A DNA stretch of 64,000 nt, from the NCBI GenBank assembly GCA_038882955.1, contig JAVZNC010000004.1:1-64000 (forward strand), given 5' to 3'. Origin of the DNA: Candidatus Bathyarchaeia archaeon. GTDB lineage: Archaea; Thermoproteota; Bathyarchaeia; Bathyarchaeales; Bathycorpusculaceae. A program made the translations under genes and the position numbers. The notes under the pieces are model-generated. The model saw nothing but the letters and a program-made list of their open reading frames with translations, searched no databases and was not told the DNA's origin. Positions 1-64,000 of this stretch are shown here, piece by piece. Position 1 is the first letter of the stretch. Every line of letters starts with the position of its first letter.

Positions 1-75
1 ACCCTCTATCTGTTGCATGACTCGCCCTTCATCCAATAATTCTAGCTTTCATATATTTTAAGGCGTGGTGAGTCC

Positions 76-210
76 TTACGGGAAGAGTTCAATCTCTTTC
101 TTGGCACCGCATTTGACACAGACAAGCTTAACGTGGGATTTGTTTTCTGTTAGTTCTTCAGCCTTCCATTCGTGGTCGCATTCAGCCCTATTCTCTTTTG
201 CTTCGTTCAT
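76..210 (-). CDS. Small Cys/His zinc-ribbon-like protein (44 aa), absent from the ORF track
   Basis: Manual translation MNEAKENRAECDHEWKAEELTENKSHVKLVCVKCGAKKEIELFP*; CxHxW and CxxCG motifs. Confidence 0.6.
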   Translation of the reverse strand: MNEAKENRAECDHEWKAEELTENKSHVKLVCVKCGAKKEIELFP

Positions 211-386
211 GCGAGTTTCCTCAACTTTAACTTTATATTCAAGAATTTAAATTTATTGTTTTCAAAGCAAGTATGCAACAATTCCTGCACTAACACCAGA
301 AAAGGATGGAGCACACATTGTTGCGCTAGCGTACGCACGGCTCTTGCAAAATGGTTAAGTTAAATCACGACACCTTTACAATTGTG

Positions 387-726
387 ATGAAAAGGGTTAC
401 GGTGGTTATCCGCCAAAGGGAAATAAGCAAGTTTTTCCCTCAAGCCTTTCAACTAACCCTGAAAAAAGAAGCCTCCATAATAGACGCCATAAAAGCCGTT
501 GATGAGGAAATAAGAAGGAAACTTGGCGTTTTTCCCGTAGAGAAATACGAAAGCTTACTTCAAATGGTATATCATCCAACCGAGAATAGATTCTACAAGC
601 AAGTAGCAATTCACGCCAATGTAAAGACTAAACTAATAAATATCAGAGAGAACCCCCACAGCACCGCTGCCAGATGAAACAACAATAATTTTGATACCAG
701 AAAATGGATGTCAAACAGACTGGTAA
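387..726 (+). pseudogene. Beta-grasp (ThiS/MoaD/ubiquitin-like) protein with an apparent frameshift in a C5 run
   Basis: MKRVTV..LTLKKEASIIDAIKAV..; removing one C at 653-657 continues RENP-TAPLPDETTIILIPENGCQTDW* (stop 724-726), which resembles the last strand of a beta-grasp fold. Confidence 0.45.
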
Positions 727-878
727 GAATCCATATAGTTTCACGTAAAACAAATCCTACAAAGAAACTACTAAAGTAAAAATATCTTCTTTTAAGAGAC
801 ACTAACAGAAAATTTTAAGATTTTGGAGGAATATAACATGCTAGAAGTTAATGGTGCATTTACGAAGAGGATAGGGTA

Positions 879-1376
879 ATGCGCGTTAAAGTTTTCGCCG
901 GAATTTTGCTTCTATGCGGCATTTTACTTTTAATAGAGGCGATTAATCTGTATGTTGCTACATCTGGCTTTCCAAACTGGCCTGAAACAAAAGTTCTTTT
1001 CCCTCAGCAGATTGTGCAAATAAAGAGCGATACTATTGAAGGTTGCCTTAGGATTCCCTTTAACGTTACAATAGAAGGACATGTCTACGCAGATGTGGGC
1101 ATACCCAACGGGGGTTATGCATTTACATTTTACGCCCCGTATTTTGAAACGTCTGATGGGCAAATGGTGAACAGTTGGATATTTAAGCCCGGAACATATT
1201 ATCTTGTGGTTCCATTCAAACTTGACCAAGGTCTAAGCTTGCCCTATGAAGTATGGGTTGGTATATATGAAGAAATTAAGATTCCACATCCATTGCTTCC
1301 GTATGGAATAGCATGCTTCATTTCAAGCGTGAGTTGCCTATCAGCCTCTATATACATAGCCGTTAAGCATAAATAA
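879..1376 (+). CDS. Hypothetical membrane protein (N- and C-terminal TM helices)
   Basis: 165-aa ORF with hydrophobic ends. Confidence 0.65.
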   Translation: MRVKVFAGILLLCGILLLIEAINLYVATSGFPNWPETKVLFPQQIVQIKSDTIEGCLRIPFNVTIEGHVYADVGIPNGGYAFTFYAPYFETSDGQMVNSWIFKPGTYYLVVPFKLDQGLSLPYEVWVGIYEEIKIPHPLLPYGIACFISSVSCLSASIYIAVKHK

Positions 1377-1519
1377 AACTATCAAACCGCTCCACTCGAT
1401 ATCAGAGTCATGTGGACGTAGAAAGATGAAAATGGACGGTTCTCGAGTGAATCATAACTTTAAAGTATGGATAAGCTCTTATTGTATTTGAAAACTGTGC
1501 ATTAAAGTGGTGTTGGTGC

Positions 1520-2032
1520 GTGTATAAGGTTCGGTTTGCATCTGCAGATGATGTTAAAAAACTGGTAAAATGTTACGTTGAGATATGGAAAAGTCTTGGT
1601 GAATGGTTACCTGAGTCGGTTATAAATCCTGAACTAGATGATCTACTTAAACCCGAAACGGTGGAAAGGTTAAAACAGCAAGTTGAAGATGCGAACTCGA
1701 TATTTTTAGTTGCGGAGAGTCTGGGGAAGATTATAGGATTGGCTCAGGGGAGGGTGTATACAGGTGTTTGTCAGCTCGGTTTCCTGGGTGTGAGAAAGGA
1801 GTTTAGAGGTAGAGGTGTTGGTGAAAGTTTACTTCATACATTTATTGAGGAAGCAAGGAAAAGAAAAACCCAGAAGGTTTGGCTTTATACATCGCCTACA
1901 CTCTTACCAGCAATAAAACTTTACATAAAAAATGGCTTTATTCCAGAAGGTTATCTGAGAAAGCATTTCCATGGCTCAGACCTCATAATCTACAGCAAAT
2001 TTCTATCAGAAGAAGGCAAAAAACAAAATTAA
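1520..2032 (+). CDS. GNAT family N-acetyltransferase
   Basis: VRKEFRGRGVGESLL acetyl-CoA motif A; AIKLYIKNGF. Confidence 0.9.
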   Translation: MYKVRFASADDVKKLVKCYVEIWKSLGEWLPESVINPELDDLLKPETVERLKQQVEDANSIFLVAESLGKIIGLAQGRVYTGVCQLGFLGVRKEFRGRGVGESLLHTFIEEARKRKTQKVWLYTSPTLLPAIKLYIKNGFIPEGYLRKHFHGSDLIIYSKFLSEEGKKQN

Positions 2033-2181
2033 ACTTAGTATGTTTTAAGATCCACTTATGTTCCTTAGGAGACAATAAAAGAACATGGTTGAAGTGACCC
2101 TGCTTCTTGAGAATAGCAGAAACTTTAACAAAGACTTGTGAATCATTGATGGTGAGGCAACATGAAAATTGGAGGATTATC

Positions 2182-2967
2182 ATGGCAATTTATGATCAAC
2201 CCTTATATTACGAGGTAGCTTTCAGTTTTTTCGATCCTAGCAGGCAAGTAGACTGTTTTGAAGAAATTATCTCGAGGTTCAGCAGGGTTAAGGTTCATCG
2301 GTTCTTGGACGTAGCTTGTGGGCCGAGTTTGCAGTTGAGGGAGATTGCAAGAAGAGGGTATGAGGCTGTTGGATTAGATACAAGCAAGGAGATGCTTGAA
2401 TATCTGCGCACCAAGGCCCAAGAAGAAGGCTTAAAGATAGAAACGGTTCACGCCGACATGACCAGTTTCAGGTTAAGGAAAAAGGTTGACTATGCTTTTA
2501 TAATGATGGGCTCCTTTGCCTTTAAGTCAAATGAGGATATGCTTAGGCATTTAGATTCCGTTGCAGCTTCGCTAAATAAGGGCAGCTTATATTTCATTCA
2601 AAACTTTGGGGTCAACTGGAAAGTTGATTGGACTAAAGCTCGGAAACAAAGCTGGGAAATGGAAAAAGATGGAATAAAAGTGAAAACAACCTATGAAACA
2701 CTCGTAAAGGATATTATAAACCAAATCGTCACAGAAAAAATAACATTTGACGTTGACGATCATGGACTGAAACGCACATTCACGCATGAAGAGGACTTAA
2801 AGCTGGTTTTTCCACAAGAATTTAAACTGCTCATTAAGTTACATAACAAGTTTGAATTTCTCGGCTGGTGGAGGGGTAATGCTGACTGGTGGTATTTAGA
2901 CCAGCCCCTTGAACAAACTGAAGAATCAAAACTCGATATTAACATGGTCCTTCTTAGAAAGAAGTAG
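2182..2967 (+). CDS. Class I SAM-dependent methyltransferase
   Basis: FLDVACGPS motif I, GLDTS, HADMT; start placed at ATG 2182 after GGAGG. Confidence 0.88.
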   Translation: MAIYDQPLYYEVAFSFFDPSRQVDCFEEIISRFSRVKVHRFLDVACGPSLQLREIARRGYEAVGLDTSKEMLEYLRTKAQEEGLKIETVHADMTSFRLRKKVDYAFIMMGSFAFKSNEDMLRHLDSVAASLNKGSLYFIQNFGVNWKVDWTKARKQSWEMEKDGIKVKTTYETLVKDIINQIVTEKITFDVDDHGLKRTFTHEEDLKLVFPQEFKLLIKLHNKFEFLGWWRGNADWWYLDQPLEQTEESKLDINMVLLRKK

Positions 2968-3169
2968 GTTAGGTTGTTATGATTAATTCATGCTTGCTAA
3001 TTACTTTCTACCACTTGTTTAGCATGTGCTCTCTTCTCTTTTTACTTTCCATTAATAACGTCTAACGGAAAATCTTGGTTCCCCTGCTATAAACTCGAAG
3101 AGGAAACTTGCGAAACATCTTTAATACAGGAATTGAAGTTCAAATTCCCTTGGAACCTCATCCATTTGG

Positions 3170-4582
3170 TTGCAAACTCTTATACGACCGCTATTTTTTC
3201 AAAAGCCTTATTTTTCAATTTGTGCATCTTTTCTTGAGAGGTTTGGAAAGTTGAGGAGAATTAGTTTAGGTCTTTTTATGATTTTGTTGTGTTTTGGTTT
3301 TCTGGTGTTTTCATTCGGTGTCCTGCCAGCCGGAGCTTTCAATCGAACTTCCTATGCTCAACTTTATGGCTTGGTCGGCTATTGGAGCTTCGATGAAGGC
3401 TCAGGTACAGCAGCCAAAGATGGCTCCGGTAACAACAATAACGCGACCCTGCATGGCGCTTCATGGACGAAAGGGAAAGCATGGAGCGCCTTGAACTTTG
3501 ATGGACTCAATGATTACGTTGATTGCGGAAACAATGAAACACTTGACCCGATACAGGGAGCTACTATCGAAGCTTGGGTCAACTTTGGTTGTTTGCCATC
3601 TGTTGCAGGACATACCATGGAAATTGCAAGTAGATCTGGCGCAAGTACTGACTTGGATTTGCAGGCGGAGACCGACAACAGATTCAAATTCTATATTGGA
3701 CCTGGAGTAGTTGTGGCATCGAATACGGTAGTTGAGATTGGCAGGTGGTATCATGTTGCAGCAACATACCAAGCTTACAACTGCACAAGAATGTACGTTA
3801 ATGGCATATTAGAAAAAACAACTTCAATAAATCTGGCAAGAGGTACAAATCCCAACAGTTTCTCTATAGGAGAAAGTTTGGTCTGGCGCGGAAGATATTT
3901 CAACGGCACAATAGACGAAGTCAAAGTCTACAATAGGCCCTTGTCTGCTGAGGAGGTTTGGTCTGAATACACACGCAATTGCGTATCGATCTCACCTTCG
4001 TACGGCGTTATGGATGTCGGTCAATCTCAACAGTTCGATTCAAGTGTCTCCGGTGGTGCATTTCCATATAACTACCAGTGGTATCTCAACGATGCGCCAG
4101 TCTCAGGCGCTACAGACGCCTCGTGGACGTTAACGCCGTCAACTCCGGGCTCCTACATCGTCTATCTGAACGTTACTGATGCAACAGACGCTTCTGCAAC
4201 GTCCAACACCGCCACTATTTCGGTGAATGAAGCGCTTCGCGTTACGATTTCGCCTACATCAGTCACCATGAACGTTACTGAGTCCCAACTGTTCATAGCC
4301 GAGGTTTCAGGTGGCACACCTCCATACTCCTTCCAATGGTATTTGAATGACACTGCAGTTCCCGGAGCTAATAGCACCACATGGACGTTCACGCCTGATT
4401 CGGTAGGTAACTACACGATATACGTAAGAGTCAACGATGCAGTAAGCTCAACTGCAGTTCCAGCAGAAGTGGGATCGGTCGTTGTGATTGTAGAATTCCA
4501 ACCATCGATGCTACTTTTCCTATTCATGATAATCACACTGCTCTGCGCGGTTATCTTTAAGAAAAAAGGTCAAACTCGCTGA
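3170..4582 (+). CDS. Secreted/surface protein: LamG (concanavalin A-like) domain, two Ig-like repeats and a C-terminal anchor
   Basis: LVGYWSFDEGSG..ALNFDG..WYHVAAT..FNGTIDEVKVYNRPLS; repeated SGGxxPYxxQWYLND; VEF-TM-KKK tail; true start probably downstream. Confidence 0.85.
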   Translation: MQTLIRPLFFQKPYFSICASFLERFGKLRRISLGLFMILLCFGFLVFSFGVLPAGAFNRTSYAQLYGLVGYWSFDEGSGTAAKDGSGNNNNATLHGASWTKGKAWSALNFDGLNDYVDCGNNETLDPIQGATIEAWVNFGCLPSVAGHTMEIASRSGASTDLDLQAETDNRFKFYIGPGVVVASNTVVEIGRWYHVAATYQAYNCTRMYVNGILEKTTSINLARGTNPNSFSIGESLVWRGRYFNGTIDEVKVYNRPLSAEEVWSEYTRNCVSISPSYGVMDVGQSQQFDSSVSGGAFPYNYQWYLNDAPVSGATDASWTLTPSTPGSYIVYLNVTDATDASATSNTATISVNEALRVTISPTSVTMNVTESQLFIAEVSGGTPPYSFQWYLNDTAVPGANSTTWTFTPDSVGNYTIYVRVNDAVSSTAVPAEVGSVVVIVEFQPSMLLFLFMIITLLCAVIFKKKGQTR

Positions 4583-4918
4583 TTTCGCATTGCACACAGA
4601 TTTATGTTCCCAAAAGTACAGCGCTAGAGAAAGTTTGCGCACGCATAGACTTGAACGCGTATATTTGCTTGAATAAAGTAACAGGTTTGCACCTGGAAAA
4701 GCTCGTGGGATGGCAAGGTGGCTACAAGTTCGCATCAAACCAATTATAGACGCAGCATTCTTGGAATAAACAACAACTTATAAAACCGCGAATGATTGAA
4801 GCCCAAATAGGCAGAAGGTTCAAAGTTGACAGCGTTAATGCAAAAAGGCTGTATATAAAGCGCGGTTTGAAGTTTTTGAAAATTTTCTAATAGTTATTTT
4901 TCTGGCTTGTCTGTTAAC

Positions 4919-5028
4919 GTGAATTAACAGAACATCCTTCATCATGGATTTCTAAGCGAGGGGGCGGTTTTTCTAACAGGAAAAACAGAAAAAATGCCGA
5001 AGTGAAAATGCAATGAGAGTATAAGTAT
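4919..5028. repeat. Left arm of an imperfect ~110-bp inverted repeat
   Basis: gtgaattaacagaacat (4919-4935), ggcggtttttct (4963-4974) and agagtataagtat (5016-5028) are matched in reverse complement at 5721-5830. Confidence 0.8.
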
Positions 5029-5123
5029 TGTTGAGGCTTATTCTCTATAATAGTATATTATTATTTACTAGTGTGGAGGGGAGGGGGTATCGCGGTTTTC
5101 TATTTTTCTAATGGGAAACTCTT

Positions 5124-5630
5124 ATGCCTCGTCCAAAAAAGTATGTGGATGCGGAGCCGCATTGCTTTCATGTTGACCACCAAGTCTACGCTAAACTTAA
5201 GCAGATACTAATGGAGAAGTTTGGCAGATCCGTAAGTGAAGAGGTTAATGACTTATTGCGGAAGCGTTTAGCAGAGCTTGAGGGCACACAGCCACCTGCC
5301 TATGAGACTGCTGACTATGAGAATCTGAAGCGTGAATATGCCAAGCTCTTTGACGAGGTTGAACGCCTTAAGACAGCGCTCAAGAAGCTCGGATGTTACG
5401 ACGAACTAATAGACCTGGTTCGCGAGTTGGGCTTAGACTTTGGCGATTTACACAACATGTGGGATATTGTGCCAAAACTTATGCAAAGCTGGGAAGACCG
5501 CGGACAAGCCCACCAGTTCATCAGCCTAATGGAAAAGGCCAAAAAGAAAAAAGAACTAGAACGCAAACTCACAGAAACTAGAATGGCGATTTCGCAGAAA
5601 ACCCAAACAAACAGAGGCCCCGCATCTTAG
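5124..5630 (+). CDS. Putative ribbon-helix-helix DNA-binding protein with a coiled-coil C-terminus
   Basis: MPRPKK..FHVDHQVYAKLKQI..RSVSEEVNDLLRK fits the CopG/RHH strand-helix-helix pattern. Confidence 0.6.
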   Translation: MPRPKKYVDAEPHCFHVDHQVYAKLKQILMEKFGRSVSEEVNDLLRKRLAELEGTQPPAYETADYENLKREYAKLFDEVERLKTALKKLGCYDELIDLVRELGLDFGDLHNMWDIVPKLMQSWEDRGQAHQFISLMEKAKKKKELERKLTETRMAISQKTQTNRGPAS

Positions 5631-5720
5631 ACTATTAAAAATTTGCCCCTGGGCAAAAAGCCCAACACATAGAAATGTGGTTTTAGGTTTCCTCCCCAAG
5701 TGTAGTATGTAAGAAATTAT

Positions 5721-5830
5721 ATACTTATACTCTTACTGTTTCGCTGTTTTTGCTTTTTGGAACGTTTTTCTATTCAGAAAATCCCGCCTGCCAGTCTTAA
5801 GTCGTGGAAGATTATGTTCTGTTAATCCAC
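5721..5830. repeat. Right arm of the imperfect ~110-bp inverted repeat
   Basis: atacttatactct (5721-5733, 13/13), agaaaatcccgcc (5776-5788), atgttctgttaatccac (5814-5830, 16/17). Confidence 0.8.
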
Positions 5831-5919
5831 AAATAGTTTTCCTTAAGCCCCAACCTAGACAACAACGCTTAGAAACTTTTTCCGTAAAACCTTAATATAA
5901 CACGCGAAAAATCCACTTA

Positions 5920-5942
5920 TTCAAATCCCGCACCCCGCGCCA
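5920..5942 (+). mobile_element. Orphan tRNA 3' fragment, putative att site of an integrated element lying to the left
   Basis: ttcaaat-cccgc-accccgc-g-cca = T-loop, T-stem 3' strand, acceptor 3' strand, discriminator, CCA; no 5' half upstream. Confidence 0.7.
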
Positions 5943-6053
5943 ATTTAAAAGGGGGTTTCTTGAACGTTTAGGGGTATTAGCGAAATTGTTTGAGTTTTCG
6001 GGTTGATATGTTTTGGTTTTGAGAATATGCCTTAAAAGTGTTTTTTCTTTGGT

Positions 6054-6830
6054 ATGTTTGGGGATTTGATGGGGGAGAAGGCTGCTCGTGTGTTTTTCTT
6101 GACTTTGTTTATTGTGGGTTATGGGGCTTTTTTGTGCGGGTTTGCTGGGGCTTGTAGGCCGCCGTGTATAAGGGTTTTGTCTCCAGAAGATGGCGTCATC
6201 TATGCTGTAAAGGATGTTCCGTTGATTTTTACTGTTGATAAGGTGGTTTCTTGGATTGGTTATTCTTTGGATGGGCAAGCGAACGTTACGGTTTTTGGGA
6301 ATGCGACGCTAACAGGGCTTGCGGATGGAGCGCATTGCGTTATTGTTTATGCGAATGACACTTTTGGCAGGATGGGTGCTTCACGTGAAGTCTGTTTTTA
6401 TGTTGATACTTTGCCGCCTAACATAACGGATATATGCCAATTTCCGTCAGCAGAAAATGTTTTTCCAGAAGATATTGTAGGAGTTAACGCTACAGTTACG
6501 GATGACGTGAGTGGTGTAAAGCGGGTTACGCTGTTTTATGCTCATGCAAACGCTAGTGGTGTGTGGATTAGCGTTGTTAACATGGTGAATGTTGAGGGAG
6601 AAGTCTGGAGCGCCGCCATACCTAGCTTCCCGTATTGTACGAACGTTACATACGCTATTGAAGCTGAAGATAACGTGGGCAACATCGCAACAACAGCAGA
6701 GATTGAATACGTCATACAATACCATGTAATTCCAGAATTTCCATCAGCTATTATTCTGACAATGTCAATGCTTGTCGTAGCAACGCTGTTAACCATTTTG
6801 TTCCGTAAGAGAAAGCAGTGTAAAACTTAA
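6054..6830 (+). CDS. Secreted Ig-like domain protein with a PEF-CTERM-like sorting signal
   Basis: Signal peptide; YSLDG..N..GLADGAH..VYANDTFG; IPEF-TM-RKRK tail. Confidence 0.8.
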   Translation: MFGDLMGEKAARVFFLTLFIVGYGAFLCGFAGACRPPCIRVLSPEDGVIYAVKDVPLIFTVDKVVSWIGYSLDGQANVTVFGNATLTGLADGAHCVIVYANDTFGRMGASREVCFYVDTLPPNITDICQFPSAENVFPEDIVGVNATVTDDVSGVKRVTLFYAHANASGVWISVVNMVNVEGEVWSAAIPSFPYCTNVTYAIEAEDNVGNIATTAEIEYVIQYHVIPEFPSAIILTMSMLVVATLLTILFRKRKQCKT

Positions 6831-6868
6831 TGGCAAGTTGAAACCAATAATAGTTTTGGTGCTGCCTG

Positions 6869-7429
6869 ATGGGCGTGTTTGAGGCAGTCCAGCGTAGGCG
6901 TTCAGTTCGCGCTTATGATTCAACTCCTGTTCCAAAAGATAAGCTTATGAAGATTCTTGAGGCTGCGCGGTTGGCGCCTTCCGCTGGTAATGTCCAGCCT
7001 TGGCATTTTGTGGTTGTAACAAACTTTGAGAAGAAGTGGAGAATAGCCCAAAGTGGGCGTTTTGCACGTTTTCTTGCTGAATCTCCAGTGGTGATTGTTG
7101 GTTGTGGAGATGAAAGGGCTTCGCCGAGATGGCATGTTGTTGATGTTGCAATAGCCATGCAGAACATCGTTTTAACAGCCACAAGCGAAGGTCTGGGAAC
7201 TTGCTGGATTGGGGACTTTGACGAGAAACTCGTTAAGGAGCTTTTACGTATTCCAGAAAGCTACCGTGTTATAGCTTTGTTAGCTGTTGGATATTCACGT
7301 AAAAAGTTTGACGTTCAAGGCAAGGTGCTTCACCTAATCAGAAGAAGAAAGAAGCTGAAAGACATTGTGAGTTTCGAAGAATTTGGAGCAAAAGACCGAG
7401 ACTACCTTTTAAACAAGCAAATGGTTTAA
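6869..7429 (+). CDS. Nitroreductase family protein
   Basis: RRSVRAY, APSAGNVQPWHFVVV, GLGTCWIG. Confidence 0.93.
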   Translation: MGVFEAVQRRRSVRAYDSTPVPKDKLMKILEAARLAPSAGNVQPWHFVVVTNFEKKWRIAQSGRFARFLAESPVVIVGCGDERASPRWHVVDVAIAMQNIVLTATSEGLGTCWIGDFDEKLVKELLRIPESYRVIALLAVGYSRKKFDVQGKVLHLIRRRKKLKDIVSFEEFGAKDRDYLLNKQMV

Positions 7430-8302
7430 GTTCATAAAATCTTTCGAAATTACCGCCCTGACACCCTTCTTTGGATCTACAACCTGATTTATCTCCAAGT
7501 TCACAGCTAGGCTTCCAAACATATACGCCTTCTCAAAGGACCATCCATACCTACGCATAAAAGCATTTATGGCAGCTTCAGACGCGTATCTCGCTGCTTC
7601 ATCCAATGTTTCTCCGCAAGCCAAAAGTGCATACGTGTTTCTCGTTTCTAAGATTGGCCATTCTGGCTTTTTTCCCTTTATCACGTCGAATTTTAGTAGT
7701 ATTTTGCCAGCCACTTCCACTGATGATACGCATAGTTCTCCGTCTGCTTGGGCAGCGTGCACGTCGCCGGCAGCAAATAATGCTCCCTCTGTGAACACTG
7801 GCAAGTATAGCCTAGTGTTTGCGGTTATTCCTTTAAAGTCCATGTTTCCGCCGTGTCTTCCAAGAGAGCCCGTTGGAATTTCACCCGATTCTGGCGCTGC
7901 GCCTATTGTGCCTATCATTGGTTTCGCTTCAACTTCGAGATCGTCAAAGTGTATGTAGCCATCTCTTATTTTGACGATTTTCGTGTAAGGGTTAAATTTT
8001 TTGTCGCCTAGTATTCCGCTCTTCGGTATGACAACCATAACGCCTTCATCTTCAATTTTCAAATCCAAAATTTCAACAACTAGCGTGTCTCCTGGACTTG
8101 CGTTTTTGATGAATATTGGTCCAGTCGCACCATCAACTTTTGTCCAGTCTAGGTTGTCTATGGAGTCTTTTTCGCTTCTTATTTGTCCGCCTAAGGCGTC
8201 TTCTGTTTCAAGTAAAACTGTTTCTTCTGGTTTGACTTTTAGGACTGGTTTATGTTTTGGTGAAAAAGCGTATATCACGTTACTTTTTGGAACTTTCTTC
8301 AT
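7409..8302 (-). CDS. Acetamidase/formamidase family protein
   Basis: TGPIFI..A.PGDTL, HGGNMD, GDVHAAQADGE. Confidence 0.9.
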   Translation of the reverse strand: MKKVPKSNVIYAFSPKHKPVLKVKPEETVLLETEDALGGQIRSEKDSIDNLDWTKVDGATGPIFIKNASPGDTLVVEILDLKIEDEGVMVVIPKSGILGDKKFNPYTKIVKIRDGYIHFDDLEVEAKPMIGTIGAAPESGEIPTGSLGRHGGNMDFKGITANTRLYLPVFTEGALFAAGDVHAAQADGELCVSSVEVAGKILLKFDVIKGKKPEWPILETRNTYALLACGETLDEAARYASEAAINAFMRRYGWSFEKAYMFGSLAVNLEINQVVDPKKGVRAVISKDFMNLNHLLV

Positions 8303-8535
8303 ATAGTCCGCTCCTACTTTTCGTTATTGTAGATTCATTTTTGCTTTCCCGTATTTTTGCTTTTCAAGGTTTATCAGTTATGGTCAAGCCCTTCATTCTT
8401 CTGGGGCAAGTCTGCTAGAGGCATCGGCATAAATTCTGTTGGGATTCTAATTTAAACTAAAGATGTAGAATCATATTTTGGACTATGTAAATCATTTATA
8501 TGATTAAAATTAATATTCACAAGACAGTGGACTGT

Positions 8536-9453
8536 ATGCTTGTTACTAATAGGGAGTTACTGTTAAAGGCTCGAAGCGGGGCGTATGCAGTAGGCGCTTT
8601 TAACATTCAGAATCTTGAAAGTTTTTTGGCTGTTTTTGAGGCTGCCGTTGAGGAGAAATCGCCAATTATAGTTGCCATTACGCCAAGCGCAATAAAATAC
8701 GGCGGTTTAGCCTACCTATCAAAAATTGTTAGAACCGCTGCTGAGTCCGCTTCTATTCCAATGTCGCTTCACCTTGACCACGGGGAGGACTTTGAAACCG
8801 TTTCGCGTTGCATCGAGGCTGGCTTCACTTCGGTTATGATTGACGGCTCATTCCTAAAGTTTGAGGACAATGTTGCCATTACAAGGAGTGTTGTTGATTT
8901 TGCGCATTCGCGCGGCGTTTCTGTTGAGGCTGAGCTTGGTAGGCTTGCTGGTTTCGAAGAGAAGACTGTTGAGGAGAAAGAAGCGGTTTTAACAGACCCT
9001 GACGCCGCGCATAATTTTGTTAGGCAAACTGGCGTTGACGCTCTTGCAGTGGCTATAGGGACTTCGCATGGCGCCTACAAGTTTAGGGGCGAACCCAGAC
9101 TTGACTTTGAAAGGTTGAAGCGCATAAGGGAGAAAGTTGATGTGCCGCTTGTTTTACATGGCGCTTCAAGCGTTCCGCAGTGGATTATTGAGAAAGCCCA
9201 AAAGTATGGTGCTGAACTTGGAGGGGCAAGGGGCATACCAGAAGAGCATATAACGAAGGCAATAGCGTTGGGCATAACTAAAATAAACATAGACACTGAC
9301 TTGCGGCTTGCTTTTACTGCCACAATACGTGAGGTTTTGGCAAAATCGCCGAAGGAGTTTGACCCTAGAAAGATTTTGGGTCCAGCGAAAGAGGCTATGA
9401 AAGAGGTTGTTAAGGGTAAAATGCGCCTTTTCGGGAGTTCTGGCAAAGCCTAG
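8536..9453 (+). CDS. fba: Class II fructose-1,6-bisphosphate aldolase
   Basis: YAVGAFN, LHLDHG, SVMIDGS, GTSHGAYK, LVLHGAS, KINIDTD. Confidence 0.95.
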   Translation: MLVTNRELLLKARSGAYAVGAFNIQNLESFLAVFEAAVEEKSPIIVAITPSAIKYGGLAYLSKIVRTAAESASIPMSLHLDHGEDFETVSRCIEAGFTSVMIDGSFLKFEDNVAITRSVVDFAHSRGVSVEAELGRLAGFEEKTVEEKEAVLTDPDAAHNFVRQTGVDALAVAIGTSHGAYKFRGEPRLDFERLKRIREKVDVPLVLHGASSVPQWIIEKAQKYGAELGGARGIPEEHITKAIALGITKINIDTDLRLAFTATIREVLAKSPKEFDPRKILGPAKEAMKEVVKGKMRLFGSSGKA

Positions 9454-9459
9454 TTTTGG

Positions 9460-10497
9460 GTGATGCAAATGAAGGTTGGAGTGTTAAGCGGTGGTGGAGA
9501 CGCGCCGGGCATAAACGCTGTTATAAGGGCTGTTGTTAGGAAGGGTATTAGGCATTATGGTGATGAGATTGTTGGCATAAGGGATGGCTGGTGGGGGCTT
9601 TTAGAAGGCGAGTATTTGCCGCTTGACCTAAAGTCTGTTTCTGGCATTCTTCCACGTGGAGGTTCAATTTTGGGCACTTCTAGGACGAACCCGTTTAAAC
9701 GTGAAGGTGGACCAGAAAAGATGATGGCTAACGCGGAGAAGGCTGGGATAAGCGCTGTTGTTGTTATTGGGGGAGATGACACTTTAAGCGTTGCTCATAA
9801 GATGGGCGATTTTGGGTTAAAGTGTGTTGGCGTGCCAAAAACGATTGATAATGACTTGTCTGGCACGGACTACACTTTCGGCTTTAACACTGCTGTTTCG
9901 ATAGCTACAGAAGCCCTTGATAGACTGCATACAACAGCTGAAACCCACCGCAGAGTCATGATTCTAGAAGTTATGGGACGATACACGGGTTGGATAGCCC
10001 TAGAAGCTGGAATTGCCGGCGGCGCGGATGTTATACTTATTCCCGAAAAGCCGTTTGATGTGGATGAGGTTTGCGATTACATAAGGCAGAGGCACGAAAG
10101 AGGGCGCAACTTTAGCATAGTGGTCGTTGCCGAGGGCGCAAAGCCAAGGGGCGGCAAAGAAGTCATTTACAGCGAAAGCATAGACGAGTTTGGGCACATA
10201 CGTCTTGGCGGTGTTGGCTACTATCTTGGAAAGGAGATTGAAAAGCGATTAGGCATAGAAACACGCGTTGTTGTTTTGGGGCACATCCAACGTGGCGGTT
10301 CGCCGACAGCCTTTGATAGGATACTGGCAACACGTTTTGGAATAGCCGCGATAGACTTTGTTCATGAGGAAAAGTTTGGACATATGGTGGCAATCAAGGG
10401 CAACCGCATAGTCTCTGTCCCATTGAAGGATGTTGTTGGAAAACGCAAAACCGTTGACTTGGAACTTTACGATATAGCGAAGGTGTTTTTCGGCTAA
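9460..10497 (+). CDS. pfkA: PfkA-family 6-phosphofructokinase, PPi-type signature
   Basis: GGDAPG, GGDDT, PKTIDND, EVMGR. Confidence 0.93.
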   Translation: MMQMKVGVLSGGGDAPGINAVIRAVVRKGIRHYGDEIVGIRDGWWGLLEGEYLPLDLKSVSGILPRGGSILGTSRTNPFKREGGPEKMMANAEKAGISAVVVIGGDDTLSVAHKMGDFGLKCVGVPKTIDNDLSGTDYTFGFNTAVSIATEALDRLHTTAETHRRVMILEVMGRYTGWIALEAGIAGGADVILIPEKPFDVDEVCDYIRQRHERGRNFSIVVVAEGAKPRGGKEVIYSESIDEFGHIRLGGVGYYLGKEIEKRLGIETRVVVLGHIQRGGSPTAFDRILATRFGIAAIDFVHEEKFGHMVAIKGNRIVSVPLKDVVGKRKTVDLELYDIAKVFFG

Positions 10498-10505
10498 AGA
10501 AGACG

Positions 10506-11468
10506 CTATGTTGCAAGAACCCTAGCTAACCTTAATAGGTTAAGGTCTAAAGGCTTTTCTTTGCCGCATGACTCTTCAAACTTTACGCTAAGTATTTTGC
10601 CGTTCTGTAATCCAACAACACTGTTTTCTTCGCCGTTCAGCAAGAGCCTAACAGCTGCGTCTGCGAATAAGCTTGCGAGAAGGCGGCTTCTAGCGGTTGG
10701 GTTTCCTCCCCTTTGCGCGTAACCCAAGATGCTTAATCTAACCTCTGCGCCCGTGTTTTTCTGAATTTCCGTTGCAAGCTTGCGCGTATCGCCTATGCCT
10801 TCCGCTGCCACAATTATGCCTGAACGCTTTCCCTTGGCGCTGTTCTCGCGTATAACTCTGAAAATTTCTTCTTTCTCCACTTTTTCTTCTGGAACTAGGA
10901 TTACCTCTGCGCCAACGGTTAAGCCTACGGTCGCGGCTAAAAATCCCCTAGTCCTTCCCATAACCTCAACTATGAATATTCTCTCATGTGATATGGCTGT
11001 GTCGCGAATCTTGTCAATTTCAGAAACAGCCGTATTCACGGCTGTGTCAAACCCTATGGTTTCGTCAACGCCATAAACGTCATTGTCTATCGTGGCTGGA
11101 ATCCCAACAATAAGTGCTTCTGTAAACGTGCTAAGTTCCAAGGCGCCCCTGAACGAACCATCACCTCCAATAACAATTAAGCCGTCAACTCTGTTTCGCG
11201 CTAGGGTTTCAGCCGCCCGTTTAAGTCCCTCTTTCCTCTTGAATTCTGGGCATCGCGAAGTTCGCAAAATAGTTCCGCCCAATTGGATTATTCCGCCAAC
11301 AGAGCGCGGCGTCAACCTCACAAAAGCATTGGTCAACAAGCCCTCCCAACCCCTCTCAAAGCCTAAAACCTGCAAGCCTTCTGCATGAGCAATGCGCGTG
11401 ACAGCCCTGATGGCGGCGTTCATTCCAGGCGCGTCTCCGCCACTCGTAACCACACCAACAGTTTTCAA
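10506..11468 (-). CDS. pfkA: PfkA-family 6-phosphofructokinase, ATP-type signature
   Basis: TSGGDAPGMNAAIR, GGDGS, PATIDND, EVMGR. Confidence 0.93.
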   Translation of the reverse strand: MKTVGVVTSGGDAPGMNAAIRAVTRIAHAEGLQVLGFERGWEGLLTNAFVRLTPRSVGGIIQLGGTILRTSRCPEFKRKEGLKRAAETLARNRVDGLIVIGGDGSFRGALELSTFTEALIVGIPATIDNDVYGVDETIGFDTAVNTAVSEIDKIRDTAISHERIFIVEVMGRTRGFLAATVGLTVGAEVILVPEEKVEKEEIFRVIRENSAKGKRSGIIVAAEGIGDTRKLATEIQKNTGAEVRLSILGYAQRGGNPTARSRLLASLFADAAVRLLLNGEENSVVGLQNGKILSVKFEESCGKEKPLDLNLLRLARVLAT

Positions 11469-11556
11469 ACATACTCACCCCGCGACAAGCAAGCGTTGCC
11501 AATCAAAGATAAATGTAGCTTTCAAGTAAAAAGCTTGTTAAGGAGAATGAAGCAAC

Positions 11557-11877
11557 TTGGAAAACACACATATAATCGTAATTGTGACAGCAGCAAGTAG
11601 AGCAGAGGCAGAAAAAATCGCGCATTTTCTACTTGAAGAAAGGCTGATTGCGTGCGCCAACATAATCGGTCCAGCACACTCGTTTTATTGGTGGCGGGGA
11701 AAAATCGAAAGCGCAGAAGAACACGTAATCATAATGAAAACCAGAAAAAGCCTATTCAACAAACTTTCAGAAAAAGTAAAAACCATACACAGCTACCAAG
11801 TCCCAGAAACAATAGCAATTCCAATCGTAAAAGGGTTCAAACCTTACATGAAATGGCTAGAAGAAAGCCTAGGGTAA
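11557..11877 (+). CDS. cutA: Divalent-cation tolerance protein CutA
   Basis: LIACANI..S.Y.W.GKIE..E..MKT; HSYQVPE. Confidence 0.93.
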   Translation: MENTHIIVIVTAASRAEAEKIAHFLLEERLIACANIIGPAHSFYWWRGKIESAEEHVIIMKTRKSLFNKLSEKVKTIHSYQVPETIAIPIVKGFKPYMKWLEESLG

Positions 11878-11910
11878 AGTTTTATAGTTTTAATATGCTC
11901 ATGAATGTTT

Positions 11911-12230
11911 GGCGGTGGGTCTTAGGCGGGGGGCTAGGGGTCCCCTGTACCGTAAACCCTCTATAGGACGGGCCGAAAGCTGGGGCTGAGGCGTCTGTGG
12001 ACGCCTAGAACCTCCACTTTCCGAAGCTTTGACTACCCGTCCCTTGGGGCTGGCGGTCGCTGGGCTGCTTCCGTAGGGAAGCTGTCTCCAGCGTTTACCA
12101 AGCGAAACTGGCCAGGCCCGGGAGGGAGCAACCTAAGTTTGGACGTTCGGCGCTCAAGGGGGTGCGGGTACGAGTGTAGGGTTTGGGGGTTAGGCGTATT
12201 CTGGGCGTCGAACCCCAGTGACCCACCGCC
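11911..12230 (+). ncRNA. ffs: Archaeal signal recognition particle (7S) RNA
   Basis: GC-rich 320 nt; ends pair (ggcggtgggtc / gacccaccgcc); helix-8 motif gccaggccc-ggga-gggagcaacc; AT-rich promoter upstream and T-tract after. Confidence 0.93.
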
Positions 12231-12260
12231 TTTTAAATATTCATTGCGCATACATTTGTT

Positions 12261-13790
12261 GTGGTGCGCTGTGTGAGCTTTCGTGAAGACTTTTTGTGGG
12301 GTGTTTCCTCGAGCGGTTTTCAGTTTGAGATGGGTGATGCCACTGGGCAGAATGTGGATGCTAATACAGATTGGTACGTGTGGGTTCATGATGCTGAAAA
12401 CATTAGGCGCGGCGTTGTTAGCGGTGACCTTCCAGAAAACGGCATAGATTATTGGAGCTTGTACGCGAAGGACCATGATTTGGCTAGACGTCTTGGGTTA
12501 AACGCTTATAGGCTTGGCATTGAATGGAGTCGTGTTTTTCCCGAGAGCACAAGGACTGTTGACGTTGGCGTTGAAGTAGCTTCTGATGGTAATCTTTCAA
12601 AGGTCGACGTTGACGATGGAGCTTTGGAAGAACTTGAAAAATTAGCGAACAATGATGCATTAAACCATTATAGGATGATAATAAACGATTTGAGAGAGAA
12701 GGGCTTCAAGGTTTTTGTTTGCCTAAATCATTTTACGCTTCCGTTGTGGGTTCATGACCCAATAACTGCGCGTAACACAAAGCTGAAGCGTGGCGCAAGG
12801 GGATGGCTTGACAAGTCAACAATTGTCGAGTTTACAAAGTATACAGCTTATGTGGCGTGGAAACTAGGAGATATCGTTGACAACTGGGCGGTTTTTAATG
12901 AGCCTATGGCAGTATGCGAGGCGGGCTACATGATTCCAGAGTCTGGTTTTCCGCCTGGAGTAAGCAGCTTCAGAGCTGTCAAAGAAGCGGCTAAAAACAT
13001 GGCTGTCGCATATGCGAGGGCGTATGATGCCATAAAAAGAGCTGATAATGTGAAGGCTGATAGCGGCAGTCCAAGTCCAGCAAACGTTGGATTGATACAC
13101 AATGTGATACCAGCGAAGGCTTTTGATGAAAAGAATGAAGTGCACGTTAAGGCAGCCAAGTTTATGGACAACATGCATAATCACTTCTTTCCACGGGCTG
13201 TGGCGGACGGCTGGCTTGACGAAAACTTCAACGGCGTCAAAGAAAAAACAGAAAAGAAAAACTATTTGGGACAGCGTTTGGACTGGCTTGGCGTAAACTA
13301 TTACACGCGATTCGTGATTAAGGGAAGAAAGTCCTTATTAGCCAAAGTTTTCGCTGGAATTCCAGCCATACCAGAAATAATGCAGAACTACGGTTTTGCA
13401 TGTCAACCCAACAGCAAATCAGCCGCTGGACTGCCAACCTCTGACCTTGGATGGGAAGTTTTTCCAGAAGGAATTGTTGAAGCTCTAAAGAGTATGCAGC
13501 GTTATGGTTGTCCCATTTACGTGACGGAGAATGGCATAGCAGACGCGAAGGACGAGCTTAGACCAAACTTTATTGTCGAACATTTGAAAGCTATTGAGAG
13601 GGCAGTTAGTGAAGAGAAGGTTGATGTTCGCGGATATTTCCATTGGGCTTTAACTGACAATTACGAGTGGGCTAAGGGCTTCAAAATGAAATTCGGATTG
13701 TTCACGGTTAACCTCGAAACCAAAAAGCGTGCAATGCGTGGAAGCGCCAAAACCTACAAGAAAATGATAGAAGAAATGGCAAAAACCTAG
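12261..13790 (+). CDS. bgaS: Glycoside hydrolase family 1 beta-galactosidase/beta-glucosidase (archaeal type)
   Basis: FLWGVSSSGFQFEMG, NEP acid/base, VTENGIAD nucleophile, DNYEWA. Confidence 0.92.
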   Translation: MVRCVSFREDFLWGVSSSGFQFEMGDATGQNVDANTDWYVWVHDAENIRRGVVSGDLPENGIDYWSLYAKDHDLARRLGLNAYRLGIEWSRVFPESTRTVDVGVEVASDGNLSKVDVDDGALEELEKLANNDALNHYRMIINDLREKGFKVFVCLNHFTLPLWVHDPITARNTKLKRGARGWLDKSTIVEFTKYTAYVAWKLGDIVDNWAVFNEPMAVCEAGYMIPESGFPPGVSSFRAVKEAAKNMAVAYARAYDAIKRADNVKADSGSPSPANVGLIHNVIPAKAFDEKNEVHVKAAKFMDNMHNHFFPRAVADGWLDENFNGVKEKTEKKNYLGQRLDWLGVNYYTRFVIKGRKSLLAKVFAGIPAIPEIMQNYGFACQPNSKSAAGLPTSDLGWEVFPEGIVEALKSMQRYGCPIYVTENGIADAKDELRPNFIVEHLKAIERAVSEEKVDVRGYFHWALTDNYEWAKGFKMKFGLFTVNLETKKRAMRGSAKTYKKMIEEMAKT

Positions 13791-13798
13791 AGGGGGTA
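13781..13798 (+). repeat. 18-bp motif aaaaacctagagggggta (copy 1)
   Basis: Identical to 19101-19118; overlaps the stop codon of the GH1 gene. Confidence 0.7.
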
Positions 13799-13893
13799 GG
13801 TACCATTGGTTTTGCGGCAAACCAAAAAATGTTGGAATCTAGAAAATGCTAAATCCCTTTTAGGCACATATCCTACCACCGCAGAGGTTTAAC

Positions 13894-14931
13894 ATGACCC
13901 ACAACGAGATTCGCAAGGATTATCTGCTTGACCGCTGGGTTGCTATAGCCACAGAACGCGGTCGCCGCCCAACAGACTTCGCAAAACAAGAACGCCAAAA
14001 GGCAAAAGTTGCCACTTGCCCACTTTGCCCAGGAAACGAGCACATGACTCCTCCAGCAGTTCTTGTCTATTTAAAAAGCGAAAAGGGCATAAAGAAAGAC
14101 GCTGACAAAAACGGTTTTAGACATAAAGGTTGGCTTGTTCGATGCATTCCAAACCTTTATCCAGCCTTCACTCCACCAGAAGGAAAATCCGAAATTGGAA
14201 AAATCAGCGTAAAGGGACGTTTAAGTCCAGCGGTTGGACATCACGAGGTTATTGTTGAATCGCCAGCACATGATGTGCATCCTTCAGACGCGGAAATCCC
14301 TCAACTAATACACGTTGTTAATGCTTACATTGATAGGCTCCGCGCACTTTCAGAAAAGCCGTATGTGCGGTATGTTTCAATATTTCGCAACCATGGCTTA
14401 GAAGCTGGAGCATCACTTTCTCACGCACATAGCCAAATAATAGCAACGCCTTTAATTCCAAAAATTTTAAAGGAGGAGCTTGCGGCAAGCAAAAGGTTCC
14501 ACCAAAAGAACGAGGAATGCGTCTTTTGCCGCATCTTGAAAGAAGAGGCTTCTGGACCAAGGTTCATCCTTAAAAATAGCCATTTTGTCGCGTTTGCTCC
14601 ATGGGCAAGCGTCCACCCAATGGAGTTTTGGATTCTCCCGAAAAAACATGAAGCTACGCTCCTTGAGATGGAGAAAAATGAAATTGAAGCTTTCGCGGAA
14701 ACCTTGAAGGCTTGTTTAGGCGCGTTAAAGAGGCTTGTTAATGACCCGCCATACAATTATGGTTTTCACTTGGCAGTAAGCGAGGATGCGCGTAAATATT
14801 ATCATTGGCACTTGGAAGTTTACCCAAAACTTGCGATATGGGCTGGGTTCGAAAAAAGCACGGGAATGTACATCAACACCGTGGCTCCAGAAGTTGCAGC
14901 ACAAAGCCTAAAAGAAGCGATATCAGGTTAG
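13894..14931 (+). CDS. galT: Galactose-1-phosphate uridylyltransferase
   Basis: CPLCPGNE, NHGLEAGASLSHAHSQI (HxHxQ), YHWHLEV. Confidence 0.92.
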   Translation: MTHNEIRKDYLLDRWVAIATERGRRPTDFAKQERQKAKVATCPLCPGNEHMTPPAVLVYLKSEKGIKKDADKNGFRHKGWLVRCIPNLYPAFTPPEGKSEIGKISVKGRLSPAVGHHEVIVESPAHDVHPSDAEIPQLIHVVNAYIDRLRALSEKPYVRYVSIFRNHGLEAGASLSHAHSQIIATPLIPKILKEELAASKRFHQKNEECVFCRILKEEASGPRFILKNSHFVAFAPWASVHPMEFWILPKKHEATLLEMEKNEIEAFAETLKACLGALKRLVNDPPYNYGFHLAVSEDARKYYHWHLEVYPKLAIWAGFEKSTGMYINTVAPEVAAQSLKEAISG

Positions 14932-17018
14932 ACTGTTTTCTGCATCGTTATTTCTCTTTCATGTTTTGGTCTAATTTGCAGCACGTCTTCAACATAAGCC
15001 CTCAGAGGTTCGGCTATGCTCCATGCTTGGGCTATGCATCCACGCGGACTATGCGGAGCATCGCCATCAAAAATCTCGCTTATAACACCAAGCCCAGCCC
15101 TATAGTTTTGCTCCGTGAACAACGGCAACAAAAAGCGCAAGGCTTGTTCTCGCCTGTACTCTGCGTAGCCCTTAACCTTAAGAAACGCTGTTATAAACGG
15201 TCCCAGAAGCCAAGGCCAAACCGTGCCATTATGGTAGGCTTTGTCTCTGCTTCGCCTGTCGCCTGCATAAACGCCCACATATTTAGGGTCGCTTTTTGCT
15301 ATTGTTCTTAAGCCGTAGGGCGTTAAGAGTTCACGGTGGACGCAATCGACAATTTTTTCATTTCTCGCCTTATCAAGCATGGTGTAATCCAGCGAAACGG
15401 CAATTATCTGGTTAGGCCTAAGCGAGTTGTCCTTCACGTTTTCGCTTACAACATCGTACAAGTAGCCTTTTTCTGGTATCCAAAAGCTATCGGCAAAGCT
15501 TTTTCGGGCTTTTTCTGCCAAGCGTGCGCATTTTTCAGCAATGTTTGCCTCAGCGTACTCTAGCGCCAAAAGCTCCGTGACCTTAAGCGCGTTAAACCAT
15601 AAGGCTTGAACTTCAACAGCTTTTCCAAGTCTCGGCGTGACCGCTTGCCCGTCAACAACGGCGTCCATCCATGTAAGTTGGGCGTCGTGCAAAACCTGTC
15701 CATCATCGTCCACGCGTATGTTCTGTGCCCTTCCAGCAGTGAACCTTTCAACAAGTGCCTTTAACGTCTCCCACAAATTTTCTTTGACGAATTTGAAGTC
15801 TCCAGTGTACTTTAGGTACTGAAGTACGGCATTCACAAACCACAATGGCGCGTCAACAGAGTTGTAGACTGGTTGACCGTGAACGTCTGATATGAAGTTT
15901 GGGATAAGCCCGTCTTTTGCGTGTTCTTTAAAGTTTAGGAAAACTTTTCTTGCATCCTCAAATCTGCCAGTTAAAAGCATAAGTCCAGGCATTGAAATGA
16001 AAGTGTCTCTTCCCCAACATTCAAACCAATGGTAGCCCGCTATAACGGATTTGCATGTGCCACTCGTACTTTGAACTATGAACTTGTCTGTTGCCGAAAC
16101 AAGCCAGTTTAACCAATCGCTGGCGTTAATTGCTGGATGCGCCTCGTAAAATTTCAAAATTAAGTCTTCGAGGCGGTTTTCCTCGCGCTTTTGCATTATT
16201 TTCAAGTCATAAGCGGTTAGGGGAGTTTCCTCCAAAAACTTTCCAACGTAGGCTTCATCCTTATCTGCAACAGCAACAACAGCAAAGCTTTCAGTTTTAT
16301 CCGCATCAACGATAACCTCAAAGAACCCACTTTGATAGCAGTCTTCTTGGCAGCTTTCTCCACGCGCGGCTTCCTCACGATAGTATGCGCCTTCAATCCA
16401 CCTTCCAGACGCGAGGTAGCGTCCATTCGAAGCGGCAAGGGCAAGAGCCAACGTGCACCGTGGAGTCTCAAAATGTAAAACCGTTTCTTTCTCACTGTAT
16501 TTTTGGGTTAGGTTCCATGAATTATGCCATCGGCTTGTCACCGCGTGTATGTGTCTGCAATTCACAAGCGGGAAGACGCGCACTTTAACTTCGCTTTTGC
16601 TTTTGTTTGAGACATCGTAAACCGTTACAGCTACGTTTTTCCCGTAAGGCGTAAAAATGGTCTTCTGAAAAGCGACGCCTTGCACTTCATAAATGTATTT
16701 TGGCGTTGGAGAAAGAGAAAACTCTTTTAGATATATGTTTCCACGCGGGAAAATTCTATCCCTAAATTCGTTGACAAAAAGCGGGTAAACGTTTTTCTCG
16801 ATGTGCACCTCCTCGTCCAACTTTGATAGGCATACTGTTCGCTCGCTGGGCGGATTAAGCGCGGCAACAAGTAAACCATGATATTTTCGTGTGTTTAAGC
16901 CTAAAACTGTTGATGAGGCGTATCCGCCTAAACCGTTTGTTATAATCCACTCTTTTTGTAAAGCCTCATCAAACTTTGAGAGCGCTTTATCGTTAAGGCG
17001 TATGGATGGTAAGGTCAT
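14928..17018 (-). CDS. Glycogen debranching enzyme / amylo-alpha-1,6-glucosidase
   Basis: EWIITNGLGGYASST, AGYHWF..WGRDTFIS, LTWMDA, YHNGTVWPWL, QAWS. Confidence 0.92.
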   Translation of the reverse strand: MTLPSIRLNDKALSKFDEALQKEWIITNGLGGYASSTVLGLNTRKYHGLLVAALNPPSERTVCLSKLDEEVHIEKNVYPLFVNEFRDRIFPRGNIYLKEFSLSPTPKYIYEVQGVAFQKTIFTPYGKNVAVTVYDVSNKSKSEVKVRVFPLVNCRHIHAVTSRWHNSWNLTQKYSEKETVLHFETPRCTLALALAASNGRYLASGRWIEGAYYREEAARGESCQEDCYQSGFFEVIVDADKTESFAVVAVADKDEAYVGKFLEETPLTAYDLKIMQKREENRLEDLILKFYEAHPAINASDWLNWLVSATDKFIVQSTSGTCKSVIAGYHWFECWGRDTFISMPGLMLLTGRFEDARKVFLNFKEHAKDGLIPNFISDVHGQPVYNSVDAPLWFVNAVLQYLKYTGDFKFVKENLWETLKALVERFTAGRAQNIRVDDDGQVLHDAQLTWMDAVVDGQAVTPRLGKAVEVQALWFNALKVTELLALEYAEANIAEKCARLAEKARKSFADSFWIPEKGYLYDVVSENVKDNSLRPNQIIAVSLDYTMLDKARNEKIVDCVHRELLTPYGLRTIAKSDPKYVGVYAGDRRSRDKAYHNGTVWPWLLGPFITAFLKVKGYAEYRREQALRFLLPLFTEQNYRAGLGVISEIFDGDAPHSPRGCIAQAWSIAEPLRAYVEDVLQIRPKHEREITMQKTV

Positions 17019-17019
17019 T

Positions 17020-18611
<1,592 letters not shown>

Positions 18612-18684
18612 CTAACACCCAGAAGTTAACAGTAGGCGCTAAAGCCTTATATTATTTAATAGGGCGAAGCTAGAATTACCATTT

Positions 18685-19110
18685 ATGCAAGAAGTTAAAA
18701 TTCGCCGTGCCGTGGAAGAAGACGTTAAGGCTATTCAAGAACTTATAGTTGAATGGTTAAAGTGGGAAATTGAAAGGGCAAAGGCGTTCTTTGACGTTCT
18801 GCATGACGACAACCATATTGTTCTCGTTGCTGAGGCTGATGGACAAATAGCGGGTTTTCTGCACTTACTTTTCTACATCGACATTTTACATGGCGGATTG
18901 AACTCTCATGTGCTTCTCCTATTTGTTAAAGAGGAATATCGAGGAAAACAAGTTGGCAAGAAACTTTTAGACGAGGCTGTTAAGCAAGCAATTGAGCGTG
19001 GAGCCATTGAAATGCATGTAGACACAATATTCGAGGATGCAGCCAGATTCTACCGAAAATACGGCTTTAAAGACGACGGCGTAATGCTTGAGCTTCCGCT
19101 AAAAACCTAG
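18685..19110 (+). CDS. GNAT family N-acetyltransferase
   Basis: FVKEEYRGKQVGKKLL; AARFYRKYGF. Confidence 0.9.
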   Translation: MQEVKIRRAVEEDVKAIQELIVEWLKWEIERAKAFFDVLHDDNHIVLVAEADGQIAGFLHLLFYIDILHGGLNSHVLLLFVKEEYRGKQVGKKLLDEAVKQAIERGAIEMHVDTIFEDAARFYRKYGFKDDGVMLELPLKT

Positions 19111-19118
19111 AGGGGGTA
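19101..19118 (+). repeat. 18-bp motif aaaaacctagagggggta (copy 2)
   Basis: Identical to 13781-13798; overlaps the stop codon of the GNAT gene. Confidence 0.7.
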
Positions 19119-19208
19119 TCCAATTTAACAGTGCGCCAAAACCTAAATTTGACGCCTCGACAAGGTAAAATATGGTTTAACACATAAATTTGTTGGAAAG
19201 CATGGCAT

Positions 19209-20354
19209 ATGCAAAGAACTGGCATCGCACGGCTGCCGCTTCATTATGGCAAAGCACCAAAATGGCTAGTTATCCGAATGCAAAAGCTAGCCAAAGAAAT
19301 AGTCACAATAATTGTTGATGAGTATGGCACGGGCGAATTCCTAAAGCGCATATCAGACCCGTTCTGGTTTCAGGCTTTGGGTTGCGTTTTAGGTTATGAC
19401 TGGCATTCTTCAGGCGTGACAACAGTCGTCACGGGCGTTTTGAAGCAAGCCGTAGTCCCAGAAGAACACGGCATAGCAGTTTGTGGAGGAAAGGGAAAAG
19501 TTTCAAGGCAAGCGCCTCTGGAAATAGCGAGAATCGGCGAAAAGTTCGGTTTTTCCACAAGCGGCATTGAAAGTTTGCGATATGCAAGCAAGATGAGCGC
19601 GAAGGTGGATAACACTGCCATCCAAGCTGGCTATCAGCTTTATCACCACGCTTTCTTTGTTGCTGAAAACGGCGAATGGGCTGTAATACAGCAGGGCATG
19701 TGTCCCCAAGACAGAACGGCTAGACGCTACCACTGGCTTTCAGAAAGCGTCAAAAACTTTGTGGATGAGCCGCACAGCGCCATTGTAGGCGACGTTAGGC
19801 GTGAAATTGCATTGGACATGACAGCTAACGAAAGCGAGGGTTGCAGAAAAGCCTCCGTGGACATAGCCAAGGAAGAGCCGAAAAGGATTATGCGTTTAAT
19901 AATGTCGATTAGGCCAGCCTACCAAAAATCGCTTCAAGATTGGCTTCCAAAAACCGCTGAAACCGCTTGGCGCGAGTACCCAATAGACGTTTTGTCCATG
20001 CCAGCAAACATAAACTGGAAGGCGCTGCAAGAAGCCTATGAATTTCAGCCACGAAATTATGAAGAGCTCTTGGCATTTAGGGGAGTTGGACCAGCAACTG
20101 TTAGAGGCTTGGCATTAATCGCGGAGCTTATCTACGGCGAAAAACCAAGCTGGAAAGACCCAGTAAAATACTCGTTTGCTTATGGCGGAAAAGACGGCGT
20201 GCCATATCCAGTGAACCGTAAGGCAATGGACGAGTCAATCCAGATGTTGAAGCGTGCAATAGAAGAGGCAAGAATAGGCGATAAGGAAAAGTTGCAGTCT
20301 CTGCAACGGTTACCCAATATGTTCCAGAAAACCATAAAACATAAAAGGGATTAA
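19209..20354 (+). CDS. DUF763 domain protein
   Basis: LPLHYGKAP.WL, DPFWFQALGCVLGYDWHSSGVTT, AYGGKDGVPYPV. Confidence 0.88.
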   Translation: MQRTGIARLPLHYGKAPKWLVIRMQKLAKEIVTIIVDEYGTGEFLKRISDPFWFQALGCVLGYDWHSSGVTTVVTGVLKQAVVPEEHGIAVCGGKGKVSRQAPLEIARIGEKFGFSTSGIESLRYASKMSAKVDNTAIQAGYQLYHHAFFVAENGEWAVIQQGMCPQDRTARRYHWLSESVKNFVDEPHSAIVGDVRREIALDMTANESEGCRKASVDIAKEEPKRIMRLIMSIRPAYQKSLQDWLPKTAETAWREYPIDVLSMPANINWKALQEAYEFQPRNYEELLAFRGVGPATVRGLALIAELIYGEKPSWKDPVKYSFAYGGKDGVPYPVNRKAMDESIQMLKRAIEEARIGDKEKLQSLQRLPNMFQKTIKHKRD

Positions 20355-20357
20355 GGA

Positions 20358-21137
20358 ATGCAGATAATTCCGCTTGGTTCGTCCCTTGAAAACATGTTTT
20401 GGCAATACATAAGCAAAGATATTCCGCATCACTTCTTTTTCGCGTTTGACTGGAAATATAACAGAAACGACACAGAAATCCTGTTAGCCCTTGAGGGTAA
20501 CAGAATCGAGGGGATGATGCTCGTTTACAGGCAAAGCGTGGTCCAGTTTAGAGGAAGCTGCGAAGCTGTAAGGATGCTTCTTGAAAGGTTGAATTTGGAA
20601 AAAATTGAACTGCAAGCTTTAGAAGAGCATGCGCCTTACATTCTTGAAAAATATACGCCGACGGTAACACACAGAATGATGCTTATGATTGTGCGTAGGG
20701 GCGAGGAAAAATCGCAAGTAAAATGTCCAGTTGTCAATTTGGATGCTTCAGATGCTGAACAGATAGCGGCAATAATGAGGGAATCTGACCCTGAATTTTG
20801 GGGAACAGCAACCGGTCAAGGCATTGTTGATGGCATGAGCCGAGGCGTGAAGTGGCTTGGAGTGAAAATTAACGGAAAAGCTGTTTCAGTGGGCAGCATG
20901 CGGATAACCGAGTGGGGAGGACTCATTGGAACAGTTGCCACTCACAAGGATTATAGAAACAAGGGATATGCAGCATCCATAGTTTCAGAGCTTGTTAAAC
21001 AAATGTTGAAGGAAGTGCCATGGGTGATAATCTATGTTTTAGCGGATAATGCCCCAGCAATCCGAGCCTACGAGAAAACGGGATTTAAACATTACAGAAC
21101 ATACTTTTTCATGCGCGGCGAAAAACGCAAACCCTAA
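20358..21137 (+). CDS. GNAT family acetyltransferase (C-terminal FR47-like domain)
   Basis: VATHKDYRNKGYA; NAPAIRAYEKTGF. Confidence 0.85.
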   Translation: MQIIPLGSSLENMFWQYISKDIPHHFFFAFDWKYNRNDTEILLALEGNRIEGMMLVYRQSVVQFRGSCEAVRMLLERLNLEKIELQALEEHAPYILEKYTPTVTHRMMLMIVRRGEEKSQVKCPVVNLDASDAEQIAAIMRESDPEFWGTATGQGIVDGMSRGVKWLGVKINGKAVSVGSMRITEWGGLIGTVATHKDYRNKGYAASIVSELVKQMLKEVPWVIIYVLADNAPAIRAYEKTGFKHYRTYFFMRGEKRKP

Positions 21138-21178
21138 CGAACAACATAAATAGTTAAAAGACGCCTTATGGAAGGTAA

Positions 21179-21793
21179 ATGGAGAACAAACGCATGAGCA
21201 AAAGTGAAGATTTTTGGTTTAGAGCGGCTGCTGTCTGCGGCATACTAACCCCCATAATCGCTTTTACATGCATCTCAACGGCAATAGCGCTGTACCCACC
21301 GTTCAGCTGGACAGACAATGCCCTAAGCGATTTAGGCGTTGTTCAAGGCGCAGTGTCAATAATATTCAATGGCGGCTTAATGGTCAGCGGAATCCTAGCC
21401 CTGGCATTTGCAATTGGAGTGCAAAACTACCTAAACAATAGCGTTATAGGAAGAATTGGAGCTTTCTTGTTTGCGCTTGACGCCATAGCCCTAATCGCAA
21501 TAGGCGCATTTCCAGAAAACACAGCGCCGCACTTCCCAGCATCACTAGCCTTCTTCATGCTTTTCCCCATAGCCATGCTTTTCATAGGCGCCGTCCTAAC
21601 AAAAAAAGGCGAAAAGCTCATAGCGGCATTCTCATTTCTTGCTGCAATCTTTTCAATCGCTGTTTGGGTTTTCCAGTACACCGTAGGCTTTGGAAGGAGC
21701 GTTGCCATACCAGAAACTCTAACCGCGCTTGCTGTTTCTGCATGGGCGCTGGTCTTAGGCTTCAAAATGCTTAAACAACAAAGACCACATTAA
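21179..21793 (+). CDS. DUF998 family membrane protein
   Basis: [17 protein letters not shown], multiple TM helices. Confidence 0.8.
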
Positions 21794-22260
21794 TGAAAAC
21801 GAGAATAATGACAAAAAATGACCGTGGCAAAGGAAAGGCGAGGAAAAGCTCGAGCATTGAAGAAATTAGCAGAAAGCTGGATTTGATAATAAAGAGGCTT
21901 GAAACTCTAGAGGCGCTTGTGGTAAATAACCCAGAATACGAGCAGCTTGCGCCTTACCTGCGCTTGACACGCATAGGAATGGGCTTCTACGGTGAACCGC
22001 TGAAAGTCGCAGCCCGCCTAAAAACAGCTGAAAAACACCTTAAAAAACAGTGGATTGCCCAAGACGACATTTCACGTTGCATTGTTCAGGCGCTAGCCCT
22101 TTACGAGAAATTAAATGTTTCGGCGATTACGCGTCAAGTCAAGAAAATGCGTGGAAAGGCCTCTAGAAGAATTGTCAGAGAGCGACTTAAACGCTTGGAA
22201 AGCGAAGGCGTCATCAGAAACGTAAAAGGTTATGGAAACGTTTACGAGCTTGCGGAATGA
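21793..22260 (+). CDS. Putative winged-helix transcriptional regulator with an N-terminal coiled coil
   Basis: C-terminal [33 protein letters not shown]. Confidence 0.75.
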
Positions 22261-22337
22261 TCAGCCACTTGACCACTTTTTTCCAGAATAAATAACTGTG
22301 TTAGCCAAACAATTAATTCTCAAAGAGGTGAAATGAA

Positions 22338-22784
22338 ATGGATGAAAAAGAAAAAGAGGATGTTGAAGAGCTAAAAGAAGTCTTAAGTGTTGTTTCAAAA
22401 GAGGTTCCAAACCTAATAAAGGCGATAATCGCAAGCGTCTTCTCAGAGGAAGCGGGAAGGGACATGGGTAGAGCTGCCGCGGCATTCTATAAAGAGCTGA
22501 AGGATGCGGGATTACCAGAGGAAATTGCCGTGAAGATGACTGAAAACTATGTGTCTGTTTTCACAAGCCTAGGAGACGTGATGAAAAAAGCTGTAAGTGG
22601 CAAAGAAAAAATTGAGGGAGCAAAAATTGGCAAAGAGATGAGCGAAGAGATTTCAAGGAAAGTTAGGGAGAAACTTGCCGAAAAACTCGGCAAAGAAGTA
22701 AGCGAAGAAGTCTCCAAGGAAATCGAGAAGGAATTAGCTAAACGCCGCAGAGAGGAGCACGAGGAAGAGGAAGACGAAGATTAA
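22338..22784 (+). CDS. Hypothetical helical/acidic protein
   Basis: 148 aa; GAGGTGA RBS; internal repeat K[IL]GKE[MV]SEE[IV]S. Confidence 0.8.
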   Translation: MDEKEKEDVEELKEVLSVVSKEVPNLIKAIIASVFSEEAGRDMGRAAAAFYKELKDAGLPEEIAVKMTENYVSVFTSLGDVMKKAVSGKEKIEGAKIGKEMSEEISRKVREKLAEKLGKEVSEEVSKEIEKELAKRRREEHEEEEDED

Positions 22785-22801
22785 CGTGCAAGCGTGGTCC
22801 A

Positions 22802-23038
22802 ATGAAAATTCGAAGCGTAATCAGCATAATATTCTTCATATCCTACATTCTGTTTAGCATGCTAATCTTGTGGGCTACGTTAGGCTGGAATGTCCGCAAA
22901 ACAAGAAAAGCCTTTGAAAAACAGTTAATCCGCCAAGGAATGGCGAAAAAGGATGCGAGGAAACTCAGCGCTCAATACTCAAAGCTGAAAAACGATTTAA
23001 TGAATACGCTAAAACGTTCGATAAGGAGCGGAATCTAA
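22802..23038 (+). CDS. Small membrane-anchored hypothetical protein
   Basis: N-terminal TM followed by a basic helical domain; co-oriented with the upstream gene. Confidence 0.7.
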   Translation: MKIRSVISIIFFISYILFSMLILWATLGWNVRKTRKAFEKQLIRQGMAKKDARKLSAQYSKLKNDLMNTLKRSIRSGI

Positions 23039-24027
23039 ACCTTGAAAGCGTCCACGTACACTTGAGCACAGCAGAAAGACGAGAAACTTATTCTGTACCC
23101 CCTTTTTTCAGCGAATTTTATGGCTTCCTCCGCTGGAAAGGCTATGGCGTCAACACCAGCCTTTAAGGCTAAAATGTCCGTTTCTGTACGGTGCTTGCCT
23201 TTAGGTCGCATGCAGCCGAGAACCAAAGGAATCTTTGGAAACATCAGCCTAGCTGTGGCTAAAACTCGTGCTATGTCTATCGGTTTTGGAGGCTCCACGT
23301 TTGCCATTTCTGTTCCATGTATTGGCATAAAAGCGATTACCACAAGGGCTGAAGGCTTATACTTCGAAATCATTTTGAGGGCTTGAAGCTCGTCCTTCAA
23401 CCTTCCATAATGAAGCCCCACAATCACATGTGGAACAAAATGGATTCCAGCATCATTCAAAGCCCTTAATGAACTATCATAATCGCTAACCGCCACGTCC
23501 AAATTGTATATTTCCCTAATTGTCTCGTCAGAACCAATGACATCAATTAGTGCTGCATCCACACCAGCAAGTCTAAGCCTTCCAGCAGTATAAGCGTCAA
23601 TAATCCCAGTGTGGACGAAAACCACTAAGCATAAGTCGCGCTTAACACGTTCAATCGTCTCCATAAATTTTCCAAGCGGGACAGAACCGTCTGGCAGGCA
23701 GCCGCCACTTATCAAGCACCCAGAAGCTCCATCATCTTTAAGTTTTGCGCAAAGTTTCAGCAGCTCTTCTGGTGTTGTGGCGGGATACATTGTCTCTAAA
23801 ACCTTTCCGCCGCAATGTTTGCATTTTAAGGCGCATCCACTTCCAGTCACGGATATTGTTGGAAAATTCTTCGGTGAAGAGCAAAAATAGCTTGTTTTGT
23901 AGTACATAAAACTTGGAGCATAAAACCTTACGCCTTTGGGTTTAGCGGTTAACACTCCTGAATCTAGAAGTGCCATTAATTTTTTCTCGTCAATTTGCCA
24001 CAGGTTTTCTGGCGAAATTTCTGACAT
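23035..24027 (-). CDS. lipS1: Radical SAM protein, LipS1-type lipoyl synthase subunit
   Basis: CALKCKHC; LGCMRP and C-terminal CC match the GC(M/A)R and CC motifs of Thermococcus LipS1. Confidence 0.82.
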   Translation of the reverse strand: MSEISPENLWQIDEKKLMALLDSGVLTAKPKGVRFYAPSFMYYKTSYFCSSPKNFPTISVTGSGCALKCKHCGGKVLETMYPATTPEELLKLCAKLKDDGASGCLISGGCLPDGSVPLGKFMETIERVKRDLCLVVFVHTGIIDAYTAGRLRLAGVDAALIDVIGSDETIREIYNLDVAVSDYDSSLRALNDAGIHFVPHVIVGLHYGRLKDELQALKMISKYKPSALVVIAFMPIHGTEMANVEPPKPIDIARVLATARLMFPKIPLVLGCMRPKGKHRTETDILALKAGVDAIAFPAEEAIKFAEKRGYRISFSSFCCAQVYVDAFKV

Positions 24028-24093
24028 GCGTTTCTCTTTTAAGAAAAACCCCTAAGGTTTGTTATAGTTTTCGCCTTCTGTAACGCGATGTCT

Positions 24094-24417
24094 TCACTGT
24101 TGCTCAACGTTTTTTGAAATTTTCGGAATAACCTCAAAAGCTTCGTCTAAAACCTTAACCTTATTCAACACTTTTTCAAGGTACTTCTGGAAGTTCAGAG
24201 CCTTAAAGACGGCGACGCCCCGCTCCGTGATTGCATACAAGGTTTTTCTTCCAGAAACCCTCTCTTCAACAAGCCCATACTTAATCAGCGATTCCAGCCG
24301 CTGCTTAAGCACCGAACATTCTATGCTCGTCTCGTACGCTAGCCTATCCACGCTTAAAGGCTTGCTTACAAGAGCCCCTAGAATCTCCTCGTAACATTCA
24401 AGCTTTGACCTACGCAT
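24094..24417 (-). CDS. Winged helix-turn-helix protein
   Basis: MRRSKLE...LIKYGLVEE..YAITERG archaeal wHTH pattern. Confidence 0.85.
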   Translation of the reverse strand: MRRSKLECYEEILGALVSKPLSVDRLAYETSIECSVLKQRLESLIKYGLVEERVSGRKTLYAITERGVAVFKALNFQKYLEKVLNKVKVLDEAFEVIPKISKNVEQQ

Positions 24418-24564
24418 TTCAAACGCCTAACCTACCGTTTCGCTGGATGTGGATAAAGCGTTTGTGAATTCAGAATCTTTAGTTCACAGAAACAATTTGG
24501 ATGCAACAAATATTAACATAAACACTATAGATTAAATCAACCCAGTACAAAGGGCGCTTAAAAA

Positions 24565-25590
24565 ATGGCTGCTGCAAATGAAAGAATTCCTCCAAAGATT
24601 CGCGTTTCACTAGGCTCCGCCATTATCCTCCAACTTCTAAATGGCAAACTCGACGCAACGCCAACAACAGTCTACCTAATGACCTATAAAGAAGGCAAAT
24701 GTATTGCAAACTGCGCCTTCTGCCCCCAAGCCCGCGAAAGCAGCAGCAGAGCCGACATGCTCTCAAGAGTCTCATGGCCAACATTCCCAACAAAAAACGT
24801 TCTAAAAGGAGTGACCGAAGCAGTTGCAAAGGGAACTATGAAGAGAGTATGCATTCAAGCGCTAAACTATCCAGAAGTTTTCAGAGATTTAATAGCCCTA
24901 ATAACGGCTATTAGGCAAAATGCAAACGTTCCAATTTCAGTGTCATGCCAGCCACTAAGTGTTGAGAACATACAATTGCTAGCCGAGGCTGGGGCTGAAA
25001 GAATAGGAATACCATTAGACGCCGCCACAAAGGAAATATTCGATGTCGTTAAGGGAGCAGCGGCTGGAGGACCATACAACTGGGAAAAGCAATGGCAAAT
25101 TTTAGCCGAAGCCACCAAAATCTTTGGAAAAGGAAGGGTTAGCACCCACCTCATTGTTGGTTTAGGAGAAACAGAAGAGGAAATGGTTTCAACAATCCAA
25201 GCATGCGTTGACATGGGCGTTCTTCCAGCACTTTTCGCTTTCACACCCATCGCCGGAACAAAACTTGAAAGTGCACATCAACCAGCAATCGAAAAGTACC
25301 GGCGAGTTCAAGTTGCGAGATATTTAATAGTTCATGGACTCTCAAAATTCGCAAATATGAAGTTTAACAGCAAAGGCGAATTAACTGGTTTCGGAGTCAA
25401 CCGAGACACTATATTGCAAATCATCGAGACGGGGATTCCATTTCTAACGTCTGGATGCCCCAATTGCAATCGCCCATACTACAACGAGAAGCCAAGCGGA
25501 CCAATCTACAATTACCCGCGACCATTAACTCCTAAAGAAATAGAAAAGTTAGCAAATGACGTAACCACAACAGTTGTAGAAACTTATTAA
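24565..25590 (+). CDS. lipS2: Radical SAM protein, LipS2-type lipoyl synthase subunit
   Basis: CIANCAFC; TSGCPNCNRP matches the TxGCPxC(N/D)RP motif of LipS2. Confidence 0.82.
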   Translation: MAAANERIPPKIRVSLGSAIILQLLNGKLDATPTTVYLMTYKEGKCIANCAFCPQARESSSRADMLSRVSWPTFPTKNVLKGVTEAVAKGTMKRVCIQALNYPEVFRDLIALITAIRQNANVPISVSCQPLSVENIQLLAEAGAERIGIPLDAATKEIFDVVKGAAAGGPYNWEKQWQILAEATKIFGKGRVSTHLIVGLGETEEEMVSTIQACVDMGVLPALFAFTPIAGTKLESAHQPAIEKYRRVQVARYLIVHGLSKFANMKFNSKGELTGFGVNRDTILQIIETGIPFLTSGCPNCNRPYYNEKPSGPIYNYPRPLTPKEIEKLANDVTTTVVETY

Positions 25591-25636
25591 TTTGAAATTT
25601 GCTGAATAATAAGCATTCAAGGGGGATTATGGGAGA

Positions 25637-26548
25637 ATGGTTGAGGCTCCAGTTGAAGACAAGAGAATCACCCTAAAAGAGGCTGCCAAAATGATCCCAG
25701 ACGGAGCGCACCTTTTCTGGGGCGGTTTCGGTTTTCAGCGTCCGCCAATGGCTTTCGCTCATGAGCTTGTGAGGCAAAAGAAGAGAAACTTGACAATTTA
25801 CACATGCGGTTCAGAGATGGACATCGATATACTTTCGGGCGCTTATGTTGCTTCGCGTTTTGAACTGGCCTTCTTTGCAATTGAAGGAATAGGCCTAGCG
25901 CCTAACATCCAGAGAAGAATTCGTGAAGGCGCAATTCAAATAGAGGATTATACGAATTTGGCGATGGCTTTGCGTTTTCTAGGCGGAGCCCTGGGGGTTC
26001 CATTTATGCCCTTGAAGAGCATGCTGGGCACCGATCTTTTGGCGAAAACGCGTTTCAGACAAAAAAAGGCTGAGGTTATAACGTGTCCCTTTACCGGAGA
26101 AAAGGTTGTTCTTGTTCCGTCTGTTCGACCAGATTTTAGCATAGTTCACGTTTCACGCGTTGATAGGGAAGGAAACGCACAGATAGACGGCATTAAAGGC
26201 GAAGATGTTGAAGGCGCAAGAGCCGGCAAGAAAGCAATTGTTATGGCTGAAGAAATTGTTGACACAGAATTCATACGCTCACAACCAGACCAGACGGTTA
26301 TACCCAACATTTACGTTACGCATGTTGTTGAATGTCCGTGGGGCGCTTACCCAATGATGGTTTACAATTACTATGATTACGACATGGAGCACGTTCGCAT
26401 GTACTACGAACAGTGCAAAACCGAAGAAGGCTGGCAGAAATACTGCGAAGAATACATAACGGGTGTTGATAACCATATGGAGTTCCTGCGAAAAATAGGG
26501 ATTGAGCGCCTCCTAAAACTTAAAGCGAAAAAGCCATTCCCATATTAG
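25637..26548 (+). CDS. Family I CoA-transferase subunit A (glutaconate CoA-transferase-like)
   Basis: R.PMAFAHELVRQ, GALGVPFMP..S.LGTDL, CPFTGE. Confidence 0.88.
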   Translation: MVEAPVEDKRITLKEAAKMIPDGAHLFWGGFGFQRPPMAFAHELVRQKKRNLTIYTCGSEMDIDILSGAYVASRFELAFFAIEGIGLAPNIQRRIREGAIQIEDYTNLAMALRFLGGALGVPFMPLKSMLGTDLLAKTRFRQKKAEVITCPFTGEKVVLVPSVRPDFSIVHVSRVDREGNAQIDGIKGEDVEGARAGKKAIVMAEEIVDTEFIRSQPDQTVIPNIYVTHVVECPWGAYPMMVYNYYDYDMEHVRMYYEQCKTEEGWQKYCEEYITGVDNHMEFLRKIGIERLLKLKAKKPFPY

Positions 26549-26559
26549 GAGATGTAAGC

Positions 26560-27351
26560 ATGAAAAAGCATTATGCGAATCCAAGCGAGTTCACAACGCT
26601 TGAGTTGATGGCTGTTTGCGGGGCTAGGGTGATAAAAAACGGCGAAGTTGTCTTTGTTGGGACAGGCTTGCCCATGATTGCAGCAATGCTAGCCAAAAGG
26701 ACGCATGCACCAAAAGCGAAAATCGTTTACGAAGCTGGGTTCATAGATTCAAACGCTATAGACCTAGCACTTTCAATAGCCGATTCAAGACTTGGCTATC
26801 GCGCATCAGCAGCAATAGGACTAATCGAAACCTTGGGTTTGCTCCTACAAGGCGGACGTGTTGACGTCGGTTTTGTCGGCGCAGCGCAAATTGACGAATA
26901 TGGAAATATAAACACCACATACATTGGAAGTTTCGAAAAACCAAACGTGAGACTTCCAGGAAGCGGCGGTGGAAACGACATAATCTCTTCTGCAAAAAGA
27001 ATAGTCATAATAATGACTCATGAAAAGCGGAAAATGGTGAAGAAACTCGACTACTTAACAAGCCCAGGACATCTTGATGGACCTAGAGCACGGGAAAAAG
27101 CTGGCTTGCTTGGCGGCGGCCCCTCATTAGTGGTAACTAATCTTTGCCAGATGGACTTTGACCCTAAAACGAAGCGCATAAGGTTGGCTACAATTCATCC
27201 GGGCGTTTCGCTACAGCAGATCTTAGAAAACACTGGCTTCGACCTTATAATTCCTGAAGACGTGCCGACAACAGAGTTGCCGACATATGAGGAATTGAAC
27301 ATTTTGCGGGCTATAGATCCGCATGGAATTTACATACCGCGACCTAAATAG
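26560..27351 (+). CDS. Family I CoA-transferase subunit B
   Basis: FVGTGLP, catalytic YEAG, GAAQID.YGNINTT, RLPGSGGGND. Confidence 0.88.
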   Translation: MKKHYANPSEFTTLELMAVCGARVIKNGEVVFVGTGLPMIAAMLAKRTHAPKAKIVYEAGFIDSNAIDLALSIADSRLGYRASAAIGLIETLGLLLQGGRVDVGFVGAAQIDEYGNINTTYIGSFEKPNVRLPGSGGGNDIISSAKRIVIIMTHEKRKMVKKLDYLTSPGHLDGPRAREKAGLLGGGPSLVVTNLCQMDFDPKTKRIRLATIHPGVSLQQILENTGFDLIIPEDVPTTELPTYEELNILRAIDPHGIYIPRPK

Positions 27352-28660
27352 GCTGGAATTTTGGCTTCTGCTTCGTTATTTGCTCAACTATCTTCCAGAA
27401 CTCCTCTTCGGGTAAGCCTCTGCGCAGCTCCTTCATAAGCTTCTTTATTTGGTAAAACGTCATTTGCGCTCCACCCTTGTCTGTGATTTCTTGCATACTC
27501 CTTATTCGCCTCATTATTTCGTTGATCTGCATGGGTGTAGCTTTGATTCCGGCCATGCTCAAATATTGCTCCACAACTTCTCTAGCAGTTTGTCTCCCCA
27601 AATAAAACGTGGTCTGCCTCTCTATGATTTCCGGCGGGAAAGGCTCATATATCATTGGGTGAGCTATCATCCCTTGAATGTGCTCTTCTGCCTCATAAGA
27701 AAAAACGTTTTCGCCGACTATGGGCTTGTGAAGCGGAACTGGCAAGGCGAAGGCTTTTTCAGCTAGCTGCGCAAGTCTATAAAGTTTCTTCAAATCTAAA
27801 CCAGTGTCTATGTCATAAAGTAGTTCAAGGGCAACAGCAACCTCTTCCATTGGGGCTACCCCAGCCCTCTCGCCGAAACCAGCAACACAAGTATGTAGAT
27901 GCGCAATTCCCTCTTCTACGGCTGCAAGGGTGTTCGCAGTTGCTAATCCAAAATCATTGTGACAGTGAACCGAAAGCGAAATGTCCCCTTTTGCTATTTT
28001 TGTGATTTCTTCGCGTATGTGTGCTATTAGATAGCGTAGTGAAAGGGGTCTAAGAAAGCCAACAGTGTCGGCGATGACAAGCCTATCTGCCCCCGCTTTT
28101 ATGGCGGTTTCAAAGATTTGTGAAATCTCTTCTATAGGCGTTCTAGAAGCGTCTTCCAACACAAAGTTCACTGTTGCACCATGTTTTTTGGCGTAATCAA
28201 TAGTCTCAAACGTTTTTGCCAAAACTTGCTCTTTGCTCATTTTCAACCTATGTTGAAGATTAAGCCCATTAAAGGGTGTAACAACCAGAATTTCTTTTAT
28301 TCCGCACTGTAAACAAGCGTCTATGTCACTTTTGTTTATCCTCGCTGAAGCCGCCAAACGCGCTTGCTGGAAGCTTTCGTTTGCAATTTTTCTAACATCA
28401 TTCTTTTCCTCTTCAGAAAGCGCTGGAAATCCCACGTCTATAACGAAGACACCGGTTTCGTCGAGCATTTTAGCCAACTTGACCTTCTCTACGTATGTCA
28501 AATAGACTGTTGGTGTTTGGACGCCTTCTCTCAGGGTTTCGTCCCAAATGTAGACTCTTTCTGGAAGCTTCGGAGGCAAATTCTTTCTGTAACGGTTATA
28601 ATTTGCTATTAGCCCTTGAGCCTCAAGCTTTCTAAAGATTGTTTTTCTCATCAAGCCCAC
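27344..28660 (-). CDS. DRE-TIM acetyl-CoA-condensing synthase (homocitrate/isopropylmalate/citramalate synthase family), divergent
   Basis: DETLREGVQTP, ADTVG, HCHNDFGLATAN, GFGERAG. Confidence 0.82.
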   Translation of the reverse strand: MGLMRKTIFRKLEAQGLIANYNRYRKNLPPKLPERVYIWDETLREGVQTPTVYLTYVEKVKLAKMLDETGVFVIDVGFPALSEEEKNDVRKIANESFQQARLAASARINKSDIDACLQCGIKEILVVTPFNGLNLQHRLKMSKEQVLAKTFETIDYAKKHGATVNFVLEDASRTPIEEISQIFETAIKAGADRLVIADTVGFLRPLSLRYLIAHIREEITKIAKGDISLSVHCHNDFGLATANTLAAVEEGIAHLHTCVAGFGERAGVAPMEEVAVALELLYDIDTGLDLKKLYRLAQLAEKAFALPVPLHKPIVGENVFSYEAEEHIQGMIAHPMIYEPFPPEIIERQTTFYLGRQTAREVVEQYLSMAGIKATPMQINEIMRRIRSMQEITDKGGAQMTFYQIKKLMKELRRGLPEEEFWKIVEQITKQKPKFQPI

Positions 28661-28844
28661 AGCCTAAATAAACCTGCGACAAGGTACACTGTGTTATTTC
28701 ATATTCACTAATATAAAAATTGACATTTCCATACGCAAAGAGCCTCTAAAAACGACAATTCTAAACATGGCTTTGTCCCATTTACACGCGAAAGTTTAAA
28801 ATTAATAATGGCAATAAGCCAATACAATTCGTGGTGAACTAGAA

Positions 28845-30011
28845 ATGAATTTTGAATTAACCGCCGAACAGAAAATGATAGTTGAAACTGCGAAGGAGAT
28901 AGCCCGCGACTTCGGTCCAGAATATTGGCGTGAAAAGGACAAAAAGCACGAGTTTCCAGAAGAGTTCTGGAAGAGCATAGTAGAGGCAGGTTTTGCTGGT
29001 ATAGTTATACCGGAAAAGTATGGTGGCGGGGGTATGGGAATGTTTGAGATGCTTTTGGCGATGGAAACGCTTGTTTCTGAAGGCTGCGGTTTGGGCGGAG
29101 AATGGTTCTTATGCTTATCCACGATATTTGGCGGCTTATCAATTGTTAAGCATGGAAGCGAAGCCCAAAAGGAAAAGTATCTGCCACAAATAGCAAGGGG
29201 AATGGAATTCTGTCTGGCGCTGACAGAGGCAGATGCTGGAACAAACACGCTTAACATCAAAACAACGGCGGTGCTAGAAGGCGATGAATACCGCGTTAAC
29301 GGACAAAAAATGTTCATTTCGGGAGCTGACCGCGCAAGGGGAATGCTCCTAGTAACAAGGACAACACCCATAGAGAAAGCCTCAAAAAGAACTTTGGGCT
29401 TGTCGCTTTTTCTTGTGGATTTGCCAAACCCAGCAGTTGAAGTCATCCCAATCGATAAGCACGGAATAAACTACTCAAAAACATGCGAGGTTTACATAAG
29501 TGACTTGCGACTACCAAAAGAAAATCTTCTAGGCGAAGTGGACAAGGGATGGTACCTTGTTTTGGACACGCTTAATCCAGAACGCATGAGTTTCTCCGCT
29601 GCAGCATGCGGACTGGGACTGTTGGCGATAAACAAGGCTGTAGAATACGCGAAAGAACGAAAAGTATTCGACGCGCCCATCGGCTCGCATCAAGCAATAC
29701 AGTTTCCACTCGCAGAGGCAAAAGCCAAAATCGAAGCTGCACGCCTATTAAACTACAAGGCTGCTTGGCTTTACGACCAAGGGAAAGAATGCGCCGCAGA
29801 AGCAAACATGGCAAAAGTGGCAGCAGTAGACGCTGGCATAGCAGCGGTTTACCATTCGATGCAGACGTTTGGAGGCTACGGTTACGCGGTTGAATATGAT
29901 GTTGAACGCTGGTGGCGCGAAGTGAACTTGATAAGGCTTGCGCCTGTGACGCATCAAATGGCACTAGCATTCATAGGGCAACACGTACTAGGATTGCCAA
30001 AATCCTATTAG
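28845..30011 (+). CDS. Acyl-CoA dehydrogenase
   Basis: ALTEADAGT, NGQKMFIS, YAKERKVF..PIG.HQAIQF, QTFGGYGY. Confidence 0.93.
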   Translation: MNFELTAEQKMIVETAKEIARDFGPEYWREKDKKHEFPEEFWKSIVEAGFAGIVIPEKYGGGGMGMFEMLLAMETLVSEGCGLGGEWFLCLSTIFGGLSIVKHGSEAQKEKYLPQIARGMEFCLALTEADAGTNTLNIKTTAVLEGDEYRVNGQKMFISGADRARGMLLVTRTTPIEKASKRTLGLSLFLVDLPNPAVEVIPIDKHGINYSKTCEVYISDLRLPKENLLGEVDKGWYLVLDTLNPERMSFSAAACGLGLLAINKAVEYAKERKVFDAPIGSHQAIQFPLAEAKAKIEAARLLNYKAAWLYDQGKECAAEANMAKVAAVDAGIAAVYHSMQTFGGYGYAVEYDVERWWREVNLIRLAPVTHQMALAFIGQHVLGLPKSY

Positions 30012-30076
30012 GATAGAGCTTCAAGCTTTATGCCTATTCCAAAAAGCGAAGCACTTTAAAAACAAGTGAAAAAGCT

Positions 30077-30967
30077 TTGAACTTTACAAAAAGTCACGGA
30101 TTGCTGATTCTGGCAAGTTTCTGCTTTAGCTTTATTCTTATTTTCTCAACTATGCTGAAGAACGTTGGAGTTTCAAGTCTTCAGCAAGTTCTTTTCCGTG
30201 TAACGCTAGCTCTCCCGCTCATACTTGTTCTTATTAAGGGCAAAATTAAACTCGAAAAGAAAGATTTGCCATACTTTGCCCTAATAGGCTTTATATTTTC
30301 AGCCTTCCTCTTTTCAGCTTTATCATCAATAGTTTTTGGCTGTCCAATAGCCGTGTCAACGGCTCTAATTTATACGCAACCATTCTTCACAGCGATATTA
30401 GCCGTCCTCTCCAAAAAAGAAAAGGTAACCCCAAGAAAGTTTGCCATAATCTTAATTGGGATGGTTGGCGCGCTTTTGGCAAGTGGAATATTAACTGAGC
30501 AATATTTGACAATTAGCATTACGGGGATTTTGTTTGCGTTGCTTGCGGGTTTTCTTTATGCCACATACTTGTTCCTTAAAAGAATGCGAAAAACAAGTTA
30601 TACACCACTTCAAGGACTATTCAACACTTTCATGTTCGCAGCAGTATGCTCTTTGATCCTGGGCTTGACACTGCGGCTTTTCATAACAGACACAAAATTG
30701 ATAGGCTTTTCAATTCCAGATTCATATCAACTTCTCCTACTAATCCTATTCGCTTTTTTCAGCACAACGCTTCCATATGGCTTGTTAAACTATGTTAAAA
30801 CTGGCGAGGCATCACCGACAACAGAGGGAACAATACTGCTTTTAGACCCGTTTCTTCACAATGTTTGGGCAGTGCTCATTTTCCAACAGTACGTTTCCAT
30901 GGTCCGCTACTTAGGAATTGGGTTAATACTCTTAAGCGCCGCAGCCATGCTTAGAATAAGGCAATAA
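30077..30967 (+). CDS. DMT/EamA family transporter
   Basis: About 10 TM helices; LIYTQPFFTAILA..KEK. Confidence 0.85.
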   Translation: MNFTKSHGLLILASFCFSFILIFSTMLKNVGVSSLQQVLFRVTLALPLILVLIKGKIKLEKKDLPYFALIGFIFSAFLFSALSSIVFGCPIAVSTALIYTQPFFTAILAVLSKKEKVTPRKFAIILIGMVGALLASGILTEQYLTISITGILFALLAGFLYATYLFLKRMRKTSYTPLQGLFNTFMFAAVCSLILGLTLRLFITDTKLIGFSIPDSYQLLLLILFAFFSTTLPYGLLNYVKTGEASPTTEGTILLLDPFLHNVWAVLIFQQYVSMVRYLGIGLILLSAAAMLRIRQ

Positions 30968-31077
30968 ACATTGCAAACTGCAAGCTGGGCAACAAAATGC
31001 CAAATTAACCTTAAAATTTTCATTCGCGATTGAAAACCTTTTTAACAAAAAGTCAGACAAAATAACCTTCGTTCAAG

Positions 31078-31950
31078 GTGAAAAATATGGACGTTAAAAA
31101 AATAGCTGTTTTAGGTGCTGGTTTGATGGGTCATGGCATAACGCAAGTTGCGGCTCAAATTGGCAAATACGAAGTGTACATGCGCGATGTCGAGCAGCGT
31201 TTCATCGACAATGGCATGAACATGATTAAAGCCAGCCTACAAAAATTCTTGAGTAAGGGACAGATAACCGAGCAGCAGATGAACGAAATCCTAGCGAGAA
31301 TACACCCAACATTAGACTTGAAAGAAGCCGTGCAAAACGCCGACTTAATCATTGAGGCTGTTCCAGAAAACGTTGAACTGAAAAGGGCTACGTTTCACGA
31401 AGTAGACGCACACGCGCCATCACACGCCATAATTGCATCAAACACTTCAAGCATAAGCATAACAGAGCTAGGCTCAGCCACAAAACGCCCAGAAAAAGTA
31501 TGCGGCATGCACTTCTTTAATCCACCACAACTTATGAAACTCGTCGAGGTAATACGCGGAGCAAAAACATCAGACGAAACAATACAAACAGTCTTGGAAG
31601 TAGCACACAAAATGGAGAAAGAAACAGTACTCGTAAAAAAGGATTGTCCAGGCTTTATAGTGAACCGCATACTAATCCCAGCCCTAAACGAAGCAGTAGC
31701 CCTATACTGGGAGGGCGTAGCAGAAAGAGACGACATAGACAAAGCCATAAAACTGGGGCTAAACTGGCCTATGGGACCGCTTATGCTCTTGGACTACATT
31801 GGCGCTGACACAACGCTGTTTATTGCGGAAGTTCTTGAACGCGAAATAGACGAGAAGTTCCATCCACATCCGGGACTGAAACAAATGGTTAGGGCGAACA
31901 TGTTGGGGCGGAAGACTGGAAAGGGCTTCTACGATTGGACACAAAAGTAA
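31078..31950 (+). CDS. hbd: 3-hydroxyacyl(butyryl)-CoA dehydrogenase
   Basis: GAGLMGHGI, IEAVPE, SNTSS, GMHFFNP, PGFIVNR, PMGP. Confidence 0.93.
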   Translation: MKNMDVKKIAVLGAGLMGHGITQVAAQIGKYEVYMRDVEQRFIDNGMNMIKASLQKFLSKGQITEQQMNEILARIHPTLDLKEAVQNADLIIEAVPENVELKRATFHEVDAHAPSHAIIASNTSSISITELGSATKRPEKVCGMHFFNPPQLMKLVEVIRGAKTSDETIQTVLEVAHKMEKETVLVKKDCPGFIVNRILIPALNEAVALYWEGVAERDDIDKAIKLGLNWPMGPLMLLDYIGADTTLFIAEVLEREIDEKFHPHPGLKQMVRANMLGRKTGKGFYDWTQK

Positions 31951-31967
31951 GGAGCGTGTCAAAACGC

Positions 31968-32750
31968 ATGGAGTACAAGTACATAATTTATGGGAAAAGC
32001 GAGGGCGTAGCCACAATCACCCTTAACAGACCAGAAGCATTGAACGCGTTCAGCAAGGAAGTCGTAGAGGAAGTGCTAAACGCACTAGAGGATGCGAAGG
32101 CAGATGAAAATGTCCGCGTTGTCATATTGACTGGCGCGGGGGAAAAGGCGTTCTCGGCTGGCGCGGACATAAAAGCCATGAAGGGAATGAACGCCTTAAA
32201 AGCGCGAGAACTATCCCTGATGGGCGAGAAGCTTTGCCTCGCATTGGAAAACCTTGAAAAACCAGTTATTGCAGCGATGAATGGCTACGCTTTAGGCGGA
32301 GGCTTAGAAGTGGCTATGGCGTGCGACATACGGATTGCCTCGGAGAACGCTAGAATGGGGCAAACAGAAATAAACATTGGGCTTATTCCAGGCTGGGGAG
32401 GAACCCAAAGGCTTACACGCCTCGTCGGAGCAACAAAAGCCAAGGAGCTGATATTTACTGGAAAAATGATTGACGCCAAAACTGCGGAGCAGATTGGCTT
32501 AGTAAACATGGTTGTTCCCCAGAACAATTTCCGAGAGGCTGTGCGCCAATTCGCTTTGGAACTAGCCCAAAAAGCGCCCGTAGCACTGAAGGTTGCGAAA
32601 GCTTTGATAAATAAGGGTGCAGAAGCAAGCCTTGATGTGGCTTTAGCCTTGGAACGCGAAGGCTTCGGCGTTGTAGCTTCAACAGAAGATTTGCAAGAAG
32701 GTGTATCAGCATTCACGGAGAAAAGGAAACCAGTGTTTAAAGGAAGGTAA
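31968..32750 (+). CDS. crt: Enoyl-CoA hydratase (crotonase)
   Basis: TLNRPEALNA, AFSAGADI, NGYALGGGLE, GQTEINIGLIPGWGGTQRL. Confidence 0.93.
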   Translation: MEYKYIIYGKSEGVATITLNRPEALNAFSKEVVEEVLNALEDAKADENVRVVILTGAGEKAFSAGADIKAMKGMNALKARELSLMGEKLCLALENLEKPVIAAMNGYALGGGLEVAMACDIRIASENARMGQTEINIGLIPGWGGTQRLTRLVGATKAKELIFTGKMIDAKTAEQIGLVNMVVPQNNFREAVRQFALELAQKAPVALKVAKALINKGAEASLDVALALEREGFGVVASTEDLQEGVSAFTEKRKPVFKGR

Positions 32751-32888
32751 GCGTAACTCCCCAATTTTATTTATTATGCCCATTTGCATTTATCGTCAAA
32801 TCAAAGTTAGTTAGCAGCCCTTTTCAACCAAAAGTTATATGTAAAAGCAAAGAGCTAATGGAGACTCTGCTCCCCAGAGGAGAAGAAA

Positions 32889-34769
32889 TTGCCAAACCCA
32901 CGCTTATTGTTAGAAGATAAACCTGATAAAAAAGTGCTTCTACTTGGCAACGAAGCCATAGCCAGAGGCGCCCTAGAAGCAGGCATAAGCGTAGTGACCA
33001 CTTATCCTGGCACGCCAGCATCCGAAATAGGTGATACGTTTTCTGAAGTAGCTGGGGATGCTGGAATTTACATGGAATACTCTACAAACGAGATTGTTGC
33101 GGTTGAGATTGCCGCTGGAGCTGCAAACTGTGGAGTTCGTGCATTAACAGCTATGAAGCATGTTGGGCTTAACGTTGCCGCAGACGCTGTTATGACATTG
33201 GCGTATGTAGGCGTGAAAGGCGGTTATGTTATAGTCACGGCTGATGACCCAGAATGCTATAGTTCACAAAATGAGCAAGACAACAGGTTTTACGCTTCGC
33301 TTTCAAACCTTCCATGCTTAGAACCGTCAAATCCACAAGAGGCAAAGGACATGACCGTTCTAGCAGTGGAAATGAGCGAAAAACTTGAGCTACCAGTTCT
33401 TCTGAGGACAACAACAAGGGTAAGTCACACAAGGGGACCAGTGGCTTATGGCAAGATTGTAAAGCCAAACTTGAAAGGCGAATTTGTTAGAGACGTAAAA
33501 CGCATGGTTATGGTTCCAGCCAACGCGAGGCTTATGCACGCAAGACTTTTAGAAAAGCTGGAGATGGCGAAGGAAGTAAGCGAAAAATCGCCCTATAACG
33601 TGGTAACCCGTAAAGGGAAAGGCGAGTATGGAATAATCTCTTCAAGTGCGGCATACAATTATGTGGAAGAGGCTAGAGAAATTTTGGGCCTAGATGCAAG
33701 CGTGCTAAAGTTGGGTATGACTTATCCGCTTCCAGAGAAAATGATTGGAGAATTTCTCAAGGCGCATGAGAAAATTATAGTTGTTGAGGAGCTTGAACCT
33801 TATCTGGAATTGCATGTGAAAGCCATAGCCAAGGACTATGCTCCAAACGTGAAAATTTACGGAAAAACAAACACAGCATACTTTACAAGGAAGGGAGAGC
33901 TTTCCACACGAGCAGTTTTGGCTGGCATGGCGAAAATAACTGGCAAGAAAATGCCAGTAAACTTTGATAAGCTGGATGCGGCTTACGCGGAAATCAGCAA
34001 GGATTTACCATCAAGACCGCCAATACTGTGCGCTGGTTGTCCGCACATGGCGTCCTTCTACGTTATTGGAAAGGCAACCGGCAAAAAGGCAGTTTACCCA
34101 ACGGACATCGGGTGTTACGCTCTTGGAGCCGCACCGCCACTAAGCATAGGCGACGTGCTAATCTGCATGGGAGCAAGCATAGGCGTAGCCCAAGGCATAA
34201 GTAAGGTTTTGGACAAAGACGTTGTGGCAGTTGTAGGCGACTCAACATTCTTCCACGCGGCAATACCTGGACTGGTAAACGCTGTTTATAACAAGCACAG
34301 AGTTGTACTAGTAGTCTTGGACAATTTAACAACGGCTATGACGGGGCATCAGCCGCATCCGGGAACTGGCAAGACTGGAATGCAGACGCAAGGCGAAAGA
34401 ATCCTGGTCGAGCGGGTTGCGGAAGGATGCGGAGTAAAATACGTTAAGGTTGTTAATCCATTTGATGTTAAGGAGGCTGAAGCCACGCTTAAGGAAGCGC
34501 TTAAACGGGAAGGCGAGCCCTCGGTTATCGTTTTTAGGGCACCATGCGCTCTAATGGTCGTGAGGGAGAGGAGACGCAAAGGCGTGGAAGTAGTGGCTTA
34601 CACGATAACCGATAAATGTACCAACTGCATGGCGTGCATAAAACTTCTAGGCTGTCCAGCGTTAACATTAGAAGACGAAAAAGTAAACATAAATAAGGCG
34701 TTATGCGTTGCTTGTGGACTTTGCGCTGCTGTATGCCCATACGGAGCGATAGAAAAAGGCAAAAGTTGA
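32889..34769 (+). CDS. iorA: Indolepyruvate:ferredoxin oxidoreductase subunit alpha
   Basis: LGNEAIARGA, YPGTPASE, MKHVGLNVAAD, CAGCPH, GDSTFFH, C-terminal ferredoxin motifs. Confidence 0.95.
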   Translation: MPNPRLLLEDKPDKKVLLLGNEAIARGALEAGISVVTTYPGTPASEIGDTFSEVAGDAGIYMEYSTNEIVAVEIAAGAANCGVRALTAMKHVGLNVAADAVMTLAYVGVKGGYVIVTADDPECYSSQNEQDNRFYASLSNLPCLEPSNPQEAKDMTVLAVEMSEKLELPVLLRTTTRVSHTRGPVAYGKIVKPNLKGEFVRDVKRMVMVPANARLMHARLLEKLEMAKEVSEKSPYNVVTRKGKGEYGIISSSAAYNYVEEAREILGLDASVLKLGMTYPLPEKMIGEFLKAHEKIIVVEELEPYLELHVKAIAKDYAPNVKIYGKTNTAYFTRKGELSTRAVLAGMAKITGKKMPVNFDKLDAAYAEISKDLPSRPPILCAGCPHMASFYVIGKATGKKAVYPTDIGCYALGAAPPLSIGDVLICMGASIGVAQGISKVLDKDVVAVVGDSTFFHAAIPGLVNAVYNKHRVVLVVLDNLTTAMTGHQPHPGTGKTGMQTQGERILVERVAEGCGVKYVKVVNPFDVKEAEATLKEALKREGEPSVIVFRAPCALMVVRERRRKGVEVVAYTITDKCTNCMACIKLLGCPALTLEDEKVNINKALCVACGLCAAVCPYGAIEKGKS

Positions 34770-34787
34770 AACGCGGAGAGGCAAACC

Positions 34788-35396
34788 ATGGTTAACGAGT
34801 TTAACATTGTTTTGGCTGGGGTTGGCGGGCAAGGGATTCTTCTGGCAGCTGAAATTCTGGGCACAGCAGCTGTTAAGGATGGTTTGAATGTGCGTGTAAG
34901 CGAGATCCACGGGATGGCTCAACGTGGAGGGGCTGTTGTTTCAAATGTACGGATGGGCGCGAAAGTTTTGGCGCCAACTGTTTTGGATGGAAATGCAAAT
35001 GTTCTTCTCGGTTTTGAACCAATGGAGACGCTTAGGAACATGAAGTTCGCCTCAGAAAAGACAATTGTAATAATGAACAGCGAGAAGATAATGCCGACGG
35101 AGCTGACGGCGAAAAAGGCGAGATATCCAAGCCTAGAAGAGATAATTCAAAGAATAAACACTTTTACAAAAAATGTATTTGTCATTGAAGCTTCTAGGCT
35201 TGCCAAAGAGGCTGGAAACATAATGGCGCAAAACACGGTTTTGCTGGGAGCTTTGGCTGCTGTTGGAAAAATCCCAGTAAAAACCGAAACCTTAATCGAG
35301 GCTTTGCGGGAGCTTGTTCCGCAGAGGCAGTTGAAAGTGAACATTGAAGCGTTTAACCTTGGATATGAAAAGGCAATGGAAATCGCTAAACCCTAA
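34788..35396 (+). CDS. iorB: Indolepyruvate:ferredoxin oxidoreductase subunit beta
   Basis: GVGGQG, SEIHGMAQRGGAV. Confidence 0.94.
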   Translation: MVNEFNIVLAGVGGQGILLAAEILGTAAVKDGLNVRVSEIHGMAQRGGAVVSNVRMGAKVLAPTVLDGNANVLLGFEPMETLRNMKFASEKTIVIMNSEKIMPTELTAKKARYPSLEEIIQRINTFTKNVFVIEASRLAKEAGNIMAQNTVLLGALAAVGKIPVKTETLIEALRELVPQRQLKVNIEAFNLGYEKAMEIAKP

Positions 35397-35403
35397 AAAT
35401 CGG

Positions 35404-35745
35404 CTATGGATTTTCACTTTTTCTGTTCAAAATAGCCTTCAAAATGTTCTGGAATATTCGCATGTCCGAAGCGTTCACTATTGGAATTTGCAGGCTCTTG
35501 TCAACTTCATATAGCTTCTCATATTTTGGGAATTCCGCATAACAGATTTGGCTTATTGGAAACTCTTTGCTTTTCAGTTCATACTCAAATGACTTCTCAT
35601 AAACCTCTAGGCAAAGCAAGTAACCGCTAACCCAGTAAAGCCTATTCACGCCGTAGGTTGTGGCGCACCATGCTATGTCGCCTACTGAACGCTTGTCCAA
35701 GCCTAAAATTGTGACTTTTCTTGTTGGAGTAATTTCCACGTCCAT
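35404..35745 (-). CDS. Conserved hypothetical archaeal protein
   Basis: 113-aa ORF 6 nt downstream of xpf on the same strand. Confidence 0.7.
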   Translation of the reverse strand: MDVEITPTRKVTILGLDKRSVGDIAWCATTYGVNRLYWVSGYLLCLEVYEKSFEYELKSKEFPISQICYAEFPKYEKLYEVDKSLQIPIVNASDMRIFQNILKAILNRKSENP

Positions 35746-35751
35746 TTTCTT

Positions 35752-36459
35752 TCATCCTTTAAATGGCGTTTTCAATACTTCCTTAACTTTTGCTGTTATT
35801 TTCGGTCCAAGACCATAAACAGTTCTAGACCAGTCATCCATGCTTATTAAGGCGTTTAACGGCGTCTGATAGGATTTAAGTATTGCTATGGCTTTCTCCC
35901 TTCCAATGTTGGGCAAACTCGCAATAAAATAGACTTGAGCATCCGAAACCGTCTCGCATTTTTTAGCTGGATGAACTGTTGGAACTCTCTTTTCAACAAT
36001 CTGTTCTTGACGGGCTGCAACGTAAAGGAAGTCTATAGTCTCCTTGTAAGAGGTTGTGTTCACTATAGCCACACCGTTCTTTGCAAGATTAAAGAGCGCT
36101 CCCCAAACAGACACGGGTTGGATTCTGCTAAACTTGTAAATTATTGGCAAATAACCCTCCAGGAGAATAAGCGACTTGGGATAAACCTCCTTCAAAGTGA
36201 AAAGCTGTTCAAAAAGATAGCGGTGCGTAAGCGTATAAACAAAGTCCTGAACGGTTTTTCGCTCAACAGCGCACTCGTCAGACAAAACGTAGTCGCCCTT
36301 ATCCAACGTTTCAATCCTAACTTTAACGCCGTGCTCTCGAAGACCCTTGACGATTTTCGCCGCAGAATTAGCCTCACGACTATCAACAATAATCGTTGGT
36401 TCATGTTCATCGCATTTTTTCTCTTTCAAATATGGAACCAAACTTTCAGTTCCGGACAT
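35752..36459 (-). CDS. xpf: Short XPF/ERCC4 structure-specific endonuclease (nuclease plus HhH2)
   Basis: IVDSRE, GDY..SDECAVERKT..DF, LPNIG..KA, YGLGPK. Confidence 0.9.
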   Translation of the reverse strand: MSGTESLVPYLKEKKCDEHEPTIIVDSREANSAAKIVKGLREHGVKVRIETLDKGDYVLSDECAVERKTVQDFVYTLTHRYLFEQLFTLKEVYPKSLILLEGYLPIIYKFSRIQPVSVWGALFNLAKNGVAIVNTTSYKETIDFLYVAARQEQIVEKRVPTVHPAKKCETVSDAQVYFIASLPNIGREKAIAILKSYQTPLNALISMDDWSRTVYGLGPKITAKVKEVLKTPFKG

Positions 36460-36575
36460 AAACTCAACTCAGATGCGCATATAACCGAACAGAAACTAAT
36501 AGTTTCCCACTGATAAAACTTAACCCTAATAGCCTTAACTAAAACCACTAAAATATAAAAATGAGAGAAGGTGAG

Positions 36576-37880
36576 TTATGGTCCTTTCTTTGTTATTTCT
36601 TTGACCACTCCAGCGGCTATTGTTGTGCCCATGTCCCTAACTGCGAATCGCCCAAGCTCTGGAAAATCTTGATAGGTTTCAACTGCGATTGGGTGAAGAG
36701 GCTCCATCCGCACAAGTGCGGCGTCTCCAGTCTTCAGGAAAGATGGCTTTTCCTCAACAACTTGTCCTGAGCGTGGGTCAATCTTTCTAATGAGCTCTGT
36801 AAACCTGCATGCAATCTGTCCAGTGTGATAGTGTAGCACTGGCGTGTAGCCAGCTGCGATGGCAGTTGGATGGTAAATCACGATTATTTGTCCAATAAAC
36901 TCTTTAGCCACTGTTGGTGGATTATTAACGTGTCCGCACACGTCTCCGCGGCGAATATCTGTTTTTGCTATGCCCCTAACGTTGAAGCCTATGTTGTCGC
37001 CTGGTTCTGCCCTTGGTATTCGCTGATGGTGCATTTCTATTGATTTAACTTCACCTTGCTTGTTGGCTGGCATGAAAATGACCACATCGCCTTCTTTTAG
37101 AACACCCGTTTCAACCCTACCAACAGGGACTGTGCCGACACCTGTAATGCTGTAGACGTCTTGAACTGGAATGCGCAGTGGCTTGTCTAATGGTTTTGGT
37201 GGAATTTCAAAAGTGTCCAAGGCGTCAATCAGCGTTGGACCTTTGTACCATGGCATTTTTTCGCTTGGTTTAACGAGGTTGTCGCCAGTCCACCCTGAAG
37301 TTGGCACAAACGGGATTTTCTCAACCTTGTAGCCAACCATCCTAAGCATTCGGCTAACTTCATTTTTAATCTCGTTGTAGCGCTCCTCGCTCCAGTTAAC
37401 AGAGGCGTCGTCCATCTTGTTGACCGCAACAACCAATTGGCGAACACCCAAAGTGAACGCCAAGAAAGCGTGTTCTCTCGTTTGTCCACCAGGACCAATG
37501 CCAGCCTCAAACTCGCCTCTTTTCGCTGATACAAAGAGTATGGCGCCGTCTGCTTGACTTGCGCCTGTAATCATGTTTTTAACGAAGTCTCTGTGTCCAG
37601 GCGCGTCAATAACTGTGAAATAGTACCTTTTGGTTTCGAACTTTAGGAATCGAAGGTCAATTGTTAAGCCTCTTTCCCTTTCTTCCTTGAGGTTGTCGAG
37701 TACCCATGCAAACTTGAATGTTTCCTTTCCAAGCTTTCTAGCTTCTTCTTCATACTGCTTCACAGTTCTCTCGTCAACAACGCCCGCCAAGTAAAGCAAG
37801 TGCCCTGTTGTCGTTGATTTTCCATGGTCTACGTGTCCCATAATCACTAGGTTCAAGTGTGGCTTTTCCGGTCTGCTCAT
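36576..37880 (-). CDS. tuf: Translation elongation factor EF-1alpha
   Basis: [43 protein letters not shown]. Confidence 0.98.
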
Positions 37881-38032
37881 TTTCCTTTTCCTCCATCATT
37901 TACCTTCTAAACCTAAACTTTTTAGTGGATTCGTTTTACACAACTGTTTAATCAATTATTTAAATATAACCATTTAGCGGAAATCAGAAAAACTAATATT
38001 CTAATCGAAGAAACCTAGAAATGGTGTACTAG

Positions 38033-38347
<315 letters not shown>

Positions 38348-38431
38348 GCGGCGAATTTAGTATAGCCTCTCCCTTTCTTCCGTACAAGTTACAAAAAATG
38401 GGAATAGGCAAGTTGGATTAGGCTAAAAATT

Positions 38432-39052
38432 TTAGTGCATTGCTTCTTTGAGTCTTTTGTTAACTGCGTCCCAGTTTATAATGTTCCAGAAAGCGTCAAC
38501 AAACTTTGCTCTTTCATTCTTATAATCTATGTAGTAGGTGTGCTCAAAGACGTCTAAAATCATCAGAATCTTAAACGTGGGATAAACATTCATGTTATGC
38601 TTCTCTATCTGCATAATTATTGGCCTACTTGTCTGCTTGCAGAAAGCCAAAGCAGCCCATCCAGAACCTTCAACGCTAACAGCCGCTTGCGTAAATTCCT
38701 TCCTAAACCTTTCAAAACTCTTGAACTCCTTTTCAATTGCGTCGCCTATAATATCTCCTGGTTTTCCGCCGCCCTTGCCAGTTGGAGCCAAGTTCTCCCA
38801 AAACAGCGAGTGCAACAAGTGCCCGCCAATGTTGAAGGATAACTCCTTCAATGTGGATTTCATGTCTAAATCCGTGTTTTCCTTTCTTGCGTTGTCAAGT
38901 TTTTGGAGTATGGCGTTGGCGCCGTTAACATATGCTTGATGATGCTTGCTGTGGTGTATACGCAACTGTTCCTCTGACATGTGCGGCGCCAAGTCTCCGT
39001 ATCCATAGGACAGTTTTGGCAAAACGTAAAACTTGTTCTGTTCCATATGCAT
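38432..39052 (-). CDS. sod: Fe/Mn superoxide dismutase
   Basis: [31 protein letters not shown]. Confidence 0.95.
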
Positions 39053-39120
39053 TCACACAATAATATCTCATTTTACTTGTTATATGCCTTTGCCCAACTC
39101 CGCAGCAACTGCTTCAGCTG

Positions 39121-39399
39121 TCAGGTTAGCTCTTCTACTTCTTTTTTGCCCTTTTCCAACTCTTTCACTTGCTCCTTGTCAAGCTTCAAGAGTAGCGCTT
39201 GAAATTCTCCGAAATGGGTTTTCTCTTCCTTGGCAATTTCCAAAAACACTTTCTTCAAGTCTTCATTTTCGGTTGAGGCAGCTAACTGTTCGTAAAGGTT
39301 TATTGCATCCAACTCAGCGATTATGCCAACGCGCAATATCTCCAAATCAACTTCACGTTTGCTTAATTTCGAAATTGACGAAGGAATTGTTGACAACAT
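39121..39399 (-). CDS. Short ferritin-like protein (encapsulated-ferritin/rubrerythrin-like)
   Basis: IIAELDAINLYEQ..IAKEEKTHFGEF (ExxH). Confidence 0.88.
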   Translation of the reverse strand: MLSTIPSSISKLSKREVDLEILRVGIIAELDAINLYEQLAASTENEDLKKVFLEIAKEEKTHFGEFQALLLKLDKEQVKELEKGKKEVEELT

Positions 39400-39495
39400 G
39401 TCGGTCTAACACCTCCACTTTCTATTAATTCAATGATGCACATATCTTAAATAGGTGTACTCATAAAACTTTGCCATCAAACCGTGGTGAAACCT

Positions 39496-39657
39496 TTGGA
39501 AAAATGGGAATGCACAATATGCGGTTACATTTACGATCCAGAAGTTGGCGACGCAGAGCATGGAATACCGCCTGGAACACCCTTCGAAAAGCTTCCAGAA
39601 GATTGGGTTTGCCCAATTTGCGGTGCACCAAAAGACCAATTTGTAAAGAAAGGATAG
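39496..39657 (+). CDS. rub: Rubredoxin (53 aa), absent from the ORF track
   Basis: Manual translation from TTG after GGTGA: [53 protein letters not shown]. Confidence 0.95.
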
Positions 39658-39727
39658 TAGAAACTTTTTATCTAGCTACATCCTACATTCAATATGCGCG
39701 TCGAAGGCGTTTTATGAAGGATTAACC

Positions 39728-41821
39728 ATGCCAATTACAAAAATAAGGAAACGGGATGGAACGCTCGCGGATTTTGACCCTGACAGGATTAAGGATGCTG
39801 TTCATAAGGCTTTCATTGCTGTTGAGTTGGGGAACGGAGAAAAGGCAGAAACCATAACGAAGGAAGTTGTCAAAATTTTAGAGGAGAGGTTCAGGGAGAA
39901 AGTTCCATCAGTTGAGGATGCGCAGGACACTGTTATAGAAGTTTTGAGGAAGGGCGGCTACGAAAGAGTTGCGGAAGAATACAAAGCCTATAGGGAAAAG
40001 AAGGACGAAATTAGAAGTTTGAGGCAAACGCTTGGAATTCCAGAGCCAAAACTAACCGTTAACGCCTTGGAAGTTCTGAATAGGCGGTACCTCCTAAAAG
40101 ACGAGACTGAAAGAATCGTTGAAACTCCACACCAAATGTTTATGAGAGTCGCAAAAGCCATAGCAAGAGTCGACAAGGGATACGGCGAAAACCCAGATGA
40201 AAGCGAAAAAACCTTTTACGAGATGATGGCGCGACTTGAGTTCATACCTAACTCTCCAACTCTCTTTAACGCTGGAACAGAGCTAGGTCAACTTTCCGCA
40301 TGCTTCGTCCTACCAGTTGAAGATTCCTTGGAGAGTATTTTCACAGCTGTTAAAAACATGGCTTTAATCGAGAAAAGCGGTGGAGGCGTAGGATTTGACT
40401 TCTCCAAACTAAGACCAAACGGGGACATAGTAAGGTCAACGAAAGGTGTAGCATCAGGGCCGGTGAGCTTCATGAGGGTTTTTGACACGGCTACGGAAGT
40501 GATTAAAGCTGGTGGAAAACGCAGAGGCGCCATGATGGGAATATTGCGTGTTGACCATCCAGACATTATCGAGTTCATCACGTCAAAGCAGAAGCCAGGC
40601 TTCCTCTCAAACTTCAACATTTCAGTCGCGGTCATGGACGAATTCATGAGCGTCGTAGAGAACGATGAGGAGTATTGGCTTGTTAACCCAAGAAATGGGG
40701 AAAAAGTAAAGAGGCTTAAAGCCAAAAGCGTTTGGAATTTGATGACAGAATCAGCATGGGCAAGCGGAGACCCAGGCGTAATATTCATAGATGAGATTGA
40801 TAGGCACAATCCGACACCAGAAGTGGGCAAAATAGAAGCCACGAATCCGTGTGGTGAGCAGCCGCTTTTGCCTTATGAGTCTTGTAATTTGGGTTCTATT
40901 AACCTTTCGCGGATGGTTGTGGATGGCAAAGTGGATTGGGACAAGCTTAGGGAAACCGTGCGGAACGCTGTTCACTTTCTTGACAATGTTATTGACGCGA
41001 ATAGGTATCCTTTGAAGGAGATAGAGGCCATAACAAGGGCTAATAGGAAGATAGGTTTAGGCGTTATGGGTTTTGCTGACATGCTGATTAAGCTTGGGAT
41101 TCGCTATGATTCTGAAGAAGCCTTACAGCTTGCTGAAAGACTCATGGGGTTCATTGATGAAGAGGCACATAAAAAGTCCATGGAAATTGCCGAGGAACGC
41201 GGTTCTTTTCCAAACTTTGAGAAAAGCATTTGGAAAGACAAGTATAAAGCCATGCGCAACGCTACGGTGACAACAATAGCGCCGACTGGAAGCATAAGCA
41301 TAATTGCTGGTTGCTCCTCTGGAATTGAGCCAATATTTGCAATTTCGTTCATTAGGAACGTGCTTGGCGGAACAAGACTTTTCGAGACTAACCCGCTATT
41401 CGAGTTGGTAGCAAAAGAAAAGGGCTTTTACAGCGCTAAGCTTCTGGAAGAAATTGCGAAAACGGGTTCTGTGCAGAAAATTGATGGGGTTCCAGAAGAT
41501 GTTAAGAGAATATTTGTTACGGCGCTGGATATTGCTCCAGAGTGGCACGTGAAGATGCAAGCAGCCTTTCAGAAGTACACAGATAACGCTGTTTCAAAAA
41601 CGGTCAACATGCCCACAAACGCGACGGTCGAGGATGTTAAGAGGGTTTACGAACTTGCTTGGAAACTGAAGTGTAAGGGCATAACCGTATTCCGTTATGG
41701 AAGCAAGCCTGAACAAGTGCTTTATATAGGCGAGGTCGAAGCGAAAGAGGCAAAATTCGTGACTGCAGAGTCAGAATATGCTGGTGGCTGCCCAACAAAA
41801 ACTTGTCCGTTTCCAGGCTAG
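39728..41821 (+). CDS. nrdJ: Class II (adenosylcobalamin-dependent) ribonucleotide reductase with ATP cone
   Basis: KIRKRDG ATP cone, [30 protein letters not shown]-terminal Cys pair. Confidence 0.94.
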
Positions 41822-41837
41822 AGTGAGGCACTTCACT

Positions 41838-42152
41838 TCATTTTTGTATCTGTATTTCCCTGTTTTCCATGATGGCTTTAACAATTTTTTCTCTTGCGCT
41901 TTCAACAAGCCGCCAGACAGTGTTTCGTGAAACACCCATTTTTGCTCCTGCTTCTTCAAAAGAAAGTTTCTCCAAGTCTATCAATTTTAAGGCTTCAACT
42001 TCAGCCAAGTCCAATGTTATAGGGGCTGCGTTTCCAAGCGGCGTTGGAACAAGTTTTTGAGTTGTAAATGTTGATGTGATAACAATTGGTTTTGGTGGTC
42101 TTCCAACGCGTCCACATCTGCGTCTTCTTCTGTGGCAACAGTGGCGTTTCAT
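41838..42152 (-). CDS. DUF134 putative DNA-binding protein
   Basis: GRPPK..EVEALKLIDLE.LSFEEAG.KMGVSR.TVWR. Confidence 0.88.
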   Translation of the reverse strand: MKRHCCHRRRRRCGRVGRPPKPIVITSTFTTQKLVPTPLGNAAPITLDLAEVEALKLIDLEKLSFEEAGAKMGVSRNTVWRLVESAREKIVKAIMENREIQIQK

Positions 42153-42159
42153 GATTATC

Positions 42160-42217
42160 GTGATATATCACAAAACTTAAATAGTTTGCTTCGTATTATG
42201 TGATATATCACATAATA
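42160..42217. promoter_or_regulatory. Twin palindromic operators in a divergent promoter
   Basis: gtgatatatcac at 42160-42171; perfect 24-bp palindrome tattatgtgatatatcacataata at 42194-42217; TATA-like cttaaata between them. Confidence 0.8.
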
Positions 42218-42231
42218 GAGGTTATACAATC

Positions 42232-42456
42232 ATGGGTTGGCGTTACGCGCCAAGAGGATGGTGGTGCCCAAGACATCCATGGCCTCCAGCGTGGGCTAGA
42301 GCCTATGGTTATCCAGCAACGTATTATCCGTACACGGCTGAGCCGCAAGAGGAAATCAAGGCGTTAGAGAATCTAAAGAGAGACTTGGAGTTTGAATTGT
42401 CAGAAATTAGCAAGAGGATTAAGGAACTAAAAAGGCTAATTCAAGAAAAGAAATGA
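42232..42456 (+). CDS. DUF5320-like small protein
   Basis: G/W/P/Y-rich N-terminus (CPRHPWPP) followed by a coiled coil; next to DUF134 and NifX. Confidence 0.7.
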   Translation: MGWRYAPRGWWCPRHPWPPAWARAYGYPATYYPYTAEPQEEIKALENLKRDLEFELSEISKRIKELKRLIQEKK

Positions 42457-42463
42457 TGAGAGC

Positions 42464-42817
42464 ATGACGGCAAAAGCCGAGCGTTTACGTGTGGCGGTTA
42501 CAACAGAAGGCGACAAAGGCATTGAAGATAAAATCTCACATGGACTAGGTCGCAGCAAAACATTTACAATTCTGGACATTGAAAGCGGCGAAATTAAAAA
42601 GGTAGAGGTAATACAAAATCCTGTAGAATCCGTCAATCACGGTAAAGGTCCGATTTTAGCAAGACACTCGGCAAACATTAATGTGAAAGTGGTGATTGCA
42701 AGTGAGGTTGGTCCTGGAGCTTTGGCAATGCTTAACGTGTACGGAATTAGAGTGTTAAGGGCGACTTACGGCGAGACTGTTTTGGAAGCTTTGAGGGGCA
42801 ACTCTCTGATAAGGTAA
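42464..42817 (+). CDS. NifB/NifX family (FeMo-co binding-like) protein
   Basis: RVAVTT..ISHGLGRSKTFTI..IQNP..GPGA. Confidence 0.85.
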   Translation: MTAKAERLRVAVTTEGDKGIEDKISHGLGRSKTFTILDIESGEIKKVEVIQNPVESVNHGKGPILARHSANINVKVVIASEVGPGALAMLNVYGIRVLRATYGETVLEALRGNSLIR

Positions 42818-42828
42818 GTTGCTTTACT

Positions 42829-43260
42829 CTATTGCTCAATTTTGATGTTGTAGCTTGTTTTGACCCCAGCTTTTTCGAAGAGTTTTCCTACAGGACAGTT
42901 TTCCAGCGTTAGTTTGAAGATTCGTTGGATTTGGTCGTTTGTTGCCTCTGCCCTAACGGTAATGTTGAAGCTTGCTTCTGTTACTGTTCCAGCTTCCTCT
43001 GATTTGACCGCTTCAGTTTTTACTTCTAAATCTTTCAGGTGAACACGCGTTTTCTTTGCCATCAAAGCAAATATTGTTGCAAAACACCCCGCATAACTCA
43101 TTACACCAAGCTCAAGTGCGGTTGGTCCCATATCCGTTCCAAGCTCTGGTGGAAGGTCTAGGCATACGCTGTGGGCTCTACCATCGTCAACGGCTATTCG
43201 CAAGTCCTTAACCAGTTTTGCGTTTGCATAAAGTTTCTGCGCCAAATTTTCACCTCCCAA
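42829..43260 (-). CDS. OsmC family protein
   Basis: GPTALEL..SYAGCF...NCPV two-Cys pattern. Confidence 0.88.
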   Translation of the reverse strand: MGGENLAQKLYANAKLVKDLRIAVDDGRAHSVCLDLPPELGTDMGPTALELGVMSYAGCFATIFALMAKKTRVHLKDLEVKTEAVKSEEAGTVTEASFNITVRAEATNDQIQRIFKLTLENCPVGKLFEKAGVKTSYNIKIEQ

Positions 43261-43280
43261 CTTTTAGTTGCAATTTTAGA

Positions 43281-43934
43281 CTAGGAAAGTTTTTTCTTGC
43301 ATAGGAACCAGTCCACGCATTCGTAGCCCTCTTGTAAGCGCTTTTCAGCTGCTTCTTGCGTTGTCGGCGGCGGAACAATTACTGCGTCTCCTGGACGCCA
43401 GTTTGCTGGTAAAGCCACTTTATGCTTGTCGGCTGTTTGCAATGCGTCAATAACTCTTAAAATTTCATCCATGTTTCTTCCGACGTTCAAGGGATAGTAT
43501 ATCATTGCGCGTAGCTTCATTTCTGGGTCGATGAAGAATACTGCGCGTACCGCTGCTGTGCTGCTCATGCTTGGGTGAATCATGCCGAAGAGATTCGCCA
43601 CTTTCATGTCCAAGTCTGCAATTATTGGGAATGGAATTTCCACGCCGAGCTTTTCCTTTATTCTTCTTGTCCACGCTATGTGGGAGTAGATGCTATCTAT
43701 GCTTAAGCCTATTAATTGGACGTTCCGTTTTACAAGTTCGCTGTAAATTTGCGCGAACGCAACAAACTCTGTTGTGCAGACTGGCGTGAAATCTGCTGGA
43801 TGTGAGAAAAGAATCACCCATTTTCCCTTAAAATCCGAGAGTTTTATAACGCCATGTGTTGTCACTGCTTCAAAGTCTGGGACTGACTCGCCAAGCCCTA
43901 ACATCTTCATTTTCGCTTCAATTTTTTCCTCCAT
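43281..43934 (-). CDS. Peroxiredoxin (archaeal Prx6 type)
   Basis: [34 protein letters not shown]. Confidence 0.95.
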
Positions 43935-43973
43935 ACCTTATCACCTCACTACAAATTATATCTGTAAGCATAT

Positions 43974-44477
43974 CTAGAATTTTCTGAACTTCTCCTTTGG
44001 AGCGCCACACACTGGACAGCGGCTCGGCGCCTCACCTTCAACGGTGTAGCCGCACATGTCACAGATGTAGATAGCGCCAATCTTCAAGTCCTTGTTGTTT
44101 TCCACGGCTTGTTTTGCCTTCTGGTACATGCCAGCGTGAACTTTTTCTGCTTGAAGCGCCCAGTTGGTTGTTCTTTCCGCTCCTTTTTCTTCTTGGAGTT
44201 TGGCGACAGCGTTGTACGCTGGATACATTTCATTTACTTCGTAGGTTTCGCCGTCTATGGCTGTCTGCAGATTTTCTGCTGTTTCGCGAATCATACCCAA
44301 AACGCCATAATGGTTTGCAGCGTGAACTTGCTCGGCGTATGCGATTGCTCTAAAAAGTCTAGCAACGTTTGGAAAACCTTCCTCCTCAGCCTTCTTTGCA
44401 AAGATTAAATAACGCGTGTGCGCTTGGCTTTCGCCCCCAAAGGCTGTTTTCAAATTTTCTTCGGTCATTTTCCTCAT
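43974..44477 (-). CDS. rbr: Rubrerythrin
   Basis: AFGGESQA, EQVHA, EKVHA, CDMCGY..CPVCG. Confidence 0.94.
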   Translation of the reverse strand: MRKMTEENLKTAFGGESQAHTRYLIFAKKAEEEGFPNVARLFRAIAYAEQVHAANHYGVLGMIRETAENLQTAIDGETYEVNEMYPAYNAVAKLQEEKGAERTTNWALQAEKVHAGMYQKAKQAVENNKDLKIGAIYICDMCGYTVEGEAPSRCPVCGAPKEKFRKF

Positions 44478-44618
44478 AGACTTGCTTCACCATCCTATTT
44501 TTTGCCTAAATTTTACGATAAACTTATAAGATTGTCTGAACTTAAAAAGTTTATGTACGAAAATCGGACAAAAAATCAATGAAAAAATATGAAAGTCGCA
44601 TCAAAAGAGGAATAATAC

Positions 44619-45047
44619 ATGATTGATAAACTTGACATAAAAATTCTTCAAATTCTTGAGGAGGACGCCAGCATCCCCTACACGGAAATAGCCCGCAGAC
44701 TGAGGCTTAACGAGTCAACAGTTCGGAAGCGGGTAGCAGCGCTAAAACAGATGGGCGTAATAAGAAAGTTTACGGTGATAATTGAGCCTACAAAAATGGG
44801 GCTAAACACCGTGGCAATAATAGGCGTTGACGTCGACCCGCCAAAACTTTTGGAGGTTGCGCAGAAACTCTGCGAAATACCAGAAACAAGGTATGTGGCG
44901 ACATCCACTGGCGACCACATGATAATGACTGAAATTTGGGCTAAGGATGGAAAAGAACTGTCCAAAATCATTTCAGAGAAAATTGGAACAATCGAGGGCG
45001 TGAAGAAGATTTGTCCTTCGATAATACTGGAAAAGCTAAAAGTTTAA
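44619..45047 (+). CDS. Lrp/AsnC family transcriptional regulator (LrpA-like)
   Basis: LDIKILQIL..PYTEIARRL..ESTVRKRV..GVI; STGDHMIM. Confidence 0.92.
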   Translation: MIDKLDIKILQILEEDASIPYTEIARRLRLNESTVRKRVAALKQMGVIRKFTVIIEPTKMGLNTVAIIGVDVDPPKLLEVAQKLCEIPETRYVATSTGDHMIMTEIWAKDGKELSKIISEKIGTIEGVKKICPSIILEKLKV

Positions 45048-45075
45048 AACTACCATTAGTGAGGTGTGAGAGTCT

Positions 45076-45720
45076 ATGAGTTTGATACCAGAAGAACATA
45101 AGGGGCACATTAAAAGCGAATTGGAGGAGAAACTGGAAAAACCGGTGAAAATCGTCATGTTCACACAAGAGGTGGAGTGCCAATACTGCGCCCAAACCAG
45201 ACAACTGCTAAACGAGGTTGCGGCTTTAAGCGACAAAATAAGTTTAGAAGTTTACGATTTTGTGGCAGACGCCGAAAAGGCTAGAGCGTATAGCATTGAC
45301 AAGGTTCCAGCAATAGCCATTGTAGGCGAAAAGGATTATGGCGTTAGATTTTACGGGCTCCCCTATGGTTATGAACTGCAAACTTTGCTTGAGGGGATAA
45401 TAACCGTTTCAAGGGCGAAAACAGACCTTCCAGACGAGATAAAAGCGCGGCTAAAAGAGATTAAGGTGCCAGTTCACATTCAAGTGTTCGTAACGCTAAC
45501 ATGTCCATACTGCCCCATAGTTGCAAGCCTCGCCCACAAGTTCGCCATAGAAAACGATTTGATAAGGGCAGACGTCATAGAAGTCGGCGAGTTTCCACAT
45601 TTAGGCTTAAAATACGGCGTCATGGGAGTGCCAAAAACAGTTATCAACGAAAAAGTGGAGTTTGTTGGCGCCCTCCCAGAAGACCTATTCCTCGAACACA
45701 TAATATTAGCCACAGCCTAA
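45076..45720 (+). CDS. Protein disulfide oxidoreductase (two thioredoxin folds)
   Basis: CQYC and CPYC; DKVPAI, GVPKTVIN. Confidence 0.92.
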   Translation: MSLIPEEHKGHIKSELEEKLEKPVKIVMFTQEVECQYCAQTRQLLNEVAALSDKISLEVYDFVADAEKARAYSIDKVPAIAIVGEKDYGVRFYGLPYGYELQTLLEGIITVSRAKTDLPDEIKARLKEIKVPVHIQVFVTLTCPYCPIVASLAHKFAIENDLIRADVIEVGEFPHLGLKYGVMGVPKTVINEKVEFVGALPEDLFLEHIILATA

Positions 45721-45734
45721 AAGCGCATAACAAA

Positions 45735-46556
45735 GTGTCCATTTTGAGCTCTGCAGGAAAAAAGGGAAAGTTGAGCCTAATCTTCATCTACAGCGGAGAA
45801 TTTGCAGAGAGAGTCATAAGAAACCTAATAAACGACCCGAGCTTCTGCAAGTCTTGCGGCATATACTGCGATTCATGCAAATACAATGTTTACACTTTTG
45901 TCCAAAACATCCGTGCGGCAATGCAGCTTCCAAGCCCCACAGAACTGCCAGCATTCATAGACAATCCAGAGAAGTATATGCCCAGAAAAGTTCCGAAAGC
46001 CGACCTATGCATAGCGTCTGGATTGCATAAGGACTTACTTTTAGAACTTCCTGCACACTTACATAGGAATGGCGTTAGGGGCTTGATTGTGCCAATAGAA
46101 GATTTCAATGAGGTGCCGTCTGGCTTAAGGAGGCAAGTTGAAGAAAAATGCGAGGAACTCCAAATGGAAAGTGCTTTTCCAAAACCATTCTGTTCCTTAG
46201 AGGCTGATGAAAGGGATAAACCGCTAATTTCAAGGTTTGTGGACGACTTTAATATCGGAAAACCAAAACTGGAGATTGCCACTGAAAAACGTGGAAAGCA
46301 TGAAGTTGTTGGTTCTGCGGTTGTTAGGCGAAGCGCTCCATGCGGTTCAACATGGTATGTGGCAAGGAAACTTTTGGGAACAAGAACAGAAAGGGACATG
46401 CTTTATGACGCAATAGCGAAGGCGCACCACAGCTATCCGTGTACCGCAACTATGAACGTTGACCCAGAGCTTAAAGAGCCAATACTCCACGTTGGAGGAT
46501 ACTTAATAAGAGAAGCTGTGGGAAGCGCTTTGGAAAAGTCTGTAAATGCAAGATGA
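45735..46556 (+). CDS. DUF166-like Cys-rich protein
   Basis: CKSCGIYCDSC, PKPFCSL, RSAPCGSTW, YPCTATM; the track start overlaps PDO, so the true start is probably 45735 or 45771. Confidence 0.75.
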   Translation: MSILSSAGKKGKLSLIFIYSGEFAERVIRNLINDPSFCKSCGIYCDSCKYNVYTFVQNIRAAMQLPSPTELPAFIDNPEKYMPRKVPKADLCIASGLHKDLLLELPAHLHRNGVRGLIVPIEDFNEVPSGLRRQVEEKCEELQMESAFPKPFCSLEADERDKPLISRFVDDFNIGKPKLEIATEKRGKHEVVGSAVVRRSAPCGSTWYVARKLLGTRTERDMLYDAIAKAHHSYPCTATMNVDPELKEPILHVGGYLIREAVGSALEKSVNAR

Positions 46557-46597
46557 TTTACGATATTCTTAAATTTGCCTAGGCTGTTGACTGTCCT

Positions 46598-46996
46598 ATG
46601 CATGAGTGGGCTTTGGCGGAATCCGTCATCTCAACAATTTCTCAAATCGCAGAGAAAGAAGGGCTAAAAGAGGTCAGCGAAGTTAAAATCGTTGTAGGCG
46701 AACTGCAGCAGGTTGAGCTTGACATATTTGAATTTGCCTTGTCCCAGCTTAAAAAGCCGGAATTTGAAAACACAAAATTCAGCATTAAAATTTCGAAGGC
46801 ACAGTTGAAGTGCAGGGTTTGTGGACACAAGTGGAATTTTGAAAAAGAAAGCTTAAGTCGAGACAATGCTGAAGCAATACATTTTCTTCCAGAAGTCGCT
46901 CACACTTACATCCGATGTCCAAAATGCGGAAGCCCAGACTTTGAAGTGCTGCAAGGACGGGGAGTATGGCTTGAAAGCATAAAGGGCGTGAAATAA
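46598..46996 (+). CDS. hypA: Hydrogenase nickel incorporation protein HypA
   Basis: MHEWALA, GELQ, CRVC, IHFLPEVAH, CPKCGS..GRG. Confidence 0.93.
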   Translation: MHEWALAESVISTISQIAEKEGLKEVSEVKIVVGELQQVELDIFEFALSQLKKPEFENTKFSIKISKAQLKCRVCGHKWNFEKESLSRDNAEAIHFLPEVAHTYIRCPKCGSPDFEVLQGRGVWLESIKGVK

Positions 46997-46997
46997 A

Positions 46998-47726
46998 ATG
47001 GTTGACCCAAGAATTAGCGTGATAAATGAAAGACTCAAGTCAGTCCGTAACATAATTGCTGTGTCAAGTGGCAAAGGAGGCGTTGGAAAAAGCCTCACAG
47101 CATCAATGTTTGCTTTGGCTCTTGCAAAAAAGGGCTATAAAACTGGTCTCTTCGACTTGGACTTCACAAGCCCGTCCACACACGTTATTTTAGGCATTGA
47201 AGATGTAAAGCCAAAAGAAGAGAAGGGAATAATTCCACCGCAAGTTCACGGCATAGCATACATGTCAATAATTTACTATTCTGGTGAACATGCCGCGCCC
47301 TTGAGGGGTGCAGACGTTTCAAACGCACTAATAGAGCTTCTCGCAATAACAAGATGGGGCGAACTTGACTTCTTAATAATTGATATGCCGCCTGGGATAG
47401 GCGACGCAACTTTGGATGTAATCCGCCTAATCAAGCCGATAAAATTCCTTATCGTAACTACGCCTTCGCAGCTTGCCTTCGAGACTGTAATAAAACTGGC
47501 AAAACTTCTGAAAGATTTGAAAGTTCAGGTTTTAGGCGTGATTGAAAACATGAAAATGAGCAATTCAGACTTTATTAGACAAGAGACCAAAAGCCTAGGT
47601 TTGCCATATTTAGGGGAAATAGGTTTTGACGCAAAAATTGAAGATGCAATAGGAAATGTCAATGAACTCCTGCTTTCCAACTTCGCTAGAAAAATTGATG
47701 GGATAGCCTCAAAAATCAATGTTTAG
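46998..47726 (+). CDS. hypB: Mrp/MinD-family ATPase, probably ATPase-type HypB
   Basis: DPR..I..RL, SGKGGVGKS, DLDF, IDMPPG, ENM; no CPxC; directly follows hypA as in Thermococcales. Confidence 0.75.
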   Translation: MVDPRISVINERLKSVRNIIAVSSGKGGVGKSLTASMFALALAKKGYKTGLFDLDFTSPSTHVILGIEDVKPKEEKGIIPPQVHGIAYMSIIYYSGEHAAPLRGADVSNALIELLAITRWGELDFLIIDMPPGIGDATLDVIRLIKPIKFLIVTTPSQLAFETVIKLAKLLKDLKVQVLGVIENMKMSNSDFIRQETKSLGLPYLGEIGFDAKIEDAIGNVNELLLSNFARKIDGIASKINV

Positions 47727-48011
47727 TCCTCACCTTCAAAATCGTATTGCATGCCCATTAACGCGTCTCCCCAAACAGCCCTCGCTGCAAAGCCAACAGC
47801 CCCTATACAAAGTGAAGTATCAGCATCATCTTCCAAAATTCCTTTTTTGAAAGTTTTCTTGACCCAGAAACCGCGCAACGTTATGGGGAAAGCCTGTCGC
47901 CATAAAAAGGAACATGAAGACTGCAGCGCTAAGGCCTATCCAGTCACTTCTCCATGCTTCTCCGTAGATTAAGTAATTTGATATTTAAAAGCTGCCGTAA
48001 AATTTCTGCGA

Positions 48012-48386
48012 TCATACTTTATTATTTTTCTTTTTCTTCTTTCTAACCGCAGCCTTCTCCATCATTGCAAGCTCTTCGACAGAACTTGCCTTGCGCAGTT
48101 CTTGCATGTACCAGTTTCTATCCCTAGAATAGCTTAAGCCCGCAGCTATCCCAAAAAATGCTAGTGCTATTCCGCTTATAATGAAGGTTAAGCCTACAAC
48201 GGCTCCAGCCAATGGTCTCACATGGTATGGTATGAAAATGAACCATTGTGGCTCTCCTGGAAGGCTTAGGGTTTCAAGGAATCCTCCAACGAAAAATATG
48301 GCTCCAGCTATAAACATCAAGTAGGAGAGCGTCTCGTTATGTCTCGATTCCTCTGCTTTCTCGTGAAGGTATTCTCTGAATGACAT
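48012..48386 (-). CDS. Two-TM hypothetical membrane protein (paralog of 50559-50905)
   Basis: F.EYLHEKAEESRHNET...PQWF..IPYH...R.WYM.EL shared with the paralog. Confidence 0.8.
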   Translation of the reverse strand: MSFREYLHEKAEESRHNETLSYLMFIAGAIFFVGGFLETLSLPGEPQWFIFIPYHVRPLAGAVVGLTFIISGIALAFFGIAAGLSYSRDRNWYMQELRKASSVEELAMMEKAAVRKKKKKNNKV

Positions 48387-48491
48387 TAGGATTTCAATAT
48401 GTCAAGTTGCCGCACATATAAGTAAATTTTATTATGTTGGAATACTCATTGCAAAAACTAATTCGTAATAAGCACGTGCGAGGAACAATGT

Positions 48492-49244
48492 TTGCAGAAA
48501 CCTGAGGCGGTAATCTTCGATTTTATAGGCACATTGACTAACGTGAGGGGCTATGACTTGGAGATTTCGAAGATGAAGCTGTGTAAGGTGATAATTGAAT
48601 CTGGCTTTAATGTTGAAGAAAAACGTTTTATGAATGCTTACAGCGAATCTCACGAGAAGTATAGGGTTGTACGTTACCAAGAGCTTGTTGAGGTAACAAA
48701 CGCTGTTTGGATTGCAGACGCCCTAAACAGCCTAGGATTCAAAACAACACCAGAAGATGAACGCATAAAAACGGCGGTGAACATGTTCTTCGAGGATTAT
48801 GTGCGTTCGCTTAAGCTTAGACCTTGCGTAAAAAGGTTGCTTGGCGAACTTTCATGCGAGTATAAGCTAGGACTCGTTTCAAACTTTACATACGCGCCAG
48901 TAATCTACGCTGGTTTAAGGAAACTTGACATTAACAAGTTCTTTAACGCCGTTTTGGTCTCGGAAGAGGTTGGATGGCGGAAACCACACGCAAAAATCTT
49001 TGAAGAAGCCCTAAAACGGCTTGGAGTGAAAGCGCAAGAGGCCATTTACGTCGGGGACAGCCCACAAGAAGACATTAAAGGTGCAAAAGAAATAGGTCTA
49101 AAAACAATTTTCGTCCCGTCGCAGTTCTATTCACTTCAAGATTTAAAAGATAGCCAAATAAAACCAGAAATAATTGTGAAAAACATCTGCGAACTTTACA
49201 GAAAATTCTCTGAACAATCAGATAATCGACAAAATTTCTTTTAG
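48492..49244 (+). CDS. HAD family hydrolase
   Basis: IFDFIGTL, VSNF, RKPHAKIF, YVGDS..DI.GA. Confidence 0.9.
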   Translation: MQKPEAVIFDFIGTLTNVRGYDLEISKMKLCKVIIESGFNVEEKRFMNAYSESHEKYRVVRYQELVEVTNAVWIADALNSLGFKTTPEDERIKTAVNMFFEDYVRSLKLRPCVKRLLGELSCEYKLGLVSNFTYAPVIYAGLRKLDINKFFNAVLVSEEVGWRKPHAKIFEEALKRLGVKAQEAIYVGDSPQEDIKGAKEIGLKTIFVPSQFYSLQDLKDSQIKPEIIVKNICELYRKFSEQSDNRQNFF

Positions 49245-49490
49245 ACTTCATAACCTATTTTCGCGTCGTCACCAATGAACAAAATATCATTTGGCTGCAG
49301 ACCCAATTTTTGCAAGCGTAGGTAAAAATTTTCTTTGCTGGTTTTGCTTTTCTTGCAACGTCAACGCAAACTTTGACATCAAAGAAGCTTTCAAGTCTCG
49401 ACTTTGCCAAAACATTTTCCATGTCCGCCTTCAAGCTGTTTGTAATAAAACCAACTTTTAAGCCCTTTCACCTCAATTTTTAGAATCAAA
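49241..49490 (-). pseudogene. Degraded HAD hydrolase fragment
   Basis: Across frameshifts reads LKVGFITNS..LESFFDV..KAKPAKKIF..LQKLGLQPNDILFIGDD; no intact start. Confidence 0.65.
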
Positions 49491-49597
49491 ATGCAAGTAA
49501 TTTCTGTAAAATCGAAAATGGAAGCCAAAACTTGCCCATTTTCAATACCCCCTCCCCTCTTATGTTTTTAGAAATCACGCAAAATTTCATTAATTGA

Positions 49598-49698
49598 TGC
49601 GGCCGCCGGGATTCGAACCCGGGATCGCAGGCTTGGAAGGCTTCCACGCGCTGTTTTGCCTTAGCGTCTGTGTCCTAACCAGACTAGACGACGGCCGC
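49598..49698 (-). tRNA. tRNA-Gly(TCC) with a 26-nt intron at non-canonical position 29/30
   Basis: GCGGCCG acceptor; removing 49642-49667 restores CAGGC-CTTCCAA-GCCTG anticodon arm; CCGGG-TTCGAAT-CCCGG T-arm; CCA not encoded. Confidence 0.92.
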
Positions 49699-49751
49699 AT
49701 GACGCTTTTCGTGTTATTCTATTTTCTAAAGTGTTGTAGATAAAACTTCTT

Positions 49752-50432
49752 TTATTGTGGTTTTTCGTTTGGCTTGAAAAGTTTTTTCTCGTGCGTTGGT
49801 TTCGGTTTGAAGCTGCCTGGGTATTTTGGCATTGCGGCTTTTTGTCGTTCAATATTTTTTACTCTTGCGTAAAGTTTTGCTATTTTCGTTTTTGATGGTG
49901 TTTTTGGTTTTGGAAGTTTGGCTGGAACTGGTGTGAAGGGTTTTATTTCTCTAATTTTTTGGCGCTTCTCGATTTTGCGGTTTGCCGTTAACTCTTTAAC
50001 TTTTTGGAAAACAACATAGCCGTTTTTTAAGTTAACTTCTTGCACTTTCCATCCGACGTCAAGCCATGCTTTGGCATGTACGCTTGTTGGAGAGTTGCTC
50101 CACCAGCTTTCATTTTTGTAGGCGCTTATTGGCAAGTTGTCGCCAATTATTCCGTCTATCTGGGCGAAGGAAAGCCTGACCGTGTCCGTGAAGGCTGCCC
50201 TAAACTTTAGGTGGTTCTTTAAACCATCGTATTTGCCCATAACTTTCGGAGAGACAATTTTTCTTGCGCAGTTTAGGCAAAACATTCTGCTTGTGTCGCC
50301 TGTTGACACTTCTGGGACCATGCAGTCTACGCAGTACAAGCGTCCGCATCTTTGGCATTTCCTTAAATAGCGGTATGGTAGTACTCTGCCGCAGATTCCG
50401 CATTCTTCTTTGATTGGCATTATGAGCCACAA
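49752..50432 (-). CDS. Zinc-finger plus DUF7662-like domain protein
   Basis: Four CxxC pairs, then KY..L...LSF.QI..IIG..LP.SA....WWSN...AW...GW.V; basic tail. Confidence 0.72.
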   Translation of the reverse strand: MWLIMPIKEECGICGRVLPYRYLRKCQRCGRLYCVDCMVPEVSTGDTSRMFCLNCARKIVSPKVMGKYDGLKNHLKFRAAFTDTVRLSFAQIDGIIGDNLPISAYKNESWWSNSPTSVHAKAWLDVGWKVQEVNLKNGYVVFQKVKELTANRKIEKRQKIREIKPFTPVPAKLPKPKTPSKTKIAKLYARVKNIERQKAAMPKYPGSFKPKPTHEKKLFKPNEKPQ

Positions 50433-50558
50433 CTGTTTGTCTTCATTTTATCTAGAATTATTAACGAGGCTTTTAATATAAGCAATAGGGTTTTGAGGTA
50501 TTCGAAGTTTGCAATAAAACTTATAGACGTGCAGTTTTGCTGCTTAAATAGTGGTTTC

Positions 50559-50905
50559 ATGCTTTTTAGCGAGTACCTTCACGAGAAGGCTGAAGAATCA
50601 AGGCACAACGAGACCATTGGCTACTTAATAATCATAATAGGCTCGGTGTTTTTGTCGGCGGTTTAATCGAAACGGTTGTGATTGCCGAAAACCCGCAATG
50701 GTTTTTGATAATTCCATACCACTTGACGGAGCATCCATACAGCCTTCTCGGTTTATCGCTGACTTTAACGGGTCTTGTTTTGCTCTTTTTAGGAATTGCC
50801 ATCAGCATCCACTACGCCAGAGAAAGAAGCTGGTACATGAAGGAGCTGCATAAGACTCACTCTGCTGAGGAGCGGAAATTGCGGTCTGAAAGGAAGCCTG
50901 ATTAA
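50559..50905 (+). pseudogene. Frameshifted paralog of 48012-48386
   Basis: MLFSEYLHEKAEESRHNETIGYL..GSVF, then a T5 run at 50649-50653 (T6 needed), then VGGLIETVVIAENPQWF in the next frame. Confidence 0.8.
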
Positions 50906-50956
50906 CGCTATTGCAACTCAAGTATCAAGCATGGCACTATGCTTATGTATATTTGG

Positions 50957-51535
50957 CTATCTTAAAGTGTTATTGAGCTTGCCTTTGCCTTCATTCAAAC
51001 ATGAGAGTTCTTCAACTTCCAGTTGATGTTTTCTGCAAAGCATGTAAACGCCTTCATAAAAGTTTTCGGGTTTGCATGGTGCTTTCATTAGGCAGCCCTT
51101 AACCTTGCAATGTTTCAGTCCAAGGTTATGTCCAATTTCATGGAGGCTTATTCCAACACAAGCCTTGAACAGGTGCTTCTTATTAATGCTGTACGTTGAA
51201 ACTATGGAAATGCTTGGTTCTGGAGATAGCCCCACAAGGTTTTCTCCAAGACCGAGAACGTAATGTGGCAAAATCGCAAGCAAAATCGTTCTGGGATGGA
51301 TGCAAAAAAGCCTTTTTAACTCATCCACCAAATCGTTAAGGTAAACCATTTTTCTTCCTTTCATGAAAAACTTTGCCAACAAGCTTCTTGGTTTAAGAAG
51401 GATGCGTTCAGGGAGCGCCCTATTCGCTGCAATTTCAACAACCTCTATCTTGTATATGGATTTGGCGTTTACACTGATGTCTTTGAGGAAGCCATAACAA
51501 AAATCGAATGGTTGAATAATTAGCCTATACATCAC
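50957..51535 (-). CDS. Archaemetzincin-like zinc metalloprotease
   Basis: HEIGHNLGLKHC....CLM...LC..H. Confidence 0.8.
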   Translation of the reverse strand: MMYRLIIQPFDFCYGFLKDISVNAKSIYKIEVVEIAANRALPERILLKPRSLLAKFFMKGRKMVYLNDLVDELKRLFCIHPRTILLAILPHYVLGLGENLVGLSPEPSISIVSTYSINKKHLFKACVGISLHEIGHNLGLKHCKVKGCLMKAPCKPENFYEGVYMLCRKHQLEVEELSCLNEGKGKLNNTLR

Positions 51536-51609
51536 TTTCGATGAGAATATACGTCTTGTAAGCTTAATACTTTTGTTAAACTCTCATTTAAGAAAATATA
51601 GTGTAGGTG

Positions 51610-53088
51610 TCATCCCTTTACAACCGCTATCGGCACCATTCTGGCAACTTTCGTAGCAATTCCAACCTTGTCACTTACGTCGGCAACTATGTCAACATTT
51701 TTGTAGGCTGGGTCAGCCTCCTCGGCAAGCACCACAGAACTTGCAGACCTAACGTATATTCCCCGCTGTTCCAAGGCTTTCTTCACGTCTCCACCCCAGA
51801 ACCTCCTTTTCGCAGCATTTCTGCTAAGCATTCTTCCAGCGCCGTGTGCTGTTGAACCGAAGCTTATTTGCATGGCTTTTTCCGTACCAACCAGAAGCCA
51901 GGAGCTCGTTCCCATGCTTCCAGGTATAAGGACTGGTTGACCAACCACTCTGTAGTCTGCTGGGATTTCTGGATGAGTAGGCGGGAAAGCCCTTGTTGCA
52001 CCTTTTCTGTGAACCCAAACCTTCCGCTGCTCGCCGTTGACCCTATGATTTTCTATTTTCGCAATGTTGTGAGCCACATCATAAATGAGTTTTAAGCCGA
52101 ACCTTTCTGGGTCTTGCTTGAAAACTTGTTTGAAGCTCTGCCTAACCCAATGCATTATCGTTTGACGGTTTGCAAACGCATAATTTACTGCGCAAGCCAT
52201 CGCCTTGTAATAATCCTCAGCCTCGTTGCTGTTTCCAGGGGCGCATGCAAGCTCTCTGTCTGGTAGTACAATCTTGTATTTATGCACCGCCCTTTCCATA
52301 ACCCGCAAATAATCAGAACATATCTGATGCCCGTAGCCGCGGGAGCCGCAGTGAATCATTACCGTTACTTGTCCTTCGCTTTCTATTCCAAAAGCCTTAG
52401 CAGTGCTAGGGTCATAGATTCGGTCGACTTTTTGGATTTCTAGGAAGTGGTTTCCAGAGCCCAAAGTGCCGATTTGAGTTAGTCCCCTGTTCTTGGCTGT
52501 TGTTGAAACCTTGTCTGGATCCGCGTTTTTCATGCATCCGCGTTCTTCGCAGTGTTCCGCGTCCTCGTCCCACCCCAATCCTTGGTCGATTACCCATTGA
52601 ACGCCTTCAACGACAAGCCTATCCAAATCGTGTTCCGTAACCCTAAAGTCTTTTCTTCGGCTTCCAAGTCCACATGGAACATTATCAAAGATTACGTTTG
52701 TAAGTTCAACAAGTTTTGGCTTTAAGTCTTTTTCAGACAAGTTTGTTGTTAGTAGGCGGACTCCACAGTTTATGTCGTAGCCAACTCCGCCTGGGCTGAT
52801 TACGCCTTCCTCGTAGTCTGTGGCTGCAACGCCGCCTATTGGGAAGCCATAGCCTTCATGTCCGTCTGGCAGTGTGATTGCGTGTTTGTATATGCCTGGT
52901 AAGTGAGTAACGTTTACGCATTGTTCAAGCGTTCTATCAGTTTGCATTTTCTCAAGCAAGTCTCTGTTAGCGAATATTATTCCTGGGACTCTCATTCCCG
53001 GCTTATATTTTGGGATGCGCCATGTGTAATCGTCTATTCTTTCGAGTGGAACTTTCTCTGTTGGTGGGCGACCTTCGCCTTCTTCCAT
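51610..53088 (-). CDS. rtcB: RNA-splicing ligase RtcB
   Basis: PDGHEGYGFPIG, GYDINCG, GSGNHF, HRKGAT, PGSMG, HGAGR. Confidence 0.96.
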   Translation of the reverse strand: MEEGEGRPPTEKVPLERIDDYTWRIPKYKPGMRVPGIIFANRDLLEKMQTDRTLEQCVNVTHLPGIYKHAITLPDGHEGYGFPIGGVAATDYEEGVISPGGVGYDINCGVRLLTTNLSEKDLKPKLVELTNVIFDNVPCGLGSRRKDFRVTEHDLDRLVVEGVQWVIDQGLGWDEDAEHCEERGCMKNADPDKVSTTAKNRGLTQIGTLGSGNHFLEIQKVDRIYDPSTAKAFGIESEGQVTVMIHCGSRGYGHQICSDYLRVMERAVHKYKIVLPDRELACAPGNSNEAEDYYKAMACAVNYAFANRQTIMHWVRQSFKQVFKQDPERFGLKLIYDVAHNIAKIENHRVNGEQRKVWVHRKGATRAFPPTHPEIPADYRVVGQPVLIPGSMGTSSWLLVGTEKAMQISFGSTAHGAGRMLSRNAAKRRFWGGDVKKALEQRGIYVRSASSVVLAEEADPAYKNVDIVADVSDKVGIATKVARMVPIAVVKG

Positions 53089-53154
53089 TTTTTCACCTAC
53101 CCTATGAAGTGAGTTGCTAAAATATAAGGAATTTTGGTGTTTAAACCAAAACTT

Positions 53155-54084
53155 TCAACTTGCCAAACCCTTTTCTTTCTTGACAAAATCGATGAAGCCT
53201 TCCAAGCTCTCTCTCAATGTTGTCTCGCTTAGGATAGGATGTATTCTCAAATATTTTAGCGCTTTCTTAACAGCATCATCATGCTCAATTATCCTTTCCT
53301 TAATAGCTTCAAATTCCTCTCCATTTTCCACACCTTGTCTGGCAATGCTTTCCCAAAGCCGAATTTGCTTCGCATATGTTTGGAGTTTTTTAACGGCTTC
53401 TTCTGCCTTGCCAAAGTGGCTATAATACAGAAATTTTGGTTTCAAGTGCATCATTTTATTGATTGAATCTAATGCAACATTTAGGTAGAAGGGCATGGGT
53501 GTTGTGGGCACGATTACGCCAAGTGTGTTTAGGTATATACCCGCTGCGTCTCCGGTGAAAATTCCGTTGCTTAGTGGCTCATAATAGCACACGTGATGTG
53601 AAGCATGTCCGAGAGTTTCAACAATTTTAAGGGTGACTCCGTCTCCGACATCGATTGTTGCGTCGTCAACTGCTGGAATTATTCGCTCTTCTGGAACTGG
53701 TTCTGGGGCGCCGTAAATTTTTGTTATTTCTCCTAAAACTGCTTTTGATTGCACCCAAAGCTTTTCTGGATTAATTAAATGCTGCGCCCCCCTTGGATGA
53801 ACTATGACTTTTGTTTTTGGCAGATGCTTCATTAATGTTCCAACACCTCCACCATGGTCTAGGTGAATGTGGGAAAGCGCTACGTAAGCCACATTTTCCG
53901 GTTTGATGTTTAGCTGTTTTAGGCTTGAAATTAAATTTGGTATTGATGATGTTGGACCCGTTTCTATTATTGCTGTTTTTTCTCCTTTTAGGATGTAGCT
54001 GGCTATGAAATTTTCGATTCCAGCAGTTTCCAAATCTACTAGGTACAAGTAATCTTCCAGCTTTGTTATTTGCATCTTCATCAC
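53155..54084 (-). CDS. MBL-fold metallo-hydrolase
   Basis: SHIHLDHGGG, GHASHH, TGDAAG, SHFG. Confidence 0.9.
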   Translation of the reverse strand: MMKMQITKLEDYLYLVDLETAGIENFIASYILKGEKTAIIETGPTSSIPNLISSLKQLNIKPENVAYVALSHIHLDHGGGVGTLMKHLPKTKVIVHPRGAQHLINPEKLWVQSKAVLGEITKIYGAPEPVPEERIIPAVDDATIDVGDGVTLKIVETLGHASHHVCYYEPLSNGIFTGDAAGIYLNTLGVIVPTTPMPFYLNVALDSINKMMHLKPKFLYYSHFGKAEEAVKKLQTYAKQIRLWESIARQGVENGEEFEAIKERIIEHDDAVKKALKYLRIHPILSETTLRESLEGFIDFVKKEKGLAS

Positions 54085-54365
54085 ACGCGCTTTCTGGAAA
54101 CATGGTTTCCATCTTTCACGTGTTTAAACGTTTTGTAATGAAACCTTTTAAATGCGCCGTGGAAATTTTCAGTCGTGGAAGCATGCTAATCAAAATAGTT
54201 CGGGAATTAACGCTAGAGGATGTTAGGGAGCGGATTAAAGGTTTTGAAAAGGATTTCCTTCCAGTGAAGGAAATGAGTTTCATAATACGCTGAAATGGGC
54301 AAATTACAAAGTCTAAAACATAACGCTTAATTATTGACCCTATTTTTAACGAAGTACAGCTAAGA

Positions 54366-55043
54366 ATGTTAGGAATGAGGAATATGGTTAATGCGATAAT
54401 TTTTGGTGCGCCTGGTTCGGGGAAAGGCACTTATGCTTCGCGGTTGCAGTTTAGGCTCGGCGTTGATGTCATCGCCACCGGCGATGTTTTCAGGGAGATT
54501 ATGAAGGAGGATACGCCTCTTGGGCGTAAGGTGAAGGGTTATGTTGAAAAGGGTTTGCTTGTTCCAGACGATGTTGTCTTTGAAGTTCTAAAACAGCGTA
54601 TGGCAAAGATTCCAAGCGGCAAGGGCTTTATTTTGGATGGTTACCCGCGTACAATTGAGCAGGCGAAGGCTTTGGAGAAGATTGCCAAGATAGACGTGAT
54701 AATTCAGCTGATAGTTCCAGACTGGATAATCATTGAACGCCTTTCAGCGCGGAGGATTTGCAGAAAATGCGGAGAAGTTTACAACCTAAGATACTTGAAG
54801 CCTAAAGTGGACATGATATGCGACAAGTGTGGCGGCAAACTTTACCAGCGTTCTGACGACACTCCAGAAGTTATAAAGAGACGGATTGAAGTTTATGAAC
54901 AGCAAACTAAACCAATACTTGAATATTATAAGGAAAAAGGCATTCCATTCGTTGGATTCAAAACGGAATCGCTGGAGATGCCCCCCGAGGTTGCCGTGGA
55001 AGAAATCATCAAAGGCTTGAAAAAGCTAAAGCTAATCGCTTAG
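54366..55043 (+). CDS. adk: Adenylate kinase (LID-containing type with Zn Cys)
   Basis: GAPGSGKGT, GDVFR, LDGYPRT, CRKCG..CDKCGG..QRSDD. Confidence 0.93.
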   Translation: MLGMRNMVNAIIFGAPGSGKGTYASRLQFRLGVDVIATGDVFREIMKEDTPLGRKVKGYVEKGLLVPDDVVFEVLKQRMAKIPSGKGFILDGYPRTIEQAKALEKIAKIDVIIQLIVPDWIIIERLSARRICRKCGEVYNLRYLKPKVDMICDKCGGKLYQRSDDTPEVIKRRIEVYEQQTKPILEYYKEKGIPFVGFKTESLEMPPEVAVEEIIKGLKKLKLIA

Positions 55044-55044
55044 G

Positions 55045-55482
55045 TTAAATGTCAAGTATAAACCTTAAGACGACTTTTCCAGGCTTTTTGATTATTTCCA
55101 TCATGTGGTATGTTATTGCTTTGACGCCCATCTTTTGCACATGCTTTTTTGGGTTAAATTTTTCTCCCCAAATTTTAGCCTCAAGTCTAAAACCATCTGA
55201 AGTCTTCGTTAGGCTTTGAATTTTAAATTTCGAGTAAAGCATCTCGTTTAGTTCAAATTTCACCAGCAAGGCTTCAAGCCAACTGTAAAGAAGCGCTTGT
55301 TCATCATGCGCCGCGACTTCCACACTATCACTAACCTTTGGATCAACGTTTTTTGTGTCAGTCATGACTTCGAACATGGCGAGGGCTGCATTTTCAAAGG
55401 CTTCAGTCAAGTCTCTACCATAAGCTGCAATGTAAACGTCTGCCGTGTGTTCCAGAAACTCGAAGCCTTTCTTTGTGTTCAT
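55045..55482 (-). CDS. Archease
   Basis: FLEHTADV, VKAITYH, C-terminal LDI. Confidence 0.94.
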   Translation of the reverse strand: MNTKKGFEFLEHTADVYIAAYGRDLTEAFENAALAMFEVMTDTKNVDPKVSDSVEVAAHDEQALLYSWLEALLVKFELNEMLYSKFKIQSLTKTSDGFRLEAKIWGEKFNPKKHVQKMGVKAITYHMMEIIKKPGKVVLRFILDI

Positions 55483-55548
55483 TTCAACATAAAAAAGTTG
55501 GCTTTGAATTTAAAATGATTGTGCTATTTTCTCCCAAAAAAGAGATGG

Positions 55549-56592
55549 TTAGAAGTATTTTGGAATCTTTTGTATCGCCGCGACTGTAAGTTTTACCGCC
55601 TTTTCCGCATCTTCCAAGCTTAATAGTGAAGTTGGACTGTGAATGTAGCGTGTAGGCACAGATATGACGCCGCTTGGCACACCTTCACGAGTTAACGCAA
55701 TACGCGCTGCATCTGTTGAGCCTGGCAATCCAGTTTCAAGCTGGTATGGAATCTTGTTCTCCTCAGCGGCGTCGATAAGCAAGCGTAAGACTTTTGGATG
55801 CGTAATCAACCCCATGTCTGCAACCTCTATTGATGGACCTTTCCTAAGCTTTATTGGAGCTTCAACCTCCTTTACGCCTGGCATGTCGCCTGCAACTGTC
55901 ACATCTAATGCTATGCCCACGTCTGGGTTTATTCCAAAAGCAGCTGTTGTTGCCCCCCTTAAGCCAACCTCCTCCTGCACTGTTCCAACAGCGTATAACG
56001 TGCATTCTGTGTTTTTGAGAAGCTGCATTGCCTCAACCATTACTGCACATCCAACTCTATCGTCGAAAGCCTTCCCCATAACAATGTCTTTGCCGATTCT
56101 TGCAAATTTTATGTCGAAAGCCACGGGGTCTCCGATTTTTACGCCCATTTTTTTGGCTCCTTCATGGCTTTCTGCACCTATGTCTATGAAAAGCTCATCA
56201 TATGTCATGATTCTCTTTCTTTCTTCTTCCTTCTGTATGTGCGGCGGTTTTGAACCAATAATCCCGTGCAGTGGACCCTTTTCCGTATATACCAGGACTT
56301 TTTGGGCTAGTAGTATGCGGTCGTCTATTCCGCCTATCTTCGCGAACTGCAAGAAGCCCTCTTTAGAGATAGTCTTTACTAGCAAGCCTATCTCGTCCAT
56401 GTGGGCTGCAAGCATGACTTTTGGCGCGTTTTTCTTCCCCTTCTTTATCGCTATAACGTTTCCAAGCTTGTCCTCCTTCACGTCGTCAGCGCACTTTTCC
56501 AGCATACTCTTCATTAATTTCCTAACTTCTTCCTCTCTTCCAGCAACTCCACATGCGTTGGAAAGTTTTTCTAAAGTTTCTGCAAGTCCCAT
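55549..56592 (-). CDS. M42 family (TET-like) aminopeptidase
   Basis: AAHMDEIG, KAFDDRVG, QEEVGLRGA, TDA, RYIHS. Confidence 0.93.
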   Translation of the reverse strand: MGLAETLEKLSNACGVAGREEEVRKLMKSMLEKCADDVKEDKLGNVIAIKKGKKNAPKVMLAAHMDEIGLLVKTISKEGFLQFAKIGGIDDRILLAQKVLVYTEKGPLHGIIGSKPPHIQKEEERKRIMTYDELFIDIGAESHEGAKKMGVKIGDPVAFDIKFARIGKDIVMGKAFDDRVGCAVMVEAMQLLKNTECTLYAVGTVQEEVGLRGATTAAFGINPDVGIALDVTVAGDMPGVKEVEAPIKLRKGPSIEVADMGLITHPKVLRLLIDAAEENKIPYQLETGLPGSTDAARIALTREGVPSGVISVPTRYIHSPTSLLSLEDAEKAVKLTVAAIQKIPKYF

Positions 56593-56760
56593 GCTTTTCG
56601 CCTCGAAATAATAGGCTAGAATCGTAAATATTTATATTAAACAGTTGCGGTATACAAAACCGAAACTAGTGTGGGATTGCATAATTTGCGTCCGAAAAGG
56701 TGCTGAGATAATTATTGAACAAGAATAGACTTTTAAACGTGTCAGGGTGGCGGCATAGAA

Positions 56761-57603
56761 TTGTCGTTTGAAATACAAGAGTTACCAGACATTATACGTG
56801 TCATCGCACTCTTAAGCCTAGGCAAAGGAGGCCCGCTAGACAAGCATTTGCTGAAACGTAGGGTAGACAAGTACTGTGCGGGCTACGTTTGCGTTGACAT
56901 AAGGGACATTGAAGAAGCATTGGAGGAGATGGGTAAAGAAGGCTTACTGGTTAATGATGGCGGGACTATCAAGCCGACTGAAAAGGGTTTAAGGCTGAGT
57001 AGGGAATGGCGCAATCTGCTTTTAAAAAGGGAGCCAATTTTAGAGGTTGTCGCTGGTTTAGCGGACGGTTCGATAACGGGGCTTGTGGCTGTTCTTTCAG
57101 CGTTTATAGCCAACTTACCAGCAAACACGGCGGCTTTCGCCGCAATTTTAAGCCTAGCAGCAGTTACAATAACAAACTTTTCCAGTTTTCTCTTGGGCGG
57201 AAAAACTGAAGATCTTGCAGATTTGCTCACGCTTAAAGCGTTGATAGACCATAGCCTAAGCGACATACCAGACAAAATTGAAAGGGGCAAGTCCCTAAAG
57301 CTTGTTAGGCAACTATTCATAATTTTGCGAAAGGAAATTAATAGGTCAAACATTTACGCTGCAGTAATAGCCAGTACAACAACATTTCTGGCTGGAATAA
57401 CACCAATAATCGCCTACTTAACGCTTCCAAAACCGTTCAGCCTAATCCTGTCGCTGGGAATAGTAGGCGCAATAATAGGCGTTTTTCTCGTGCGCTACCG
57501 CTCCCAAAAAACAAAGGTACATTGGAAAATAACCCTAGGCGAAACCATAGCCATAATCATAATCGCTGTCATAGCATCGCTAATACTCAGCGGAATCAAA
57601 TAG
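56761..57603 (+). CDS. wHTH-like domain fused to a VIT1/CCC1-like membrane domain
   Basis: N-terminal GLL..TEKG; GLADGS; FLAGITPIIAY; about 5 TM helices. Confidence 0.62.
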   Translation: MSFEIQELPDIIRVIALLSLGKGGPLDKHLLKRRVDKYCAGYVCVDIRDIEEALEEMGKEGLLVNDGGTIKPTEKGLRLSREWRNLLLKREPILEVVAGLADGSITGLVAVLSAFIANLPANTAAFAAILSLAAVTITNFSSFLLGGKTEDLADLLTLKALIDHSLSDIPDKIERGKSLKLVRQLFIILRKEINRSNIYAAVIASTTTFLAGITPIIAYLTLPKPFSLILSLGIVGAIIGVFLVRYRSQKTKVHWKITLGETIAIIIIAVIASLILSGIK

Positions 57604-57645
57604 CAAAATTTTTGTCAAGTTCTCTTCACTTAAAGGTGTGGTCGT

Positions 57646-58353
57646 ATGCGGAGCTTTCAAGTAAGCTTAACAGCGGTGTTTGCAGCACTGCATGCCGTGT
57701 TATATTTTATATCGTTTGGTTTGTGGCGCAACTGGGGAATATACCTCGAATCCATAGAAGGCATAATCCTCGGTCCAAAATTGGGTTTTACAGCAGCGTT
57801 TATAGGCTCTTCAATTGCGCGAATGATAAGGCCGGACGAGCTTTGGATGTTCGGCATAATAGCCGAACCAGTAAGCGTTCTCGTGGCAGGTTTATTGGCA
57901 GAGACAAGGTGGAAACCAGTTTTAGGATTATACGCTATAACTTTATCAGCGTATTTCATCCATCCTTACGGAAACCCGTTTGGACAAGGTCTTCCGTTAT
58001 GGACAATTCTCGATGTATTATTTGCGCTTTTCCTTATCTATCCAACAGCCAAGTTTGGCGGAAATTTGCTTAACATGAATCTCAAGCGTTTACCAATTAA
58101 GTTGACGTTGATTTCTTTCGTTTGCATAGCCACAGACTCGCTAATTAGGATATTTCTTCTGGTTCCATGCGGTCTATACAACCTATTCTCTTACTTCAAC
58201 ACATTTAAAAATCTCTATGCTATTTTTGTTGAAGCTGCCACTGCCTCGTATATCGAAGATTCAATCGTGGTTATTGTTTCATTTACCGTGGGTGTGCCCT
58301 TGCTAATTAGCCTTTTAAAACTTAAGCTCCTTAAGAACGAACACAAAGAATAG
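57646..58353 (+). CDS. Membrane protein, ECF S-component-like
   Basis: TAVFAAL...GIILGP..G..AAFIG pattern; multiple TM helices. Confidence 0.6.
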   Translation: MRSFQVSLTAVFAALHAVLYFISFGLWRNWGIYLESIEGIILGPKLGFTAAFIGSSIARMIRPDELWMFGIIAEPVSVLVAGLLAETRWKPVLGLYAITLSAYFIHPYGNPFGQGLPLWTILDVLFALFLIYPTAKFGGNLLNMNLKRLPIKLTLISFVCIATDSLIRIFLLVPCGLYNLFSYFNTFKNLYAIFVEAATASYIEDSIVVIVSFTVGVPLLISLLKLKLLKNEHKE

Positions 58354-58367
58354 CATTGCGAAACATT

Positions 58368-58595
58368 CTATTGCGGCGGTGGCGGTGGTGGTTGCTGCTG
58401 TTGTTGTTTTTGCAGTTCCAAATATTCTGTTATAAGCAGTACGCCTTCTATTATTAGGAATATGCCAACTATTATTCCGATTAGCGCTGGTATCAATATC
58501 ACTAGGATGCCGAAAATTATGCAGAGAACAGCCAGAACGGGCTTTGAAACTGTGATGCCAATTTTCTTTAAGCCTTTCTCTACGACTTCAGTCAC
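58368..58595 (-). CDS. Small membrane protein (DUF3096-like) with a polyQ/polyP tail
   Basis: AVLCIIFGILVILIP.LI.IIVGIFLII.G; GTG start after GGTGA. Confidence 0.65.
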   Translation of the reverse strand: MTEVVEKGLKKIGITVSKPVLAVLCIIFGILVILIPALIGIIVGIFLIIEGVLLITEYLELQKQQQQQPPPPPPQ

Positions 58596-58703
58596 TATGC
58601 TCACCCTTTTATGCAGTGTGGGAATTGCCTTGACTTTGGTATTTAAGCCAGTGGCTGTAGCATTCAATAATGACAATTTTTAAACGTGGCAACTGCAGTA
58701 TAA

Positions 58704-59681
58704 GTGAGAAGAGGTGTTGGTTTGCCTGAACAATTCAAAAAGGTTTTTATCTTTTTGGACACGGATAAACATGCAAGCCCATTCGACATACTGACAACAA
58801 TAGACGCCTTTCCAGACGCCACAATATTGAAGTATGAAAGCGTAACCGCTGAGGACGCTGAAAAAATAGTTTATGACGCCATGTTTCCAAGGGGACCAGA
58901 AGGTGCAAAACACACAAAAATTTTCATAAACGGACGCGACTTCAAAATGGTGAACGAGATTTTAGAAAGAGCCAAAAAATGCATGTTCCCACCATTTGAA
59001 CTTTCAGTAATAGTTGACCCGCGAGGAGCATACACAACAGCAAGCGCCGCCGTAGCAAAAACCTTGGAACTTTCAATTGAAAAGGGCTTTGGCGGACTGG
59101 AAGGCAAAAACGTTACGGTTCTTGCTGGAACTGGACCAGTAGGTCAGACTGCTGCGAGGCTTTATGCTTCTGAAAAGGCGAATGTCATTGTCACGTCGCG
59201 TGAGCTTCAGAAGGCTTCGTCCATAGCGGTGAAAATTAATGAGGAATTTGAAGAAGAACGAGCAAGAGGAGTTGGAGCTCAAACTCCAGATGAAATTGGA
59301 AAAGCCATAGAAAATGCAGATATAGTTTTATCTGCTGGCGCTGCTGGAACACAGCTGCTTCCCATAGAAGTGCTTAAAGAGTATGGCAGAAAATGCAAGA
59401 TAGTTGCTGATATAAACGCCATTCCACCATTAGGCGTTGAAGGGTTGAAGTCAAAGGCTGAAGGGGAAGAATTTCTGCCGAACGTTTTCGGGATAGGCGC
59501 CTTAACAATAGGAAAACTCAAAAACAAGGTTGAAGTTGAGCTAATTAGAAGAGCTGCTGAAGAGCCGAAAGGCATATTCGATTATAAGATGGCTTATGAA
59601 ATAGCCAAAAAGCTGGTAACTGAAAAACTTAAAGAGAAAAGTGGGCAAACAGTTGAGCCGCAAAAACATTGGCTGCCCTAG
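58704..59681 (+). CDS. mtdB: NAD(P)-dependent methylene-H4MPT dehydrogenase, MtdA/MtdB-like
   Basis: TDKHASPFD, FPRGP, DPRGAYTTASAAVA, AGTGPVG, DINAIPP.GVEG, GAL.IG.LK. Confidence 0.8.
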   Translation: MRRGVGLPEQFKKVFIFLDTDKHASPFDILTTIDAFPDATILKYESVTAEDAEKIVYDAMFPRGPEGAKHTKIFINGRDFKMVNEILERAKKCMFPPFELSVIVDPRGAYTTASAAVAKTLELSIEKGFGGLEGKNVTVLAGTGPVGQTAARLYASEKANVIVTSRELQKASSIAVKINEEFEEERARGVGAQTPDEIGKAIENADIVLSAGAAGTQLLPIEVLKEYGRKCKIVADINAIPPLGVEGLKSKAEGEEFLPNVFGIGALTIGKLKNKVEVELIRRAAEEPKGIFDYKMAYEIAKKLVTEKLKEKSGQTVEPQKHWLP

Positions 59682-59695
59682 CGAAGTGATGCTTA

Positions 59696-60628
59696 ATGAG
59701 CGAAAAAAACTTTCTTTTTAAGGCTGAAAATGGCGTCGCATGCGAAATTGTTGACACTTTTGCGGAGATGTTTCCACTTTGGGCTGGACGCGTGCTAATA
59801 ACCGCTGACAGCGAAAAGTGGGCTTTGAAAGCCGCTGAAGTTGCGACGGGCTTCGCCACAAGCGTTATAATGTCTCCTGCGGAGGCTGGAATTGAGCGGT
59901 TTGTTTCGGCTGAAGAGACTCCAGACAAGCGTGTAGGTGCATTGATTCAAGTTTACAATAGGAATAGGCTTGAACTGAAAAATCAGTTGATACTGCGCAT
60001 AGGGCAATGCGTGATGACTTGTCCAACAACAGCCGCTTTTGACGCTATGCCAAACGCTAAAAGGCGCTTGAAGGTTGGCAGAAGCATAAGGTTTTTCGGC
60101 GATGGATTCCAAAAGAAAGGCATAGTCGGCGATAGAAAAGTTTGGAAAATCCCAGTGATGGAAGGCGAGTTCATAGTTGAAGACTCTTTTGGAGCTGCTG
60201 AAGCGGTTGCTGGCGGAAACTTCCTAATCCTAGCGAAAGACAAGGCTTCTGGGCTTGTGGCTGCCGAAGAAGCCGTTAAAGCCATAAAAGCAAAAGCAAA
60301 GGACGTGATTCTCCCATTTCCAGGCGGCATCTGCCGTTCTGGCTCAAAGGCTGGCTCTTTGAAGTACAAGCTTAAGGCATCGACGAATCATCCGTTCTGT
60401 CCAAGCTTAAAGGCTGTTGTTCAGGATTCGCAGTTGCCGCAAAACGTTAATTGCGTTTACGAGATTGTGATTAATGGCTTAACGGTGGACGCGGTTAAGA
60501 GAGCTATGGGGATTGGAGTTAAGGCGGCTGCTGGCGTTCCTGGAGTTGTTAGGATTTCGGCTGGCAACTATGGCGGAAGGCTTGGTCCATACAAGGCTTT
60601 TCTAAAAGAAGTTTTGGAAATCGTCTAG
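59696..60628 (+). CDS. ftr: Formylmethanofuran:H4MPT formyltransferase
   Basis: DTFAEMF, TGFATSVI..PAEAGI, RIGQCVMTCPTT, GG..RSGSK, SAGNYGG.LG. Confidence 0.95.
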   Translation: MSEKNFLFKAENGVACEIVDTFAEMFPLWAGRVLITADSEKWALKAAEVATGFATSVIMSPAEAGIERFVSAEETPDKRVGALIQVYNRNRLELKNQLILRIGQCVMTCPTTAAFDAMPNAKRRLKVGRSIRFFGDGFQKKGIVGDRKVWKIPVMEGEFIVEDSFGAAEAVAGGNFLILAKDKASGLVAAEEAVKAIKAKAKDVILPFPGGICRSGSKAGSLKYKLKASTNHPFCPSLKAVVQDSQLPQNVNCVYEIVINGLTVDAVKRAMGIGVKAAAGVPGVVRISAGNYGGRLGPYKAFLKEVLEIV

Positions 60629-60687
60629 GCTTCTTTTCCATCCTAAACTTTTATTTGACACCATGTTATCTAGCTTTTGGCTAAAAC

Positions 60688-61971
60688 GTGACCAGTGAGA
60701 AACAGTTGAGCACAATAAAGAGAACATCCCTTGAGCTGTTCAGACTCAAAAAAACACTGATGACTCTAGCCAACAAAGAAGGACGCGGAACAGAACTCGT
60801 TTCGCTTTATATTCCACGTGGAAAGCAGATAAGCGAAGTCATGAACATGCTTAGGGACGAGTATGGAACAGCTTCAAACATCAAATCCACGACTACACGA
60901 AAAAATGTTCAAGACGCCATCGTGAAGGTTCAGCAGCGCCTAAAACTTTTCAAGGAAACACCAGAAACTGGACTCGTAATCTTTTGCGGAGCAATTCCGC
61001 AGAACGGTGCTGGAAGCGAGAGGATAGAAACGTACGTGATAATTCCTCCAGAACCAATAAACATTTACCTGTACCGCTGCGACTCGCGTTTTCACACTGA
61101 ACATCTGCAAGAGCTTTTGCGTGAAAAAGAGACTTACGGCATAATCCTAATAGACTCTTCAGACGCCACACTTGCAACACTTCGCGGGAGAAGACTCGAA
61201 ATAGTTAGGGAGATAAGTTCTGGTGTGCCTGGAAAAACTCGTGCTGGTGGGCAATCAGCTAGGCGATATGAAAGGCTTAGGGAGATGCGCCTTCAAGACT
61301 ATTTTAGGCGTGTGGGCGAACACGCGAACGAAACTTTTTTGCCCATAGGCGATTTGAAGGGACTTATAATCGCTGGTCCGGGTCCGACAAAATACGATTT
61401 TGAGAAGGGCGATTACCTGAATTATATGTTGAAGGAGAAGGTTTTGGACGTTGTGGACACGGCTTATGTTGGCGAGCAAGGCGTTAAGGAGGTTGTTGAC
61501 AAGGCTCCAGAAATAATGCGCAAAGTGCGCTATATTGAGGAAAGGCGTATTGTTCAGCAGTTCCTATACGAGGTTGGGCATGATACTGGATTGGCAACAT
61601 ATGGTGAAGAAGAAGTGCGAAAAGCCTTGGAAGCCGGCGCTGTTAGGACGCTGCTCCTTTCAGAAGGACTTGACATCGTGCGTGTTACGGTTAAGTGCAG
61701 CGCATGTGACTACCAGGAACAGCAAACCATTAAGGGTAGCGTGCTGACGAGCTTCGAGCAGAGTCTCTCTGGTAAGCCATGTCCAAAATGTAATGCGCCA
61801 TCTTTGATGATTGCTGAAACTCAGGAGTTAATAGAGAATTTTGCACAGTTGGCTGAATACACGAACACTGAGGTGGAGATAATTTCAAGCGAAACTGAGG
61901 AGGGGCATATGCTTAAAAACTCCTTCGGCGGAATCGCAGCCATCCTTAGGTTCAAACTTCAAAATCAGTAG
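60688..61971 (+). CDS. prf1: Peptide chain release factor aRF1
   Basis: TASNIKS, YRCDS.F, GGQSARR, FGGIAAILR; CSAC/CPKC insertion. Confidence 0.96.
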   Translation: MTSEKQLSTIKRTSLELFRLKKTLMTLANKEGRGTELVSLYIPRGKQISEVMNMLRDEYGTASNIKSTTTRKNVQDAIVKVQQRLKLFKETPETGLVIFCGAIPQNGAGSERIETYVIIPPEPINIYLYRCDSRFHTEHLQELLREKETYGIILIDSSDATLATLRGRRLEIVREISSGVPGKTRAGGQSARRYERLREMRLQDYFRRVGEHANETFLPIGDLKGLIIAGPGPTKYDFEKGDYLNYMLKEKVLDVVDTAYVGEQGVKEVVDKAPEIMRKVRYIEERRIVQQFLYEVGHDTGLATYGEEEVRKALEAGAVRTLLLSEGLDIVRVTVKCSACDYQEQQTIKGSVLTSFEQSLSGKPCPKCNAPSLMIAETQELIENFAQLAEYTNTEVEIISSETEEGHMLKNSFGGIAAILRFKLQNQ

Positions 61972-62047
61972 GCGTCAACATCGACTAAATGTAAAATTTG
62001 CGAAAAAGATTATTTTTATAAGAACCTAGCATTATTCGGGCGTCGAA

Positions 62048-63148
62048 ATGAAGATGCGTTCGCTTTACCTTGAATGGTACGTGAAAGTTCCAACCGTAAA
62101 GTTCGATTTCCGTTCGAGCGGTCTCGCCTACCTAAAACTTGACTTGACGTTGGGTGAAGTTGATTTAAGCGTCAACTACGCGCACGGCAATCCAGAGGCA
62201 ACAAAACTTTTGGCAGCAAGGTATGGTGTGAAGCCTGAAAACGTGTTCATTTCAAGCAACGGCGCATCTGGTCAAAACGTGCGCATAATAAGAGTATTAG
62301 CCGAAAAGACCCGCAAGAAGGAGGCTGTTGTTGAATATCCAACTTATGAGCCGCTATTGCGGCAAGTTCAAGAATATTTTCCCCGCGTAAAGAGGCTGGA
62401 GCGAAAAGCAGAAGAGGGCTATAGGCTTGGCGCCGACTCTCTGCGGAAAATTGTTTCAGAAAAAACCGGACTGCTTGTTGTCACGAATCCTCATGCGCCA
62501 AGCGGGGTAGCAACCACAAAAAGCGATTTAACCGAAATCATGGCAGTCGCCAAAGAATATGGTTTTTACGTGTTGTGTGATGAGATATACGCGGAATTCG
62601 AGAGAGCAAGCATACCGACAGCCTTCTCGGCTGACAAGGAGCTTGGAATAACAACCACAAGCTTTACCAAGGCTTATGGTTTGGGCGGTTTAAGGCTTGG
62701 CGTGGCTTTGGCTTCAGAAAAACTTGTGGAAGAGCTTTATGCTGATACGCTGAACACCATTGGAAACAGCTCAAACATAGTTCAGCTTATAGCTTCAAAG
62801 TTGTTAAGAGAGGACGTGCAGAAACTTGAAAGGCACAAGCATAAATGGGATACGCTTAAAAAGGAAACTGAAGAATGGCTTAACTCGAAGGAACTGGAAT
62901 ATTTCCAAAACAAGTTTGGCGTAACTTACTGGGTTAAAATGCCAATAAACGACACTTACAAGTGGATTAATGAAAGGGCAATACCAAAATACGGCGTAGC
63001 TCCAGTGCCGGGCACTTTCTTCCGTTTCAAAAGCGGTTACAAGCTTGCTAAATCAAGCATGATTAGGCTTGGACTCGGCAACATAAACCCAGAAAATCCA
63101 AACTTGCAATCGGCGCTTGAAGCCTTATGGAAAGCAATTAATGGATAG
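62048..63148 (+). CDS. PLP-dependent aminotransferase class I/II
   Basis: TNPHAPSG, DEIY, SFTKAYGLGGLRLG. Confidence 0.9.
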   Translation: MKMRSLYLEWYVKVPTVKFDFRSSGLAYLKLDLTLGEVDLSVNYAHGNPEATKLLAARYGVKPENVFISSNGASGQNVRIIRVLAEKTRKKEAVVEYPTYEPLLRQVQEYFPRVKRLERKAEEGYRLGADSLRKIVSEKTGLLVVTNPHAPSGVATTKSDLTEIMAVAKEYGFYVLCDEIYAEFERASIPTAFSADKELGITTTSFTKAYGLGGLRLGVALASEKLVEELYADTLNTIGNSSNIVQLIASKLLREDVQKLERHKHKWDTLKKETEEWLNSKELEYFQNKFGVTYWVKMPINDTYKWINERAIPKYGVAPVPGTFFRFKSGYKLAKSSMIRLGLGNINPENPNLQSALEALWKAING

Positions 63149-63149
63149 A

Positions 63150-64000
63150 TTAACGAGTTTTCTTTATGTTATACATTTTCAGCAGTTCCTTCAATGCCCA
63201 GCTGAACTTTTTCTGCAAGGTTTTTGGATAAAGCTTCGCTGGGTTAAATTTCACTTTTGCAGCCCACTGCGCGTAAACTCGCGGGTCAATGTAGGACTTA
63301 AGTGAAGTTCCCAGATTCCACTCTTTGGTTTCCTTCATCAAGGCGATGTCAAATTTTACTTTTTCAATTCTCGCCGTAATGGCATCTGCACTCTTCCCTT
63401 TTTTAACTCTTTCTTTCAGTTGGAGCTGCAACTCTTTTAGCCTAGCCTCCTTTTTTGCCAAGCGTTCTTCAAAGTTTGCTGGGACTTTCTTCTTGTGGTT
63501 TGCTATTTTTGCTCCTTCAAGATTAGCCATTTTCGCGTGGAACTGCTTCACGCATTCTGGGTCCTTTTCGCTGACATCGCATTTTTCTAGGTATTCCCTA
63601 ACAGCTTTTGTTGTTCTCCATGTCCTAAAAACTTTGGCTGTTAAGCCCTTCATTTTTTCTGAAAGGAACCGCGAAACCTTCTTCGAGTTTATTCCCTCAA
63701 ACAAATACTCTTTGCACGTTTTGGCATAATGCTCAATGTTTCTTATTACAGATTGTGGCGCCTTTATGGATTTCTCCCACCTAACCGCGTCTTTTCCCAA
63801 AAAGTCAAAATACAACGTATCGCCGTCTATTTTGATGTGTTCTGGACGCAATGTTATTGCGCCCACGGTGTCTGCTTCTCCAGAGTCTTTTTCGTCGCCG
63901 ACACGCATGTTCAGCGCATGGATTAGCCAGCTTACCGTTGCCACTTTGCGTCTTTTTTCATCCTTTGCATCGAGGTTCTTCATTATGTGTTCTTCAATTT
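63150..64000 (-). CDS. topIB: Type IB DNA topoisomerase, C-terminal part (5' end outside the window)
   Basis: RVGDEK..ADTVG, FDFLGKD, LTAKVFRT, NH, catalytic SLKSYIDPR; frame open to the window edge. Confidence 0.93.
   Translation of the reverse strand, partial: IEEHIMKNLDAKDEKRRKVATVSWLIHALNMRVGDEKDSGEADTVGAITLRPEHIKIDGDTLYFDFLGKDAVRWEKSIKAPQSVIRNIEHYAKTCKEYLFEGINSKKVSRFLSEKMKGLTAKVFRTWRTTKAVREYLEKCDVSEKDPECVKQFHAKMANLEGAKIANHKKKVPANFEERLAKKEARLKELQLQLKERVKKGKSADAITARIEKVKFDIALMKETKEWNLGTSLKSYIDPRVYAQWAAKVKFNPAKLYPKTLQKKFSWALKELLKMYNIKKTR

Follow-up and report, generated by a model that had tools for sequence, protein, structure and literature searches.

Inverted copies of a conserved non-coding module box an RHH-like gene beside a tRNA-Ser(GCT) fragment in a Bathyarchaeia archaeon

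The gene for a 168-aa protein in the window (by which we mean the whole 64,000-nt stretch of contig JAVZNC010000004.1 that was analyzed) is boxed by two inverted, diverged arms. We hold, with slightly better than even confidence, that these arms are paralogous copies of a ~250-bp promoter/operator module situated at the end of a small tRNA-integrating element of hot-spring Bathyarchaeia. The arms are homologous to each other, occur throughout a family of loci, keep a rigid internal spacing and stop at a sharp element boundary. The pattern marks the end of a mobile element and is very probably not a DNA switch. The features of the locus are as follows (+, forward strand; -, reverse strand).

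4826..5123 (+): left arm, the control module 5' of the ORF (nhmmer profile); homology with loci L010 and L016 begins at 4826
4852-4860 (+): TATA-like box of the left arm
4873-4886 (+): AT palindrome of the left arm, TTTTTGAAAATTTT
4910-4931 (+): 8-6-8 palindrome of the left arm, TCTGTTAA-CGTGAA-TTAACAGA
4883, 4969 and 5104 (+): three copies of TTTTCTAAYAG in the left arm
5016-5028 (+): second TATA-like block of the left arm, AGAGTATAAGTAT
5076-5088 (+): G-rich run of the left arm
5124..5630 (+): ORF of 168 aa, RHH-like at the N-terminus (aa 1-55) and helical toward the C-terminus; the regulator gene in this family of elements
5631..5672 (no strand): inter-unit joint with a GC hairpin, GCCCCTGGGC at 5645-5654 and GGGCAAAAAGCCC at 5651-5663, read from the sequence
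~5637-5641 and ~5655-5659 (-): T5 runs of the joint, read from the sequence
5673..5919 (-): right arm, a gene-less 'R-type' copy of the module directed inward (nhmmer profile), grouping with the solo arms of L116-L119 and L048/L079
5899-5891 (-): TATA-like sequence of the right arm
5817-5825 (right arm): right half-site only of the palindrome, TTCTGTTAA in plus-strand letters
5776-5788 (-): block in the right arm
5721-5733 (-): block of the right arm resembling the second TATA-like block
5920..5942 (+): 3'-terminal 23 nt of tRNA-Ser(GCT), from T-loop to CCA, an attachment-site scar identical to the 3' end of the intact genes in genomes G001, G002 and G003

A preliminary description of the locus had reported three blocks shared by the arms in reverse complement, and all of the positions that it gave agreed with the sequence. 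The first block (4919-4935 vs. 5814-5830) consisted of 17 nt with 94% complementarity, the innermost (5011-5028 vs. 5721-5738) of 18 nt with 89% complementarity, including 13 of 13 positions in 5016-5028 vs. 5721-5733, and the middle block (4963-4974 vs. 5776-5788) was identical save for one mismatch and one indel. The equal outer span was confirmed by measurement at 110 nt for both left and right; these 110-nt cores contained 80 matches and 16 mismatches, with indels that compensate one another. The weaker similarity said to extend outward was found to reach beyond the reported range, to ~228 nt per side (left ~4861-5088 vs. the reverse complement of right ~5682-5907), with 145 matches, 44 mismatches (77% of aligned columns) and ~38 gapped positions per arm. 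A TATA-like run lies outside each arm at 4852-4860 (+) and 5899-5891 (-), as had been described, and the ORF is the sole gene between the arms, no transposase being present there. By eye, no small conserved ORFs were detected within the arm sequences or their consensus.

Under a strict local score (+2/-3), the 17-mer alone survived, and its score of 29 was not above the control maxima of 30 and 33. Strict scoring was replaced by three schemes suited to diverged DNA. Shuffled sequence had been proposed as the control in the preliminary description, and the inverted pair exceeded 500 of 500 dinucleotide shuffles (z 8.2-12.1) as well as all ~1450-1473 random window segments (z 8.0-12.4, three schemes). 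The direct orientation of the arm pair scored at background under the same schemes. The inverted-arm pattern is real and larger than first reported. When searched with the nhmmer profile, the left and right arms gave E values of 3e-55 and 8e-18, respectively, and the organism's own genome contained four arms, namely three upstream of three gene copies and the right arm of the window.

A small regulator gene boxed by inverted repeats recalls an invertible DNA switch, in which recombination between the arms flips the gene, and the preliminary description had listed such a switch among its candidates. We consider it extremely improbable. No recombinase occurs in the first 12 kb of the window, and positions 1-12000 are devoid of integrase and replication genes; the nearest integrase is at C4:118137-119447. 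The promoters would lie at the outer ends, so an inverted gene would keep an equivalent promoter and a flip would change nothing. In addition, the arms are only ~77% alike, and contigs from four runs (four studies), which miss rare variants, showed three small 'skips' but no strand-changing joint.

The distribution of the arms was determined from 76 metagenome loci and 8 genome loci by means of an nhmmer profile built iteratively from the left arm of the window. The profile matched 85 of the 95 sources searched, and an arm was found directly upstream of 54 of 55 full-length ORF homologues (long homologues for which ≥280 nt upstream were available); this held for both protein clades, which are ~85% and ~45% identical to the window protein. 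The expectation that arms should accompany homologues of the ORF elsewhere, on which the preliminary description had staked its reading, was thus borne out. A convergent arm also occurred downstream of 4 of 50 long genes (the window, L010, L032 and L046) and of 12 of 19 short paralogues. Across the family, the arm constitutes a non-coding module of ~250 bp, and gene-less solo copies occur as well. In four runs, contig depth rose 3- to 20-fold over positions 4818-5260, in line with a family that has multiple copies in those communities.

The consensus read, from the outside in, a TATA-like box, TTTTTGAAAATTTT, the palindrome TCTGTTAA-N6-TTAACAGA, CCATG with a G-rich stretch, TTTTCTAAYAG, the block GAGAGTA(T/A)(A/T)AGTAT, a G-rich run and, just 5' of the start codon, TATTTTTC. 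The GAGAGTA block looks like a second TATA/BRE. Across 85 arms, the distance from TTAACAGAAC to GAGAGTA was 89-93 nt and that from TTAACAGAAC to TTTTCTAA was mostly 44-46 nt; because block distances are rigid across arms, the 110-nt equality of the window reflects a family-wide constraint. The half-sites of the palindrome were nearly invariant, its 6-nt spacer varied with lineage, and it was located 199-215 nt 5' of the start codon in the loci compared.

Block-wise conservation had been attributed in the preliminary description to selection for protein binding or RNA structure and not to a recent duplication, and two convergent small RNAs were among its candidates. In 40 non-redundant arms analyzed with RNAalifold, base pairs were either invariant or broken, without compensation; the consensus of seven R-type arms folded at only -6.7 kcal/mol over 281 columns; and Rfam gave no match in the arms, even at an E of 1. 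With weak consensus folds and no compensatory changes, the two structured small RNAs did not hold up. The protein-binding half of the selection argument stands on the rigid spacing, the RNA-structure half fails for want of covariation, and the family-wide spacing constraint together with the lack of covariation favors protein binding over recent duplication. We read these patterns as the probable result of selection at the DNA level that acts on protein sites and on how they are phased, and not on RNA structure.

The right arm of the window belongs to a group of R-type arms that also includes those of L010, L048/L079 and L116-L119 (77-93% identity), present in 6 of 121 family genomes by DNA search. 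None is directly followed by a family gene, and their ends consist of a GC hairpin, a T-run and the palindrome TTTTCTATTTATATAAATAGAAAA. Genomes G089, G095 and G112 possess R-type arms and no detectable ORF homologue. Among R-type arms, the left half-site of the 8-6-8 palindrome was lost in the window and L010 copies alone, and L010 carries ~110 additional nt at the position of the joint. An origin of the outer half of the window's right arm as a chimera from another unit was considered and dropped; canonical arms align along its length save for the destroyed half-site.

Comparison of the window with its counterpart on contig C2 of G011, a genome of a different genus, gave a pS of 0.43 and a dS of 0.64 for the ORF, while the host genes for FBA and PFK had dS values of 1.39 and 2.6, respectively. 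Identity was 87.9% for the left arm and 94.3-94.4% for the right arm. Against this pS, both arms are under purifying selection, which is strongest on the gene-less right arm; that arm is no relic in decay. Its conservation, nearly uniform at 94%, exceeds what scattered binding sites need and counts against an operator reading.

Each arm could alternatively be a gene for a non-coding RNA of ~200-230 nt, the left serving as the leader of the ORF mRNA and the right yielding a free convergent RNA that acts by base-pairing, antisense or interference. That every arm has a TATA box at its outer end is in keeping with this, as are the GC hairpin and T-run that end R-type arms, the minus-strand T5 runs of the window (~5637-5659), solo arms that have no ORF to drive, the two facing arms of L118 (~300 nt apart with no ORF between) and the almost uniform 94% conservation of the right arm. 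Such RNAs are nonetheless unlikely, given the lack of a conserved fold or compensatory change and of any Rfam match, the several T5 runs early in the putative left-arm transcript, and the conservation of sequence blocks and distances, as expected for DNA sites.

The ORF at 5124-5630 had 15 relatives in a large protein collection, none of them a named protein, and those with a named source were hypothetical proteins of Bathyarchaeia. Homologues were found in 7 of 61 related genomes, protein-profile matches in 10 of 121 family genomes, and two further paralogues in the organism's own genome. Relative to the G011 copy, the dN/dS was ~0.13. The N-terminal 55 residues form the conserved part and are common to long and short forms; the G34-x-S36 turn and F15 are invariant in the family, and we take these residues to resemble an RHH signature. 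Searches of Pfam, NCBIfam and PDB sequences and for remote homologues gave sub-threshold hints of an RHH fold at most, with nothing relevant in the PDB. In Pfam, sub-threshold matches were obtained to FitA-like RHH for 5 of 14 members (best E, 0.014), to VapB antitoxin for 3 of 14 and to ParG for 1 of 14 (E, 0.0011). A remote-homologue search with the N-terminal 60 aa returned 15 proteins at E ≤0.001, and a Pfam scan of ten of these produced one weak VapB match. Phage records, plasmid records and IMG/VR contained no match to the protein, and all Atlas leads were <0.9. Hence, of the '168-aa RHH/coiled-coil protein' in the preliminary description, the ORF and its size were borne out, and the RHH label is backed by sub-threshold matches and a sequence signature, which lend weak support to an RHH fold.

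The 8-6-8 palindrome, with at most one mismatch, was present in 25 of 121 family genomes and the protein in 10 of 121. Both occurred in seven, so that 7 of the 10 gene-bearing genomes have the palindrome and 18 genomes have the palindrome without the gene. Palindrome-like sites were also found before unrelated genes (788-809 of the window, C2:283953 and C12:376), and in G077 one site lies 18 nt before a CRISPR array. The simplest candidate for a palindrome binder is the RHH-like protein, and the link between palindrome and protein is not exclusive.

A broader possibility, which we regard as rather unlikely, is that the arm would be a self-contained, cis-acting 'end organiser' that works without the gene, the palindrome being a shared operator through which one DNA-binding factor ties together element ends, defence loci and host promoters, and the boxed gene a minimal derivative moved or regulated in trans. 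This idea was based on solo copies that are nearly unchanged, with 94% identity where synonymous sites differ by 43%, and on the occurrence of the palindrome before unrelated genes and, in one genome, a CRISPR array.

Neighbour clustering and Pfam/PHROG scans showed that mobile-element genes adjoin the module. At L106 of G011, the order was a host surface-protein gene, the arm, the ORF, a wHTH gene, a small gene, a gene for an 888-aa D5_N/DUF5906 primase-helicase, a gene for a 425-aa integrase and tRNA-Glu. At L107 of the same genome, a host MFS gene was followed by an arm facing a convergent short paralogue with a wHTH gene and, further on, by genes for an AEP primase, a 592-aa protein and an integrase. 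In both, the module lies at the integrase-distal end, and no att-like direct repeats were present at the ends of either. Ten related loci contained the ORF, a small gene and then a D5-like primase/helicase gene. In the window, no replicase gene directly follows the ORF; the inverted arm stands there instead. The organism's own genome had at least nine loci matching this integrase family.

The outermost conserved sequence of the family was a terminal motif, TTCTGTTA[GA]TAATGTYTAAT, with 64 instances in 54 distinct outer flanks; pairwise identity across these instances was 0.29 outside and 0.50 inside. In the 45%-identity clade, 57 instances of the terminal motif were inverted and overlapped the gene's stop codon, and identity was 0.52 before the motif and 0.30 beyond it. 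A gene boxed by inverted, arm-derived sequence at the element end is therefore the normal design of the family, and the window has this boxed design with an unusually long outer copy. The terminal motif is absent from the left end of the window. The octamer GGTTCAAA at 4817-4824 was considered as an attL remnant and dropped, as it aligns with ordinary arm sequence of L010.

The right border of the unit is formed by positions 5920-5942, the last 23 nt of tRNA-Ser(GCT), which the right arm abuts. Of 121 family genomes, 71 contained a 20-mer of this tRNA, mostly in a single copy. In G002, the intact tRNA-Ser(GCT) gene precedes nitroreductase, acetamidase and FBA genes, which are the genes 3' of the fragment in the window, and in G001 and G003 it occupies the corresponding position 5' of the FBA gene. 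The window and C2 of G011 are homologous up to exactly 5942, from where a contig of run X2 carries the flank of G011, and the outermost 50 nt beside the tRNA core are identical in the two genera. A T-loop-like motif upstream of the arm was found in 1 of 85 arms, the right arm of the window. Thus, 5920-5942 is of tRNA origin and marks the border between element and chromosome. The preliminary description had linked the arms to an adjacent integrated element, and this link was substantiated: the arms constitute the end-module of elements that integrate at tRNA genes, and the right one borders directly on the tRNA-Ser attachment scar.

The own assembly (95.6% complete) contained neither an intact tRNA-Ser(GCT) nor its 5' part, and the contig starts 4.8 kb to the left. 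The genes that precede tRNA-Ser in G002 have their orthologues 110 kb away in the own genome, inverted and beside an integrase gene, for which rearrangement between element copies, a process reviewed for Thermococcus (PMC8371274), is a plausible cause. In G011, the intact tRNA-Ser is found on the other contig; genes for an integrase and a prim-pol come after it, without an arm.

The position of the module raises the question of whether the arms are instead recombination architecture, that is, the 'arm' region of an attachment site to which integrase and accessory proteins bind, with the RHH-like protein as directionality factor and the palindrome and TTCTGTTA as recombinase sites. Under this account, which we judge rather improbable, it would be natural that the module is always at an element end, that homology breaks at TTCTGTTA motifs (the terminal motif, the truncated arm starts of L048 and L079, and the lost half-site of the window's right arm), that an 8-6-8 palindrome with variable spacer classes recalls tyrosine-recombinase core sites, and that the spacing is rigid and the outermost 50 nt by the tRNA core are unchanged between two genera. 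However, integrases adjoin tRNA genes, so crossover sites would be tRNA sequence and not the palindrome, which was found within 13 kb in only 1 of 7 integrase loci of the own genome; as an integrase crossover site, the palindrome is thus unlikely. Moreover, integrases of two unrelated clusters occur with one and the same module, one clade has its arm in an internal position, with the integrase on one side and the ORF on the other, and L106 and L107 lack att-like direct repeats at their ends.

The window unit and its counterpart in G011 share one junction, and three genomes of the same genus have an empty site. Because the dS of the ORF is below that of the flanking host genes, the unit is younger than the host split and was therefore transferred or re-integrated. 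These observations, along with the inverted arm-derived sequence at both unit ends, the inverted terminal motif that boxes the gene of the 45%-identity clade and the at least nine loci of the integrase family in the own genome, accord with the notion that 4826-5942 is a miniature, non-autonomous derivative in which a regulator gene between terminal inverted repeats is moved in trans by integrases of full elements. Several features make this distinctly unlikely. The many genomic copies that are a hallmark of transposons or MITEs were absent, each arm occurring once in the own genome if two paralogous gene loci are set aside; the tRNA is not regenerated beside the unit, unlike in site-specific integration; the left end lacks the terminal motif; and no target-site duplication was evident by eye at 4826 and 5942. 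In G011, too, the unit is flanked by a surface-protein gene from the same cluster (c13), so the transferred piece may be larger.

A role of the arms as replication origins, or as origin-proximal iteron regions of the element family, seems very improbable. An AT-rich palindrome, a perfect inverted repeat, three copies of TTTTCTAAYAG and G-rich tracts would suit an origin, as would the adjacency of the module to a regulator/replicase operon in 10 loci. Against this, one arm type accompanies different replicases (D5-like vs. AEP primase), solo arms are conserved in chromosomes without a nearby replicase, and the origin of pRN1 is downstream of the replicase gene (PMC4234260).

Returning to the promoter/operator reading, we propose the following. 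An element of the family would carry, in order, the ORF, small genes, a primase/helicase gene and a tyrosine integrase gene. The left arm would be the promoter/operator region of the RHH-like gene, and the right arm a gene-less subfamily copy at the very edge of the integrated DNA, pointing inward, beside the 23-nt tail left by integration. The module would work as DNA, its sites for protein binding being phased around two archaeal promoters. Expression would be set by a dimeric protein, in the simplest case the RHH-like product, bound to the 8-6-8 palindrome. The right arm would fire toward the 3' end of the gene, and the minus-strand T5 runs of the joint (~5637-5659), which are predicted terminators, would end its transcript, giving a convergent, co-regulated promoter pair. 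A dimer operator in the right arm of the window is doubtful because the left half-site has been lost.

Mobile elements of Bathyarchaeia are hardly described, and a family of small tRNA-integrating elements can now be defined by a recognizable non-coding end-module. For annotators of metagenome bins, the terminal motif, with its 54 distinct outer flanks, provides a DNA signature of element borders, and such borders account for contig breaks and rearrangements at these sites. Rigid spacing and strongly conserved gene-less copies also make the module a good object for the study of archaeal promoter/operator architecture.

Among known systems, the attP arms of lambda-type phages comprise ~250 bp beside the crossover core and hold several protein sites at fixed distances. 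Like these, the right arm adjoins a tRNA-derived core and has a rigid block spacing; unlike them, the arm has TATA boxes, occurs with more than one integrase family and, in some elements, lies internally. A literature search on mobile elements of Bathyarchaeia returned viruses and Asgard and Thaumarchaeota elements and nothing on the present family. In the literature searched, there appears to be no description of the module, of its rigid spacing or of the conserved solo copies, and we assign the window locus to no named family.

Cryptic integrated elements of Thaumarchaeota and other archaeal plasmids that integrate at tRNA genes, the pTN3-like ones included, are small and encode a tyrosine integrase along with RHH/wHTH regulators and a replication protein of the AEP or S3H type (PMC6563490, PMC8371274). 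As with pTN3-like integrases, a tRNA gene lies immediately beyond the integrase gene in L106, where it is co-oriented, and in several loci of the own genome. The accessible portions of these two accounts make no mention of a conserved non-coding end-module with an 8-6-8 palindrome for Thaumarchaeota or pTN3-like elements, from which the present locus also differs in host class and in that the window holds the end-module alone. F55 of SSV1 and other RHH regulators of archaeal viruses act on several promoters of their own element (PMC9608457, PMC5569661); no homology was detected, and operator layout and genome context differ. In pRN1 of Sulfolobus, the small repressor gene orf56 is first in an operon with the primase/helicase gene orf904 and is preceded by an essential promoter region (PMC4234260), and the CopG-like repressor of the orf56 type is of RHH nature (PMC6619245). 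The ten related loci with the ORF, a small gene and a D5-like primase/helicase gene resemble this arrangement. No sequence similarity to pRN1 was found, and, unlike pRN1, the present elements integrate, leave gene-less solo copies and, in the window, include a copy without a replicase; furthermore, where pRN1 has an essential promoter region of 64 bp, the region upstream of the ORF here spans ~250-340 bp with a rigid, multi-block spacing.

Just outside the terminal motif, the outermost conserved sequence of the tRNA-integrating element family, the same flanking sequence was found in elements of different clades (e.g., loci L022/L031, L053/L102, and L034/L064). This suggests that the same chromosomal targets have been used repeatedly. 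Genes of cluster c3, encoding anchored surface proteins (Ig-like or β-helix), were observed just beyond the element terminus in 12 related loci, and the window has a gene of this cluster:

6054-6830, anchored surface-protein gene (cluster c3)

In the congeneric genome G002, tRNA-Ser is followed by a nitroreductase gene without any gene between them, so the window's surface-protein gene is an additional insertion at this position.

A search of the whole assembly of the window's own genome found no tRNA-Ser(GCT) gene. AGY serine codons require this tRNA; the gene is probably located in the unassembled 4%, beside element DNA. The two genes found upstream of tRNA-Ser(GCT) in G002 have orthologues outside the window, at C4:116470-119447, which lie inverted and 110 kb from the tRNA-Ser(GCT) fragment at the element/chromosome border. 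These orthologues adjoin an intron-containing tRNA-Asp and a Zn-ribbon tyrosine integrase, whose family has at least nine matching loci in the same genome. Several of these loci are fragments, and many lie at the end of a contig or on a small one.

Further features were identified in the window:

9460-10497, plus strand, phosphofructokinase paralogue 1
10506-11468, minus strand, phosphofructokinase paralogue 2
11913-12228, archaeal SRP RNA (Rfam RF01857, 179.7 bits)
49596-49699, minus strand, tRNA-Gly(tcc) with a 26-nt intron (ARAGORN, intron option)

The two phosphofructokinase paralogues are arranged tail to tail. The tRNA-Gly(tcc) was absent from the default ARAGORN scan and was called with the intron option. 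An ARAGORN "tRNA-Phe with 888-nt intron" at 9317-10299, overlapping a phosphofructokinase gene, looked spurious.

Two facing arms also occur approximately 300 nt apart with no ORF between them (L118, on contig 10 of genome G112, 914-1703), and no homologue of the RHH-like ORF was found in that genome. Palindromes resembling that of the arms were found elsewhere as well:

window 788-809, palindrome-like site TCTTTTAA-GAGACA-CTAACAGA, two mismatches vs. the arm palindrome
L140 (G077:C8) 7918-8987, arm-type palindrome TCTGTTAGTCGCTGTTAACAGA and CRISPR-like array

The window site lies ~90 nt upstream of a 165-aa membrane-protein ORF (879-1376), and its spacer class recurs at C12:376 of the same genome and in four related genomes (G132, G083, G095, and G144). 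In L140, the CRISPR-like array (repeat 37 nt, period ~75; TRF) begins 18 nt after the palindrome. The spacer class of that palindrome is present in at least six genomes, including the window's own, where it occurs at C2:283953 upstream of an unknown ORF of ~340 aa.
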